Shown here: positions 1 through 64,000 of the stretch, piece after piece
Position numbering within the stretch: position 1 is the stretch's first letter
Layout of the letters: every line of letters starts with the position of its first letter
Assembly (NCBI GenBank): GCA_904063045.1
Contig: CAJFCJ010000004.1
Span: 55,578 to 119,577, forward strand
DNA: 64,000 nucleotides
Reading direction: 5' to 3'
DNA from: Dimorphilus gyrociliatus
Taxonomy: Eukaryota; Animalia; Annelida
Made by a program: the position numbers and the translations under genes
Notes under the pieces: generated by a model
Seen by the model: the letters and a program-made list of their open reading frames with translations, nothing else
What the model was told of the DNA's origin: nothing
The model's database searches: none

Positions 1-673
1 ACTGTCTCTCAGTAATAATTAAGTTTTAATAATTAATTCAATCATAATTTATCTATGATATCATTCAAAATAACGAATTTTACACCATCTTATTATATCT
101 AAGAGATAAAAAATAATATTTACACTATTCTAACCATATTTTGTTAATAAATTCTTTACTATTCATTGAATAAAACGAATAAACAGTGTTTGTTTTATTA
201 AGAAAATATAAGAATAGTAGTTTGAAAAAAGAAAATAAAATCAGGTTATACAATAAAAAATAGAGAAGAATGGTTAGAGATTCAATTTTAAACTTGTTAC
301 GTTTTAGAATGTAATAAACATTTTTTTATAAAAAAAAACCATAAATCTTAAGTGAAAAGAGGATTTCGTTCTAGTTTATTAACCGGTTCAACAGCTAAAT
401 GATTTAAATAATCAAAGATTAAACGTTTTACCAATATCATATATAATATAATCTTGTATTTATTCAGGTAATACTTAAAGAATATGAATATACAGTATAT
501 ATAGGTCATAAAACAAACAAGAAAATTTAAGGAAACAGTCAAAGCAAACAAAATGAAAAAGTTTTTTTTTGTTTTTCAACACTACTTTCGTCAAGTTTCT
601 AAGAATGTTATTTTTTCAACAAGATTATCTCTCAAACGTATTATTATAATAAAGTGCAACCTTTTTTGCTAAA

Positions 674-698
674 AGAGAGAGAGAGAGAGAGAGAGAGA
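674..698. repeat. (AG)n microsatellite
   Basis: Directly visible dinucleotide run. Confidence 0.95.
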
Positions 699-899
699 TT
701 TCAATTGATCTAGATTTACAAAGTATATGGGCTGACCAAAATCGATATCAATCCTATATTATACGAACATAGTCGCTGATAATAATCACGAAAACATTGA
801 AAATAGTAAAGGAAGGAAGATTGCTTTAAGCTAGACTATATTCTGTGTTGAACGTCTTATATATGATTCGCTATTTTGAGATATTTGTATTGTTCAATT

Positions 900-1823
900 A
901 TGCTAGTATACTTAGAACACACTTGTAAAACTTTAAAGTTGATTATGTTTGGCCTATTGCCTTTAACTATAATTTTTCATTGTTTATCTGTCTTCTATAA
1001 TGAGTGGCATGTGGAAAAAACTTTTGAAGAGGAGACGATATTCCGTCAAAGTGATCAGACGATTCAAACAAAAACAATAATTTATGAATATTACTATGGA
1101 CTATTTAAGAAATGCTTCAAATCAAAATGTTCCGATATTGAACCATTTCCACGTAAGGCAATTTTAAATAAATATTTAAAGCTGTCTTCTTCCTCTTCTT
1201 CTATAACTTTTTCTCTATTCTTTATTCATGTATATTCTTCTATTTGCCTCTTTATATTTTCAAGTATTATAGTATTCATTCAAATATTTATTATAGATTG
1301 GTTAAGATTTATTCAAGTCCTTATGGTTTCAAGTTTAGCTTTTATCCTGTTTGGAGAATTGATTGCCATTTTATCTGGTTTGTCCGGTCAACATTATTAT
1401 CCTAAAGATAAAAAGCTTTTGGGATCATTTTGTATTATAGCCTGCATTTTTACGTTCTTATCATGGATCTTGTACATTCCGCTAATAAAGAGTAAAATAC
1501 CCGAATCGAATCTGAAAATGGGAAGAAGTCATGGTCTAGCTGTCATTTCATCTATACTGTCATCAATAGCAACAATTATAGTATTTTCAAGCAATTCCGG
1601 AACAAAGAATTTATCGAGAACTACAGTTTCGCCTACAATTAGAACTGTTGAATCAACCGTTTCACGTCCATCAGTATCGGAGAGTTCAACAGGGAGGAAT
1701 AGTATAAGTTCTTTATCAATGGAAAGACATGTAATCAGAGAATCATTCATAATTCTTCCACCCCCTTACAAAAATAAGCCACCTCCCTACGACCTTCCAG
1801 AGCTACCTCCTTCTTACTATTAG
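900..1823 (+). CDS. Claudin/PMP22-like tetraspan protein 1 (exons 900-1152, 1297-1823; ~259 aa)
   Basis: ATG 900. TM1 is followed by W...YGLFKKCFKSKC (claudin-type W-GLW-C-C signature, with GLF). Phase-1 GT-AG intron 1153-1296 precedes xWLRFIQV (TM2). Four hydrophobic segments; tail with PPPY/PPPY/PPSY. Confidence 0.85.
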   Translation: MLVYLEHTCKTLKLIMFGLLPLTIIFHCLSVFYNEWHVEKTFEEETIFRQSDQTIQTKTIIYEYYYGLFKKCFKSKCSDIEPFPRKAILNKYLKLSSSSSSITFSLFFIHVYSSICLFIFSSIIVFIQIFIIDWLRFIQVLMVSSLAFILFGELIAILSGLSGQHYYPKDKKLLGSFCIIACIFTFLSWILYIPLIKSKIPESNLKMGRSHGLAVISSILSSIATIIVFSSNSGTKNLSRTTVSPTIRTVESTVSRPSVSESSTGRNSISSLSMERHVIRESFIILPPPYKNKPPPYDLPELPPSYY

Positions 1824-2431
1824 AATAAAGTATAATTATAATTAGTTAATAAATTACCTACTATTCTTATTTATAGAAAATACATATTTGTATAGAACAG
1901 TCTTAATGCATGCAAATAGTTTGAATACTTAGAGGAGAATACATAATATTACGTAGACCAAAATCACCGATTCATAAAAATATACTATAGAAAAGTAAGA
2001 GTATAAATAAAATAGTTTTTACAACAAAGGATTATTATTCTAGACGACTTTGTTGAGCGATAAATAAACCTCGACTTTTTTTTTAAATAAATATCACAAT
2101 TCGTCCTATTTGCCCTCTTGCGTTCATAGAATATTTTATTCTTTAATATTAATACCCTTTCTTTAGCTATTGATAAAATATTTCTATATTAATAGAGGTC
2201 GAATAACTTCGTGAGCGGGAACGTGTGACTAATAGTTTTAAGACGTTCGCTTCTTTTTTTGTTTTCTCCTTTGATAAGAGACAAATATATTAGATACTTT
2301 ATTGTTAAAAGGAAAATGATAATCATTTAGTTTTTTATATACTTTCAAGAGTTAAATAGATATTTTGTTGCCTTTTTGCTTGTTTTTTCAAATCCATTAA
2401 ATATTAAACTACTTCGTATTTTGTTTAATTG

Positions 2432-3296
2432 TTAAGGCATTTCTAAATAGCCAGGATTAGCGACTATTTCATCATAGCGTCCTTCATTACCATCTCTACG
2501 ACTCATACGAGGCTGTGCTGGATTTCCCCTGTTTCCTTCTTCATTATTGTAGTAAGGAGTGTATGGAGGAGCTTGACCTTTCACTGGGGAACGACTTCTT
2601 CCTCGATCACCTCCAAGTTTAGGATATAAACCGGGTGGTACTTGATTTGATCCTTGTAGGAAATTTGGAGTATTAAATTGCATTCCGCGTCTTTGTTGTG
2701 GGCGTTCCTCTCCACTGTTCATTTTAAATATTATTATACTTGTGACGAAAGAAAATATCGTAGAAATAATAGCCAGGCCAAAAGAATAACCAAATCGTTC
2801 CAAAACTGGATTGTTAAACATATCTTCGTCTGAAACTTTAGCTACAAACACTATCCAAGTTGTACCGGTAAGAAGGCAAGCCAAAATTACAAAGCTTAAA
2901 AGGAATTTCTTACATTTACAACTTTCTACACACTTACAAACCATAGCTAGAGCTAATAATTGTGAAAGTAGCAGAAAAACTAATGACAAAGAAATTCCAA
3001 CCTGACAAAATCTGTAGAATGCTATAGGAAAGAGATTAAAGTATTTTAGATAAATATACTCTAAGTATTACATAAAATAGTTACTAACGATATGTGTCTA
3101 AAAAAACTCCGTCAATGCTTCTGACATCAGTTCCTTTCTCAGATTTAAATAGACCATACATTGTGTCCCCCTGATGGTACCAATTTCTTGTTGCAGCAGA
3201 GACAATATGAATAATCGTCGTTGAAGGCAGCAAAATGAAGCAAACCCACTTTAAAATCTTAGACGAAGAAGACACATTAGAGATAACTTTTTCCAT
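2432..3296 (-). CDS. Claudin/PMP22-like tetraspan protein 2 (exons 3296-3089, 3021-2432; ~265 aa)
   Basis: MEKVIS...ILLPSTTIIHIVSAATRNWY..YGLFK. Phase-1 intron gttagt(3088)...ctatag(3022). TM2-4 include FGYSFGLAIIST; P/G/R/Y-rich tail ending NPGYLEMP. Confidence 0.8.
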
Positions 3297-3575
3297 TTTC
3301 TCCCAGATTAGAGCAAATATGTGTATTGACTTGAAAATGAAACTGTTGCCTCTCCCAACTTCTAACACTCACAACCTATGCTACACCCTTTTCAAGAATA
3401 GTATTTCACCTTAGGCCAAGATAAATAACTACAAATATATATATATTTATATATTAGTATATGCCTTGTATTGAGAGGCCACTGTCAAATTTAACTATTC
3501 AAAATAGTTCAAGTGACAATTTTTTGTTGCTAGTTTTTAATACTACTATTATATTTGTATATTAATTAAATTATC

Positions 3576-3614
<39 letters not shown>

Positions 3615-3900
3615 TTTTAAATATGTATTGATTATAGATATTACTTAAATATACATATACTGTATATATAGATATATATCATATTAGTATAAATAAATTT
3701 ATATATATATATATAAGTATACAAACGTTCAGTGTACTTGCTAAAATCAGTATTTCTCTAGATATTAAAATACAAGTACAAAATTAATAATAATTATTAT
3801 TATGTTACAAATACTACTTTTGCTTTCAAATGATAAAGTAACAATAGTATGAATATAAAAGTTTATACAACAAATAGCATGATATTTCTTGTTCCTTTTT

Positions 3901-4625
3901 CTATGACTGACCAATTAAGTAATCACCCTTTAAGTGTAGATAAGGTGGAAGAACTTGAAAAGAACACGACTTTTCCTTTTCGGACTGTGAAATATGCTTT
4001 AAGAGTTCTTGTCTCACTTCGTTTCTTTTTATCTTATAAGACGTTTTGAGGAATGCAAAACTAAGACCGAATAGACACAATGATAAAACGGATGATAATA
4101 CAGCAAGAAAGAACGAATACGAAAGCTTTCCTTGATAAAACTCATTAGAATTATCATAATCTGCTTTCTTTACTAAATATATTATCCATGCAGAAAAATT
4201 GAATAGTACAGAGATTCCTCTTCCTATAATAATAATATAGTTTATCAATTGACCAGAAAGTTTCTTAACAAAGAGAGCTGCTATCTCAATTGCCAATGAA
4301 AGAGTAAGCAAAGAGATGGTAATACACATGAAGACTTGAACAAGCGTCAACCAAGCTAAAACAAATATAAAGGTTTATTAAGACTATATCATAAGAAATC
4401 ATTACTCTCAGTATTAAATGTGCCAATATCTTCATTTCCATGGCATGTCCCAAATAATCCTATACGCTTTTTTATCGGTTCTTCTGTTAAATCTCTCGTA
4501 TCTATACCAATTTGAACAAACCATTCACAGGTCAATAACGCAACTAAGATGGCCACTATGCATACCATTAACAAACATAATAACAAACATTTAGATTGAA
4601 CAATAATCCTTATGCATTCTCCCAT
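3901..4625 (-). CDS. Claudin/PMP22-like tetraspan protein 3 (exons 4625-4406, 4355-3901; ~224 aa)
   Basis: TM1 then EWF...IGLFGTC; 50-nt phase-1 intron before xWLTLVQV; LSYSFFLAVLSS at TM4; codon phases add up. Confidence 0.8.
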
Positions 4626-5787
4626 AATCAAAGTTTTTATCTGAAATTTTGTAGAAGAATTAATATTAAAGAACTAGACGAAATATTTTAATACATATGG
4701 AAATTTCCTGTTCGATTAATTTAATATTAAATTAGTCAATAGAAATCTATTCTATTTTAGCCAAATAAAATGAAAACGGATGCATTGAAGCGGAATATCA
4801 GCTATAATATTTCACGTATTTAGAAATACTTAATTAAATCTTCATATATTACCTTAGATTACTCTGCTTTCGCCATAGAGTGATAGACAAATGAAAATAG
4901 ATAACTTTCTTTCGTTTCTGTTAATACCGTATATTCGTGGTTAACCTTGTACTTCCAATAACATCCGGTTATTGGTAAATCAATAGAACAATTCTACTAT
5001 AAATCGTTTTCAAAATATTTTACCTTAACTTTCGCTTAGCTTGGTATATTTAAATCCTGGATTATTCATTATAGATTTCTCTTTGTAAGAAGAGATAGAT
5101 AGATAGAGAGAGAGAGAAATACAGGAAACGAATTTCTCAGAAATTAAAGAAGTGACTCAGAAAAGATTTTTTTCTATATCTACACAACTGATAAGATAGA
5201 AATATTGTATAATGATAACAATAGAAAAAATCCTATTTAATTGGCAAATTAATCAATATTTTTAAGAAATTAATAAAAATAAATTTCCTCCAGGCATGGA
5301 ATAAATATATTCAAAGAAATAGGTTGAACACTACTGTATTATAGATTTTATATTACAGATCTATTAATAGTGATATATTTACTTTTATTATAGAAAGAGA
5401 CGAAATTGTTATTAATTATAAATAAATCACAATATATAGAGAGTATAGGCTTTTGTTAAAATTGATATTATAACTAATATATCTATCTACAGCATGTACT
5501 TGAAAATATATTGTCCATTAAGTATACACTTAATTGAACATAATATTTATTTAACTTTATAAAAACATAATCTACTTAACTTCGTTACGTTTCTCTTAGG
5601 TGTGTAATTACATTTAGTTTATATTACTATAAACGTCAAGTCTGATTTCAGTTAATGACTATTAAAAACTTATAAAGCACAGTATGAACATTGTTCGGAA
5701 GAGCATAAAATATAGATTAACTATTCTCTACTATAGAAATTAAAGTTAACGGTTAGTTTGTTAGTTTAATGGTTTAATATTTCATTA

Positions 5788-6377
5788 TTAATTTTTTATT
5801 ATGTTAACAATAGACTTTAATTCAAGTAAATTTGTTAAATAATGAGAATTGTTTGATTCGCTATCAGTGTTTTCTGGTGTTTTTTGAAGAAGTTGCTGAT
5901 TTGATCTATTGTCGCTGGTTGTTGAATTCCGATTTGACCGATTATTTTGAAATGGATGATTTGGATGGCTTAGAGAACATCTGTGATGATGTTTTGTATT
6001 TTGCTGATTTGACATCTTTGATGGTGGTGTCAAGAATAACGGCTGAATAAGAAGGACGAATGATAAGGCGGACGATATCGTTGCCATTATAAAGGATAAA
6101 GATAGTCTTCCTTTATGCGTAATATGAAATACATTTTTCACTTTTAAAATAAATACAATCCAACTGATAGTAGTAAGTAAACCAGATAGTAAGATAAGGA
6201 CTGTTATGGCAATTTTTTTAGTAGGATTCTTCCTTAGCCTCGTTACGACAGACAGGATGGACAGTATCTCCGTTGCTACAAGAATGAATAAGCTAATTAT
6301 CATTCCCACTCGAACGAATATTAGCCAATCTGTAGGGAAAATAGGAATAAGGCACAAATTTGCTAAAAATATATAGT

Positions 6378-6424
<47 letters not shown>

Positions 6425-7280
6425 CCCACTGTCTGGCTAGTAATCTATTTTAAACACAAACCTTCCTTAAATAAATCTGTTCCTGGAAAATCTACTGATT
6501 TATCTCCGTATACGGCGAACAATCCTGAATGAGAATCATTAACTTCAAACCAATAGCTGGTTGCCATAGAAATAACATGAATGAATATCGTAAATGGTAA
6601 TAGAGGATAAATTAGTATCTTCATATCCCAGGTTAAATTCTCAAATTTTATTACAACTGATTTCAAAACGCTATTAGACAATAAGAAAAAGTTTGTTCTA
6701 GTATTTTCTCCTTCCGGTTTTGTTAAGATAATTAAAGACATTATAAAAGAAAAAACCGACGAGATTATGGCTGATATGAGCGAATATGAAACCTTAATTG
6801 TTTCTTTGCGTGGTTTAGCTAGCATAATTATGATAGTCAACCAACTTAGACTAGTTAATAACCATATTAGGAGCAGAGTAGACCCTATCAAATACTTTTC
6901 AATTATATAACTTTTCCGCCCGGTAGACATTGCAAAAACGATAAAAACACCTAATATACTAAGTAGAGCAGGACTAATGATCATTGTGACTCTGACTAAT
7001 TTAAGCCATTCTGTAAGTTAATATAAAAGAATCTTGTTAATATATGCTTGCGTTAATATCCATCAAAGTAACAGTAAAACTTACCGTATTCATCAATTAA
7101 TTTTCCATTACAATTTTTTAAGTAACATATTTCAAATAATCCAAAGGATATTTTATAATCAATTACAAACCAGTAGTTTGTAGATAAAGCGACAAAATTA
7201 CACAATAAAGTTAGAATTAATAGTATAAAAGTCAGTTTTAGTCTTAATGATGATTTTAGGAAATTTCTGATACATATCAT
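5788..7280 (-). CDS. Tandem double claudin-like protein A, predicted 8 TM (exons 7280-7085, 7010-6462, 6329-5788; ~428 aa)
   Basis: Exon 1: TM1 plus YW..FGLFEICYLKNC. Exon 2: TM2-4 of domain 1, linker, then a second TM1 plus YW..SGLF. Exon 3: DWLIFVRVGM and TM2-4 of domain 2. Both introns are phase 1 GT-AG; total 1287 nt. Confidence 0.8.
6381..6420. repeat. (CT)n microsatellite inside intron 2 of 8-TM gene A
   Basis: 20 CT units; explains the ERERER stretch in the ORF track. Confidence 0.95.
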
Positions 7281-8556
7281 AACTATCCTATTCGGTATAT
7301 AATCAATATTTAAGCAGTAATAATCTATTTTGAAGAGTGAAGCATATAAAAAAGTGTATCTTCCTCTATCTTCTCTTTCTCTCTCCCTCTCTCTCTCTCT
7401 TTTTTCTCTTCCTTCCTTATTATTCTTTTAGTTGGTTATGGTAAATTAATAAGAGGTATATTGAGAAAAGGCAGAATAATAACAGTTGTCAAAGTCTGTT
7501 TCTTTTGAAATATAATCCCTCTTCAATATTTTCACATTGATTTTCTCAAGTTTTTTCTATATAATTCTCATATAAAACTACTTACATAATATTAATAAAT
7601 TGATACATATAAATTAATATATACATATATATATATATATATACTATTTAAATTTAATATCTAATAATTTGATTAATTAGAGCATATTAGAAAATCAATT
7701 TTTTCAAATTTTTGTTGTATATATACTTGTATAATAATTTATTATTACCAATAAATAACAAAGAAATAGTGTATAACGCACAGTATAATCTTATCATTTA
7801 AAGATGATAGGTCAATTTTAGTAAAGATGGAAAAGTACTCTAGTATTTAACTAAACATACTTTTATTAGAAATTACACATATAAATATTAATATAACCTA
7901 TTTAGATAAATGATTGAATATTCACTTTTCTTTATGATTTTGCACTTGAAATTGAGAATAAAAAGTGAATTTTTTCTACTACAATAAAACAATATTCAAA
8001 ATTAAAGTTTCGCCTTTATTCATATTTTATTATTTATTCAATAAAAATTATAGATATAAAGTAGTTTTGTTTGAATTATCCTCTTTTTTTGTTTTAATAC
8101 AACTGTTCATCTTCTCAATTGATTTTTCGTTTTACATAAGAAAGATAAAGAGAAAAATTAACGTTCTTCCCTTTTTTTTACACATTTAATTTTAATATTT
8201 TTGTTAAACAATTAAAAAGAAAAAATAAATAAAAGAAATGGAATTTTCTTTCTTGAATAATTTGAGATTTTTTTTCTCTTTTCTTCGTTTTTTCTTTTCT
8301 TCTTCTTCTTCTCCTTCTCCTCCTCCTTCTTCTTCTTCATCCTCTTCTTCGTCTTTTATACTTTTGTTATCACTTATGGCATTTTTTGCGATTGATTTCG
8401 CCTAAGAGAGAAAAAGTTTCCACTTCTTTTTTAAAAGCCTATCAGTATTTTTTTTTCTTTTTTTTAATTAACTAACCTAAAAAGATCTCCTCTAAGTATA
8501 TATATATATATTAGTTATATACATATATATATATATATATGCAGTTATTTACAATT

Positions 8557-8967
8557 TTAGTTTATATATGATGAAATCTTTAATAAACGAGAATTTAAAT
8601 GCTCAGCTTTAAGGCTAATTTCAGTTTCGCGCCAAATTTCTTGTAGGCTTTTCCCGAAAATCGTTTGAAAATTTTCGTAAATAACATCAGATTGGTTCTG
8701 CTCTTTCAATTCTTCATGTAATTCTTCGATATAGTCTGGAATTCGATGCCATTTACCTAACTTTGGTCTTTTATCAAATGATATAAGAGTTGCTGAATAA
8801 GTTGCGAAAGGAGAAACGTAATCAATCGGCTTTTTTACTCCAGAATCAATCGGATCTATTCTATGCGCCTTCGTTATTAAAATAAATGATAATATAGATG
8901 AAATTAAATAAAAACTAATTGAACATTTTTTAAAGCTTGTTAAACTGATTAATCCTTTAGCTGCCAT
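8557..8967 (-). CDS. Orphan protein with N-terminal hydrophobic segment (putative signal peptide), ~136 aa; may have further exons
   Basis: The 159-codon open frame is long for such AT-rich DNA. From ATG 8967: MAAKGLISLTSFKKCSISFYLISSILSFILITKA, then a hydrophilic, protein-like helical segment. No family recognised. Confidence 0.45.
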   Translation of the reverse strand: MAAKGLISLTSFKKCSISFYLISSILSFILITKAHRIDPIDSGVKKPIDYVSPFATYSATLISFDKRPKLGKWHRIPDYIEELHEELKEQNQSDVIYENFQTIFGKSLQEIWRETEISLKAEHLNSRLLKISSYIN

Positions 8968-9643
8968 CGTAGGGAATCCTTTTATCGAATGTAAAACTTG
9001 AAAGCGTTTAGCGCGATTTATAGAAGGAAATTTCACATGACCAAACTTAAGAGATAAGAAGATAAGAACTCTTGTCGTATATATATATATATATTAAAAG
9101 TTATTAAACAGTTCAGATAGCTAATTAAACTTGGCGTAGAACGCAGTGTATATGTTTACTTTAATATAACTCTTTAATTAGGTTTATCATTAAAAGAACG
9201 ATTTATTCGTTTATTTATTCGTTTTTCAAACCTATTAGTTTTATCTTTAGACTAAGTTTTAGACAATAAGCTGTATCCGGTAAAAAACCGGTTTAAGTTG
9301 ACCCCCTTAGACGGATGTCTGAAAATGATTTTTTTTATGTCAGGTCAAGGCAATAATTCTTATTAACTCCTTAACATTTCAAATAAAAAAAAGCTCCTTT
9401 GTCATCATTTTAGCATTTATTGTCAAGTAAAAAATCATAAACTAAATATATATATATATATATATATATAGAATATCTATATCTTTGTATATTCTTATAT
9501 AAGTTGCTATGTTAACTCTTATCGCTATTAATGATATTCAAGAATATTCTTGAACTATAAAAATTCCATTTTTTTAATAAAACTTGTCTGAACGAAAAGA
9601 AGTTTGTTAACTTCTTTGAAAAGAATTCATATGGAAAACTTTT

Positions 9644-10869
9644 CTAAGAATTTCCATTGCTATTATCCACAATTGGTTTATAATTGTTCCGACCGGTAAT
9701 AATAGATAATAAAAGGATAACAAATGGAAAAATTGATGATATTATAGATAAAATAATAGAAAATGATAAATTTCCTTTTTCTAATATTTTAAAGTCGGAT
9801 TCTCCCATTTTAATAAATACAATCCAACTTGTAGTTGTTAATAATCCAATTAAAAACAATGCAATTCTTATGCATGCCCTTCTCCTTGTATTGAGTCCTA
9901 CTTGAAGCAATATTAAAAGTATGGCAGCTATTTCAACGATGATTAATAGGACAAGACTACTTGTCATTCCGATCCTAACAAATTTTAACCAATCTGTAAT
10001 AGATAATAGTTTTTATCTATAATCTATATTATATATATATATTTATTTATTTATAGATTTCACGTAATTGATTCTCTTACCTCGTTCGAAGAGATCAATT
10101 CCAGGATAATTGTTTGATTTCTCTCCAACACTAATAAACAAACCTGAATGTGAAGAACCAATTTCGTACCAGAATTTTGTTGACAATGAAATTGCATGTA
10201 TAAATATCATAAATGGTCCAATTGGATAAATCAGTAATTTCATATCTAATAATTCATTTTCAAAATAGTCTCTATTCAAATTTTCACTTTGTCTCGTATG
10301 ACTTTCAGTGTTTTCTATCAGGCTTACTAAAAAACAATTAGCTAGTGACAGTAATGAGGAAACTATTGCCGTGTAGAAGAAAATGGAGATATAGATGGTA
10401 TGTTGATTATTTGCAAAGGTTGGATATATAGTAAATAAGATTAATATCCAACTATAGCCAGTTAACATTGAAATTAGTAGAAAGGTAGTAGAAATGAAGA
10501 ATTTCATATTTGGATGAAGTTTATAAGTTTTATACGTTAAACTAATAAGCCATATTGTATTCATCGTTAGGAAGTAGAAACTTGAGGACAATCCGGTGTC
10601 AATTGAATCTAATCTACCTATATAAAGATTTATTTAATAGAGATAAATACAGTATTTTCATAAGATAACTTACCAGTTTCATTAAAGTAACACTTTCTTC
10701 CATATTTACAATACTTGAATAGTTCATTATAGATATTACGTTGACCGAACCAGCAATATATTGAAAACGAAATTAGATAAATAATAATATTTAGAGGCAA
10801 AATCCAATACTTAATCAATTTCATTCTATTATTTGCATCGAAATATTTAACGATCCACTTATGAAGCAT
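9644..10869 (-). CDS. Tandem double claudin-like protein B, predicted 8 TM (exons 10869-10674, ~10617-10081, 9993-9644; ~360 aa)
   Basis: Same three-exon layout as protein A. The second domain is clearly paralogous (DMKLLIYPIGPF..FWYEIGSSHSGLF..PGIDLFER|DWLKFVRIGM). Phase-1 introns; first acceptor could be 10618 or 10609. Confidence 0.8.
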
Positions 10870-11872
10870 CTTCTTATAGGATTATTACAGAGCAAAAAGG
10901 ATAAATGTTAGCTTACTAAATGTAATTTCCATCCAATAATAGGAAAATATGATCTATTATGTTAATTAATTTCTATAATAACTTCATTGTTCGTATTACT
11001 TCCGAGCTTGTATTCTAATTCTCAATTGTGTAGTAGTATCGTTTTGGAACTTTTTCTCTGTGTGTTGTGGAATATAGTATTTGGTTTACCTCTTGATGAC
11101 CTTTAACCCACTGCCAATACTAATATAATAGCTTAAGGAAGTTTTTATTACTTCAATACCAAACTTCTTTTCATTCTTCCGACAAAGGTAGATAAGAGAA
11201 CTTTCCCTATTCCATTATACAAGTTTTTATTAATTTCTTTTATATATTAATGCATAATTCATATATACTTTAGAATTTTACTTTTGATATAATAACCTCA
11301 ATACACTTATTCTTTCTTTACTTTGTTCCAGTTTTTATTCATTCCCTTTTGTTAATTTGGATAAAGACATATTATAATTCGTAAAAAAGAGATCTCAATA
11401 TTGTAGGCCAAATTCTTAAGATTTATAGGTCTAATAATTCAACTACGTAGAAAATATCCCTTTTTAAACAGAAAACTCATATAATTCTACTTATCATCAT
11501 TGAATGAAATTGCAAATAATTAAAACGTAAAAAGATAAGAATTTTGAAATATTATACGAAATATGTTAATATTGCCTACTATCTAAATGAGTCGATTATC
11601 AACTATAAAAAGGGTAAAGTTTATTGATTGTTTGACTGTATACAGTATATATGATTACTTTATACATTTGAATAATATTTAAATATCTTTATAATAACAG
11701 TTATTGCAAGTGTTCTTCTAATTTAGTTTCCTTAAAATGCACAACTAAAAATAGGCAATTAATATGTATATAAACCCTTAAAAATAGTATGTGAGGTAGA
11801 CAAGCTCATTCGCCACAATCCATAAAATATATCTACTTCCTCATTTAAGAAAATAGTGAAAAAATCACTTTA

Positions 11873-12681
11873 ATGACTGATTTTCAGATTTCTCGATCGG
11901 TATTTCTGCTTGTTATACATATTTGCATTGCTAGTGTTGTTCATATTATATCCCTATCAACTCAAGGATGGCATAATGGCTATGAGAATGTTGGACTCTT
12001 TCCCCAGGGAAACATTCCCGGTAAGTACTTAATTAACACTCACGAAATTTTTCTAAGATACTAAATATTTCAAAAGACTGGTGGAAACTTACACAAGCAG
12101 CTATGGTTCTAGGTCTAATGTGCCTTATGATTTCGGAAGTTTGCGCCATTATCTCTTTATTGAGTAAACAAAAATACTACCCAAACGATAAAAGAATAAT
12201 TGCCGGGTTTTTACTTCTTGGATTTATATTTACGACGGGAAGTTGGATAACTTTTGCGGTTGAGATGAGAAAAGAGGACAATAGATTTCTGTTGGGGCTT
12301 GCGTCCGATTCAGAGGAAAGTTTCAGCTACTCCTTCGGTCTGGCTGTCGTATCGTCAATTCTCTCCTTCCTCTTAATAATACAAACATGGATAGTAAAAA
12401 AGGGAGAGTATGACGATCCCTATCCAACCGATGCTCAAATAGGGGAGAGTATCTATGACAATAATTCACTTGTGTTACGTCCTGCAAACGGGAAAGATGG
12501 TGGAGTTAATAGTACAAAAATCCCGTCAACTGCTAAAGACAACTATTCAGCAAACCCTGTTTATAGAGACAGTTTCAATCCGGAAAATGTTGACAATTCA
12601 CGCTGGAGTGTTTCGGAATTATATAATTTTCATGGTGTTCCTAAGAGTATGTCAAATCAAGAATTTAATTTTGTCCTTTAA
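11873..12681 (+). CDS. Claudin/PMP22-like tetraspan protein 6 (exons 11873-12020, 12077-12681; ~250 aa)
   Basis: HIISLSTQGW..VGLF; 56-nt phase-1 intron gtaagt...aaag before DWWKLTQAAM; FSYSFGLAVVSS; tail with NPVY ending FNFVL. Confidence 0.85.
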
Positions 12682-12899
12682 ATCTATTAATATAGAAAAT
12701 ATCTGTATTTATCATGCTAGTATCCATGCCATAACTATCGTGAATGAATTTTGTAAATATATTCTTACTCACTGCAGATATATGTTTAAAAATAAATAAT
12801 GATTTCATAACATGGTTATGGTTATAAATGTGTATTTCCTCAATAATAAGTCACTAGAATCACTAATGGTTCGAATTTTAAAAGATAAACAATAAAAAC

Positions 12900-13504
12900 A
12901 TGCAAAAGCTCGGATTAAATTTCCTTCAACTAATTACGTTTCTTCCGGCTTTATTCATACAAACATTCTCGTTATACTCCGAAGCATGGGTTATAACGTA
13001 TACTCAGAATGGTAGCATTGAAACTGAAGAGGGGCCGCTCTATGTAAAAGTTGGAGATGAAAACGTACAACAAAATATATTTGATGGTAAATACCATATT
13101 GGTTTTGTATTTATTATACATCTGATTCAAAATATCCCGTTTTAGGAACACCTTGGATGATTTTAATACGTATTTTTTTGTTAGCATCTGTCATCTTTAA
13201 TTCACTCATTATTCTAAGTTTACCATTAATTATTATGATCAGCCGAAGATTTGCACAATTAAAATTTATCCAATATGGAATATTTGCTGCAAACCTCCTA
13301 TTAAATATATTTTCGCTTTCACTATTTGCAATACTTTACGAGATTAATGCAAATGCAATTCAACTAACTAAAAGATATTACTTACCTTGGTTGTCGGTTG
13401 TTCTACAATTGTTACATTTAATTGCAACAATCGCTGAAGAAAATTGCAGTATCTTTGAAAAACAGAAGAAGCTTGGTCACTCAGTTGGTGAAATCGATCT
13501 ATAA
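12900..13504 (+). CDS. Divergent claudin/PMP22-like tetraspan protein 7 (exons 12900-13086, 13146-13504; ~181 aa)
   Basis: TM1-W-loop exon, 59-nt phase-1 intron, PWMILIRIF at TM2 start, then three more hydrophobic segments. GLF motif degenerate (GPLY). Confidence 0.65.
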
Positions 13505-13775
13505 ATATCAATATTCCTTTACACTGGATATTTTATAAATTCTTATACTGTATATTTATAGAATAGTAATCTACTATGACACATTCTTAGTTTGAGGAAG
13601 AAAATAAACAGACTCTTTTATTTTTAAATTGTCTCTGTGTGATTCACTATACTGTGTATAACTGATTACAAATAAATGAATATTGGTCATTTGGCTTGTA
13701 ATTCTTCGTTCATGATGAATATTTACACCAGTTTCTACATTTTAAATCTAGTTTCATTTTGATCGTGTTTATAAA

Positions 13776-14513
13776 ATGGCTGACTGTGAGGAAAAGACCA
13801 CAATTTCTAAATTACAACAAGTGTTTCGATATATTATATTACCTGTTAATCTTCTGGTTCATTGCATTTCTACCTTTACACCTGGATGGTTTTATTTTTC
13901 AAATTCAAGTTATGGATTATTCTCAACTTGCTATTCTAAACTTTGCAGTTCAACTGATTACATAAAAAACCATGGTTAGTACAAACAGGATTATTGCCTC
14001 TATTTTTTTTCGTGTGTTATAAAATAATTTAATTAATAATTTTTCACTTCAGATTGGTTTTCAATTGTTCAAGCGATGATGACCTCTAGTGGAATACTTT
14101 TGATTATTGCTACAGTTGCAGTTATAGCTTCATTTCTAATCAAATATAAGCGACCCGAATCAACTATATTATTCTTATTATTTTGTATGGGAGTATCGTG
14201 TATTTTCAGCTTTATCGCATGGATTGTGTTTTCCGTTAATTCGAATGGATACTTTTTTATTGGAGAATTGAATCATATATCATATTCACACTCTTTGGGT
14301 ATCGTTTCGTCATTCCTGCAATATATTGGATTTCTTATAAATTCTTACTCATTCATAATGATATCCCCGAAAAGAGCATTACCACCTCCAGAAGACAATA
14401 ATAACGAACAACAAACCAAACTTGAATTTGACAATGATCGTATACACGAACAGCCATATAAAAGTAAACTAAACACTGCAACCTATCGTAGTAATTGCGT
14501 AACTTTTGCTTAG
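13776..14513 (+). CDS. Claudin/PMP22-like tetraspan protein 8 (exons 13776-13974, 14053-14513; ~219 aa)
   Basis: GWF..YGLFSTCYSKLC signature; 78-nt phase-1 intron before DWFSIVQAMM; ISYSHSLGIVSS at TM4. Confidence 0.85.
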
Positions 14514-14599
14514 TTTTACTATTCAAATGACGTTCATTAAAATCTAATAAATCGAAGAAGTAGTATTTATTTAACAGAATATTTTCTTTTATTATTTAA

Positions 14600-17057
14600 C
14601 TAATTTTCCATTAAGTTAATATAATCTTCTTGATCTTTAAGTAATCGAAGAAAAACTGCGTATTTGTTGTCGTGATATCTATTATTATAAATAATATTAA
14701 AATAATAAAAAAGTTTGAAAGAATACCTTTTAAAAAAATATTATCTTACCCTTTAGTGTTATTTAGAGGTCGAACAGAACGACCTTCAGAAGCGAAACGA
14801 GTGGTACCTTCCTAAAGAATTTATAAATAATATTTCACCCATAACATTTTACGGAAATGAAAGAGAAATGAAATGATAAAAAAAGGGAATAATTGCTAAA
14901 GCTAACCAATAAGCTAGTAAAGTAATTTGAAGCGCAAGCACCCAATATTGCTGCTCCTAAAAGTACTGGACTTTGACAGTCGGGAACGATAATATTCATT
15001 TCTAAAATGGAAATAATGAGATAAAAAGGGAAAAAATAAGAAAACAAATAATTTTCAAACAATTTTTAAGATTAACTTACGACAAACATCAGCCAAAGTT
15101 TGTAAAAATAGCTGATTTTTTGATAAACCACCACATATGTGTAATGTCCGAATATTTATATCATTCTCTTTAATAGTTTCAATAATGTGTCGAGTACCGT
15201 ACTGTAATAAACCAGATGTTGTTTTTTTTTTTAGTATCTAATCTGAAATTAATAGTTTTTACCGCGAGTGCTTGAATTGTCGCAAGATATTTGATTGCCA
15301 AATCTTCAACATCGCTGTTCAATGACAATCCAACCATCTAACATTTTTCAATATAATTAACAAAAAAATATTTGCCACTTTTCGATTAATTTCATTACTT
15401 TACCATTCCTTGTCTGTTCGAATCAGCTAAAGGAGATCTATTGCCATGGAAATCAGGACAAATATGTAATTTCTTTGCCAATTGGTAAACTGGAATGCCA
15501 TCTCTAGATGACATAAATTTGAGTACGTCATGTAAAATTTCTGTATCGTGTTTCTTTCTAAGAAATGTAGAATATGGGTGCAAATTAACACAAATCGATT
15601 TATATATACAATAAGATGGCTAACTTGCTTTTAGCTTCTTCCTTAATCCAATCTTTACTTGGGTGACTATCAACAACGTAATCTATCTAAAATTTCCAAT
15701 AAAATAGAATAGATAAAATTAAAGAAACCCTATAGGAAACTAAATTATGCATCCGTTATAATCAACCTACCAATTTGGCAACTGCACTCTGTCCTGCTTC
15801 ATTTAGGAACCAGTCTTTCAATATAGCAGATCGATACGGTCCCCATACTCCTTGGATAAACTTTTCCTCTTCAGAAAGCTTTATGTTTATTTTTTTACTT
15901 TTATTAGTTAGGTGCATTTGTCCAAATATCTAATATACAAACAATCATATGACATGCTGATGTGCCCGCTATTATTGCCATTTTTGAATTTAGTGGAGAG
16001 TCTGAATCATTCTTACAGCTTAAACAACCTTTAGATATAATATTCTTTACGTCTTTCTATGGGTAAAACACAATTTTTTCGTTACCGATTGTCCCCGAAT
16101 GAGCATCTATTAGACTAATAGCTACAGGTGTTCCAACAGATAAATTAAGATTTTCCGCAGACTCATTTGTTAGCCCATTACCAGAAGGGGTACCCGGACT
16201 CTTAATATCTGTTCCTGTTATGCGAAGAAAGTTTACACATCAGACTAGATGTTAGAAAAGGAGCATTATTTTTTTACCAAGCCTTTCGAAGTTCTCCTCT
16301 GCTAAGTCTTCTAAACCTACTTGCTTAAAGAAATCAATATTCCAACCTTGAAATTCCTTAGTTTGCAAATAGTTCCATTTGCAAACAAGAGAACATAAAC
16401 TTCTTGTAGTTGAGCCAGTTGCTTTATAAGTAAGAAAGTCAGTTAAATCCATAAAGTGAACAGTTTTCTCCCAAATTTCAGGTTTATTTCTTTTTAACCA
16501 AATTAATTTTGGAATTTGCATTTCGAGGCTGACTTTTCCTCCGACGTAATTAAGGCATTCATTTCTAGTTTCATTGATAAAATCAGCCTCATCCTTTGCT
16601 CGATGATCCATCCACATCATAATATTACATCTTGGATCATCTGTTTATAGAAACGTTTCAGGACTGTCGCATGTTTGTACAGTTAAATATTTATATGCAT
16701 ATGGGACCTGTGGTACTAATGCTCAATTGTTTATCTTGTTCCCCTAATAGAACCAAAGAACATGTAGCATCGAAACCTATTCCTTTAATGCTTTCTTTTT
16801 CAACGCTTTTTGTTACTGCCTGTAAAGGAGTATGCCTATTTTAAATTTTGTATCAGACACTGAAGCGGACTATTAACTTGTATTGTTCGGGAAACACAAT
16901 TCCACACTTCCTCCGACGACTGTTCGTAATGACCCGGCTGAGGATTCCATATAGTTAACGCCTCTACGCATTGATCTAAAATTTTCCCATTATCATTTAC
17001 TAAAGCCGCCCTAACGCTGCTCGTTCCAACGTCTACTCCCACAAAGTAAACACTCAT
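14600..17057 (-). CDS. FGGY: FGGY carbohydrate kinase domain-containing protein (multi-exon)
   Basis: Spliced translation gives GVDVGTSSVRA, GIGFDATCSLV, MWMDHRA, SLEMQIPKLIWLK, IDAHSG, IAGTSACHM, GVWGPY, PDFHGNRSPLAD, CGGLSKNQLF, LLGAAILGA, YHDNKYAVFL. ATG 17057; TAG 14600-14602. Confidence 0.95.
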
Positions 17058-17299
17058 TGCGAATGTCAACCAAAGTGTATTTTATTTACAAAAAGGAGAA
17101 AACCGGGTAAATGATCTATATTGGTAGTATGACTTGATCTAATTTATTTAACACATAGAGGACGCCACCGTTAAAAGTCGTACTTAACGAAATATAGCTA
17201 AGTCGATATTCTTGGTATAGACGATAAAGGACAAATTAATCGATTAATATTTAGAACTGTGACTCAAACCTAATAATTTCTACAGCTAAGCAATATTCT
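17058..17299. promoter_or_regulatory. Candidate bidirectional promoter FGGY/SIRT5
   Basis: Divergent start codons only 242 bp apart; function inferred from the geometry. Confidence 0.5.
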
Positions 17300-18997
17300 A
17301 TGGTTATTCGCTTGTTGTTAAAAAAATCGATTGCTTTGTTGCGATCAAACTCCCAAACTCATATTCGTCAATTTTTGAATATTAAAAGAATTCATCCTTC
17401 GGTATGTAACCGTATAAAAATCATAAGAGTTTGGCGATTTGTAAGAATAATATGAAATCTTAGATGCCTGACTTATTTTGAATATTTAACCCATCTCTCT
17501 AGCAAACCGCTTAAAAAATTACATCCATTAAATTGATCAATAGACAATAATAACATATCTTTGATAAAAGAGAGAGAGAGAGAGAGAGAGAGAGGTTATA
17601 AATATACTTGAAATGAACACTAAACCTATCCGATTTGTATAGATTTCAAATTAAAATCACAAATTATCAATCAGACCAAAATCTAAAGAATTAATTAAAT
17701 TTATTACACACTTTTCGTTGAATAGATTAGCATGGCGCCCAGCTCTGATTTAGCCAAATTTCGTCATCTATTTGCCGAAGCTAAAAATATTCTAATACTA
17801 ACTGGAGCCGGGGTTAGTGCCGAGAGTGGTGTTCCAACATTTAGGGGAGCAGGGGGATTATGGAGAACGTTTGCAGCTCAGGTAATAATTAGTCAATTCG
17901 AGAAGAATAGATTTTATTTAACGTTAAACCGTCATTTATCTAGAGTGTCGCAACCCCGGAAGCTTTTTCCAGAGATCCATCACTTGTTTGGGAGTTTTAT
18001 CATTACCGTCGGGAAGTTATGAGAACGAAAGATCCAAATCCTGTTAGTTCTTTATTTAAAAATCTCGATAAATTATACTTACAATGGTAACATGCATTAA
18101 AGGCTCATAAAGCAATCGCCGAATGTGAAGAGAGACTTGGCAAGCAAACTAGGAAAGTTACTGTTGTAACACAGAATATTGACGAGTTGCATAAAAGAGC
18201 CGGCTCCAAAAATATTATTGAACTACATGGTTAATATAATTAAAGATAATATGTTAAAGCAAAGACGTGTATGCGTATACAAACAGGTTCTCTCTTCAAG
18301 GTCAAATGTTTGACATGTGATGAAGTAACGGCGAATTATGACAGCCCTATTTGTCATAGTTTGGCAGGAAAAGGGTAATTTTATAGTCTTCCAACTTGTA
18401 AAGTTTACGAATATTTTTTAAGTTTATAAAAAGAGATAATGATGTATACAAACTTCTTAAATTCCAAAATAGATTGGATAACTAGTATTATGCAATCCAG
18501 ATCTCCCGATAAGAATGCTATCGACGCCAAGATACCTGAAAAGGATCTGCCAAGATGTAAACCTTGCGGAGGCCTGCTTCGCCCACACGTCGTCTGGTTT
18601 GGTGAACAGTTAGACAAGGACGTTTTAGAGAAAACCTATGAAGTAATGGACAAATGCGATCTTTGCCTAATTGTATGTATTAAGACATCGATTGTTATAA
18701 TATTACAATGCTGATCGCTTAAAGATATACTATATGTATTTTTTTTTATAGGTGGGAACTTCATCTGTTGTTTATCCGGCGGCAATGTTTGCTCCTGAAC
18801 TTGCTAAAAAAGGAGTACCCGTTGCCGAATTCAATTTGGAAAAAACTCCAGTGACATCCGACTTCCGGTACATATCTCAATATTGTACTTTTCCCACGAA
18901 ATACGATAAAAAAAATTCTCTTTTTTCCGCCTATAGATTTCATTTTCAAGGTCCATCAGGAGAGTGGCTTCCAAAAGCTCTAGCACCACTTGAATAA
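17300..18997 (+). CDS. SIRT5: NAD-dependent protein deacylase sirtuin-5 (multi-exon; upstream exon 17300-17401 encodes a mitochondrial-type presequence)
   Basis: [26 protein letters not shown] (class III Tyr/Arg specificity motif), [46 protein letters not shown]. Exon 1 [34 protein letters not shown] splices in phase 0 to ISMAPSS. Confidence 0.95.
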
Positions 18998-19849
18998 AGG
19001 ATATATTTTGAATATTTATCAATCTATTCTCTCTTTAACTTTTAAATTATACTAATTAACTCGTTACGCTATTATGAACTATGAGAAAGAGCCAATTCAA
19101 ATCAACTTTTATAATGTATGTGTATATATTGTAGATAGATTGTTTGTAATGTTAATAGTCATAAGAATAAAAGTGATCAAACTTTTTTTTATCATTAACG
19201 TCAACAATTATTAAAGAAGCTATCTTCTATTAGATTTTATTAGGTAGCCAGCTAATTTATAGGTCAAGGATTTTTAATACCGTAAATACTTTCCCTCGGT
19301 TACAACAGCGCCTATTATATAGGAAATACCAATTCAATGATTCATATATATAAGTATACAAAATATACATGCGTATAAATGCCAAATAGGTTACTTGTGA
19401 AAAAAAGACCTGCTTTTAAACCACTCTAATGATTATATTTAGTTTTCTTTAGTTTGCGTTATGTACAGTATGTGCCGTGTCTACATATATATTTTATAAA
19501 TATTGATCTGAATATCTGACTAGGAAATTTGTCCTTTGATGAATAATATTTGCCCTAACGCTTTTCTTAGATATTTCTATAATACAGTTCACTGAAAGAT
19601 TGTTACTTTTGCCTTAAAAAAACAAGTCCGGCCGTTCCGGCCGTTAAAATTTCTACAAAATAAAGTTAGATATCAAAAGAACAAACTGACCTTTAAGAGA
19701 ATTGTATATAAAAATTCTTTGATTGTGTTTTTCCTCTTTTTTTTGTTTTTCAAGCTAAAGTCGTGTTTAATCTATTCACCTTAATGTTCTAATTAGCCTT
19801 ATTTATTAATCGTAAAACTGACCCCCATAGTTCCTTATCAACTAATCTA

Positions 19850-19881
<32 letters not shown>

Positions 19882-20834
19882 TGCCATATTATACAGTATA
19901 TAAAAAAGAAATATATAGAGAAAGAGTTTGAAATGTTAATGCTATATTATTTTATCACTTTAAAAATGGCCTCATATAATAAAATAACATGTTGTCTGAA
20001 AAAGAAAGAGAAAGCAAGAAAATCGTTGACTCAATCAATGCAGACGATTAATATCAATTAAAGTCTTATTTACGTAAATTGCTAGTTTTGATACATTTTT
20101 TTCTTTAATTAAATCAAGTTTTTTTTTGATACTCTAAAAAAATCTCACAGATTTGACCTAAAAGCTTGGAAATGTCACAAAAATATCTGATATTCACTAT
20201 TCTAGTTGTTGTGAAAATAAATGTACAGTGACACACCATTCTAAATGTCGAAGGCAGCAAGGTGAGCTAATATTACTAAAGATTACACAAATAAGTAACA
20301 TCGAAGGGGGCGCTTAAAAATATAGAAAAGAGAAGCAGCAAGTGATGTATATATATATATATATATACAGTATATATATAGTATATACTTATATAAAAAA
20401 CGAGAATTATCTTTATCCCTAATCTATGTATAAATAATGTTCCTAAGTCTTATCAACAACTCATACAGTTGTTACATTGTATCTGAATTACCGTAGAAAT
20501 TATCATATAAACTCAATCGTGCAGTATATCTACTATACATGCACGTATAGAAAGTACATTTAGCATAAAAATCTCAAGGTGCTATATCTTTTATTATATA
20601 AAAAAAACACAGTTATTATCTAAATCATCTTTTTCTTTTTTCTTTAATTCTTTCAATTTTTCATTTATATCAGTGAATATAAATCATATTGTTATATTTT
20701 TCTTTTTTATCATTCTACCAAATTACATACATGTATATATTGTATATATTTCCATAAATATTCCCTATTCTATATCTTCCATGTACTTAGAGTATATAAA
20801 ATTAAAAAAAAATGTACTTGGCTTAGTTTCTCCT

Positions 20835-20940
20835 CTCTTCTCTCTCTCTCTCTCTATGTGTGTGTCTGTCTGTCTGACTCTCTCTCTCTCTCTCTCTCTC
20901 TGTGTCTCTCTCTCTCTCGCTCTCTCCCACTCTCTCTATC
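20835..20940. repeat. Compound (CT)n/(GT)n/(CTGT)n simple repeat
   Basis: Visible; source of the spurious ORF 20673-21002. Confidence 0.9.
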
Positions 20941-23352
20941 ACTGTCTCTCTATTTTCTCACTCTCTTTCCTACAAAACTTACCCAAAATATGGAGGAAAT
21001 AAAGTAAGAGTTAACCCTCTCTTTATCTGTTTAAGTAGAGTAATATCATAATCTTATAATTATCCTATGAATAAAAAGAGTAACTTTCATAGCTAATCCA
21101 TATGTAGAATATTGTATATAGACAAAATATGTGTATAGGCGTGCGTAATAGGAATGGGTAAAAGGTTGTAAAACATTCTACAGATCTATAAAAGCAAAAA
21201 GAAATAACCATTACAAACCAGTTATGAAATTAGATTATTAGAAGTTGAAAGAATTTCCTTTAAATTGAAGAGTAGGAGTTAAAAAACAAAAGAAAGGATT
21301 AACAAAGAGAAAGTAAGAATATAACTAAGACAAATAAAATACATTCTTTAATGTTGTACAAGTAAGATTTCTTTTATTAAATTAAATGGGCAAAATATTA
21401 ATATTTATCGTTTTGTGAAATTTTCCACAAGCATTTTATTATTTCGATTCATTTTATGCATTTCGACTCTTCTTAGAGATATATCTTTTCGTGAGAAATG
21501 GAAGAAAAGAAAAAGGTCACGATGGATTTTTTTTTCTTTTTTGAGGATAAGTTTTCTTATCTAAAAATAAACTGGTCTTCTTCTTATTCATACTTATTCT
21601 CTCTTTCTCTCTCTCTTAGTTTATTTATCTATCTATGAATGTCTCTTCCTATGCTTTTCTCGGTTCTCTTTTTTAGCTGTCCCCTCCCCCTCTCTACTTT
21701 TTATTCTCTCCGGATCTCCGTCCTTTATGCTCGTGGACCTTTATCCTGTTATTTTTACAAATTTTGAAAGACTAAAAGAATTGGAAGAAAGGATGATTAG
21801 GTTAAATGGGTCCGTATCCATCTCTCCTCTATATTGTACTTAAATACTCTAGATATAAGAATGATGGGTTATGATAACTAGTCAAAACACGAGTTTGGTT
21901 GAACTGTCTCGATTTTAGTTCTTACAATATGAATTCTTTACATGAGGAAAAAGGCTATAAATAGCGATCCTGCTATACAGCCCAATGATACACTGGGATA
22001 TACGTAGGCCTGTAAAATCTCTTTTTGTGTAAAACATTCGACTATCATATAAACAATGAGTGAAAAAGCTAGATATGAAGAGCATGAGGGAGGGGTGATT
22101 TTAAATAGACCTAATGTTTTCAAGGTGAATCGTGATTATCATCATGTATAGGCTGATGATAGTTAAAAAAACGGTACAGTTAGAAATAAAAGGAGAAATA
22201 TAAACTGATGAGGTCAGTCTTAGTCTGGAATGGCTGGGAATGTTTGCTTTACCTATATGTATAAATGTTATAAAACTCTCTACAATATTTTTATTCGATA
22301 ATCTATTAAATGGCTGTCCTATTGGCGCTTCGTAGCCTCTTCGATTACTTCAGACCAGACTCTCTCTCTCTCTTTTTTTTTTTATTTCGTCCATTATCTT
22401 ATAAATTACCTACCTAACCTAATTTTTTTACGATTTCTATAATAGTTATACGTAGTTATAAGCAGCCACCAAAAAAAGACTAGTGCCTGATTCCTAATAT
22501 ATCTATTCTATTCAATTATAATCGAGTGAACAATATCTTCGTAACCAACGAATTATAATAATAATATTAATTAATATTACATGAAAGCCCCTTTTCATAT
22601 CCACCAATCCACGTGTATAATTTTTGAACTGCAAAATAGTATATCAATATTTAAACAAGACCAATGTCACCTTGACAGGCCTAGATATATTACGTCAAAC
22701 AAAAGTTTCAATCCTCCTTAACTTTAAACCAGTAAAACAGGTCATTTATCAATGTCAAGATATTTCAATAAATATAATATTGGGTAAATTAATTTACAAA
22801 ACTGTTTGCTCCTTGCTATCTATCACTTCCGGTGTTCCCTTTCTTTACTATTGGGTACTATTTTTAGATTTACAATTATTCATTACTAGCTGCCCTTAAT
22901 AATACCCTACTAATTAGTACCATTTTGATTAGTTGATAAGAATCAAAGCTTTTTCTACTCTCATTAATGAATAGAAAGATTATTAACGTTATAGTGTTTG
23001 GAAGTAAATTTAATAAATTAATATATCTAATTAGATTGAACAATCCTAATTAATAACGTCCCTAAAATAATATAATACAAGGAATAATCTAGATGAATTT
23101 TAATAGTTAAATTCTTTTTTTAACCGTAAGAAATATCCTTCTCGTACTTTTTTTTTGATGAAGCTTAGAAAACAAGTAGCGTAGAAGGAGCCACTAGGAA
23201 AATAGGTGTCGCTTCGAAAACAAACTACTTTCATTCTCCTATTTAGACCCTGAGTCTGTAGCACGATGTCAGGCGGCAAGTAGCCGGTTTCAGTTTCAGA
23301 AAAGAAATATCTCTCAAAGTAAACGTTATTTTATTATGCTGATTAGCTCTTC

Positions 23353-24404
23353 ATGGCTAAGAATTCAAATCATCATGATGTCGAAAAGCAAGCGGAATCA
23401 ATTAAAGAACCCGCTGAACAGACAAATGTCCCGTTGCCTACGCAAAAAGATGGCAATAGTCTAAAATCAGACGACACAAGCGTCCTACCCGAACGCGATC
23501 AGTGGGCAAATAAATTGGATTTTGTCGTATCCTGTATTGGCTTCGCCGTTGGACTGGGTAACATTTGGCGTTTTCCCTATCTCTGTTATAAAAATGGAGG
23601 AGGTAAGAATTAATCCATTTAATTTAAATATTAATAAAAGTGTAATAAAAAATGTACATGAAGGCGATATAGTTATAAAAAATCAACTTGTACTCTTATA
23701 CATATATATATATATATATATATATTTATACATATATAGATATATATATATATACATATATATCTATATATATACAGTATATACATATATATATATATCT
23801 ACCCGTTTTTATCGGAAAAGTCTTATTTCTGGAACGTCGATTTTTATTGATTCGTAAAAACTTACTTCTATAAAGAGGAAAAAAATCTGGTTACATGGTT
23901 ATAAAGGCGAATAAAAGGTTCTTCTAGGTTGTACTATCAAACAACTAATTATATTATAAACCGGCACAGGAACAAATAACTCTACAGATGTCTCTCTTTA
24001 TCTAATGCTTGTGTCGCTAACTTGAGCAGACGTCAAATCATGTAATGTGTAAAATACCTAATACATAATACATATATATATATATATATGTATGAACAGT
24101 TAGAGATGTTGATTTATGAGGACAAAATACTTTCTATAAGCAAATATTCAATTTAAATAATGAAAAAAAAAGGAATATTTTTTTTTAAAAAAAAAATTAT
24201 TATGTAAATATCTCAATTATTTTTAATATATATTGAAGGACTGAATGAGAGAAAAAAATTAATAAAAAAACTATATAAGCTTTCCATTCAATTAAGCTTT
24301 ACTTTTTTTTCTACACTAGGAATTGGAAATGGTAGACGATTAAATTTTATTTGGGTGATAAGGCCTAATTGTTGTTATTAAAAGAGCATAAAATTAGAAA
24401 TATA

Positions 24405-24435
<31 letters not shown>

Positions 24436-25671
24436 TACTTTCATAAATAATGTATAAATTATTAAATACTGAGAAAAATGTGAATATAAGATGTTTACTT
24501 TTAATCCTCTTTATAATATTAATTGAAATTCTTTAACCTTTATAGGGGCGTTTCTTATTCCGTACTTCATATGCTTGATATGCGGTGGAGTACCGATTCT
24601 CTTCTTGGAAATATCTTTGGGTCAATTCATGAGACAGGGTGGATATGGAGTGTGGAAAATATGTCCGATATTTCAAGGTAATATCTATTTACTAGGGTTA
24701 CGCTTGAAAATCCAACTATAAAATCTCTATTCTGCTTATTTAAATAATATTGCAAGGAATCTGTCCTATTAAAACAGTCTAAATACAATCGTACGGTCCT
24801 GATTTTTTGCTAGTTAAACAAACGTTGATATTCTAAGGTCATTAACCATTTTATCGTTTAAAATATTCTATTCCCTGTTGTCGGTGACAACGTAACTTAT
24901 CCCCATTAAACCGACTTACTTTCGCAGTCCTACACCCAACCACACTTTTAGTTGTAACAACTTGAAAAATTTCAAATTCTTTGGTATGAAATGAATAATC
25001 AAAAAAATTGAATGGAATAATATAGTTATTATTATACTTTGTCCCGTACAATTCATACTGATATATACTATTTGACTTCAAAAGTCTTGAAAAGAATGAG
25101 CATAGAAAGAAAAACTCCCACGAAATTTGTCCTTTTAGCTATTCACCTCTTTCTTGTTTTCAAAATTGTTTTGACTAAGACTTTTTGGATAAAAGTCAAC
25201 ATCATATTGTAATTGTTAGCCTATGACTTTTTGACAGAAAACTACTTTTTACGAATCAATCTCAAATGGTTCTATCTTCTCTACTTAAAGATTTGCCTTT
25301 ATAATTTTACTGATTACTTTTTTTTATTTCTAAAAACATAAAATAGATATATTCAAGTATATAATATATTAAAAGATATTCTCCCACTAATAGAGGTCAA
25401 CAATATACCATAAAGAGAATACTAAAACAAAATATCCACTTCATCACCTTTAACTTTTTAATATTCCGTCCTTGAAACGTATACAACAAAATTTCACGTG
25501 AACAGCCATATACCCTGAAATCGTCAAGGTTATCGCCGATGAAAGTGATATATATACACTTTCTTTTATAAAAAAAAAAAACAAAAACAAAATTAAACTA
25601 TTCTTAAATAGTAAAATTAAAGAAAAAAGCTAATTTTCTTTTTTTTAACATACTATTCATACTATTCCACT

Positions 25672-25705
<34 letters not shown>

Positions 25706-28014
25706 TTACTGTTTAGCATATGGAATCCGTCGGAAAACAGATATAGATACTGTAGATAGTATATTTCAATAAAGAAAAAAAATTCCAAGCTAACTGAATT
25801 TCTGCTTACTTAAGCTGTCCTTATTTAAGTTCTTGCAAAAACATGAATAAAGATTACAAGATTCTATACGATTAAGCTATTATGACAATTTGCAAGATAT
25901 GTCATCAATAAACTATGTAGGCCAGTCCTTAATCCGTAAACTATTACCGTATGAATTTCTCTTTCTCTTTTCTTTTTTATTATTAATCTGGCAAATTCTT
26001 GGAAAATTTTAGTATAATATTTTCTTTTTTTTGATCCTCTACAGGAATTGGATGTGCAACAACAGTGATAGCTTTTCTTATGAACAGTTATTACATAATT
26101 ATAATCGCATGGGCAGTACACTACTGCTTTAGTTCATTTACATCCGAATTACCATGGTCGCATTGTAATAACTCTTGGAATACCCCTAATTGTTCGACTT
26201 TTGAAAGCGGTGCGAACTATACAAATGACTCGAACAGAGTAGACTCTGTTGTTCAATTCTGGGAGAAAAAAATTCTCAATATATCGGACGGAATAGATAA
26301 CCCGGGAGGTATTGTTTGGCAGAACGCCGTTTGCCTTCTTTTTGTTTGGATAGTTTGCTATTTCTGCGTATGGAAAGGTGTTAAATGGACTGGAAAAGTT
26401 GTGTATTTCACCGCTCTATTCCCTTATTTAGTTTTAACAATCCTGTTAATAAGAGGCGTAACTCTAGATGGAGCTATCGATGGTATTACATTCTATTTAA
26501 AACCAGATTTTAAGAAACTTGGAGATTCTCAGGTTTGGATCGATGCTGGAACACAAATTTTTTTCTCTTACGCGATTGCTCTTGGAGCAATGACAGCTCT
26601 GGGTTCTTACAACAAATTCCACAATAACTGCTACAAGGACTGCATAATTGTATCCTTGGCAAATTCATCAACAAGCTTGTATGCTGGTTTCGCTATTTTT
26701 TCAGTACTAGGTTTCATGGCTAAACAGCAAGGTATACCCGTCGACGAAGTAGCGGAAAAGGGACCTGGCTTAGTTTTCATAGTCTATCCAAAGGCTGTTA
26801 CCCAAATGCCTGTGCCAACTCTTTGGGCTATTCTCTTCTTTGTTATGATTTTTCTGCTGGGCTTGGACAGCCAATTTGTCGGTATGGAATCTTTCATAAC
26901 AGTTATTGTCGATTTATTCCCGGTTTTAAGGAAGAAGTGGTACAAAGAAACATTCGTTGCCGGCTATGTCGTATTATCATTCCTCATTGGTCTTAGTATG
27001 GTGACTCAAGGAGGAATGTACGTTTTCCAATTATTCGACTACTACAGCGCTTCCGGAATGACATTACTATGGGTTTGTTTCTTCGAAGCCATAGCTATCG
27101 GCTGGGTTTACGGTGGTAAAAAATATTACGATAACTTAGAATTAATGCTCGGGTTCAGAATTGACCCCTGGTTCCGTATCTGTTGGTCAGTAATGACTCC
27201 GGTGGTTACTTTCGCAATATTCATTTCTGTGTGGGTAACATTCGAACCCTTAACTTACAATCGAACCTATGAGTATCCAGGCTGGGCTCAAGCCATCGGC
27301 ATGTGTATGGGTTTCATATCTATGATATGTATACCCTTATACGTACCTATTGCTCTCTTTAACGCTAAAGGAAAAACTCTTAAACAGGTAAGCATTTCCT
27401 CATCCTTTGTTAAACTACTCATTTTTCCATCAAAAACCATTAACATCCAGAAAGCCTTCTGCAATAGAATTAAATATTCATCTGCTCCATTTAGTCTAAG
27501 CTAATTTTTTAAACATCTTTTATTAATAAATATACGATAGAATTTAGGCAAACTAGGATGACTGACGTACATGGTATCATTTCCTTTTCAATTACATTTT
27601 AAGACTTACAAAAAAACTTGTAATTTCCGTCCCTCTCTCTCTTCTCTCTCTTTCTCTTTTTATATAATAGCTTAAGATCATAGTACTACTCTTGCTCTTA
27701 TCAATCATAACGGGAATAATACATATTCCCTTCTCAAATTGACAATAGTTTTTAACGGCATAACTGATAATCATTCTCTCTTTTCTTTTAATTCTAATCT
27801 ATAAAATTTATTCTTATAATAAATATATGATTATTCTCTCTAAATCTTTGCATTTATTCGTCTTTAGCGTATAAGGGACGCTACAACTGCAAAATTACAA
27901 GATTTTCAATTGAGTAAAGGCTCGGATGATTACGGAAAATTTAAAACCTCAAAGCATATGCTTGAACCTTCCTTAGACTCTCTTCTACCTCTAAAGAAGG
28001 ACATCGAAAGCTAA
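23353..28014 (+). CDS. SLC6 Na+/Cl- dependent transporter, GABA/taurine/creatine clade (exons 23353-23602, 24546-24677, 26045-27387, 27868-28014; ~623 aa)
   Basis: [37 protein letters not shown]; [18 protein letters not shown]; [10 protein letters not shown]; [11 protein letters not shown]; [15 protein letters not shown]. All splice phases are consistent. Confidence 0.95.
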
Positions 28015-28286
28015 ATAAGTTTCTAACATTGATGGAAGATCCTGTATATTTTATTCTAGTAGGTTTTCAAGTCGTTAAAGACTCAAAAATATTGTGTAAA
28101 TAAACAACTATAAAAAGATTAGCTTAATAAATTATTACTAATATTTTATTGTTATTTATCATTTATTTTTATTTATTTATTTATTATTTCAATATTTTTC
28201 TCTCTAAAAAAAAAAAGAAAATCAAATTAAATCAAATAAAAACAAACAAAAGAAAAGAAGCTTAACAGCAATATTATACTTTTCAG

Positions 28287-28397
28287 AAATTTCTCTACAT
28301 ATTATTACCTACCTTCCCACCGGAAGTTGAAAAAGCCAAACTCGAAAGAGAAGAGGCACAATTCGATAAATTAAAAAGCAACATTTGTCGCTTATAA
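28287..28397 (+). CDS. Candidate alternative last coding exon of the SLC6 transporter (KFLYILLPTFPPEVEKAKLEREEAQFDKLKSNICRL*)
   Basis: ttttcag acceptor at 28286; phase 0 like the donor at 27388; 36 protein-like codons. Confidence 0.55.
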   Translation, partial: KFLYILLPTFPPEVEKAKLEREEAQFDKLKSNICRL

Positions 28398-29091
28398 TTA
28401 ATTTATAATCTATTCAACTTCCAATTTTATATATTTCTTTTGCTTTAGTTTTTGTTAGTATATGTCTTGCTCTATTTTTAATTAGCTAAACTTACAAAAG
28501 CGTATATCATCTATAAATCTTCTTACATCGTATTATCTCAAGTCTATTATATACGTTTAAAACTGTTTATGCTAAAGAGAAAGGAAAAGCTGATATACAT
28601 ATTATGTATGTATATATATATATATCTTAGTATTCTCTATTTCTTATATTCATCTTAATCCTATTAAAATAGGAGAGTTTCTCTTTTTCTTTCTATCTTT
28701 CTTTCTTTCCTTTTTCTTTCTATCTATATCTCGTTATATATACAGTCTATACTGTTATACTCTATGTTTTTCTGCAACAATTATGAAATATAATAGATAT
28801 ATTGTCTTTTCATTGAATAATAAATCCAATGCTTAAATTACTATAATATATATTAAATTTTGATCATAGAATTAATACATCTTGTAATATATATTACAAG
28901 ATATGTATATAGTTCTATACTATATATATATAAACAATATATATTCGCTAATTATATTATAGAAAAAAAGACAACCTATATGGATATTGTCAGTACAGTT
29001 TTAGGCGCCACCAATGATTGTTAATTATTTTAGATAACGTAAAATAATTTCTTACTCATAGGCCTACAAATTGCATTCATACCGATTAAGT

Positions 29092-31264
29092 ATGCTGTTG
29101 GTATTTTCTATCATACAATTCATTTGTATTTGTAGCATTCACGGTAAACCTTTAATATTAAAAAAGAATGATACTTTCTCTTAATTTAGATATGTAAAAA
29201 TATATTGTTTCTATATATAGAGAATACGTAAGTAAATATTTAAAAATGCTTTATGTTTTAGGGTTTGATATAATTTGTCCTGATAATCAATTTATACATA
29301 TTCGCCATTGCGGAGAATCTGAGAATGATAAGCATTCTTGTTCATTAATTGTTGAATATTGTGAAAATAAGAAACAGTGCTCTTTGGATTTCAAAAAATT
29401 ACCAATAGAATATGTATGCTTAAATGGTAAGTTTTTTTTCAATGTTTATATTTGAGTACTGTATATTTATATATGTAAGATAACATCAATCTATCTGTGA
29501 ATCGTATTATATGTATATCTTTGTGAGGATGTATTTGCTATATAAATATTCATATATATTTATATAGAAACATATTTTTTTCTTGTTTTTAGACGAATAC
29601 CTAGTACGTATGTGTTTAAATGAAGATTTACAAGCAAATAAATTTAGTCTAATATATAAGAAAGAAGAAAATATAACTTGCTCTTGTTTCCTTTATCCCA
29701 ATCAATCGAATATTCATATTTATTTAACAAAACTACACTTTGGAAATGTTAATGATCAGATTAATTGTGAATATGCAAATAAAAAGTTAATTATTTTTAA
29801 ACATACACCTTATGGAAGAAAACTTGCACTGCAACTCTGTTCATCGAAAATCATTAGAAAATTTCAAGTTTTTTATAATAGCGATACGATTGTTGAATTA
29901 CGATTTTTTAAACAATCCGACCTATCCCTATTCGTCGAAAGTAAAGAAACGTTGAATGTTTCTTGTAAACCTGAAGAGAAGATAAAGCTATTTCCGATAA
30001 GCGTAACTTATCCTGTAACGGAAATGAATAGTGAAAGTGGAGGAAGGCAAGACAAAGCATCAGACACCGTAAAGAGTAGTAAGTTATATATTGAAAAGAA
30101 AAAAGATATTTTGACCTTTTTCTCTATAATACTAAGTATTATTATTATTATAATATTAATAGGTAAATACTACAACTTGTTAACTGGTCTTATCATTGTA
30201 TGCGTTGTCTTCTTTCTAGTAATGATTCTAGTCCTATTCTATTGGAAAGTTACAAAACTTGTTCAGAGGTAAGTACTGTAAATAAAAAACTTTTACGCTA
30301 AGAGTGATATTTAATTACTTTGATATTAACTGGTAAATTGTAATTTTTATCAATTATCCATACAATTAAGCTTGTGCACGGGTAGAACGATTATACAGTA
30401 ATTTTATCATTATGTTACCCTGTTTACTATCTATTTCCAACTTTTTACCGGAAAGATACAAGTACAATCTTTCACATTGAGAAATTTTACTTATGTCAGA
30501 TTCGGTTACGTTATTTAAAAATAAATCAATTGTAATGGTAAAAACAAGAAAGGAAGGAATGACTCACGCTTTTTTTCAGGATGCTACTAAGACAATCATC
30601 TAGGTTAGAAACGGATTCTGTAGCTGCAGCCCAATTTTTAAATTACGCCTGTAATTATCAGAACGCTATGCCTACTAATGAAAAGATTTTAGATAATCGC
30701 CAAAGTTTTAGGCCACTTGAATCAATTATTCCTAAAGATATGACTTGCACTAGTTGCAGATCACAATATCCTTATGAAATACCTAATGAATTCAATTTTC
30801 GACATTCCCTACCTCATATTCGAGGACATTCCGAAAGTAATCTTGCTAGTTTATCAAACCAAGGAATATTAAAGAAGCCGTCAGAGGACATTGAACTGCC
30901 GTTTAATGAAGAGAGAATAAGAGAAAATCAATTTGAAAACGAAGGAGATTACGCAGTACCTAAAGAAGGTTTTAGGTATTCGAGTTCTGAAGCTGAGGAT
31001 GACAATGCTGCTCCTAAACAAGCTAGATTTGATCCCTCAGTTGAAGTCAATTTTGTTCGAAGTTCAAGCATTTCTTATCCTGCTAGACCAAAAATGGGTT
31101 TAAATGGTTTCGGAAAGTTTTCAACAGTTGGCCGTAAAAAGGGAAGGAAGCATTTTGAATTTGTTAAATTAAAACGAAGAGTAGCTGATACATCGATAGA
31201 AATTAATGATGTTTGCGATAAAGTAGCTGAAAATGAATCGTATAACCCGTCTATTACTAATTAA
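29092..31264 (+). CDS. Type I membrane protein: signal peptide, short SUEL/Gal-lectin-like Cys module, CUB-like domain, one TM, long cytoplasmic tail (exons 29092-29143, 29262-29426, 29593-30078, 30163-30268, 30580-31264; ~497 aa)
   Basis: Phase-consistent splicing. MLLVFSIIQFICICSIHG signal; ICPDNQFIHI..C..IVEYCENKKQCSL..IEYVC; CSC..IHIYLTKLHF..C..LC..IVELRF; TM LIIVCVVFFLVMILVLFYW; tail with DYAVP. Domain names come from pattern recall, not a search. Confidence 0.7.
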
Positions 31265-31509
31265 GTTTGCTTTATTATCTAAATAACACTTATTTTACTC
31301 ATCATCAATAATAAACCATACTAACAAATTCTGAAGTTAGCAACACGAAAAGAGAAGCTTTTTATTCTAAAAATTTGTGCTAATAGTGCTTTTCCCTATT
31401 TCTGTCTGCATTTTTCTCTCATTTTCCTTGTCTCTTTTGTATACTTGTAAATACTTTTACCTCAAATTGCTTACGTTTTCTTGTATTTTTGTGCATAGAT
31501 TGTACGAAA

Positions 31510-31557
<48 letters not shown>

Positions 31558-31646
31558 TGTATATATATATAAAACATAGTATTTCAAACAAACAAACAAA
31601 CATATTGTTAAATAGGAAAAATAAACCTTTCGCTTCTGTTCTCTCT

Positions 31647-34600
31647 TCATCTTTTTCCATGTAACCAATAAGTTTTCATTTCACCTTTGCCCTATAAAAG
31701 TTTCAACTATCATTTCTCCTTTTATTTATCCAGTAATACATCAATTAATTAAAAAAAATTCTTTTCTTATTTACCTTAATTTCCAATGTTCCACGAAATT
31801 CACAGTCAAAATTTCCAAATTCTTCAAGAATTTCATAAGTACTTAGACTAATATGAATTCTATAAGCTACGAAATCGAAAATACAAGTATATAAATAGAC
31901 CTTGTTAAAAACTAAATGTTATTCTCTTTTCCCAATTCTCAAGAATATTATAAACAAGAGAAAACTAAAAATATCTATTTCCTTACCTTGACCATTGCTC
32001 TCCATCCGACTAGCTGTATTCACAGTATCGCCAAACAAACAATATCTAGGCATCTTTAGACCAACGACTCCGGCGCAAACAGGGCCACTATGTAGGCCCA
32101 CTCGGATTTTCAAAGGTTCTCCTGGCATATGGGGAATAACGAAACTCTTTGCTGCATTAACTAGCTGGATAGACATCAAAGCTATTTGACTTGCGTGCTC
32201 TTTACCGTTCCTCACAGGAACTCCAGAAACAACCATATCTATATAAAATATAAAGCATATTTCTTTTACAGACTTTGCTAATTAATAACTATTAATATGT
32301 CAAATGTAAATAACTTACAAGCATCTCCAATTGTCTCAACTTTATATACGTCAAAATTATCAATTATGGAATCAAAACAAGTATAAAGCTTATTTAATAA
32401 GCCAACAACCTGCATCGGCGTCGAATTACCAGACAGATTAGTAAAGCCAACAATATCACTATTTTAAAAAATAAATTATTCATCTTTATCGTCTGTTCAT
32501 TCAATAAAATATATTTAATATGTTCACCTAAAGTAGATGGTACAGGCTGAATACTGTTCCGCACCTATGATTCTACCGTGCCTTAGTTCATCAGCTACAG
32601 CCCTTGGTAGCATACTGTAAAGAAGTCTATCCGTCTTCAATTTCTCTTGTTCTAAATCGGATGTACGATCCGCTACAAGACTTTCCAAGTGTTTAGAATA
32701 TTTTTCCATCTGGAAATTAATGATAAAATTAACAAATACAATAAGTCATGGTAGACTGTAGATTCACCATTAACATCATCATATCAACAGGACTCCTTCG
32801 ATCAGGATTCATCTTCTTTAGTTTCTTCTTAATTATGTCAAAAGTTGGTCGTTCGGACACGGTATTGCTATAACATTCTTGAATGAGCTGCAGGATAAAT
32901 AGGAATGAGCTTGATATATGATAATAATCATTAAATATTACTTTATTGTATTCAACTGGAGAAGGGCATTTTACATCTTCGTCGTATACTTTATTCGATA
33001 GATCAGGCAGGGAGGGCTTCCATCCTATTTTAACTGTTGCAAAGTCTTCTTCCTAATAGTATAATTATCTTATAAGTTAAAAAACAAGAAACGTGAAATA
33101 TAAAACATTTAATACAGAAAAAAGACTTTCATGAAGGGTATGCTTACCCCATATGGATCCTGCCTTGTAGCTATTTCAATAAGTATTATACCAAACGCGT
33201 ATACATCGGCTTCAAAGGATTTGCGAGTGCCGTTTGTACAAACTTCAGGAGCAATGTAAACTACATCTTTTAATCTCTTTTCGTTTTCTTTCTCGGATTC
33301 TTCACTTCTATAAGTTTCTAATCCATAGTCTGTTAGAGGCAGAATTAAGGGATTGATAGCCGCCAATTAGACTCGGTACTTAACGCCCCTTACCTGATAC
33401 TCTTACTGACCATCTATCATCGATCACGCAATTAGATGACTTTAGTCTTCCATGAATAACATTTTTAGAATGTAGATAGCTCATAGCTCCTGCTATATCT
33501 AACGAGAAGGAAAATCTAAAAGACCAATTGAGGGGTGTACTTTCAGATTGGAGCAAATCGCTAAGAGCCCCTTTGGGGCAATACTCTGTTATGAGTGCAA
33601 TGTTTGGAAGATTTATACAGCCTCCAACAAACTTTACCAAATTGGGATGGTCAAGTTGGCGAACGTTTTTAACCTCCTGTCTTATTAACTTGCTTAAAAC
33701 GAAGTCGGATTTAATTAGATTTTTAACTGCGACCATCTTTCCTTCACTGTTAAAAGGAATCATATATATTAACATTTTAGCGGTACTTACTTACTTAGTT
33801 AGTTATACTTACTATATTCCAACTGGTGTAAATAATTGACTATCAATATTCCCTACTCCTCCGCTGTTGCCAGATTTTAAACTTACGCAACTTGGAACAA
33901 AATGCTTGGTTGCAGCTTCTATTTAATAAACAACAACAATTATGGTTATTGCAAAAAGAGTAGGAGTACGTAAATTTCTTATTCATACCTGATACTATAA
34001 TATCATAATCTAATATCCAACTTTCATCCCATAATAATTTTCTTTCCTTGTACTTGGAATACTGTTAAATAGTGTTTATTTATAAAGAATACTTTATCCT
34101 AAAATAGGTGAATGACAATAATTAATACTTACTCCGATCACTGTTAGAAAAGCGCTTACAATTATGCCAGCTGCGACGGCTATTAGAGCTATTTGATATC
34201 CTTTTAGCGGGCATCTCCCACAGTCTTTCGGACATGTGCTGCAAGTTTCCTCTTCTTCACATTTATCATCTCCACAAATTGTTTTGGGGAGTACTTCAAT
34301 GGATTTTTCTAGAGCTATATGAAGCTCTCCAACTTTAAAATGAGCTATTAGTGATGTTTCGCCAACAGTATATAATCCCAATATTTGCGATGTCCATTCT
34401 CTGATGGAAGAAGATCCTATCATAACTTTTGAATGGGTAAATATACTGCCAGATGATGGAATCCATGGTCCACACAATCCATTTTTAACTAACTCAACTT
34501 CAGCCAAGGGACATGAGTGAACATTGACATGATGGATACAACAATTCTCTTGGTTTGCTGCCTTCGAGTCATCTGGACAGGCGGTATTCTCACACCATTT

Positions 34601-36175
34601 TTGAGCAATAACAGGATCTCTAAACAAAAAATAAAAAACTAGATCATCAACATAGGAAGAATAAACTCCTACGTGATCCCTCCGTTGCTCGAAGCGAAGA
34701 AATTTAATTTAAAGCTTCCAGCGGAAGAAACTGCCCAAGTCCAAAACTCTGAATCGAAAGTCAAATCATAAGTGACATTGAAAGCTTTTCCCGCCTTTAT
34801 TTCAGCCGGAGGTGGTAAAATCCATTTAATGTTGATACCTATCAATATTGAAATTGTAAAGTATATAAATTAAACAAATTAATACTTTATATAGCCTCAA
34901 GGGTAAATATTAAATATAGAGTATATAGTACATCTGAAAAGGGATAGAATACAACCTTGGTAAAAGTTTCATATATAAACAATATCTTTTATACATTATA
35001 TAGTTTGCGGAAGTTGTAAAAACAGAAAGAAATTCTATAAATATAATATATTACATGTATATATAGATGATAGAAAATAAGTCCAAATGGACATAGATTC
35101 GATATGACCAAAGATTTGCACTATGATCAATATTGATTGGAGAAATTTTATATAATCGAAAATATCAAGTCTATAAAATCAGTTTAGTAGTCCAATTAAA
35201 TATATATACACATCAGCGAACAATAAATGTATTTATGAATATTATCAATTAATATTCGTATATAGATTGATTATTTTCCCTATTGTATTTTACTCTACTC
35301 TGGATTTTAGTATCATAATTACAGAAACGACAAGATCTGTAGTAATAGTAAGAACTTGTTAATTAATTCTTTATCATAATTAGAGAATATTTCACGATTG
35401 AGTGAATATCCATTATTGGTGTATAGTTATATTTATTATCATACCTGGACAGGTAGAAAATGGTACTGGATTCTGAGAGCTGGCTGATAAGGGCCAACAA
35501 TGAAAATCTGTGTTACCCAAGTCGTGCCAACAACTAATTTCAATTAGTTGAATTTGAAGGATTAATATCTGTTGAAATAAGTTTTGTTTGTTCATAGTTT
35601 TTAATATAGTAATAACGTAATTGAATAATAGTAATATTATTTTAAAACAATTTGAACTATAAACGAATATGCGGGACACGCAAAACACTGTATAATCATT
35701 ATTGTATGTATATTTTCTAATATACTGTATACTTTACTTACGGTAGGATGAGAAATAGCAGTATATAGAATTTAATAAATTATACGAAAGTATAATAAAT
35801 GTAACGTAAAGGTTTAATAAAACAATAGCAACAATATATCCATTAAAGACTGCACGCTAAAGTGAACGAGAACACTAAAATTTTGGGCTAATGAGCTATA
35901 CATTAGATAGGAATTGAGAGATAAATTATTACCTCCTACTTAATTACCAACAAAAAGATATATTTTGTTTAAAATATAAAGAGGTCAGAATAAAATAGAA
36001 ACAAAACTTTTTTTGAAAGATGTTCAATTTTTTATGTTTCTGCTTACTATATTTAAATGATTTTTAGTTATAAATACGAAATAATAGTAATTTTTAAACT
36101 GTTCAATAATTTAATAAATTTGATAAACATATTCAATAAACTCACCGAAAGTAGATAATATAATTTCGAGTTCAT
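31647..36175 (-). CDS. Single-pass receptor guanylyl cyclase (signal, ~220-aa Cys-rich ectodomain, TM, kinase-homology domain, coiled-coil, GC catalytic domain)
   Basis: KHD: [36 protein letters not shown]. Hinge: [20 protein letters not shown]. Catalytic: [52 protein letters not shown]; the E and C guanine-specificity residues are present. First exon 36175-36146 ([10 protein letters not shown]|gtgagt) joins [13 protein letters not shown]. Confidence 0.92.
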
Positions 36176-37168
36176 GTTTCAACTTTTCTCTCCATCCAAA
36201 TGATACAAAACGCCATACGCGTCTAATGCTCGAAAGTTGCCAACCAATCAACAATGCGTAAGGCTTTTGACGTAATTATTCATGTTGTAAAGGTGTTAAA
36301 AACATACGAATTATGGAAAATATACACTTGTAACATTAACTTTTACAATTTGCAACACATTTTCCCCGATACGCAAAGTTATGAAATCGAAAATAACGAT
36401 AGAGTAACTGCTTCAAATTTAAAATTAATGAAATATTACTAGTTCCAATAATGATAGGGAAAAAAATAAATAGGAAAGAATCTGCTATACAATAACTTGG
36501 CGAATAAATTCTGTTAACAATACAGCTTATTAGACTACGAATCACTTGGAATTTATAATATATCGAGGTTTCAAATATAGACTATCCAAGTCTGCTTAAC
36601 CAGAAGTACTATACGGAAAATTTTTGATCTTTTGTTGAGCATTATAGAAAAGATGTTTGAAATCTAAGGAATAAATCTCTGTATGTGATTTAGATGTTGG
36701 TATTAGTTAGGTTTCTTATGGAGGTAACTCTTTTCTTCTTTTTGGATGCAAAGCATGAAACCAAATTAAGGAAAAGTTTTTCTTTTAAAACATACTTTCA
36801 TTATAGACTTCTAGCTATCCTTATCAATTTTACACGTCGTTTTTCCTTTCCAACATTACATTGCTTCCAAAGAACAACTGTTAAATTAATGATTATGTAA
36901 AAATTAGTATTGGGATTTGTTCATCCATACAATGTATACTTTATACAATATATAAATTTATATATACATATATACAGTATATATATATATATATAGTGCA
37001 TGTACGCTTTTCTGGTTACATTTACAGTATTCATAGCAACTGAATTACTGAATAGACTTTCGTTAATATTCAAAGAACTACTCATATATTTATTGAAAAA
37101 GTATTAGATAAAGAGCACTTAAATTATAATTTATTTACTCCAAGTACAGAAACGGATATTAATGATAT

Positions 37169-40100
37169 TTATGAAATATTCCACCCTCGAGATTTTAAAA
37201 TCCAGCTATTTAATAGGTTAAAGTCAACATTTTCTCTTAGCCTACTACTTCTATGGACTAGGTCATCCTTCAGAGTTTCTACGACATTGGTCATTCTTTT
37301 CATTAAGTTCTCTCTTGAAAACTCATTCTGAAGAAAATTGCACATAATATGATATATGTATAGGTTTATAAATGTATTAAAAGGTATACTTCTAAAGGTT
37401 CTAATCTGATTCGCATAATTGTTTCTCTAAGTTCTCCTGAGCATCGCACATTCGGTGTTAGATTTTTCATCATTCTCTGGCAAGCGTCAGTTTTGTGAAG
37501 GATTTGATAGAATAATTTTCTCTCCTTGGATTCATCGTTACCGTATCTTCTTCTCTCAAGATGTTTTAAACGTTTTGTAATTAAGCCCAAATATTGTCTA
37601 ATAGCGTTTTCGCATATAAAACTTCTTCGGTGAGCAGCTAATTCTCTCCAAAGGTCAGTTTCATAAATGTGAGAATCGGTAAAGAGAATCTTAACGGGAT
37701 AAAAATTTTCAATTAAGTGTCCACAGAACATTTTAAAAGTATTAATAACCTCTAATATAACTACACTACATTTCCATAGCATTTCACAGAAAAGGCGAAT
37801 TTCATAGGCTCCATATTCAACTAGCTTATCCTTACCCCTTTCCTCCTTGCTTTCATTCCAATACGATAAACTCGATACTACATTCTACAAAGAAGAAAAA
37901 AATCGTCAGACAGATTGAGACTATGTCTCTAAGAAATAATATATCACAGAAAGTAGGTTAGAGTAGCACAAATAAAGAACGTTGAACTATAAGAGTTACT
38001 TAGATGATTGAGGAAACTTTTTCAGATGCATATCAACGATAATCAATAAATCGCAAAGAAAAAAGTGTAATATAAAATGACATATATGCCTTTGTATCTT
38101 CGACATAAACGATTATGTAGTCTTCGTCGCTATTTTTGGTATGAAGGTTGTACATGAAGCTGCCAGCTCGTGCAATTAGAATGACCTTGTCGGGACGAAT
38201 ATGAGAGACTCCTAATCTGTGGCACAGTTCCTTTACTTGGCCTAAATCAGAGTTTACCGGGCCTAAGTATCATAAACAAATTATATTATACAAGTGTAAT
38301 TTTGATATGACTTTAATGACGTACGAGTATCTAAATTCATAGTTTTGGTTCGAGTTGACCCAAGCCAATTTGATAAAAAGTCAGTATAACTTGTACTCAA
38401 ATCGGTTATAGCAAACTTTTTGTCTAAATTTTCTTTCCATTTCATTAAAATATCAAAAAGTTTCTCATCAGCAGATTCATTTATATGCTAAATTATTCAC
38501 TTTAATTAATTACAATGAGGAGAAAATTATTAAATATATCATACTTCAAACGTATACAATTCACTCATCATCTCTAAGGCAAATTTTGCCTCCTCACACA
38601 AACTTTTATCCTCCCCTACTACTTTAGCATCGCTTCCGTTTAAAACACATTCGACGTAGTATAATAATCTGAAAGTAGAGGTTATTATTTGGTATTCAGA
38701 GTGTTTTTATTCATTAATATAAAGACATACGAGTGCGCGCATACTAGTACAAAATACAATTAATTGTAATTTAATAAATTAGTCAATATAAATTAGAAAT
38801 ATTTATAAAAGAAATAATAATAATAAAAAGAATATCAACTAGACTTGTTAATGTTTCTGGTGTACGATTATGAGTTCTCTTATAATATATTCTTTTAATT
38901 TATAATTAACAAACTTTTGTTAATTGTTTTTGATAGATAATAAACTAGTATATAAATGATAATTAGTTAGTATTTTTACTTGAAACTATCGCTAAAGGTT
39001 TGTAGTGTGGTTGATCTTCTCAAACAAAATTTTTTTCCCTTCTTCGCACCAACTTGACCGCAACTTTGCATTAAGCATCGTTTTATGAAGTCCTTATTTT
39101 TAACTGTAAATAAAACATTACATATTTATAGACAGTATTATCTAATGTATTGTTTTGTTCATTCATATCCTGATTATATGTATACTATTTATCTATTTTA
39201 CAGCATATATATATATATGTATATGCCTTTTATAGTTAACTTCACAAAGCTTCCTGTCACGATGATAACTATTGAATTTTTTCTTCTTGGACGAATCACA
39301 CTAATAGCGATTCCATGGAAACATATTAATTATTGATCTATTAAGTTACTTTATCAATATAATAACTTTAATTTATAATTATAATTTGATTAGTCAAACT
39401 ACACTTATTATTAAATATATCTCTTACCAAAAGATATATTGCAGTTCATTAATTCTTCAAATTGTTTTGAACAGTATAAAGTACATTGTGGTGATCTTAA
39501 AGATTTCTCAACTATTTCGACGAATCGAGCTTTGCCAGTATTAAGAAAATGAGCAAAATGAAATAAATCGCAAGCGTATAACCATTCCTAAATATTTTAA
39601 GAATATAAAATGATATCATATTAATACAATTAATTAAATTCTCTTTAAGTACCATATCAAACACATCATACTTTTCTCTATTATGCCTATTCATAAAGGA
39701 AAAAAAATGCTCAGGTCTCATTCGATAGACTATAATTAGTTTATTAAATTTCGTTCTTTGATTTTTCTGCTTAATACAACCAGAATACCAAGGACACCAA
39801 ATCAATCCAGCGTATAGAATCTCATCAATAGAATCTTTAAATAGTGACATGATGTTGGATAAAAACTTTTGTTTAGAGCTCTCCGACACCGCTGTTGGAA
39901 GATTTGTTATTGTTAATTGTCTTAAAGTTTCCAGTATTCCGGCGTCCGCCTGTACACCATCGAAATTTGCATAGGAACCTTCCAGACGGGATTTAATGTT
40001 ACGAGACTCTTCCAATAGCTTGAAATTTAGGTCGAAATCTATAAATATTATTGCTTTTTAATGATCTCAATTATACATTTATATTACCTCTCTTTTCTTC

Positions 40101-41685
40101 TAGATGCCTATACAATTGCTCGTGACCCTGAATAGCCAATGTTGCTGCTCTAAGAGCATTTGAATCGCATCCAGCCATAGTACTGAATAAGCTCTCTATT
40201 TGCCGAAATAGAAACAATTGATTATAAGGTACCTTTTTAAATAAAAACTATGTAATTTCTCAATCGTAAGAAATCAACAACAGTAATCTATCTAAACATT
40301 TCATCATTCTGATGAATCATTACACATCATTTATTCGTTTGATAAATAACATGGTAATCAGTGTATTTAAAGTAAAATTACCCTAAAATATTTGCAAGCT
40401 TTCTCTTGTTAACAATATGAACAATACAATTTCTGTACAAGACAAACAAATCAACAGCAACTCTTGGCGAAACATCTACACATCTCTACCAGTTTTCATA
40501 TATATATATATATATATACGAATTAGGCTGAATGAGTTTAATTAAATATATAACAATTTGATTAAAAATGGCAAGATTCTACAATCTATAATTTCATCTT
40601 ATGGGAAAAACAATATAAAGAATTAATAGCTTAATTACTTCGTCAGATAGCGTATTAATAGGTTGGAAAAAAACAAAAACAAAAAGTTGATATACAGTAC
40701 CATTTTAAACAACAAAAAAGAGAGAGATAATCCTTTTTTATATAAGTAATACTATATTAAACGAAAACAAAGAAACGTATAAAACCTATAAATGATTCAA
40801 TTCAAAAAACTTTGTAATCTAGGTTCTTTATCAGCAAAAGTATAATTCTTAACTTGAAGGTGAACTATGCGCAGAAAAAAAAATCGTGTTATTTGATAAG
40901 AAACGGTGAGTAGGTCACGATTTTTGCCTTAAATATACTTGTAAATATTACTAAACAATTCATAGTCTTTAATGAAATATTTTACATTAAAAAATGCATT
41001 AATTCTAATGGAATAATGTACGTGTTACTTTCAACTGCTCACTCTAACTGTCTCTCTTTTCATCTCTAACTTTTTATCTATCTCTATCTCTTTCTCTTTT
41101 CTACCTATTCTAAACTCATTTTCTCAAAAAAAATTATAAAACTTTTAGCTTTATTTTTAAATAAAAACAACTAGGAAATAATCTGTTTAATATCAAATAT
41201 ACAATATACTGTATGTAAGAGTTTCTCAATTGAAACATAATCATAGTCAAGTTGACAAACAGCATACAAAAAAAGAAATACGATTTTTCACATTTAGTTA
41301 TTTAATGGTACAACCCCAGTTTCAACTGAATGTTGACGATCCGTATTATCAAGTCCATCATCACCATCTAAAATGGCAAATATAAGTTAGTTTGCTATAT
41401 TTAAACTAACAAATTATTAAAATATTATTCTCAACAAACCCATTGAATTCTTTTCTGGTGTATCTTCCACTTTCTTTCCAATAGAAAGGTCGGAAAATCC
41501 TATTGATAAGCAAATAGTATATTATATATAATATATATATAAATTTTCGACAAACCTTCACTCTTTTCTTCTCGAGTTGTTTGAGCTTTATAAGCAAACT
41601 CTACTTTTTGACTTCCGTTTCTCTCTTGCTTCACCGATTTGCTTAGCTTGTATTCATTTTTTTTCTTTTTTCCAAAACATCCCAT
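37169..41685 (-). CDS. ~700-aa protein with N-terminal MGC lipidation motif and two tandem RlaP/COG3541-like Pol-beta superfamily nucleotidyltransferase domains (N-terminal degenerate, C-terminal intact)
   Basis: Exons 41685-41556, 41499-41440, 41367-~41315, 40232-40088, 40038-39653, 39587-39428, 39103-38980, 38668-38545, 38487-38325, 38262-38090, 37884-37750, 37689-37390, 37327-37169; splice phases are consistent. The junction around 41315-40233 is uncertain. Domain 2 motifs: AGSFMYNLHTKNSDEDYIIVY; EYGAYEIRLFCEML; WRELAAHRRSFICENAIRQYLG; KLFYQ..GELRETIMRIR; SRLRENVDFNLLNSWILKSR. Confidence 0.8.
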
Positions 41686-42622
41686 TATGACGAGCTTATA
41701 AAGAGAAATGAATGAATTCGATTAAGTCGAAGCACTTAAACAACTTATATGATAATATATATATGTATATTTATATGTTTATATTTATATGCGAAGAGAT
41801 ATACACTACTCAGAATATACTTTATATCCAGTAGAAATAACGCGATAAACAATTGGCCTTTCCCTTGTGTGTTGAATGAAAAAAAAAAAAAAAAGTAGGA
41901 AATTCAATACTATTTCTGATTGGTTAAAAAATTGAATTTTATAACAACAAAATCATTTTATCATACTTTATTATTTATATTCAAAATTCGATATCGCAGA
42001 TCTTTTTTTTTTTTTCACATCATAAAATTTATATAAATTGGTCTTATATATTTGTATTATAAAGTTTATTGACCCATTTATTTATATATCCATACTTACG
42101 GAAAGTTCTTTTTTCCTTTTTTAACTAATATTTTATTCAACTCACGTTTAAATTGGAATGGGAGAAGAATAACGGGGACCTGTATATATTAATTATTCAT
42201 GAGATGACATTTTTATTTAAAAAAAAAACTCATACTCTCTCAATCTCTTTATCTAATTTTATTTTATTCATTTCATTAATCATTTTACTGCTCCTTTAAA
42301 AGAAATCTAATTCTTTTATTGACAACAATAAAGCATCAAATCAATGCAAAAGGTAATAAACAGCATAGACGGATGTTTTTAAAACTGACTATATGTTTAA
42401 TCAAGATAGGAAAAAATACGGCACGAAATAAATTAAAAAACAAAAAAAGTTGAGAGAGAAAAAATGCAATTAAACAATGAGATTCAGGCATTTTTTTCTC
42501 CTTTTTTTCTCTGACTTTGTTGTTCTTTTTAAGATAACAAAAAATTGAATAAAAGATCATTCTATTTACAGATTTTCGTCTCTTCAAATGAAATTTATGG
42601 CTTTTTTTTTTCAAATATTCAT

Positions 42623-44641
42623 TTAAGAACAAAACAGTTCCATGCACATAACTGGACTTAGAGAAGCGGATTCTTTTTCAAGATCTGGATAGGGGCAGGG
42701 GTGACCGTGACAAGACCAATACAAAGCATTGCAGTGTTTGCAAAGATTAAGCAATTCGGTATAATCTTCTTTGAATCCGAAACGCCTAAGGGGGAAAAAA
42801 TAGCGTATGGATAACGTAATAAATTTAATTTCTCTTCAACTTACTTTACCAATCTCTCGTATAAACAGGACCAACGAACACTTTCGATAGTTTCATTATT
42901 TTTTAAAACTTTCGCCATTTGAACTTCGTCAAAATAGTAGACACATAAATCTCTCCAAAGTCCATCCTCCTTTGTTAAACTGGACGTTCTATCGCAAGTT
43001 TGACCCAAGTTTATAATATCTTCCCTATCACTTAATTTATACAGAATTTCTCTCATGCAGTCATCAGGTAGATCGCATAACGATGGACTCTCGTCGGTTG
43101 GCTAAAGTTAACAAAGAAGAAGTAAACAGGATAAGAAATGACTAAAAGATGAACCAAATATAGGTAATAATAATAATAAACATAGGAGGAGGAAACGAGC
43201 AGCTATACTTTAATATCACGACTCCTTGAGAAAAACGTGCGAAATCGTTCTGATTTCTCATATATGATAAATTATGTCAGCAAATTCAGCAAAAAAAATA
43301 TAAAATACTGTACTAAATAACCTATATTCTTAATAGTAAACTTAATAGAACAACAAACCGTATCTATGTGCAGTTCCTCCAAAGCAATCATCATCTGTTG
43401 TAAAGAATTCAAATGCATATTCCATAAGGAACGACTTCCAACGTGCAAGTATTTTCCCTTATTCAAGGCTTTATGTGTATCATTCAATAGAGTTTTCATT
43501 AGTTTAACATCATTTTTCGTCTGAATGACTATAAGAAATATAAAATATTTATTAATTATTGTATTAATCAATTTATACACAGAAATAATTTTTACTTTTA
43601 CCTCTTTGAACAGTTTCTTGTAAAATTTGAAAAATGCATCTTTGTGCACTTCCGCTTAAAGATGAGAATTTGTTCCTGATTATCACTTCTAGTAACTATT
43701 TTAGATAAGAAAGGACACAATTCAGACAATAAATCACATTGTATAATATTTATAGTTTCATTAATAAAATAAAAAATAGGCTTAATAAATTTTCTGGGAA
43801 AACTAAGACTTGACATACATTGTATTTTTACTTAGTAATATGGTTATTTTAGTTAAAGTTTCATTTTTCTGTCTTTCGTGTGACAGGTCGATATTACAAG
43901 CTCAACTTACCACCAGCAAGTAATTTGTGTCTATATATGTACATATTAGTGTTATGTCTAAATCCACTAGATGGAGTAAGTAATTGTTAATGTGACATAC
44001 CTTTCGAACATAGGAGAATCTCTTAATATCACGAGCTGCTCCAGACATATCAAGTTTACTAAACGCCTCAGATAGACTTGTTTGGCATTTTTGCTAAAAG
44101 AAATATTAAAAATTTTGATATAATAACTTTAAAATTCAACATAAAATATCCAATTAAAAAACGAGCGTTAAATTACCATTTAGAATAGAATGATTAGAGG
44201 GATTTTGTTCTTTTTTTTTTCAGTCTTCCATTTTTTTTATTATTAAAACTAGTTTAGACCTAAACAAATAAGTTTTTTTTCGACGTAGATGGCAACCTCT
44301 ATTACAGATACCTCATGGGGGTGAATAATAAAAATATTACCTCCTTTGTTGAATTCTTCACAATAAATATATGTGGCTGTGTTGTACAAGCAATTTGCTT
44401 ACTCTCTTCCGGATCGTACCTTTTGTAGCATCTATTAAAGTATAGAAACAAAATATAAGGTTGACATGCGTAAATTTCACTATGCCTATTGGGTAATATA
44501 AAAATTGCGAAACCTGGAAACTACGTTTTCGTTTAAATTTTCAAATATCTTCCATCTTCTTATTTTAACCTTTTCCCATCCTTTTTCAGTTTTTAGCCAT
44601 TCGTCACCGCCAGATCTCCAATCTCTTCCTAGGAACGGCAT
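42623..44641 (-). CDS. FBXO32: F-box only protein 25/32 (atrogin-1 family; invertebrate co-orthologue), multi-exon
   Basis: MPFLGRDWRSGGDEWLKTEKGW N-terminus; LCDLPDDCMREILYKLSDREDIINLG F-box; LWRDLC; C-terminal CKHCNALYW..GHPC..SLSP..LF; TAA 42623-42625. Confidence 0.92.
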
Positions 44642-45325
44642 CTTTTTGAATAAAATCTGTCTTGTTTACATCTAGTGGGTTTTGCAATATTTGTGCGATA
44701 CAATCCGTCACGTGATTAGATGAAACGACGTCGCCCATTGGTTAGCATACGTATTTTTTAAAGAAGCGAGAAGCAGATTGCTGGAATATATAATGGTGAA
44801 CTTTTATTGGACGTGAGTGTAAACATACATCACGTGATAAAATCCGAAAAAAGCCCATATATAGAAGATTGAAATTGGAATACATTCTAAATGATACCAA
44901 AAATGGTAAATAAATTATAAGCCAACTGTCTCACGGTCCTATATATAATTTCTATTTGAACAAATCAGCGGTTTATTAATCAATATGTGCATACCAAAAG
45001 AAAATCGTTTTCAAATCATTTATTCTATCAGTCAAATTAGTTTTTTCTTTACGATAAAGTTATCTATTTTTTAACTAATTTGCTTTAAACTTTCCATAGA
45101 AAATGTCAAAGTTATATTATCAACTTTGAATTGATAAAAAAAAATATGATAATGATAACTCAAGTGACGTCAGTTCGTATCAATGGTTAAACGAACTGAC
45201 AAACATCCCGCCATGTTTCTGCGTTCACCCGATAGGAGGCGTTTCTCTTAACATACGAAGAACTCATCTGGTTTTAAAATTCGGACTTTTCTTTCAAATA
45301 GTTTCTTAAACAAATACGAAAAATT
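44642..45325. promoter_or_regulatory. Candidate bidirectional promoter FBXO25/32 - AP3S with two TCACGTGA E-boxes, a forkhead core and a CRE
   Basis: GTCACGTGAT 44707-44716; ATCACGTGAT 44829-44838; GTAAACA 44819-44825; TGACGTCA 45165-45172. Function inferred. Confidence 0.5.
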
Positions 45326-46654
45326 ATGATAAAAGCAATTTTAGTCTTTAATAATCATGGAAAACCCAGGATGATGAAATTCTACCAATATTACGTTAGT
45401 TTTAAATTATATTCACCCGTTATCGCTCATGTAAACTTATTAGGCAGAAGATATGCAACAGCAAATTGTAAGAGAGACTTTTCACCTAGTATCAAAGAGA
45501 GATGATAGTGTATGTAATTTTCTAGAAGGAGGAACGTAAGTGGACATTTATTTATCCAATTCTTAAAACATTAAACATTCCCAATGGAAAACACTTGCAT
45601 CAAAGTAGCTACTAATTTTTTTCCTAACGTTATTATTTCTTCCGTCCTAAATAGATTAATAGGAGGATCAGATTTTAAGATAATCTACCGTCACTACGCA
45701 ACGTTATATTTTGTCTTTTGCGTCGATTCGTCCGAAAGTGAATTAGGAATTTTGGATTTAATACAAGTTTTCGTTGAAACGTTGGACAAGTGTTTTGAAA
45801 ATGTTTGTGAATTGGATCTTATTTTTCATGTAGATAAGGTAAACAATAACTGTATATTGAATATCTTGTCAAATTTACATTTTGAATATTTACGATACAA
45901 TATCCATATATATACTATATTTAGTATAAAAATATACATAAATTACCGATGGTAGGTCTATGCCTTACTCTCCGAAATAATAGTCGGAGGTCTTGTTTTG
46001 GAAACAAATTCAGTTGATATGCTTCAACACTATAAAGAACAAGAAAAAGATGAGCAGGTGTTTTTTTTTCCTTTTGCATGAAAAATTCCGTGTCTTATCT
46101 CCAGGGTCTTTCAGATTCTCTCTTAAGTTATATATCCAACAATAAAAAGCTCACAAACTCTCTCATTCACTCACACTCTCATACATACTTGCATATAAAA
46201 AACAATAACAAACATAAACATAAAAAGTATTTCTCTCTTATCAATTTTATTGATTTGTTTTTCGGGCGCAGGTTCATTATATTCTGTCAGAAATGGTGAT
46301 GGGTGGTATGGTACTCGAAACCAATATGACGGAAATATTAACACGAGTCAATGAACAGGATAAAATTGAAAAGGAAGAGGTTCCCCAACTTTACTATTAT
46401 TTTTATAGTCTATTTTTTTGTTCTTTCCACTGTATTTTAACATTTTCTTTTAATTTTCCTTATTTTTTGTTTTTTAAAAAAAAAAACAAAAACAAAACAA
46501 ACATTCTCCTTTAAATTTATATATCATAAAATAGGCTGGAATAACCGCAGCACCAGCAAGAGCCGTTTCAGCCGTTAAGGAAATGAATCTCCCTCAAAAG
46601 ATCAAAGATATAAAGCTACCAGAATTACCGTCGATTGGTGGATTGAAATTTTAA
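45326..46654 (+). CDS. AP3S1: AP-3 complex sigma subunit (exons 45326-45394, 45444-45535, 45655-45838, [45956-46057 or 46272-46379], 46535-46654; ~190 aa)
   Basis: MIKAILVFNNHGKPR, IYRHYATLYFVFCVDSSESELGILDLIQVFVETLDKCFENVCELDLIFHVDK, VHYILSEMVMGGMVLETN, APARAVSAVK. AP3S1/2 co-orthologue. Confidence 0.95.
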
Positions 46655-46868
46655 TTGCAATTAACTTTTCTAGTCAATAAATACTTTTTAAAGAAAGAAT
46701 TCCAAAAAGAAGATGGATGAATCAAGGATATTTTTTAAAAATATCACAGATTTAATATCCTGTGATGGAATGTAAAAAATGAACAAGTTATATTAAAATA
46801 CATACAAATTTCTTTGACGTGAGAATATGTAATTTATGAAAAAGTTTATTTATTAAAAATGAAAAAGA

Positions 46869-49765
46869 TTATGTAATAGCAACACCAAAAGACGATCTAG
46901 GTGTTATACAATTACTCTTATAGAAGTCTGGTATAAATTGCATCATTCTAGGTTCAAATACTTCAATATCGCCATAAGGGAAACAAACAGCCGAATTATT
47001 ATTGCAGCCACCCATAACGTATATTAATCCATCAATTTCTACAGCACAAGCGCCAAGACGACTCTTATTAAGCTTAGCTCTGCTTGGTACAGTCCATTTA
47101 TTCTATAGATTAATTGGTAAAATGAAAGAAATCGTTAAAAATTGATGCGGAAATTAGATTTTAATCGATAAAAGTAAAAATTATTGACTCTGTCCGAAAA
47201 CTTACGATTCTTGAACAAAACATATAGACAGTATCTCTTGCGCAAGCATTTTCCTGCGTTGCTCCCCCAAATAGATAAATATCTCTTTTAAACTCAACAG
47301 CACAAGTTGCAAACAACGGAATGTGAAGATTATCAGCAGAAGACCATTCCTCTCGAATAAGATCGTGTTTCTCCACAAATTTACAACCGTTACCAAATTG
47401 ATCAATACCTCCAATTACGTAGGCGCAATCTGTCGGGGAAATTTAAATCATATTCCTTTTCTCGACTCTAATCGTCGAACAAATTAGGGAATTTAGATTT
47501 CAATTAACTAGAATTTATTCTTATCTTTGGGATTGTAATACGCAACTTAACGCTAGTTTAACGCAAATAAAATATTCAAAATTCTCACCATTACAAATGC
47601 ATGCTGTCGAAAAAGCTCGTTTTGTTTTCGATACTCCAACAGTTTTCCACTCCTTTTCTCGAAACATTAAAATATTCTGGTTGATGTCACTACCACTATA
47701 GCCACCATAAACGAAGATGGCATCATCGTAAGTAACCGCAGGAGCAGCCGATAATGTATGAGGAAGACTAACTGAATATTGCCATTCATTTCCCTCGATC
47801 AAATCAAATATTTCAACAGTATTTGATTGACATCTGGCGTTTTCACCTCCAATCGCGTATATTACATTCTTTAACCTCTCCATAGATAAAACAAACAATT
47901 ATTTACTTTTAAAGGAAACTTGTATAAATTACTACCAAATCGCCCCCCCGACTACAACCACTAGGAAAGTTGTCCCCCTATATATTTTGTTCAACAATAT
48001 AGTTATATCAGTTAAATAGTAACAATAAAAAAGGCACAATTTTTTTTTGTAAATTCATAACCAGATGTTAACGGTTTTTAACTGATAAAAAAAATTTGTT
48101 AGTGTATTTAATGCTATATGTGCATACCTCGCTAGAGAATGTAAAGATCGATTTTCCTTTAGAGATGATACCACTTTACACGATGACTCCTTTACGCTAA
48201 AACATTCTACGGAATCCGTGGCTCTAGAGTCCGTTGATCCATCCAAACACCCCCCTATCAACAAAATCCTATAATCGCTATATTCCCGAGGCTTGTCTGT
48301 GCCACAAATATAATTAATATCATCAAATTTGATGCCTGCCCTTTTTAAGCTATCAGTCATTGTCTGAAATTGAGATTGCTTTATCAGAGGGCTTCTTATT
48401 TGCTGCATAATCGAAGATATTTCGTGCTTCTTAGTCATTCTCTTAGACAAAATCCAGTCGCAAACGGCCCTGAAGAGAACAGTCTCATTTTCAATATCTA
48501 TCCTATTGTTCTCCAATAGAGTGGCCAGTGAGCTAGATGATAGTTCCAAATAACTCTTATTCTCTACAATCTTTGAAAAGTTCTTCAGGATGAATGATTC
48601 ACAGTGTCGGATGAAATTGACTATATTCCTACTTTTCGCTAATTCGAGCATCTGGCAACAATTTTCAAAGTCTATTAGTTCCATCATAAAATTAACAGAC
48701 CGTTCGACGACTCCGTGTACATTGAGCATATCCGAAAGTTCAAGAACTTGTTGAGCTGTTTCCGGAGTTATACGAATTTCTTCTACAGGGATAAAAGAAA
48801 AAAAATAAAATGAAAATTACTTTAAGAATAATAAAAGAAATACTCATTTCTAAAAAGAGAACGAAAGAGAAGTGGGGGAGGAAGTGAAAGATTGAAAGAA
48901 TTTCCCATAACTCTTTTAACAAATTATTATTAACTACCACGAGACTAGTTCTGATAGATATATTGAACAGCTGACTCTTTAATACCCCTGTGATCGAGCA
49001 CTATTATCTATTTTGTCAATTAAGTACATCATAAAATTAGTTATATGCTTAAAAAAAAAGAATTTGAAATTTAGCAAAAAGAGGGAGATTTTAATGATAA
49101 TATTACAAAATAGCAAACGCATGACTTATACCGGCTGCTATAACCTTGAATTTACCACGATACAGTAAAGATATTACCCATATACCTCTGTACTAAAATG
49201 CAATGGAAAGGTTTCTAATTGACTATAATTTGTAATAAAAATACAAATTAACTAAAATGCCTTACTTTCTCATATTTTACTTTGTCTAGAGTTTTGAAAG
49301 CTTAGGAAAAAAAACTTGTTCACTTCCCTTCTAAAAATAGATGGTTATCCCCCTCCCTCCCCCAAACGTATTTTACATACATACTGATATCCAAAGCTCC
49401 TGTTTCTCGATCCACATACATACATACATACATACATATAAATACTTATATCCCTCTTTCTTTTGTTCGTTTATCTGTTCAATCTTTCAATAATTCGTTT
49501 TTATTTTTTGTAGCATACCCGTGTAAATGTAACCCAAAACATCACCAAAAGCTTCTTCCCCAACTTCCTTAAGTTCAATCTCTTTGACTTGAGCCTCCAA
49601 CATGTTTTCCATAAACATGGCTTTGAAATAACTTGAAGCCGCCGCCAATACTACCTTGTGCGCCTCATAACATCGATTCCCCACCCTAATCGTCACGTCA
49701 CACAATACAGATTCCTGACGTAACTCGTTCAGCCCAGTTAATAACTTCAATTCATAAGCCGACAT
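46869..49765 (-). CDS. BTB-BACK-Kelch (KLHL-type) protein, multi-exon
   Basis: BTB: LCDVTIRVG..AHKVVLAAASSYFKAMF..YIYTG. BACK: ENCCQML..NF..YLELS..ENETVLFRAVCDW. Kelch repeats: IYAIGG, IFVYGG, AYVIGG, IYLFGG, IYVMGG. TAA 46869-46871. Confidence 0.9.
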
Positions 49766-50054
49766 TTCTTCACTCCGTTAATTTTTCAACCCAACCAACC
49801 AACCAACCACCGTTACAAATCATAACATACTTTCTCTTAATTCGTCTGCTAATTTTCCTCCAGCGACATCTATCGCACAATCCTTTCGAATAGATGAATT
49901 TCTCCATGTAAACTATCTTATAACACGTTTTTTCTTCTTAGAAACTAATGATAAATGTGGAAAACGTAGCTTACATCTAGCTATCCGTAAAAAATAAATA
50001 TTTTCTGAAAAAGAAAATTGATAAATCATATGTTTGATACCAAGGGAACTCAAC

Positions 50055-50103
50055 ATGCAAATTAGTTCGCAACACCAAATAGTTATAATATGTTGAATAT
50101 AAG
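50055..50103 (+). promoter_or_regulatory. snRNA-type upstream elements of U3: octamer ATGCAAAT (50055-50062), PSE-like TAGTTCGCAAC (50063-50073), TATA-like TATAA (50098-50102)
   Basis: Positions -72, -64..-54 and -29 relative to the U3 start; the PSE-like element resembles the insect PSEA start TAATTCCCAAC. Confidence 0.45.
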
Positions 50104-50126
50104 CCCCGATTGAAATATGAAAAATT

Positions 50127-50344
50127 AAGACTCTTACTCCATAAGATCGATGTAGAGTCAATTTTGCAAGGATACCGATCAAACTTGATCGTGGCAACTA
50201 AACCACGATGATGAGGCATGGTGTCCATTACCTGAGCGTGAAGCCGATAGGAGCAGGTTGCGATCGCAACTTGCACCTATCATTGAGGATCGTTCCCCCT
50301 TGGTGTTTCACTGAGGTGGAGGGTAGTGGCACGGCCTGAGTGGT
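50127..50344 (+). ncRNA. U3: U3 small nucleolar RNA
   Basis: 5' AAGACT..ACT..AGATC (box A'/A); AAACCACGATGATGA (box C'); CCTGAGCGTGAAGCCG (box B); hairpin; CATTGAGGATCGTTC (box C variant); terminal stem with GGCCTGAGTGG (box D). ~218 nt, followed by a T7 run. Colinear with vertebrate U3 from memory. Confidence 0.92.
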
Positions 50345-52117
50345 CTTTTTTTAAAAATCAAAAAATTTTAACAGAACAGTTTGATTGGCTATTTTGACAG
50401 GAAAAGCATACAGAGATTTAATTTAAACGCATTTTCCCTCGTTGTAGATTTTTAGCGTTTTGTTTTGATATTTAAATTGGACAAAATATAAACGTTTAGT
50501 TTTTAATATATTTAGATTTTAAATATAATATAGCCTGGTCGTCGCAAAATTCTTTATAAAAGGCACTTAATCTAACGATACTAACGATAGGGACTTTTTA
50601 GTTTAACACAATATGTAAATATTGTATAGATCTTTTTCAAAGGTAACAGATGAATAAGATAAATCATATTTCCACTCTAAAAAACTTTATATAGTAGGTT
50701 CAGCCGGCATACATAAATAGATAAACGGATGACCTCAGAGATGTAATTTTTCATACAATGTCAAACGTCTATTTAAACGTATTTAAAAGATTTTGTGTTA
50801 ATTAAGTTTCTATTTTTTATGTCTTGAAAATGCTCTTTTAATGATTGTATTATCTTTAAAATAGACTGAGTTATCAATACATTATATAGGTTTTATAGAA
50901 ATTATACATAGCAAAACGCACTCCACGTGGTTTTGTCCGCCATTTTTCAATATGTCTGACATTTTGTTACGAAATATTAGCTTGAGAAAGTGAGTGTTTC
51001 GAGCAATTAATGATAAGATTTGTGTGGAATTCCTAGTATATTTAAAGTTTTACTTAATAAAGGTTAATAAATCTAATAGCATTAGATATTTCATTATGAT
51101 TAAACCCATTAAATTGTAAACTTTGAAAGCTTAACTAAAAGTTTATAGATGTAATCTAATAACCAAATATTATATAGTTACACAAACTATAGATGAATAA
51201 ACTTAATCTTCATGCATTTTCCAAATATAAACCTCTGTACAGAAAGAAGGAGGAGGAGATTACTATGATACCATAGGAAATTATTCAAAATTATAATTAA
51301 TGGAAAATTTTTTCATATTTTTTTACTTAAGAGACTTGATACTAATTTATTGTATAACAAAACAGTAAGAATAACAAGTTTATTTCAAAATACGTCGCCT
51401 ACACGGATAACTGCCATTACGAAATGCCATGGGAGGTCATATGGACTATTTTTTATCGAAATCACGTTGACGATGGTTTTTTGTTACATTCCTTAATTTC
51501 TTTCTTTCAAAAATATATTCCATGTGAAAAACAATATTTGTTTTTTTAATTCAATCGGGTAGGCGTTATCTTATTTGTGTGTATTTCAATAATACAACTC
51601 CTCTAACAATGGCGAAGGGAACTACTTTTTACTGCAAGTTGCCCAAATTTTCACCATTTTTTGACTAACTGCCAATATTATATTTTTTATATTAAGGATA
51701 GGCGATAGATAGAAGTTTTTAAGGCTAACAGTGAGTAAAATAGCTAGATAAATCGAGTAAATTCTCCTCAAAGTACTCACAAAAGATTTCAAATATTATG
51801 ATGGCTTCGTGCGCAATATAGCTAGCTCCACCTCTTATCATAGTTCTCAGCCAATCAAAGCCCGAATTTTCTTGTCAAAAGCCTGAGTATATATTTCGAG
51901 AGATGTTATAATCACGATACTCAACTCATACTCATACTCAAGAGCTCAGTGCACACAAACCGCGCAATTATTCTCTTCAAGAAAAATCCAACATTTCTGT
52001 GAAGTTTGTTATATATCAGAAGAATTCACGTGGAATATTTGAATTATTTAAACAAAAAAATTTATTTTGGAAACTCTTTAAAAAAGTTCATTTTTTCGCT
52101 TTTGGAAATATTGCAAA

Positions 52118-53545
52118 ATGTTCCACAAGGGGCAATTCTTAGCTGGAACAGTCATTTCGCCATCGAAACAACGGAGAAATCTAGCAGACTTTAAGCCTCG
52201 TCCCGGTTCCCGACCTAGAGGTAAACAGTCTGATACAAACGAATCTTCTAGAGAAGTATTATCGACATCTATTAGCTCTTCATCCGCGGAAAATGAACCT
52301 ATTGATTTAAGTTCTACATCAACTTCGTTTGATCAGGAAGGAAGACGAATTAAGAGAAAAAAGTATAAAAAAAATATGAAAAAACCAGAAATTGAAGAAA
52401 GAGATCCTTTAGAAGATCTTCTAAAATATTTCCGACTAATTTACGAATGTTCTCTTTGTCACTTTATCGCTCACCGTTCCTCAGGCTACGACCTCCATGC
52501 TCAAATGAAACATAACAGCCGGTCGAAAGCAATTCCATATTACCAATGCCGTGATGATGATTGTGAACTTCTTTGCGACACCGAAGTATCTGCATGGGAT
52601 CATTTGAAAAATACTCATAATATAGATTTAGGTCCGAAACCAAAAACTAATATTGTTGGTAAAGTTTGTGAGCTATTTGATGATAGATTTCGTCAAGAGG
52701 ATTCTCTGTCACCTTCACCGAAAAAAAGTAAGATTAACGAAAGCAAATTACCGTCAAGAACAAATATTCTTTCTACATCAGATAGATCACCACCGTCTTT
52801 AACCAAAGTCAACACAGAGGAGAAACACTCAAGTCCTGTTAAGAAAGCTGAAATTCCTAAAATTTCGGCCGTTCAAGAAGCTGAACCTTTTGATTATTCC
52901 TTGAAACTTTCTCCTGCGGCTCCTGAAGAAGTTAACGGTACTTATACTTACAAGTTGGAAGCATTAATTACAGATACAAAAACAGGTGAAGAAGAATCTG
53001 CAGATGATGATTCAATGTCGTCGAACGAATCTCCAAATCTCGTAATTGACTTATCTCCCAAAGCTGAGGAAGAACCAATTGAAACAAAAGAAAAACCATT
53101 ACCATCAATCCTTACTTTTTCTGAAAAGCTTTCTGCTGCCGATTATCCACAACCAAGGACATCATATATTTCCGACGAAGCTGCTGATATGGCTTGTGGA
53201 AGGTATAAAATTGCTCCTCATTCCTCTGTTGCGCTATGGTGGGATAGAATTGGTGCAGCAGTCGTCAACCATCGAAGACAGTTATCTCAAGAAGGTATAG
53301 TTACTGATTGTAATTATGGTAGTAAACCGACTTACCAGAAACCTAAAAAACGTCCAACAAAAAAAGCGCAAGCTGAGGATTCCTCTGGTCCAAAACCACT
53401 TAAATTCATTCTTCCTAAGCAAGTCCCAACTTCTACTAATACAGTCACCCAACCCTCAATGCCTATCGTGGAGCAAAATACCGGGAAAAGTTCTGGAAAA
53501 ACTACAAAAAAGGCAGCTCCCTCTACCTCATCGAAAAATAAATAG
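52118..53545 (+). CDS. Intronless C2H2 double zinc-finger protein 1 with PxDLS and SIM-like motifs (475 aa)
   Basis: Uninterrupted ATG-to-stop ORF. YECSLCH..HAQMKH and [14 protein letters not shown] fingers; EPIDLSS; NLVIDLSP; basic NLS-like KRKKYKK. Confidence 0.85.
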
Positions 53546-53589
53546 AACCTTTTTCTATGTCTGGATTTTAAAGGGAGGAGAGTGATAGA

Positions 53590-53855
<266 letters not shown>

Positions 53856-54438
53856 AAGATGGAAATATTTGTGAAAGCTAACAACGAATTTCATGATGAA
53901 ATAAGTATAATTACAATTTTTTCATGATTAAGTAAGTCTTCTCACAAATTTGTCAAAGTAAAGATATGAAAATGCTAAATTCATATCATAAATTCTGGCT
54001 AACAGCTTTAGAAACAAAATTAGTAAAAGATTATAATAAAAGGTAAACATTATTAATCGTTGATTTGACATAAGGTATTTTAAAATTTTGTGATTTTTCG
54101 CTTTTCCTTTGTGTAATTATATTGCATTTATTTATATATTCGTAATAACTTCAAAGTTTATTTAATTATGGTCTATTTTTAATGAAGAAACTTCATTTAT
54201 GTTCTATTGTTCTATTTACAAACTTTGTATCATGTAAGTCCTTTTCGAAAGTGTCATCTTTTATAACTTAAAACTTTGTATCACGTAGTTTACTTTTAGA
54301 AGAAAGATTCCTTTATTAAACTTTAAAAAAATCTGTTCTTTGTGCCTTTTTTGTTAGACGAAAAACTGATAACTATTACTTAATAAAACCTTCAAAATTA
54401 TCAAATTGTCATGTTTTTATTTAACTTTTTTAAAACAA

Positions 54439-55305
54439 TTAACATTTGTCATCCGAAGGATCATTGCTTGGATTATCAAAGCTAGGGGACAGATCTAAAA
54501 CAAGTCGAGGAGTGTAATCTCCTGGCGAAAGTGGAGGGATACTTTCTTCGCAAGGCTTTTCTGATCTATCGGTAATGTTTTTAACGATTCCCTCAACCTC
54601 AGAACAATAACCTTCAATGGAATCATCGTCGCCACTGTCGTCATTATTTACATATATAAGGCAATTTGAAAAAGAGTCCTTCTTTCCTTCCTCAGCTTTT
54701 AACTTTTTTGGAGAAGATACTATAGGAACAAACATACTCTCCATTTTCTCATTCAGAAGATAATCGAAGAGATTCTCAGCTGCTAAGTTGATATTATGAG
54801 AACTTTTCAAGTGATTCCGAATGGATAATTTCGAGTCACAGAGGATATTACAACCTTCAACCCGGCACTGATGATATGAGTTGAATTTTGATTTTGAATT
54901 GTGCTTTACATGAGAATGGCTGCTATACATAATCTTAGAATTTGCTATGTAATGACACAAGTTACACTCGTAAACGATACGAACCAACTCTTTTGACAAT
55001 GGTGGAGACTTTATTGTAGCCTTCAGATTTTTGCATGTGGAGTTTTTCTTTTCTTCATCATTAATTTCAGAATTTTCTAAATTACTTGAAACTATCGATT
55101 TATATGAGGGCAGTTTTCTTTTAAACAAACTGGAGTTATCCGTTGATTTATCATCATTAGCTTTTCTAATAAGTTTAAAGTTCTGCTTAACATTGCCATC
55201 ATGTTTTTGAAAGAATTTTATATTATCTTCGCCCGACAGCAAAACTATCTTTGGTGAAGGCCCCATATCACGATACTTTTCGCTGAATTTAAACTTGAAT
55301 GTCAT
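54439..55305 (-). CDS. Intronless C2H2 double zinc-finger protein 2, paralogue of protein 1 (288 aa)
   Basis: YECNLCH..HSHVKHNSKSK..YHQCRVEGC..HLKSSHNI aligns residue-for-residue with protein 1; RLVLDLSP motif shared. Confidence 0.85.
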   Translation of the reverse strand: MTFKFKFSEKYRDMGPSPKIVLLSGEDNIKFFQKHDGNVKQNFKLIRKANDDKSTDNSSLFKRKLPSYKSIVSSNLENSEINDEEKKNSTCKNLKATIKSPPLSKELVRIVYECNLCHYIANSKIMYSSHSHVKHNSKSKFNSYHQCRVEGCNILCDSKLSIRNHLKSSHNINLAAENLFDYLLNEKMESMFVPIVSSPKKLKAEEGKKDSFSNCLIYVNNDDSGDDDSIEGYCSEVEGIVKNITDRSEKPCEESIPPLSPGDYTPRLVLDLSPSFDNPSNDPSDDKC

Positions 55306-58300
55306 GAGAAGTAGACTATCTGGTCACCATGAAATTTGGTAAAAAATATCTCAAGTACCATCCCTTATATACACACTAATTTTGGCGGGATTAAACGAGA
55401 GCGTTCATTGGCAGACTTTTAAAAAGACATAATACTTAATAAAATAGGATATCCAACGACTAAAATACTGTTGTACAATTCTTTGGAACGATTATTGCGC
55501 TCATTTATATTGATGTTAGTGATACATTTTGTTAGAAATGTTATTTTTAAGTTGTTAAAATACTGAGTGTCAAGTGCTTAGAATTGTGTTCAACATTTAC
55601 TTCTAACTATACCATAATATGCTGATGTGGTGCAAAACAGAAATAATTTTAAAAAAGCTATAATAGAGCGAAACTACTGAAGAAATTATAGACAAGCACG
55701 TGCGCATGCTTTCGGCAAAATATCAAGGGCGTATTACAGATAAACCTACTAGCTCTGCCAATTTTAGTTTCAAAATATATCTAAGCAGTTTTAATTTTAT
55801 GAAGCAGCCTTATTTTACGTCAATTATAGCCTTAATTCAGATATATCTAGTGAGAAATAAATCTTGCTGTAGTCACTCTATTCTTTATTTAATTGAACTT
55901 ATATAAGGATAAAATGTTTGTGGGGTGTTATAGAATCATCTTACATATTATCTATTAGGGTATAACTAAAACTTATATATTTTCTGGCACTTTGTAAAAC
56001 TTTTCCTACATGTCTGCCATTTTGAAAATTTTTTTCTTTTTTTTTTCCAAATTGCTGCATAAAATATATTTCATATATTATTTTAGATATTAATTAAAAT
56101 CATATTATTAAATAATAAAAATTATGATTTTACTAAAATGCGGATTGCAATTAAATTAAATTAATGATAATTGATCCTAATCGATAAATTTCAAAAGTTT
56201 AGTTTTACATCGAATAAGCACATTAAACAACATATTTACGATAAATTTTTAAAGCTATAATAATTTTTCTGTATTTGACTTAAAGGAAGAACAAAAAAGT
56301 AAAGTTATATAAGTTTAAAAAGGTTTATCAAAAGTGTTCGATTCTATTTGATATAGAAACAAATTATATCGTGAAATCGAAATGATTCGATTCTATCGGT
56401 GTCACCACGTCACTTTGGGTTGGAAGAGCGAACCGTGAAGAATGGAAAAGGTAAATAGAATTTTATTTAGAAATTAACTTAACAATTATATAATATTCTC
56501 CTAAGTAATTAGTACGAGTACATTTTATTGAATAGCTTAAGAATAAATGTTATTTATTCAATGGGTTTTTGTAAGTCATTTTGACTTTGAAACTGAATTT
56601 TTTTTAATTTATAGAAAGATACTAAATTCATGTCTTGAACGAAGCCAAAAATTAACTTAAGATTTTTTATGTCAAAGAGCCGCGCCAATATATCTAAATT
56701 TTTTCCACGTGTAAAATGGTGGAAGTAAAAAAGTTACTTACGCAATGCCACCTGCATTTAAGTTTCATTGTGACCTATTTTTTCAGCTTCTCCTTTCCTA
56801 ACTTCGACGGGGAGCATCATCCACCTAAAGTCACCATTTTTCGAACGAAATCTTCACCAGTTGTCTAGGGAGACAGAAATGTACTGTTTGCTAACGGTAC
56901 GTTCTTAGCAGATCTGTTCTCCTCACCCATGAGGTAGACCCGAGTGTAAGACTTTGTTCAGTATCATGTTATCGATTACGTTTTATTATCTAGACGAGTA
57001 GCGTCAGTAAGCATTATAATCTTGTTATTTTGAAATATCAGGAATTAACAACCTAATTGAGATTTTCTTTTTCGCACAACTATTTTGTTTCAATTATATT
57101 TGTTAAATGTTTACATATTTTGGTACTGAAGAAACGCTTATTTTGAAGTCATGTTAACACCTGAGTCTAATAAAGACTCCTTTTTCGTTTTCTAACGAAA
57201 ACATCGTATGACGTGTAACCTATGGACCCACAACCCACATTCAATAGTTGTCCCTGGACTGCTTAAAGGATCTCCAAATCCTACTGCGAGTCTTCTCAAC
57301 TCTGTATCCATTACCTATCAATGAAATATTTGATTAAAAACGTATTTGATTATTTTTGCTATGTTTATATTATTTGGTGTTTTTTTCCATTCCATGTTTA
57401 AATGTTTTTTTTGTCAAGCTTATTGCTCTTGAACGCATAAGCTAAACGCCCTTGCACATGTCTTTTGTTGTGACTGAGTCATTTAGTGTGGAATAACTGC
57501 CTGTTTGAAAATAACTTATTAAACTTTTTTGAAGATTGAACAAATACAAAAGTTTAATTTGGAAATATTTGTCTTCTATAATCTTGAAACAATCAGAACG
57601 GTTCTAAACGGAAGTTTATCAGCTGTCGATAGCATTATCCGTTCGAAACCTTTTCCTGTTGATAACATGATTAAAACATACTTCCTCTAATTTTTTTGAT
57701 AATATCTTTGCCCCTTTTCTGTCTCTCTAGTCAAATATCGTTCCAGATAACTTATAAAATGACTAAAACCAGACAGCAGCTTTTCACTGACTAAGGACGT
57801 TTCAACGTCAACCGAGTTATTTTCAGCTTTCTGAAGCATTTTATATTGCATTCAAATGCAAATGCGATTTAAAAAATACAATCAAGATCTCCTATTATTT
57901 GTATTCACGATTATTAATCAGACTAAAATATTTTTAGACAATAAAAACTTCAGATTAGCGTAAGCGCCAAAGAGATAAGAAGAGATATAACTATACTTTT
58001 CATTTTGGGGTGCAAAAGTGTTTGTCGAATGCAATACAGCGTTTTCCAGGAATATGGTTTAGCAAAAACTGAAATGAAAATGATTAATAGATATACTGCA
58101 AATATCAGGGAAATGTTTTCTGTTAACAAAATTATAATATCTTTAAAAAGATATTTTTAGTATAAGCAGGTATATCTAAAAGAATGTATTATAGTCGTCA
58201 AGTCAAACAATAGGTTTGTATAAGTAAGCAAAAGCTTCATACGGACATAAGACGCTTTAGAAAAAAGCGTGTGTGTACGTATATGCGTGTATGAAAGAAA

Positions 58301-59213
58301 AGAGAGAGAGGGCGAGGGAGCAGGGAAAGAGAAAAAATGTAGGTTAATATACAGTTTTCTCTATAAGAATGATCAAATATCATGCTAAAGTAGTTGTAAC
58401 AGGTAAAATTTGAATATACCATATTTCCTTAGGTAAATTACTTTAAGTATTCTATATAGTATATTGTTAAATTTGTATGGAATATGTCATGGTATATTTT
58501 TAATTCTTTTCAGTATACAAACTTTTTTCTTTGATTAAACTTAATTGACATAGAAACATTTTATTATAAAAAGTAATTGTAACTTGTTCAAGCGTTTGGT
58601 GGAACGTGATAAAACTTTATGCGATAGAGAGAAATAATTACATATTGATTTGCGGTAGTACACAAGATATTTGTGTGAAGAACAAAGAATTTACTCCACT
58701 CCAAGACCTCTTGCTGTGAGGGTAATAATTTAGAATTTTTTTCATTCAATATACATATATAAATCCTTGCTATATCTCCATAAAAACATTCGTTCTAATG
58801 ATTTTCTTTGGAAAAAAGATAACGAATGTATTTCCATAAGAAGGTAGAATAGTCCAAATAAAGAATTCGTATTCAATATTTTTTAATAGAAATCAATTAT
58901 TAAAGATTTAACATTTTAAATCTAGTTCGCTGATTAGTTCGTTAACATAATCATGCTTAGGATTTTTCTTATATTGTAAATTATAATTTATTTTTAATAA
59001 AATTAAGTTAATTGATAAATGATTGAAACATAACTATCTTTTATGAAACGAATATAGTAACATGAGGTATAAATAGGTAAAGATATTAATAGACTTTTTT
59101 TAACGAGATAATATTTTTATATATAAGGGTCCCGCATTGATTTTTTGTTGATACTTTTAAGGGTTGACCAGGGACCAGTCTCAAAACTCGATTCTCGCGT
59201 TTTCTCGAAAATC

Positions 59214-62200
59214 ATGGCGGAAGACAACAAATGTAACAGCGGTAATTTTCTACTTTCTTACTTTTAACGAATGTCTTTTCTCTGTTGTGCAACTGATAAC
59301 AAAAACATTTATTGCCAACAAAGATAACTGAATAGTTGATCTTAAAATGAGCTAGATGTCTGCATGCTTTTTAGGTATTTCCAAAGCAAGAACCTCAACA
59401 GACAGTCCTGGTCAAGCTCTAACCAGTTTTAGCTAGTTCTCTTTTTTAAACAGTATGTTTATCGAAATGTTTTTCTAAAAACGTGACTGCTTTCTGCGTA
59501 TCGGTTAATTCATTCATCATATTATCCATTTATCGCTCGAATTATATCATTGCTTACTTTTCAGATTTGTCGAATAACCAATTTGTATTCGGACAAAATA
59601 TGGATGGACGAGTTGTAAAAGTTAGTAAACAAATTTTTTAAACATTTCATTTATAATCAGCTTGAGGATATATGATTTGTTCGAAACATTTCATTTTTTA
59701 AATCTCTGGAGATTAGACGATTACGGTCAATCAACCATAGGTTATGGATATCAGTTTGCATTGATGTACAACTAGCAACCTCTATTTTTATAAAAATTAT
59801 ATTGATTGAAGTAGCTCTTAAGAGTTTACAATATTTGTACCATATCTAATTTCAATAACAAACAAGTAAAGAATTTAGAAGAGTATACAAGAAGATGTCT
59901 TGTTTTATCTCAAGATTACTAAGTTATTCTTATTTTTGTAGAATAACCATTACCCCATGTAGAAGTACAGGCAAAGAAATAAATTATTTATTTCAATTAG
60001 TTAAAAGATAGCCATTTAACTTTCATTAAAATATTTATCTGCATAATTAAGTTTTTCGAAATGCGTATCTAAACAACAGGCCGGTGAACATCACAACTCT
60101 AAAGTAAAATTATGTTGCCAAAAAAGCAACAGTATTCTATAAGAATGTGTAAGAAACTTTCTTACTTTTTTTAAAGCAAGCCGAAAAAGAGAAATCAGAT
60201 TCTCCCAAAGCTCAAAGTATTATTCGTCCCGGAACAACTTTTAACCAAAAACCTTTTCCTAACACTCACGGTAACTATATTATGAATTGTTCTATTTTTC
60301 ATTTATTCGAAAGCAGGTTTAACTTAATATATATTTATAATTTCAGTGACTTCTTTAACACCAAGTAAAATGACGTCAAATCCATTTTCTGGAAGTGCAT
60401 CGACGTCCAACGATAGTATGTATTTGAACTTTTTTCTACAAGCAATTATCAGAGTATTCTACTTCTAGATTCCGATGGTATCCTTCAGAATAACCCGTTC
60501 GCTGAAAGAATAAATACGCATTCTATTTCAAGTGCGGGGAATTCCGATTCTGAAGGTAACATCTAGTAAATTTCTAGAAAAAATCTCTACCGATAATTCA
60601 AGAAACTAAACCGTATACACTAATATATTTTCGTTTTCTCTTTATATAGATGATCGAAATAAACCAATTGTTGCCCCCGCTCATTTTCAAGTTGCGACAG
60701 CAGTCAATTGTAATTTTCATACTTTCCCCTTTAAAAAATTTTTAATTTTATGTCTGATTAACAGCAAGAGGCTCAAGTTCATCCAGCTTTAAATTAAGAC
60801 CGTCTGCCCTAAGCAAACATACTGAAGGCATAGGAAAAGGAATATGCGTAAAAACTTTAGGTATGACCGAGTATAATGTCAGTAATTTACAGATAAATTA
60901 TTATTGATAAATGTTCAGGTGATAAAACAAAAACAAACGATAATAAAGAAAACGCTTCAAACTCAAAGTCCGCAAATGGAACGGTGGATAGTGATAAACA
61001 AAATGGAAACTCTCCCGATGAAACATCTTCATCAAATAACGCATCATCATCCTGCAACTTTGTATTCGGTCAAAACTTAGAAGATCGAGTTATGGTAATT
61101 TTTTATTAATACTATTATCATTGATTCTATTCAATGTTGATTTCTCTGTCAATTGTCTATAGAATACCCCTGTAAAATCGGATAAACAAAATGGTAATGG
61201 TTCAAAATCTCCAACCGATTTAAGTTTCAACACCGCACCCGAATTAGCAACAGAGGAGTCAACAGAAGATGAAAGTAAAACATTATTAGAATCTGCAGCT
61301 GAGTATGCAGCTAAACAGTCTATTCCTGAGTTACAAGAAGTGGAAACAATAACAGGTTAATTAATATTATACAATTTCCTCGCAATCTAATCGAGCTGAC
61401 TGTTTGTAGGGGAAGAGAATGAATCGAATGTTTTACAAATAAACGCCAAGTTATATGTTTTTGAGAAATCCTCTGGAACGTGGTTAGAGAGAGGAAGGGG
61501 TGTCCTCCGATTAAATGATATTGCAGCAGCCTCCGGTACAGATAACAATTCAGCTGTACTACATTCTAGACTCGTTATGAGAACTCAAGGCTCTCTTCGA
61601 CTGGTCTTAAACTCTAAAATTTGGTCATCTATGACAGTTGAAAGAGCCAATACCAAATCAGTTAGAATTACTGCCGCTGACGGCGATGATGGAGTGAAAG
61701 TGTGTTTGATAGTTGTAAGTGAACAATATTTTTAAATATACTTATACGAATTTATTGTTATTTATTTTTAATATTAGACTAGTGTTAAGGATGCAGACCA
61801 GATTTTTAGTGCTATTGATTGGAGGGTGCAACAACTACGTTCACAGGAGCAAAGGGAAGCCTCAACTTCAGCAACAACTGGCACCTCATCAGAAAATTTT
61901 GCTGCGAAAAGGACAAGACCATTCGAAGACGAATGGCAAACAGAAAATACGTCCAATACTACAGGCAAAAAGTTCAAGTAAATACTTTTAGTTTATTTAT
62001 GAAAAAATTTATTGTAAGGAGACATAATTCTTAATTGTAGAACGGAAAGCTACTCCAGAACTGAGGAATCGAACGACAGTAGCACTGTTGACCCTGAAAC
62101 TGAAGGTAGCTAGTTCAATTAATCAGCTCTTCTTTCACACCAAATTTTAAACAAATAAACAGCATCCAATAGCAGTGTAAGTTCGTCACCTCCAATCAAA

Positions 62201-62218
62201 TCATCATCATCGGAATGA
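59214..62218 (+). CDS. RANBP3: Ran-binding protein 3 (multi-exon)
   Basis: MAEDNK; NKPIVAPAHF; FKLRPSAL; NFVFGQNLEDRV (FxFG); RanBD TGEENESNVLQINAKLYVFEK..WLERGRGVLRLND..SRLVMRTQGSLRLVLNSKIW. Stop at 62216-62218 if the last small exon is used, otherwise TAG 62111-62113. Confidence 0.92.
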
Positions 62219-62663
62219 AAAACCGACTTGCCCAAAAATAAAAACGATAGAGAAGCACTTTTTCCCTTTCTTTTATAAATCTCATGACTAGCTGTATCTA
62301 AATTATGAACACTTCGTTTTACAAGTGTGGCTAATATTTGTAAAGAAAGAAAAAAGTTGTTAATCGTTATTAATATGTAAAATATATATGCTTAGAGCAA
62401 CTATTTTCCTCCGCCTTGTATAAATTGTTCATATTTAGCGATTTTCACAAGTTGGTTTCGTTATTTATTTTTAATGTAAAATAAACTCATGTTTTTGATT
62501 ACGGTTTTTTAACTACTTTCTTTCTCTCTTTTTAGAAAATGTTAAAAATATAACTTTTTGATGATTTCCCTTCTTTTTTAACGTTATATGCATAAAACAA
62601 GAATCAAAACAAGAAAAAATTTGCAATATTTCTTAAAGCATATCCTATCTTTCAAAAAAAAAT

Positions 62664-63713
62664 TTAATATCGATTTCCAATTACGGTTTTTCCGAAAGAA
62701 TACACAATAGCTTGCGGAGCACACGCATACTTCCCCCAAGCACCTAAAGGAACAACAAGAGCACTCGAATTGTCTTCAGAGCCGAAGTGTAGCGCCTGAT
62801 CAGTCACCAATTGAGCAGCTTTATTCGGATGCTGACAGGAAGAAACAATGTCAATAATTTCTTGATCGTTCAAAGCGTAAGATACTCCATCTGTTGCTAA
62901 CACTAGAAAAGCATCAAATCCATGTTTCACTCTTATATGCTTAATATCAGGATCTGCAATAATACCATTAAACTTCAATTCAGGGTCACCGAAACACCTA
63001 GACATTGCTAAACGACCCTGAACTCTTCCTCCACCAACTGACGATGATACAATTCTTCCTCCTTTTGACTCTATTCTCTCCCTTTCTGCTGGATTATCTG
63101 GGCTATGCTCCCGTGTCAACCTTACCACACTTCCTTTTCGATTTAATACTGCCAGAGAATCGCCAATATGCGCAACATACAAAAATTGATTATCTTTCAA
63201 AATACAGACAGTTGCTGTCGTTCCACAGCTGATATTTAATCTGTTCAGATACCAAGATAACCGATTATCAAATTCCAAAAAAGCATGCTTCAATGCTCTT
63301 TTCATATCACATCTATTCAACCAAAATCTTATATGACCTGGTAGATTCATAGCAGCGAACTGGGCTGCAACACTGCCAGAATGACCATCAAATATAGCAA
63401 ACATCATAACCCTGTTAGACAATCTACTAATGCACATCCGGTCTTCATTAGTCTTTCGTCTTCCTAATAGAGTTGCATGACCTACGTCTGTAAATTGAAT
63501 TCTTGGAATGGGCCTTCCGCTTTTTATACTTTGCTCAAGATGTAATTCTAAGTTTAGTCTGTTGTTCCAAGAACCTAGCGTATCAAAATTTACTCCTGGT
63601 TGAAAATCTCCACGATTTTCTGGATCTCCCAATCGCCTGTTACACAATCGATTTGCTTTCAAGCAGAAGCATCTCTTATTCACACAAAATAGTGATAATC
63701 GTCGAAGACTCAT
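62664..63713 (-). CDS. PPM1K: Mitochondrial PP2C-family phosphatase PPM1K-like (single exon, 349 aa)
   Basis: Arg-rich presequence; FDTLGSWNNR; metal-binding motifs NEDR, FDGHSG, CGTTAT, GDS, GRLAMSRCFGD, LATDG, GSEDN; VVPLGAWGKY. Confidence 0.9.
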   Translation of the reverse strand: MSLRRLSLFCVNKRCFCLKANRLCNRRLGDPENRGDFQPGVNFDTLGSWNNRLNLELHLEQSIKSGRPIPRIQFTDVGHATLLGRRKTNEDRMCISRLSNRVMMFAIFDGHSGSVAAQFAAMNLPGHIRFWLNRCDMKRALKHAFLEFDNRLSWYLNRLNISCGTTATVCILKDNQFLYVAHIGDSLAVLNRKGSVVRLTREHSPDNPAERERIESKGGRIVSSSVGGGRVQGRLAMSRCFGDPELKFNGIIADPDIKHIRVKHGFDAFLVLATDGVSYALNDQEIIDIVSSCQHPNKAAQLVTDQALHFGSEDNSSALVVPLGAWGKYACAPQAIVYSFGKTVIGNRY

Positions 63714-64000
63714 AAATATGTATTTTTTATTCGATATGCCTAAACAATTATTTTATACTGTTGTCAATTTATAAAAAAAATCTCTCGCTTTGTTTTTTTT
63801 TGGAAGATAAATTTTGGTAGCAGAATAGTCTATTTTTTCCTTAACCAGTTTTCATTTTTGCGTCATTTCCGCTATTTCGACTCAATTTTAAACACTTGTG
63901 CAATTTATTAAATTTAGAAGAGACTAGTTATTTGATTTATCGGAGATGTCAGATGATATGTTGATAGTAAATGGAAGCCTTTTGGAAGGAGTTTGTATTA

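Follow-up and report, generated by a model that had tools for sequence, protein, structure and literature searches.

Two paralogous annelid genes with head-to-tail claudin-like modules in a single reading frame

Gene structure and module homology

The window analysed here is a 64,000-nucleotide stretch of contig CAJFCJ010000004.1 of the annelid Dimorphilus gyrociliatus. Two genes on its reverse strand, A (positions 5788-7280, 428 codons) and B (9644-10869, 360 codons), are composed of three exons each. Their four introns have GT..AG borders, interrupt the frame in phase 1, and are 74 and 132 nt (A) and 56 and 87 nt (B) long. Exon 1 of A (7085-7280) contains the start codon, the first transmembrane span (TM1) of module 1, and the beginning of that module's outer loop 1 (W..GLF..C-x4-C), and ends in phase 1. 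It is separated by intron 1 (7011-7084), which has a homologous intron in contig L001 of a sister species, from the middle exon (6462-7010; 549 nt, phase 1/1). The middle exon encodes TM2-4 of module 1, a linker, and TM1 with the W..GLF loop of module 2. Intron 2 (6330-6461) includes a (GA)n repeat, and exon 3 (5788-6329) encodes TM2-4 of module 2 and a conserved Ser/Asn-rich tail of about 75 residues, and ends with the stop codon. Gene B has the same layout. Its exon 1 (10674-10869), at 196 nt equal in length to that of A, encodes TM1 and the loop (W..LF..C-x5-C) of module 1, and is followed by intron 1 (10618-10673), which is conserved in sister contig L004. The middle exon (10081-10617; 537 nt, phase 1/1) encodes a degenerate TM2 and TM3-4 of module 1, the linker, and TM1 with the loop of module 2. 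Intron 2 (9994-10080) includes a (TA)n repeat, and exon 3 (9644-9993) completes module 2 with TM2-4 and closes with a short tail and the stop codon. The two genes are diverged paralogues with 41% identity and a common architecture.

The middle exons are open throughout their 182 (A) and 178 (B) in-frame codons, and their other two frames contain 14-23 stops each (23 and 16 in A). A sequence-only reading of the locus had proposed that the exon runs from TM2-4 of one claudin-like domain, through a linker, into TM1 and the W..GLF loop of a second without a stop, and this is seen in both genes. The proposal that A and B are head-to-tail two-module frames agrees with the open exons, the profile matches described below, and the contigs of the related species: each gene is a true two-module reading frame. 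A search of the 77.9-Mb genome finds such a two-module middle exon at these two loci only.

Six single-domain claudin-like genes in the window, each of two exons, provide the reference for the modules. S1 (876-1823) is on the forward strand, S2 (2432-3368) and S3 (3901-4631) are on the reverse strand, and S4 (11873-12681), S5 (12900-13504), and S6 (13776-14513) are on the forward strand; S2 corresponds to database protein P0003 and S4 to P0004. All six have a single phase-1 intron in the same place, directly upstream of the conserved Trp that precedes TM2. Because this position is shared by every single-domain paralogue, the family intron is retained in each module of A and B, as had been claimed. 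In the first module of B, the conserved Trp that opens exon 2 is missing.

The homology of the modules to the neighbouring genes is evident from profile comparisons. The first approximately 100 residues of the middle exon correspond to the TM2-4 half of a module, and the last approximately 55 to the half with TM1 and the outer loop. A profile of the middle exons of A, B, and their two orthologues was aligned by hhalign to profiles of the six single-domain paralogues, S4 included. Columns 1-103 match the exon 2 (TM2-4) profile of the neighbours (98.4%, E 4.5e-15), and columns 125-166 match their exon 1 profile, covering TM1 and the W..GLF loop (94.5%, E 7.5e-8). Genome-wide six-frame matches agree with this homology. 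Among Pfam families, S4 scores above the cut-off of Claudin_3 (42.7 bits vs 28.7) and just above that of Clc-like (25.0 bits, cut-off 24.9). A and B were searched and scanned exon by exon; in this form, the best scores are 20.0 bits for A exon 1 against PMP22_Claudin (cut-off 26.7) and 19.7 bits for B exon 3 against Claudin_3 (cut-off 28.7). The sub-threshold match of each exon piece falls on the corresponding part of the claudin profiles. The AlphaFold2 model of S4 has four long helices (mean pLDDT 54.7), and the top PDB matches of this model in Foldseek include MP20, TARP gamma-2 and gamma-8, Cav gamma-1, and GSG1L, all with E of at least 0.08; none is significant.

The two modules of each gene are of different types. 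Module 1 has the loop signature W..(G/E)L(F/L)-x2-C-x4/5-C in A, B, and both orthologues, and its GLF-x2-C-x4/5-C cysteine pair resembles that of S1 and S6. Module 2 has the Trp and a conserved SHSGLF..PG.DLF motif in a loop without cysteines, and resembles S2 and S4. The loop of S5 is likewise devoid of cysteines, and the Cys-less module 2 marks a subtype of the local family, not a lack of membership in it.

Hydropathy was calculated according to Kyte and Doolittle in a 19-residue window. Gene A has eight clear hydrophobic spans in a 1+3+1+3 pattern with peaks of 1.9-2.5. The eight spans that had been assigned to both proteins are therefore clear in A, whereas B, with the same pattern, has seven clear spans (peaks 1.8-3.1) and a weak TM2 of module 1 with a peak of 1.11. 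The corresponding span of the sister species' B peaks at 2.16. A ninth span in the linker of A was considered and rejected: its peak is 1.05, the linker of B is hydrophilic, and the sister species' A has no peak of 1.0 or more at this place. The AlphaFold2 model of the middle exon of A alone is of low confidence (pLDDT 59.6), and only helix positions were taken from it; it predicts a short helix in the linker.

Conservation and selection in a sister species

DNA contigs of a related species contain both A and B, and their exon structure, splice sites, and intron phases agree with those of the window. Independent contigs from three sequencing runs include the read-through middle exon (A in L001 and L002, B in L004 and L005), and there are exact protein matches between the runs. 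The gene order of the sister species, with an FGGY kinase, single-domain genes, B, a small open reading frame, and A, is that of the window. The start codon and the exon 1 donor of A are conserved in L001, and sister-species contigs end at the place matching intron 2 of B. The orthologue of B was found by the exhaustive profile search alone; word-index protein searches with the middle exon and exon 1 of B gave no match. The exhaustive search returned no relative outside the lineage, which reflects the divergence of the family and does not speak against tandem claudins in other lineages. The claudin-like family to which A and B belong is lineage-specific and fast-evolving.

Strong purifying selection acts on the whole of gene A, linker included, with dN/dS of about 0.1. 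Its exon 2 is 72% identical to that of the sister species, and dS is saturated. The dN/dS values are 0.108 for the middle exon in comparison with L001, 0.098 for the tail in exon 3, and 0.08-0.20 in every part with an estimable dS, including the linker. Gene B evolves faster, with pN/pS of about 0.5, yet its frame is open. Exon 1 of B is 35% identical between the species (pN 0.40 vs pS 0.79), the middle exon is 49% identical to L004 (pN/pS 0.56, p 2e-6), and exon 3 is 61% identical to L001:71-463 (pN 0.24 vs pS 0.53); pN is lower than pS in all three exons, with p from 1e-5 to 1e-6. The ongoing divergence of B is concentrated in module 1, and A is tightly constrained. In neutral simulations, the middle exon stays free of stops in 0.03% of the trials for A and in none of 20000 for B. 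The extreme C-termini, ..IIKN in A and ..NGNS in B, are not conserved between the species.

The linker and the origin of the fusion

The linker of A (6619-6717, reverse strand) has about 33 codons, is predicted to be cytoplasmic, and includes the motif FENLTWDMK, with its Met codon at 6622-6624. The linker of B (10238-10312, reverse strand) has about 25 codons, is hydrophilic, and includes FENELLDMK, with the Met codon at 10241-10243. The shared FEN..DMK motif is found as it had been described: in A it reads FENLTWDMKILIYP, and its counterpart in B is FENELLDMKLLIYP. The linker of A is conserved in the sister species (dN/dS 0.084, Fisher p 4e-6, no indel). The linker of B shows no constraint at the amino-acid level: its conservation is limited to FE(N/K)E..D(M/I)K, pN/pS is approximately 1.2 over 22 codons, and its length differs between the species by three codons in frame.

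The Met of the linker had been placed where the single-domain paralogues start. It lies near these starts, but in the alignment most of them precede it by approximately 5-15 residues, and the sister species' B has an Ile at its position. It is plausible that the Met derives from the ancestral start codon of a downstream gene, with the position approximate and the residue itself not conserved. An internal polyadenylation signal was rejected as a candidate feature of the linker: the linkers of A and of the sister species' A each contain a single AATAAA, at non-homologous places, and B has none.

In a tree of the TM2-4 halves, the first modules of the genes cluster together (79/76), as do the second modules (78/90), and the second modules also cluster in a tree of the TM1 halves (70/87). 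The supports are moderate (70-90), the TM1 half of the first module of B has no settled placement, and an alternative grouping of the two modules of A is not rejected (p-AU 0.10). The claim that the fusion is older than the A/B duplication is borne out by the presence of both orthologues in the second species, the module-wise groups in the trees, and the linker motif common to A and B. As judged from these comparisons, the fusion predates both the duplication and the species split. Most likely, two adjacent genes of the local tandem array that had already diverged from each other became joined by the loss of the upstream stop codon together with the intergenic DNA. The fused gene would then have duplicated to give A and B before the sister species separated.

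The encoded product and its alternatives

A and B are probably functional paralogous genes, each encoding one polypeptide with two different tetraspan modules of the claudin superfamily in tandem. Among annotated proteins, the exhaustive profile search recovered those of S2 and S4 and no product of A or B, and the public annotation probably lacks both genes. A search for recorded contigs encoding the annotated S4 protein gave no hit. The missing annotation may reflect low or restricted expression. Literature searches found nothing on claudins in this species, and neither the literature nor the protein library yielded eight-span or tandem claudins.

It is very improbable that A, B, or both are unexpressed pseudogene relics of a fusion in a fast-evolving tandem array. 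This would fit the protein library without an annotated product of either gene, the search that listed one run of unknown kind and no RNA sequencing run with at least 5% of the words of the window, and the degenerate TM2, lost Trp, and unconstrained linker of B. However, both species have kept the frames, the start codons, and all eight splice sites intact although synonymous divergence is saturated, pN is significantly lower than pS across all exons of A and B, and the frames almost never survive the neutral simulations. The chance is smaller still that two neighbouring four-span genes were joined artificially by collapse, mis-assembly, or an error that erased a stop. The region is AT-rich and has microsatellites in its introns, but contigs from three separate runs of a second species show the read-through exon in both A and B. 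Moreover, the window contains two diverged paralogues with the same architecture, and 73% of its words occur in run X1, though this run may be the source sample. The sister contigs, the selection, and the frames that stayed open against neutral expectation make both of these explanations very unlikely.

A less remote, though still unlikely, explanation is that the loci yield mainly four-span proteins, with the eight-span form minor or absent. This could result from skipping of the middle exon, or from an internal promoter combined with the linker Met, which would give module 2 alone. The middle exons, at 549 and 537 nt, are multiples of three in phase 1/1, and skipping would therefore join exons 1 and 3 in frame. 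In both genes the junction would be a split GAT codon (Asp) followed by Trp, restoring the D-W junction of the family, and the product would be a single hybrid claudin-like domain with the front of module 1 and the back of module 2. The four-span explanation is also consistent with the Met ahead of TM1 of module 2 in A, the sister species' A, and B, and with the better conservation of module 2 than module 1 in B. However, a TM2-4 half and linker that are usually skipped or not translated would neither show dN/dS of approximately 0.1 in A nor stay free of stops in four sequences. The sister species' B has Ile in place of the Met and no later Met in the first half of module 2. Since no stop follows module 1, transcripts with its back half must continue into module 2. 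The genome paper of this miniature annelid reports no operons or trans-splicing (PMC7854359), which would speak against a trans-spliced mRNA for module 2 alone.

For the tandem polypeptide, the arrangement of the spans suggests how two modules could share one chain. A linker of 25-35 residues would connect the module with the Cys pair to the Cys-less module. The linker should be cytoplasmic because an even number of membrane spans precedes it, and this position would allow module 2 to enter the membrane in its native orientation, resulting in eight spans with both ends inside. The product would keep two different claudin-like units together in cis, within one membrane and at a fixed 1:1 ratio. 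Such a pair might be a unit from which lateral or trans contacts of epithelial junctions are built; alternatively, it might be a membrane-organising or auxiliary subunit. It is tentatively possible that A and B are natural single-chain claudin tandems acting as obligate 1:1 cis-heterodimers, in which skipping of the middle exon might switch between an eight-span tandem and a four-span hybrid.

The closest known system is the single-domain tetraspans of the PMP22/EMP/MP20/claudin group (Claudin_3 PF06653, Clc-like PF07062, Claudin_2 PF13903), to which S1-S6 belong. The modules of A and B share with them the four spans, the Trp ending TM1, the GLF in outer loop 1, the family phase-1 intron, the SW motif in TM3, the Ser-rich TM4, and, in module 1, the Cys pair. 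The difference is that two modules are joined by a linker in one frame. Unlike classical tight-junction claudins, A and B do not have the C-terminal -YV PDZ-binding motif, and their loop cysteines are spaced by x4-5, shorter than the x8-10 of classical claudins.

In K2P and two-pore channels, like subunits that formed a non-covalent pair have become a fixed pair through gene fusion, and the two halves can then diverge asymmetrically. By analogy, the asymmetric divergence of modules 1 and 2 in A and B resembles that of these tandem-subunit proteins, which are pore-forming channels of known function. Side-by-side pairing of claudin-family proteins in one membrane is debated and is usually probed with engineered constructs. 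The fungal potassium channel TOK1 also has eight spans, with an N-terminal four-span fold similar to calcium-channel gamma subunits, TARPs, and claudins covalently joined to a second four-span unit (PMC13323377). The partner in TOK1 is a two-pore K+ channel domain instead of a second claudin-like module, and TOK1 is unrelated to A and B in sequence.

If the proposed reading is correct, A and B represent a natural fusion of unlike claudin-like modules that is maintained by selection, and thus a ready-made fixed cis-pair. The linker length and the module order would limit which helices can face each other, and the diverging copies would show the fate of each half once the pairing is fixed. A tandem gene array could in this way create new membrane architecture by read-through fusion.

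Gene structure and predicted topology of A and B

A tandem array of claudin-like genes occupies the window's first 14.5 kb, and in it A and B lie between six ordinary single-domain paralogues. The paralogues S1 (876-1823, + strand), S2 (2432-3368, -), S3 (3901-4631, -), S4 (11873-12681, +), S5 (12900-13504, +), and S6 (13776-14513, +) each have two exons and one phase-1 intron, positioned immediately ahead of the conserved Trp preceding TM2. The models of S2 and S4 are identical to the spliced library proteins P0003 and P0004, and S4 exceeds the Pfam cut-off for Claudin_3 (42.7 bits, cut-off 28.7) and passes that for Clc-like. PPxY motifs, the usual docking sites of Nedd4-type WW-domain ubiquitin ligases, are present in the cytoplasmic tails of S1 (PPPY..PPPY..PPSY; 1700-1823, +) and S2 (APPYTPYY; 2432-2600, -), and absent from A and B.

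Genes A (exons 7280-7085, 7010-6462, and 6329-5788) and B (exons 10869-10674, 10617-10081, and 9993-9644) are encoded on the minus strand, with GT..AG splice sites and two phase-1 introns each, of 56-132 nt. The middle exon is a single open frame of 182 in-frame codons in A and 178 in B, and the other two frames contain 14-23 stops. A middle-exon profile built from A, B, and both orthologues from a sister species was compared with the single-domain neighbours. Its columns 1-103 match the exon-2 profile of the neighbours, covering TM2-4 (98.4% probability, E 4.5e-15), and columns 125-166 match their exon-1 profile, covering TM1 and the W..GLF loop (94.5%, E 7.5e-8). Because the two halves match these profiles, the anatomy proposed in the sequence-only reading, in which TM2-4 of module 1 continues through a linker into TM1 and the loop of module 2 within one stop-free exon, is correct. 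The linker motif FEN..DMK(I/L)LIYP, which it described as common to A and B, is indeed present in both.

Each of the two genes is single-copy in the window's own 77.9-Mb assembly. A profile search run exhaustively over 1.84 billion representatives matched only two ORFs of the sister species and the annotated proteins S2 and S4; it returned no annotated product of A or B and no relative in other lineages. Introns and intergenic DNA of A and B contain (GA)n/(TC)n and (TA)n microsatellites (6348-6420, 7360-7400, 8490-8545, 9450-9470, and 10030-10050), and A-rich intergenic DNA lies between B and A, outside both genes (8204-8247).

Hydropathy analysis identified eight clear spans in A, and seven in B together with a weak module-1 TM2 (peak 1.11), which is normal in the B of the sister species (2.16). 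A low-confidence AF2 model of the middle exon of A contains helices at the sites of the hydropathy spans and a short linker helix. Language-model look-alikes of this exon belong to PMP22/claudin clusters, with scores of at most 0.89 that serve as a lead only. From the established topology of the family, we infer that the linker is cytoplasmic and that module 2 is inserted natively, giving an 8-pass protein.

Conservation and selection in a second species

A word search of Logan assemblies identified a 176-residue ORF with 71% identity to the middle exon of A, on contigs from runs SRR23372228, SRR23372229, and SRR23372231. The contigs retain introns and thus represent genomic DNA from a related species; the FGGY kinase exon that flanks the genes shares 82% identity between this species and the window. 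Contig L001 runs from the last exon of B through a small conserved ORF to A, complete with its three exons, and contig L004 carries the FGGY kinase, single-domain genes, and exons 1 and 2 of B. The two species agree in gene order, start codons, every splice site, and intron phase. The sister contigs end at the counterpart of intron 2 of B, beside a long T run.

Synonymous sites of A are saturated between the species (pS 0.53-0.80), with dN of 0.11-0.31. The dN/dS is about 0.2 in exon 1, 0.12 in module-1 TM2-4, 0.084 in the linker (Fisher p 4e-6), which contains no indel, and 0.094 in TM1' (the first span of module 2) and its loop. In module-2 TM2-4, pS is 0.80 and pN 0.25, and saturation places dS beyond estimation. 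The C-terminal tail of A (5788-6010, -) comprises about 75 Ser/Asn/Thr-rich residues with a dN/dS of 0.098, and its strong conservation between species suggests a binding or phosphorylation motif. The segment ..NRNSTTS..RSNQQLL.KTPENTDSESNNSH.. is kept inside it. B has a short, unconserved tail.

B evolves much faster, with identities to its orthologue of 35%, 49%, and 61% in exons 1, 2, and 3; pN is nonetheless lower than pS in every exon (p 2e-5, 2e-6, and 1e-6). Its pN (10082-10615, -, compared with L004:8355-8879) is 0.40 in exon 1, 0.33 in module-1 TM2-4, 0.25 in TM1' and loop, and 0.24 in exon 3. Exon 2 of both B orthologues starts with (R/S)(L/M)(D/N)SI(D/E)TG in place of the family's W-L-x-x-V-R. 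The linker of B is without amino-acid constraint, keeping only FE(N/K)E..D(M/I)K and differing in length by three in-frame codons. When the observed number of substitutions was placed at random, the middle exon was stop-free in 0.03% of trials for A and in 0 of 20000 for B. This outcome and the substitution constraint indicate that A and B are both preserved as coding sequence through the boundary between the modules. B is, as judged from the species comparison, a case of asymmetric divergence after duplication, with module 2 kept better than module 1.

The small ORF between B and A (8557-9036, -, probable start 8967; orthologue L001:908-1312) encodes about 136 residues with an N-terminal hydrophobic anchor and the conserved core ..IDPID..KPI.Y.SPFATYSATLI.FDKRPKLGKWHRIPD.IEEL.. 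It is single-copy in the window's own genome and 59% identical to its orthologue (pN 0.24, pS 0.57, p 2e-8). Since it matches no Pfam family and has no Atlas look-alike, it probably represents an orphan gene for a membrane protein.

Origin of the two-module genes

Trees were calculated separately for TM2-4 halves and TM1-plus-loop halves, without joining exons; the TM2-4 tree omits S5, which has a very long branch. The TM2-4 tree places module 1 of A, of the sister's A, and of B in one group (79/76) and the second modules in another (78/90), where A and B each lie beside their orthologue. The TM1 tree also unites the second modules (70/87) and leaves the position of B's first module unresolved; a constraint that unites the first modules is not rejected (p-AU 0.17). 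Internal duplication could also have produced the two modules of A, and forcing them together costs 4.7 log-likelihood units with a p-AU of 0.10, which is not a formal rejection. However, the loop of module 1 has a Cys pair, as in S1 and S6, whereas that of module 2 is Cys-less, as in S2, S4, and S5. Because of this contrast, fusion of two unlike neighbours fits better than self-duplication.

The Cys contrast, the linker motif common to A and B, and the occurrence of the two genes in the sister species as well support an order of events in which fusion preceded the A/B duplication, and the duplication the species split; the last two observations bear out the earlier proposal that the fusion predates the duplication. 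The linker Met, two residues ahead of module-2 TM1 in the alignment, was described in the sequence-only reading as lying at the start site of the single-domain paralogues. It lies near that site, but most starts are about 5-15 residues upstream, so the exact position is not borne out. Exon 1 of B has a second Met at exactly the linker-Met position, and the sister's B has Ile there. The linker Met is plausible as an ancestral start codon, and a start at this position is not needed today.

Products and mode of action

Comparison of the species shows A and B to be two selected reading frames, each encoding two unlike claudin-like modules. A search of sequencing runs yielded no RNA run that contains the window. 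The main alternative is that the loci mostly yield 4-TM products, by skipping of the middle exon or by an internal start giving module 2 alone. The middle exon forms a symmetric phase-1 cassette; its omission would join exon 1 to exon 3 and restore the canonical D-W junction. Nevertheless, the strong constraint on the module-1 TM2-4 block and linker of A speaks against this alternative and argues that A, at least, yields the full two-module form.

The miniature 73.8-Mb annelid genome is reported to have median introns of 66 bp and to lack operons and trans-splicing (PMC7854359). In our literature search, no naturally occurring claudin-family tandem was described. Architecturally, the closest case that came up is fungal TOK1, in which a claudin/gamma-subunit-like 4-TM domain is joined to a two-pore K+ channel unit, giving eight TM (PMC13323377). 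The architecture and age proposed for the A/B fusion are supported, and the 8-pass protein would hold two claudin-like modules as a fixed 1:1 cis-pair.

What the first reader, a model, noticed from the sequence alone, without database searches (positions are those of the whole stretch)
37169..41685. Animal multi-exon gene encoding a tandem RlaP/COG3541-type Pol-beta nucleotidyltransferase (pseudo-enzyme plus intact enzyme), hidden from the ORF track
Seen: phase-consistent splicing of about 13 exons gives a ~700-aa protein. Exon 38262-38090 encodes VILIARAGSFMYNLHTKNSDEDYIIVY, the hG[GS]x9-13DxDh motif (GS at 38159-38164, DED at 38120-38128). It is followed by EYGAYEIRLFCEML..ILEILF, WRELAAHRRSFI..RQYLG, KLFYQ, GELRETIMRIR and SRLRENVD..LNSWILKSR. 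Established: GS...DxD is the Pol-beta superfamily catalytic signature. The downstream order (D/E-x4-E-h-x-x-F, W..L...R..F, Y.G, K..Y, GE.R..h..IR, S.LPE..D...L..Wh...R) is what I recall for the RlaP/Nuc-transf (PF10127, COG3541) family, described mainly in bacteria and phages in RNA-repair and conflict contexts. Inference: an intron-rich (so long-resident, not contaminant) animal RlaP-like enzyme of unknown substrate. It could add nucleotides to RNA ends, AMPylate proteins, or make a nucleotide second messenger. I know of no characterised animal member.
Basis: partly seen in the sequence, partly recalled or inferred. Interest (0 to 1): 0.9.

Follow-up and report, generated by a model that had tools for sequence, protein, structure and literature searches.

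The report
Animal tandem RlaP RNA nucleotidyltransferase gene

Summary
The core observation holds, but the gene model needed correction.

Transcript contigs of a public run confirm all nine coding introns, including a GC-AG intron. The real protein has 10 coding exons and 604 aa (ATG 40178, stop 37169), not about 13 exons and 700 aa.

Orthologues from molluscs and a sponge pass Pfam RlaP (PF10127) above its cut-off. A local RlaP profile hits the window's protein at E 1.6e-46. All 24 family-conserved catalytic-half residues are kept.

The N-half is a diverged RlaP copy (hhalign 97%, E 5.6e-11). It folds like RlaP proteins but has Cys-Pro-Trp and Lys..Asn in place of Gly-Ser and Asp-x-Asp.

A tree puts the gene in an animal clade (98/94) beside protist tandem RlaPs and away from the bacterial and phage references. 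This favours old eukaryotic descent with many losses over recent transfer.

Most likely function, inferred from bacterial RlaP: adding a few nucleotides to RNA 3'-OH ends.

The scan had already noted the dead first repeat on this same stretch (s1-083178).

The parts
40088..40178 (-). Coding exon 1 (ATG at 40178-40176; the exon itself starts at 40195 with 17 nt of leader)
   Evidence: Junctions 40195|40382 and 40038|40088 are in the transcript contig. The N-terminus aligns with orthologue N-termini.
39653..40038 (-). Coding exon 2: end of the N-terminal helical hairpin and first part of the dead RlaP-like domain. It has CPW at 39796-39788 and K127/N129 at 39751-39743 where GS and DxD would be.
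   Evidence: Junction 39586/7|39652/3; frame analysis; residue mapping.
39428..39587 (-). Coding exon 3 (dead RlaP-like domain)
   Evidence: Junctions; hhalign of N-half against C-half.
38980..39103 (-). Coding exon 4 (dead RlaP-like domain, helical part)
   Evidence: Junctions 39103|39428 and 38668|38980.
38545..38668 (-). Coding exon 5 (dead RlaP-like domain, helical part)
   Evidence: Junctions.
38325..38487 (-). Coding exon 6 (end of the dead RlaP-like domain, with conserved W336 and R341)
   Evidence: Junctions; conservation.
38090..38262 (-). Coding exon 7: start of the active RlaP domain, with G383-S384 (38164-38159) and D395-E-D397 (38128-38120)
   Evidence: As a lone exon it scores Pfam NTP_transf_2 E 0.011 and RlaP E 0.17.
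37885..38089 (-). GC-AG intron (205 nt)
   Evidence: The contig skips 205 nt with ends CT..GC on the + strand. Orthologue collinearity across the junction.
37750..37884 (-). Coding exon 8: strand and helix carrying E430 and E435 (37818-37801)
   Evidence: Junctions; both residues invariant in all 57 aligned sequences.
37390..37689 (-). Coding exon 9: helical domain of the active RlaP unit (K510, Y513, H517, R547)
   Evidence: Junctions. phmmer with this stretch found the family. Conservation.
37169..37327 (-). Coding exon 10: C-terminal helix (W594, R599) and stop TAA. AATAAA signals follow at 37135 and 37094.
41294..41685 (-). Separate upstream ORF of 87 codons in three exons (41685-41556, 41499-41440, 41367-41294). 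It starts Met-Gly-Cys followed by a lysine run. Its last exon runs on to 40382 and is then spliced to 40195.
   Evidence: Contig record 3 covers 40382-41367 without a break. Joints 41367|41440 and 40195|40382. Stop position and 929-nt spacer.

Best explanation
The locus encodes a 604-aa protein with three parts:
- an N-terminal helical hairpin (about aa 1-60);
- a catalytically dead RlaP-like domain (about aa 65-349);
- an intact RlaP-type Pol-beta nucleotidyltransferase domain (aa 350-604).

Shown here: the exon structure and its expression; membership of the RlaP family; the internal duplication; the loss of the metal- and NTP-binding residues in the first copy and their full retention in the second; and descent within an animal clade that has protist relatives.

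Inferred: the active domain binds NTP-Mg through G383-S384, D395, D397 and E430. Like the bacterial RlaPs studied in vitro, it adds a small number of nucleotides, untemplated, to the 3'-OH of RNAs such as cleaved or trimmed tRNAs, so that they can be religated or marked. The dead domain, which has its own conserved residues, probably acts as a fused partner subunit that binds RNA or positions the active domain.
For: Gene structure and expression.

Family:
- Ten homologues scanned, eight of them two-domain orthologues, score 31.7-95.9 bits on PF10127 against a cut-off of 23.
- A local HMM built from non-animal RlaPs, including bacterial and phage ones, hits the window protein aa 362-604 at E 1.6e-46.
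- All 24 invariant or near-invariant positions of the catalytic half are kept.

Fold:
- AlphaFold model of the Mytilus orthologue has pLDDT 92.8 and pTM 0.89.
- Its C-half matches B. subtilis YcgL and M. jannaschii MJ0002 at TM 0.68-0.73.
- It also matches the Pol-beta enzymes HalB, ANT(4') and AadA at Z 6-9.

Duplication:
- hhalign of N-half against C-half gives probability 97.1%, E 5.6e-11, over 190 columns.
- The N-half modelled alone has pLDDT 94.4 and again matches YcgL and MJ0002 best, at TM 0.49-0.62.
- The N-half has C-P-W and K/R..N in place of G-S and D-x-D in essentially all orthologues.

RNA link:
- Bacterial relatives seen here sit in Hen1-RlaP-RlaP-Pnkp and RtcB-RlaP operons, and next to a Ro60-like gene.
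- A protist relative carries a YTH RNA-binding domain.
- Bacterial RlaP adds one or two NMPs to RNA 3'-OH ends and prefers damaged-tRNA mimics (bioRxiv 10.64898/2025.12.29.696909).
Against: - No biochemical data exist for any eukaryotic member.
- The window's spliced protein could not be scanned against Pfam itself. Single exons stay below threshold.
- The structures were predicted for the Mytilus orthologue (about 36% identical overall), not for this protein.
- Animals have no operons that would tie the gene to RtcB or Pnkp, so the RNA-repair setting is carried over from bacteria.
- The nearest solved folds include enzymes that act on small molecules (ANT) or make signalling oligonucleotides (HalB), so the substrate is not fixed by the fold.
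- The bacterial data come from a preprint.
Confidence: 0.6

Rival explanations
1. It is a signal-making enzyme of innate immunity. The active domain would make free oligonucleotides or other nucleotide messengers, as Hailong HalB, OAS or CD-NTases do. The dead domain would act as the sensor, as the inactive domains of OAS2 and OAS3 do.
For: HalB is among the best solved-structure matches of the C-half (Z 8.7 over 175 residues; TM by target 0.45-0.49). The layout of a dead plus a live NTase domain resembles OAS2/3 (my knowledge). One relative is fused to an nSTAND3 NTPase domain typical of conflict systems (P0142).
Against: Sequence membership is in RlaP, not in OAS, SMODS or HalB families. PADLOC gives no hit. 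The residues shared with bacterial RlaPs cover the whole cleft. The characterised RlaPs extend RNA rather than make free products. Z of 8-9 is in the range the tool calls common.
Confidence: 0.15
2. It nucleotidylylates a protein or a small molecule (AMPylation, or an aminoglycoside-type transfer) rather than RNA.
For: ANT(4'), AadA, LinB and the DrrA AMPylation domain are among the structural matches.
Against: These matches are weak (Foldseek E 3e-3 to 1e-1, TM 0.4 or less). They are much poorer than the match to RlaP-family proteins (TM 0.68-0.73). There is no sequence relation to those families.
Confidence: 0.08
3. One reading: one protein of about 700 aa and 13 exons that starts at MGCFGKKKK (41685) and would be membrane-anchored by acylation.
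For: The first two upstream exons and the acceptor of the third are real and lie on the same assembled transcript contig as the RlaP exons.
Against: The third upstream exon runs on through a TAA at 41296-41294. No canonical donor gives an in-frame join. None of the orthologues aligned has such an N-terminal extension.
Confidence: 0.03
4. It is a recent horizontal acquisition from bacteria or phages, or a contaminant.
For: RlaP is overwhelmingly bacterial and viral. 526 phage records hold relatives.
Against: The gene has nine spliceosomal introns in the coding part. It keeps the same neighbour, a receptor guanylyl cyclase, in a related species' contig. It sits in a 98/94-supported animal clade with sponges branching deeper than the lophotrochozoans, beside protist tandem RlaPs. 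Nine of the ten bacterial and phage references form their own 99/99 clade.
Confidence: 0.04

Closest known systems
Bacterial RlaP (PF10127), e.g. Pseudomonas fluorescens and P. aeruginosa RlaP (bioRxiv 10.64898/2025.12.29.696909)
   Same: The same Pfam family for the C-half. The same motif set: hG[GS], S-D-x-D, an acidic residue then E on the next strand and helix, K..YH, R in the helical domain, and a terminal W....R helix. The same two-lobed layout of an NTase domain plus a helical domain. The bacterial enzymes add 1-2 NMPs to RNA 3'-OH ends.
   Different: The bacterial proteins have one domain of about 250 aa and are encoded in RtcB or Pnkp/Hen1 operons. This protein is eukaryotic and intron-rich. 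It carries an extra N-terminal hairpin and a fused, catalytically dead second copy. The position where the preprint reports a third conserved Asp is Glu here. Its activity is untested.
Uncharacterised metazoan orthologues (e.g. Mytilus LOC127721312, Lingula LOC106178780, Aplysia LOC101861911, Ephydatia EMCRGX_G033875, Sycon LOC135813966)
   Same: The same architecture and length (about 570-640 aa), collinear end to end. They are 35-37% identical overall and up to 49% in the catalytic half. They have the same dead and live motif pattern.
   Different: They are only database predictions named 'uncharacterized protein'. The window's copy is the more diverged, probably annelid, member.
Protist multi-RlaP proteins (Platysulcus tardus, Diphylleia rotans, Mastigamoeba balamuthi)
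   Same: Two or three RlaP-like domains in one chain. Their catalytic domains form the sister group of the animal clade.
   Different: In several of them both copies are still recognised by Pfam or by the local HMM. Platysulcus adds a YTH domain. The domain order differs in some.
B. subtilis YcgL and M. jannaschii MJ0002 (uncharacterised; I recall them as PF10127 members)
   Same: They are the best structural matches of both halves: TM by hit 0.68-0.73 for the C-half and 0.58-0.62 for the N-half.
   Different: They are single-domain prokaryotic proteins, and only predicted structures were compared.
OAS2 / OAS3 (an analogy, not a relation)
   Same: Tandem Pol-beta-type domains in which the N-terminal copies have lost catalysis and the last copy is active (my knowledge).
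   Different: They belong to a different family (OAS1_C, cGAS-like), are activated by dsRNA and make 2'-5' oligoadenylate. There is no sequence relation.
Hailong HalB and aminoglycoside nucleotidyltransferases ANT(4') and AadA
   Same: The nearest solved folds: an NTase domain followed by a helical domain (Z 6-9).
   Different: There is no family-level sequence match, no PADLOC hit, and the substrates differ.

Membership tests
RlaP (Pfam PF10127) | Score above the Pfam gathering cut-off (23 bits) | tested here: met
   All eight two-domain orthologues tested score 31.7-52.5 bits in the C-half. The window's spliced protein cannot be handed to the Pfam tool, and its GS/DxD exon alone gives 12 bits. 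A local HMM of 23 non-animal RlaPs scores the window protein 148 bits, E 1.6e-46, over profile positions 15-236.
RlaP (Pfam PF10127) | Pol-beta catalytic set: hG[GS], DxD and a third carboxylate | tested here: met
   G383-S384, D395-E-D397 and E430 (Asp in the single-domain relatives), plus invariant E435.
RlaP (Pfam PF10127) | NTase lobe plus helical lobe, with the last helix packing back, as described for the PfRlaP crystal structure | tested here: inconclusive
   The predicted orthologue model (pLDDT 92.8) matches the predicted models of YcgL and MJ0002 over the whole domain (TM 0.68-0.73). The PfRlaP structure itself was not found in the PDB copy, so no direct comparison was made.
RlaP (Pfam PF10127) | Gene neighbourhood with an RNA ligase or RNA-repair genes (the origin of the name) | not testable with these tools
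   This holds for bacterial relatives seen here. It has no meaning for an animal gene; the neighbours here are a small upstream ORF and a receptor guanylyl cyclase.
RlaP (Pfam PF10127) | Adds 1-2 NMPs to RNA 3'-OH ends | not testable with these tools
   This needs an enzyme assay. It is known only for two Pseudomonas enzymes.
Second (N-terminal) RlaP repeat as a true RlaP domain | Recognisable homology and fold, and presence of catalytic residues | tested here: inconclusive
   Homology and fold are met: hhalign 97.1%, E 5.6e-11, and best fold matches YcgL and MJ0002. Pfam does not see it: 1 of 37 N-halves hits, at E 0.079. The catalytic residues are absent: C-P-W and K/R..N. It is a dead derivative, not a working member.
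NTP_transf_2 (PF01909, minimal nucleotidyltransferases) | Score above the cut-off (21 bits) | tested here: not met
   The window exon scores 16.6 bits. Full-length orthologues score 16-21.2 bits, always below their RlaP score.
Anti-phage NTases (HalB, CD-NTase) in PADLOC | Match to a defence-system profile | tested here: not met
   No PADLOC family at E 0.01 or better for orthologues, single-domain relatives or the catalytic exon.

The most novel reading that the evidence does not exclude
Sponges, lophotrochozoans and scattered protists keep an ancient eukaryotic RNA-end repair or tailing enzyme of the bacterial and phage RlaP type, rebuilt as a fused dead-plus-live pseudo-dimer. It would restore or mark the 3' ends of tRNAs or other RNAs cut by stress- or pathogen-derived ribonucleases, perhaps ahead of RtcB ligation. 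That pathway would be missing from every standard animal model because the gene was lost there.
Probability: 0.35. Interest if true: 0.7.

Novelty: new variant of a known kind. Interest (0 to 1): 0.5.

Why it matters
RlaP is only now being characterised, in bacteria, as an RNA-repair accessory enzyme. Its eukaryotic members have been mentioned only as a small minority.

This locus gives a transcript-verified animal gene model. It also shows that the animal and protist proteins are tandem RlaPs in which one copy has become a conserved pseudo-enzyme. That architecture is invisible to Pfam, and I found no paper describing it.

If the protein extends RNA 3' ends, some animals would have a bacterial-style RNA-damage response absent from vertebrates, flies and nematodes. 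That would give a concrete enzyme to test in molluscs, annelids or sponges. If it does something else, the dead-plus-live design still offers a compact case for studying how pseudo-enzyme partners arise by duplication.

Tried and rejected
Dropping the third exon restores one frame but breaks at 39781. Only the donor at 39652 works.
- Pfam on single exons gave only sub-threshold hits.
- A profile search of solved-structure sequences gave nothing relevant, only apolipoprotein noise.
- Pfam on 37 N-halves gave no family.
Bacterial and phage references were instead taken from the plasmid and phage collections.
- PADLOC gave nothing, and NCBIfam gave only one sub-threshold chance hit.
- The word-indexed homologue search with single-domain RlaPs returned mostly unnamed metagenome proteins. 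The origin of the closest single-domain relatives therefore stays unclear.
- I did not test the organism's identity. Earlier notes call it the annelid Dimorphilus gyrociliatus. The tree only shows a lophotrochozoan position.
- Foldseek and VIA matches to the first 65 residues are generic helical hairpins and were ignored.
Full report
**What is in the sequence**

The window is AT-rich (70% A+T). It carries typical animal genes: an SLC6 transporter, a kelch protein, a receptor guanylyl cyclase and a PP2C phosphatase. On the minus strand between 40178 and 37169, open stretches flanked by splice sites can be joined into one reading frame.

38159-38164 reads Gly-Ser and 38120-38128 reads Asp-Glu-Asp.

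**Gene model**

The third upstream exon cannot be joined in frame to the exon at 40195. The exon beginning at 40038 must run to 39653, not 39781.

The corrected model has 10 coding exons and 604 aa. The exons are 40178-40088, 40038-39653, 39587-39428, 39103-38980, 38668-38545, 38487-38325, 38262-38090, 37884-37750, 37689-37390 and 37327-37169.

One public run (X1, stored as assembled contigs) holds spliced contigs that skip exactly these nine introns. One of them, the 205-nt intron 38089-37885, has GC-AG ends. The 604-aa product aligns collinearly from first to last residue with proteins of 617-686 aa from other organisms.

**The upstream ORF**

It is then spliced (186-nt intron) to 40195.

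Read from ATG 41685, the three upstream exons give an 87-codon ORF that stops at TAA 41296-41294. In the spliced RNA, 929 nt with 14 further ATGs separate this stop from the main ATG.

The MGCFGKKKK... N-terminus is therefore not part of the enzyme. The data cannot tell whether the contig reflects a true two-ORF mRNA, read-through from an upstream small gene, or an assembly join.

**Family**

As single exons the window gives only weak hits: NTP_transf_2 at E 0.011 and RlaP at E 0.17.

- A phmmer search of 1.84 billion representative proteins, using the open stretch 37884-37390, found 83 relatives. Many are 600-690 aa long.
- Ten of them were scanned. All match Pfam RlaP (PF10127) above the 23-bit cut-off. 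In the eight two-domain proteins the match lies in the C-terminal half (31.7-52.5 bits). The single-domain relatives reach up to 95.9 bits.
- I built a local HMM from 23 non-animal RlaPs, including proteins translated from Deinococcus, Bacillus, Mycobacterium and two phage records. It scores the window's spliced protein 148 bits (E 1.6e-46) over aa 362-604.
- All 24 positions that are invariant or nearly so in the catalytic half of 57 aligned sequences are kept in the window protein. They include G383, S384, D395, D397, E430, E435, K510, R547, W594 and R599.

**Fold**

The model has pLDDT 92.8 and pTM 0.89.

- Residues 390-615 match the predicted structures of B. subtilis YcgL and M. jannaschii MJ0002 (TM by hit 0.68 and 0.73, probability 1.00). 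I recall both as PF10127 members.
- Among solved structures the best matches are Pol-beta enzymes with a helical second lobe: Hailong HalB, ANT(4'), AadA, LinB and 3c18, at Z 6-9.
- The published PfRlaP crystal structure was not found in the PDB copy.

**The first half is a dead copy**

- A profile of the N-halves aligns with a profile of the C-halves at 97.1% probability, E 5.6e-11, over 190 columns. The alignment runs from the strand after the DxD position to the last helix.
- Pfam does not recognise the N-half.
- Modelled alone (pLDDT 94.4), it again matches YcgL (TM 0.56/0.62) and MJ0002 (TM 0.49/0.58) best.
- Where the active copy has Gly-Ser and Asp-x-Asp, the first copy has Cys-Pro-Trp and Lys/Arg-x-Asn in nearly all orthologues. 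In the window these are C112-P113-W114, K127 and N129.
- These replacement residues are themselves conserved, so the domain is under selection for a non-catalytic role.

The scan had already noted this on the same stretch (s1-083178). I tested it independently here.

**Distribution and descent**

Named orthologues with the same architecture come from many molluscs, the brachiopod Lingula, and the sponges Ephydatia and Sycon. All are labelled uncharacterised.

Multi-RlaP proteins also occur in protists of several supergroups: Platysulcus (with a YTH domain), Diphylleia and Mastigamoeba.

I built a maximum-likelihood tree of 65 catalytic-type domains. Nine long or degenerate rows were left out and are listed in that call.

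- The window sits inside a clade supported at 98/94. It holds all named animal sequences, with the sponges branching deeper than the lophotrochozoans.
- That clade lies beside the protist tandem proteins (90/86).
- Nine of the ten bacterial and phage references form their own clade (99/99).

A contig from a related species has the orthologue (46-78% identity per exon) next to the same receptor guanylyl cyclase gene.

Together with the nine introns, this argues for long vertical residence and repeated loss, not recent transfer or contamination. The bacterial sampling is thin, so the deep origin remains open. Earlier notes of this scan name the genome as the annelid Dimorphilus gyrociliatus. I did not test that; the tree only shows a lophotrochozoan position.

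**Likely mechanism**

Bacterial relatives fetched here lie between Hen1 and Pnkp (two adjacent RlaP genes, Deinococcus) and directly after RtcB (Treponema). A metagenomic relative lies near a Ro60-like gene.

A December 2025 preprint reports the following for two Pseudomonas RlaPs:
- they label only RNA among cell macromolecules;
- they add one or two NMPs to 3'-OH ends;
- they prefer mimics of cleaved tRNA;
- they can restore function to over-trimmed tRNA after ligation.

The residues shared between the animal proteins and single-domain RlaPs cover the catalytic site and the helical lobe. The most economical reading is therefore the same chemistry on RNA ends. The dead copy would act as a fused partner, perhaps replacing a second subunit.

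This step is inference. Signalling-oligonucleotide synthesis (as in HalB or OAS) and transfer to proteins or small molecules are not excluded.

**Verdict**

This is a sound, expressed gene of a known enzyme family in an unusual host and architecture. The family call and the pseudo-enzyme idea stand. The 700-aa, 13-exon model does not.

The orthologues are already in databases and a preprint mentions eukaryotic members, so novelty lies in two points: the dead-plus-live tandem design and the absence of any functional study in eukaryotes.

Noticed in passing
window 41685-40382 (minus strand): An 87-codon ORF starts Met-Gly-Cys followed by a lysine run, which looks like a dual-acylation membrane anchor. 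It lies on the same assembled transcript as the RlaP ORF, separated from it by 929 nt with 14 ATGs. It could be a small upstream gene with read-through, a two-ORF mRNA or an assembly join.
   Followed up: partly
window 38089-37885: A GC-AG intron, confirmed by a transcript contig.
   Followed up: yes
window 39427-39104: Besides the spliced form, a low-depth contig (39075-39457, depth 25.8 against 170-490) runs unspliced across this 324-nt intron. This could be intron retention or pre-mRNA.
   Followed up: no
L001 4776-6481 (Deinococcus gobiensis plasmid P2): Two adjacent RlaP-type genes sit between Hen1 and Pnkp. Both keep the DxD motif (one has Gly-Ser, the other Gly-Ala). This is an unfused two-RlaP arrangement that parallels the fused eukaryotic tandem.
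   Followed up: partly
P0026 (Platysulcus tardus, 1025 aa): A YTH (m6A-RNA reader) domain is followed by three RlaP-like domains, the middle one degenerate. This ties eukaryotic multi-RlaP proteins to RNA.
   Followed up: partly
P0142 (327 aa, unnamed assembly): An RlaP match overlaps a sub-threshold match to an nSTAND3 NTPase domain (25.9 bits against a cut-off of 27.2). That domain type is common in conflict systems.
   Followed up: no
contig of P0024 (ENA sample ERZ27310456, no DNA returned): A single-domain RlaP lies in a tight same-strand gene row with a formyltransferase and a Ro60-like (TROVE plus vWA) protein.
   Followed up: no
L006 5296-8024 and window about 33380-36175: The receptor guanylyl cyclase downstream of the RlaP gene is in the same place and orientation in a related species' contig (conserved microsynteny).
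   Followed up: partly
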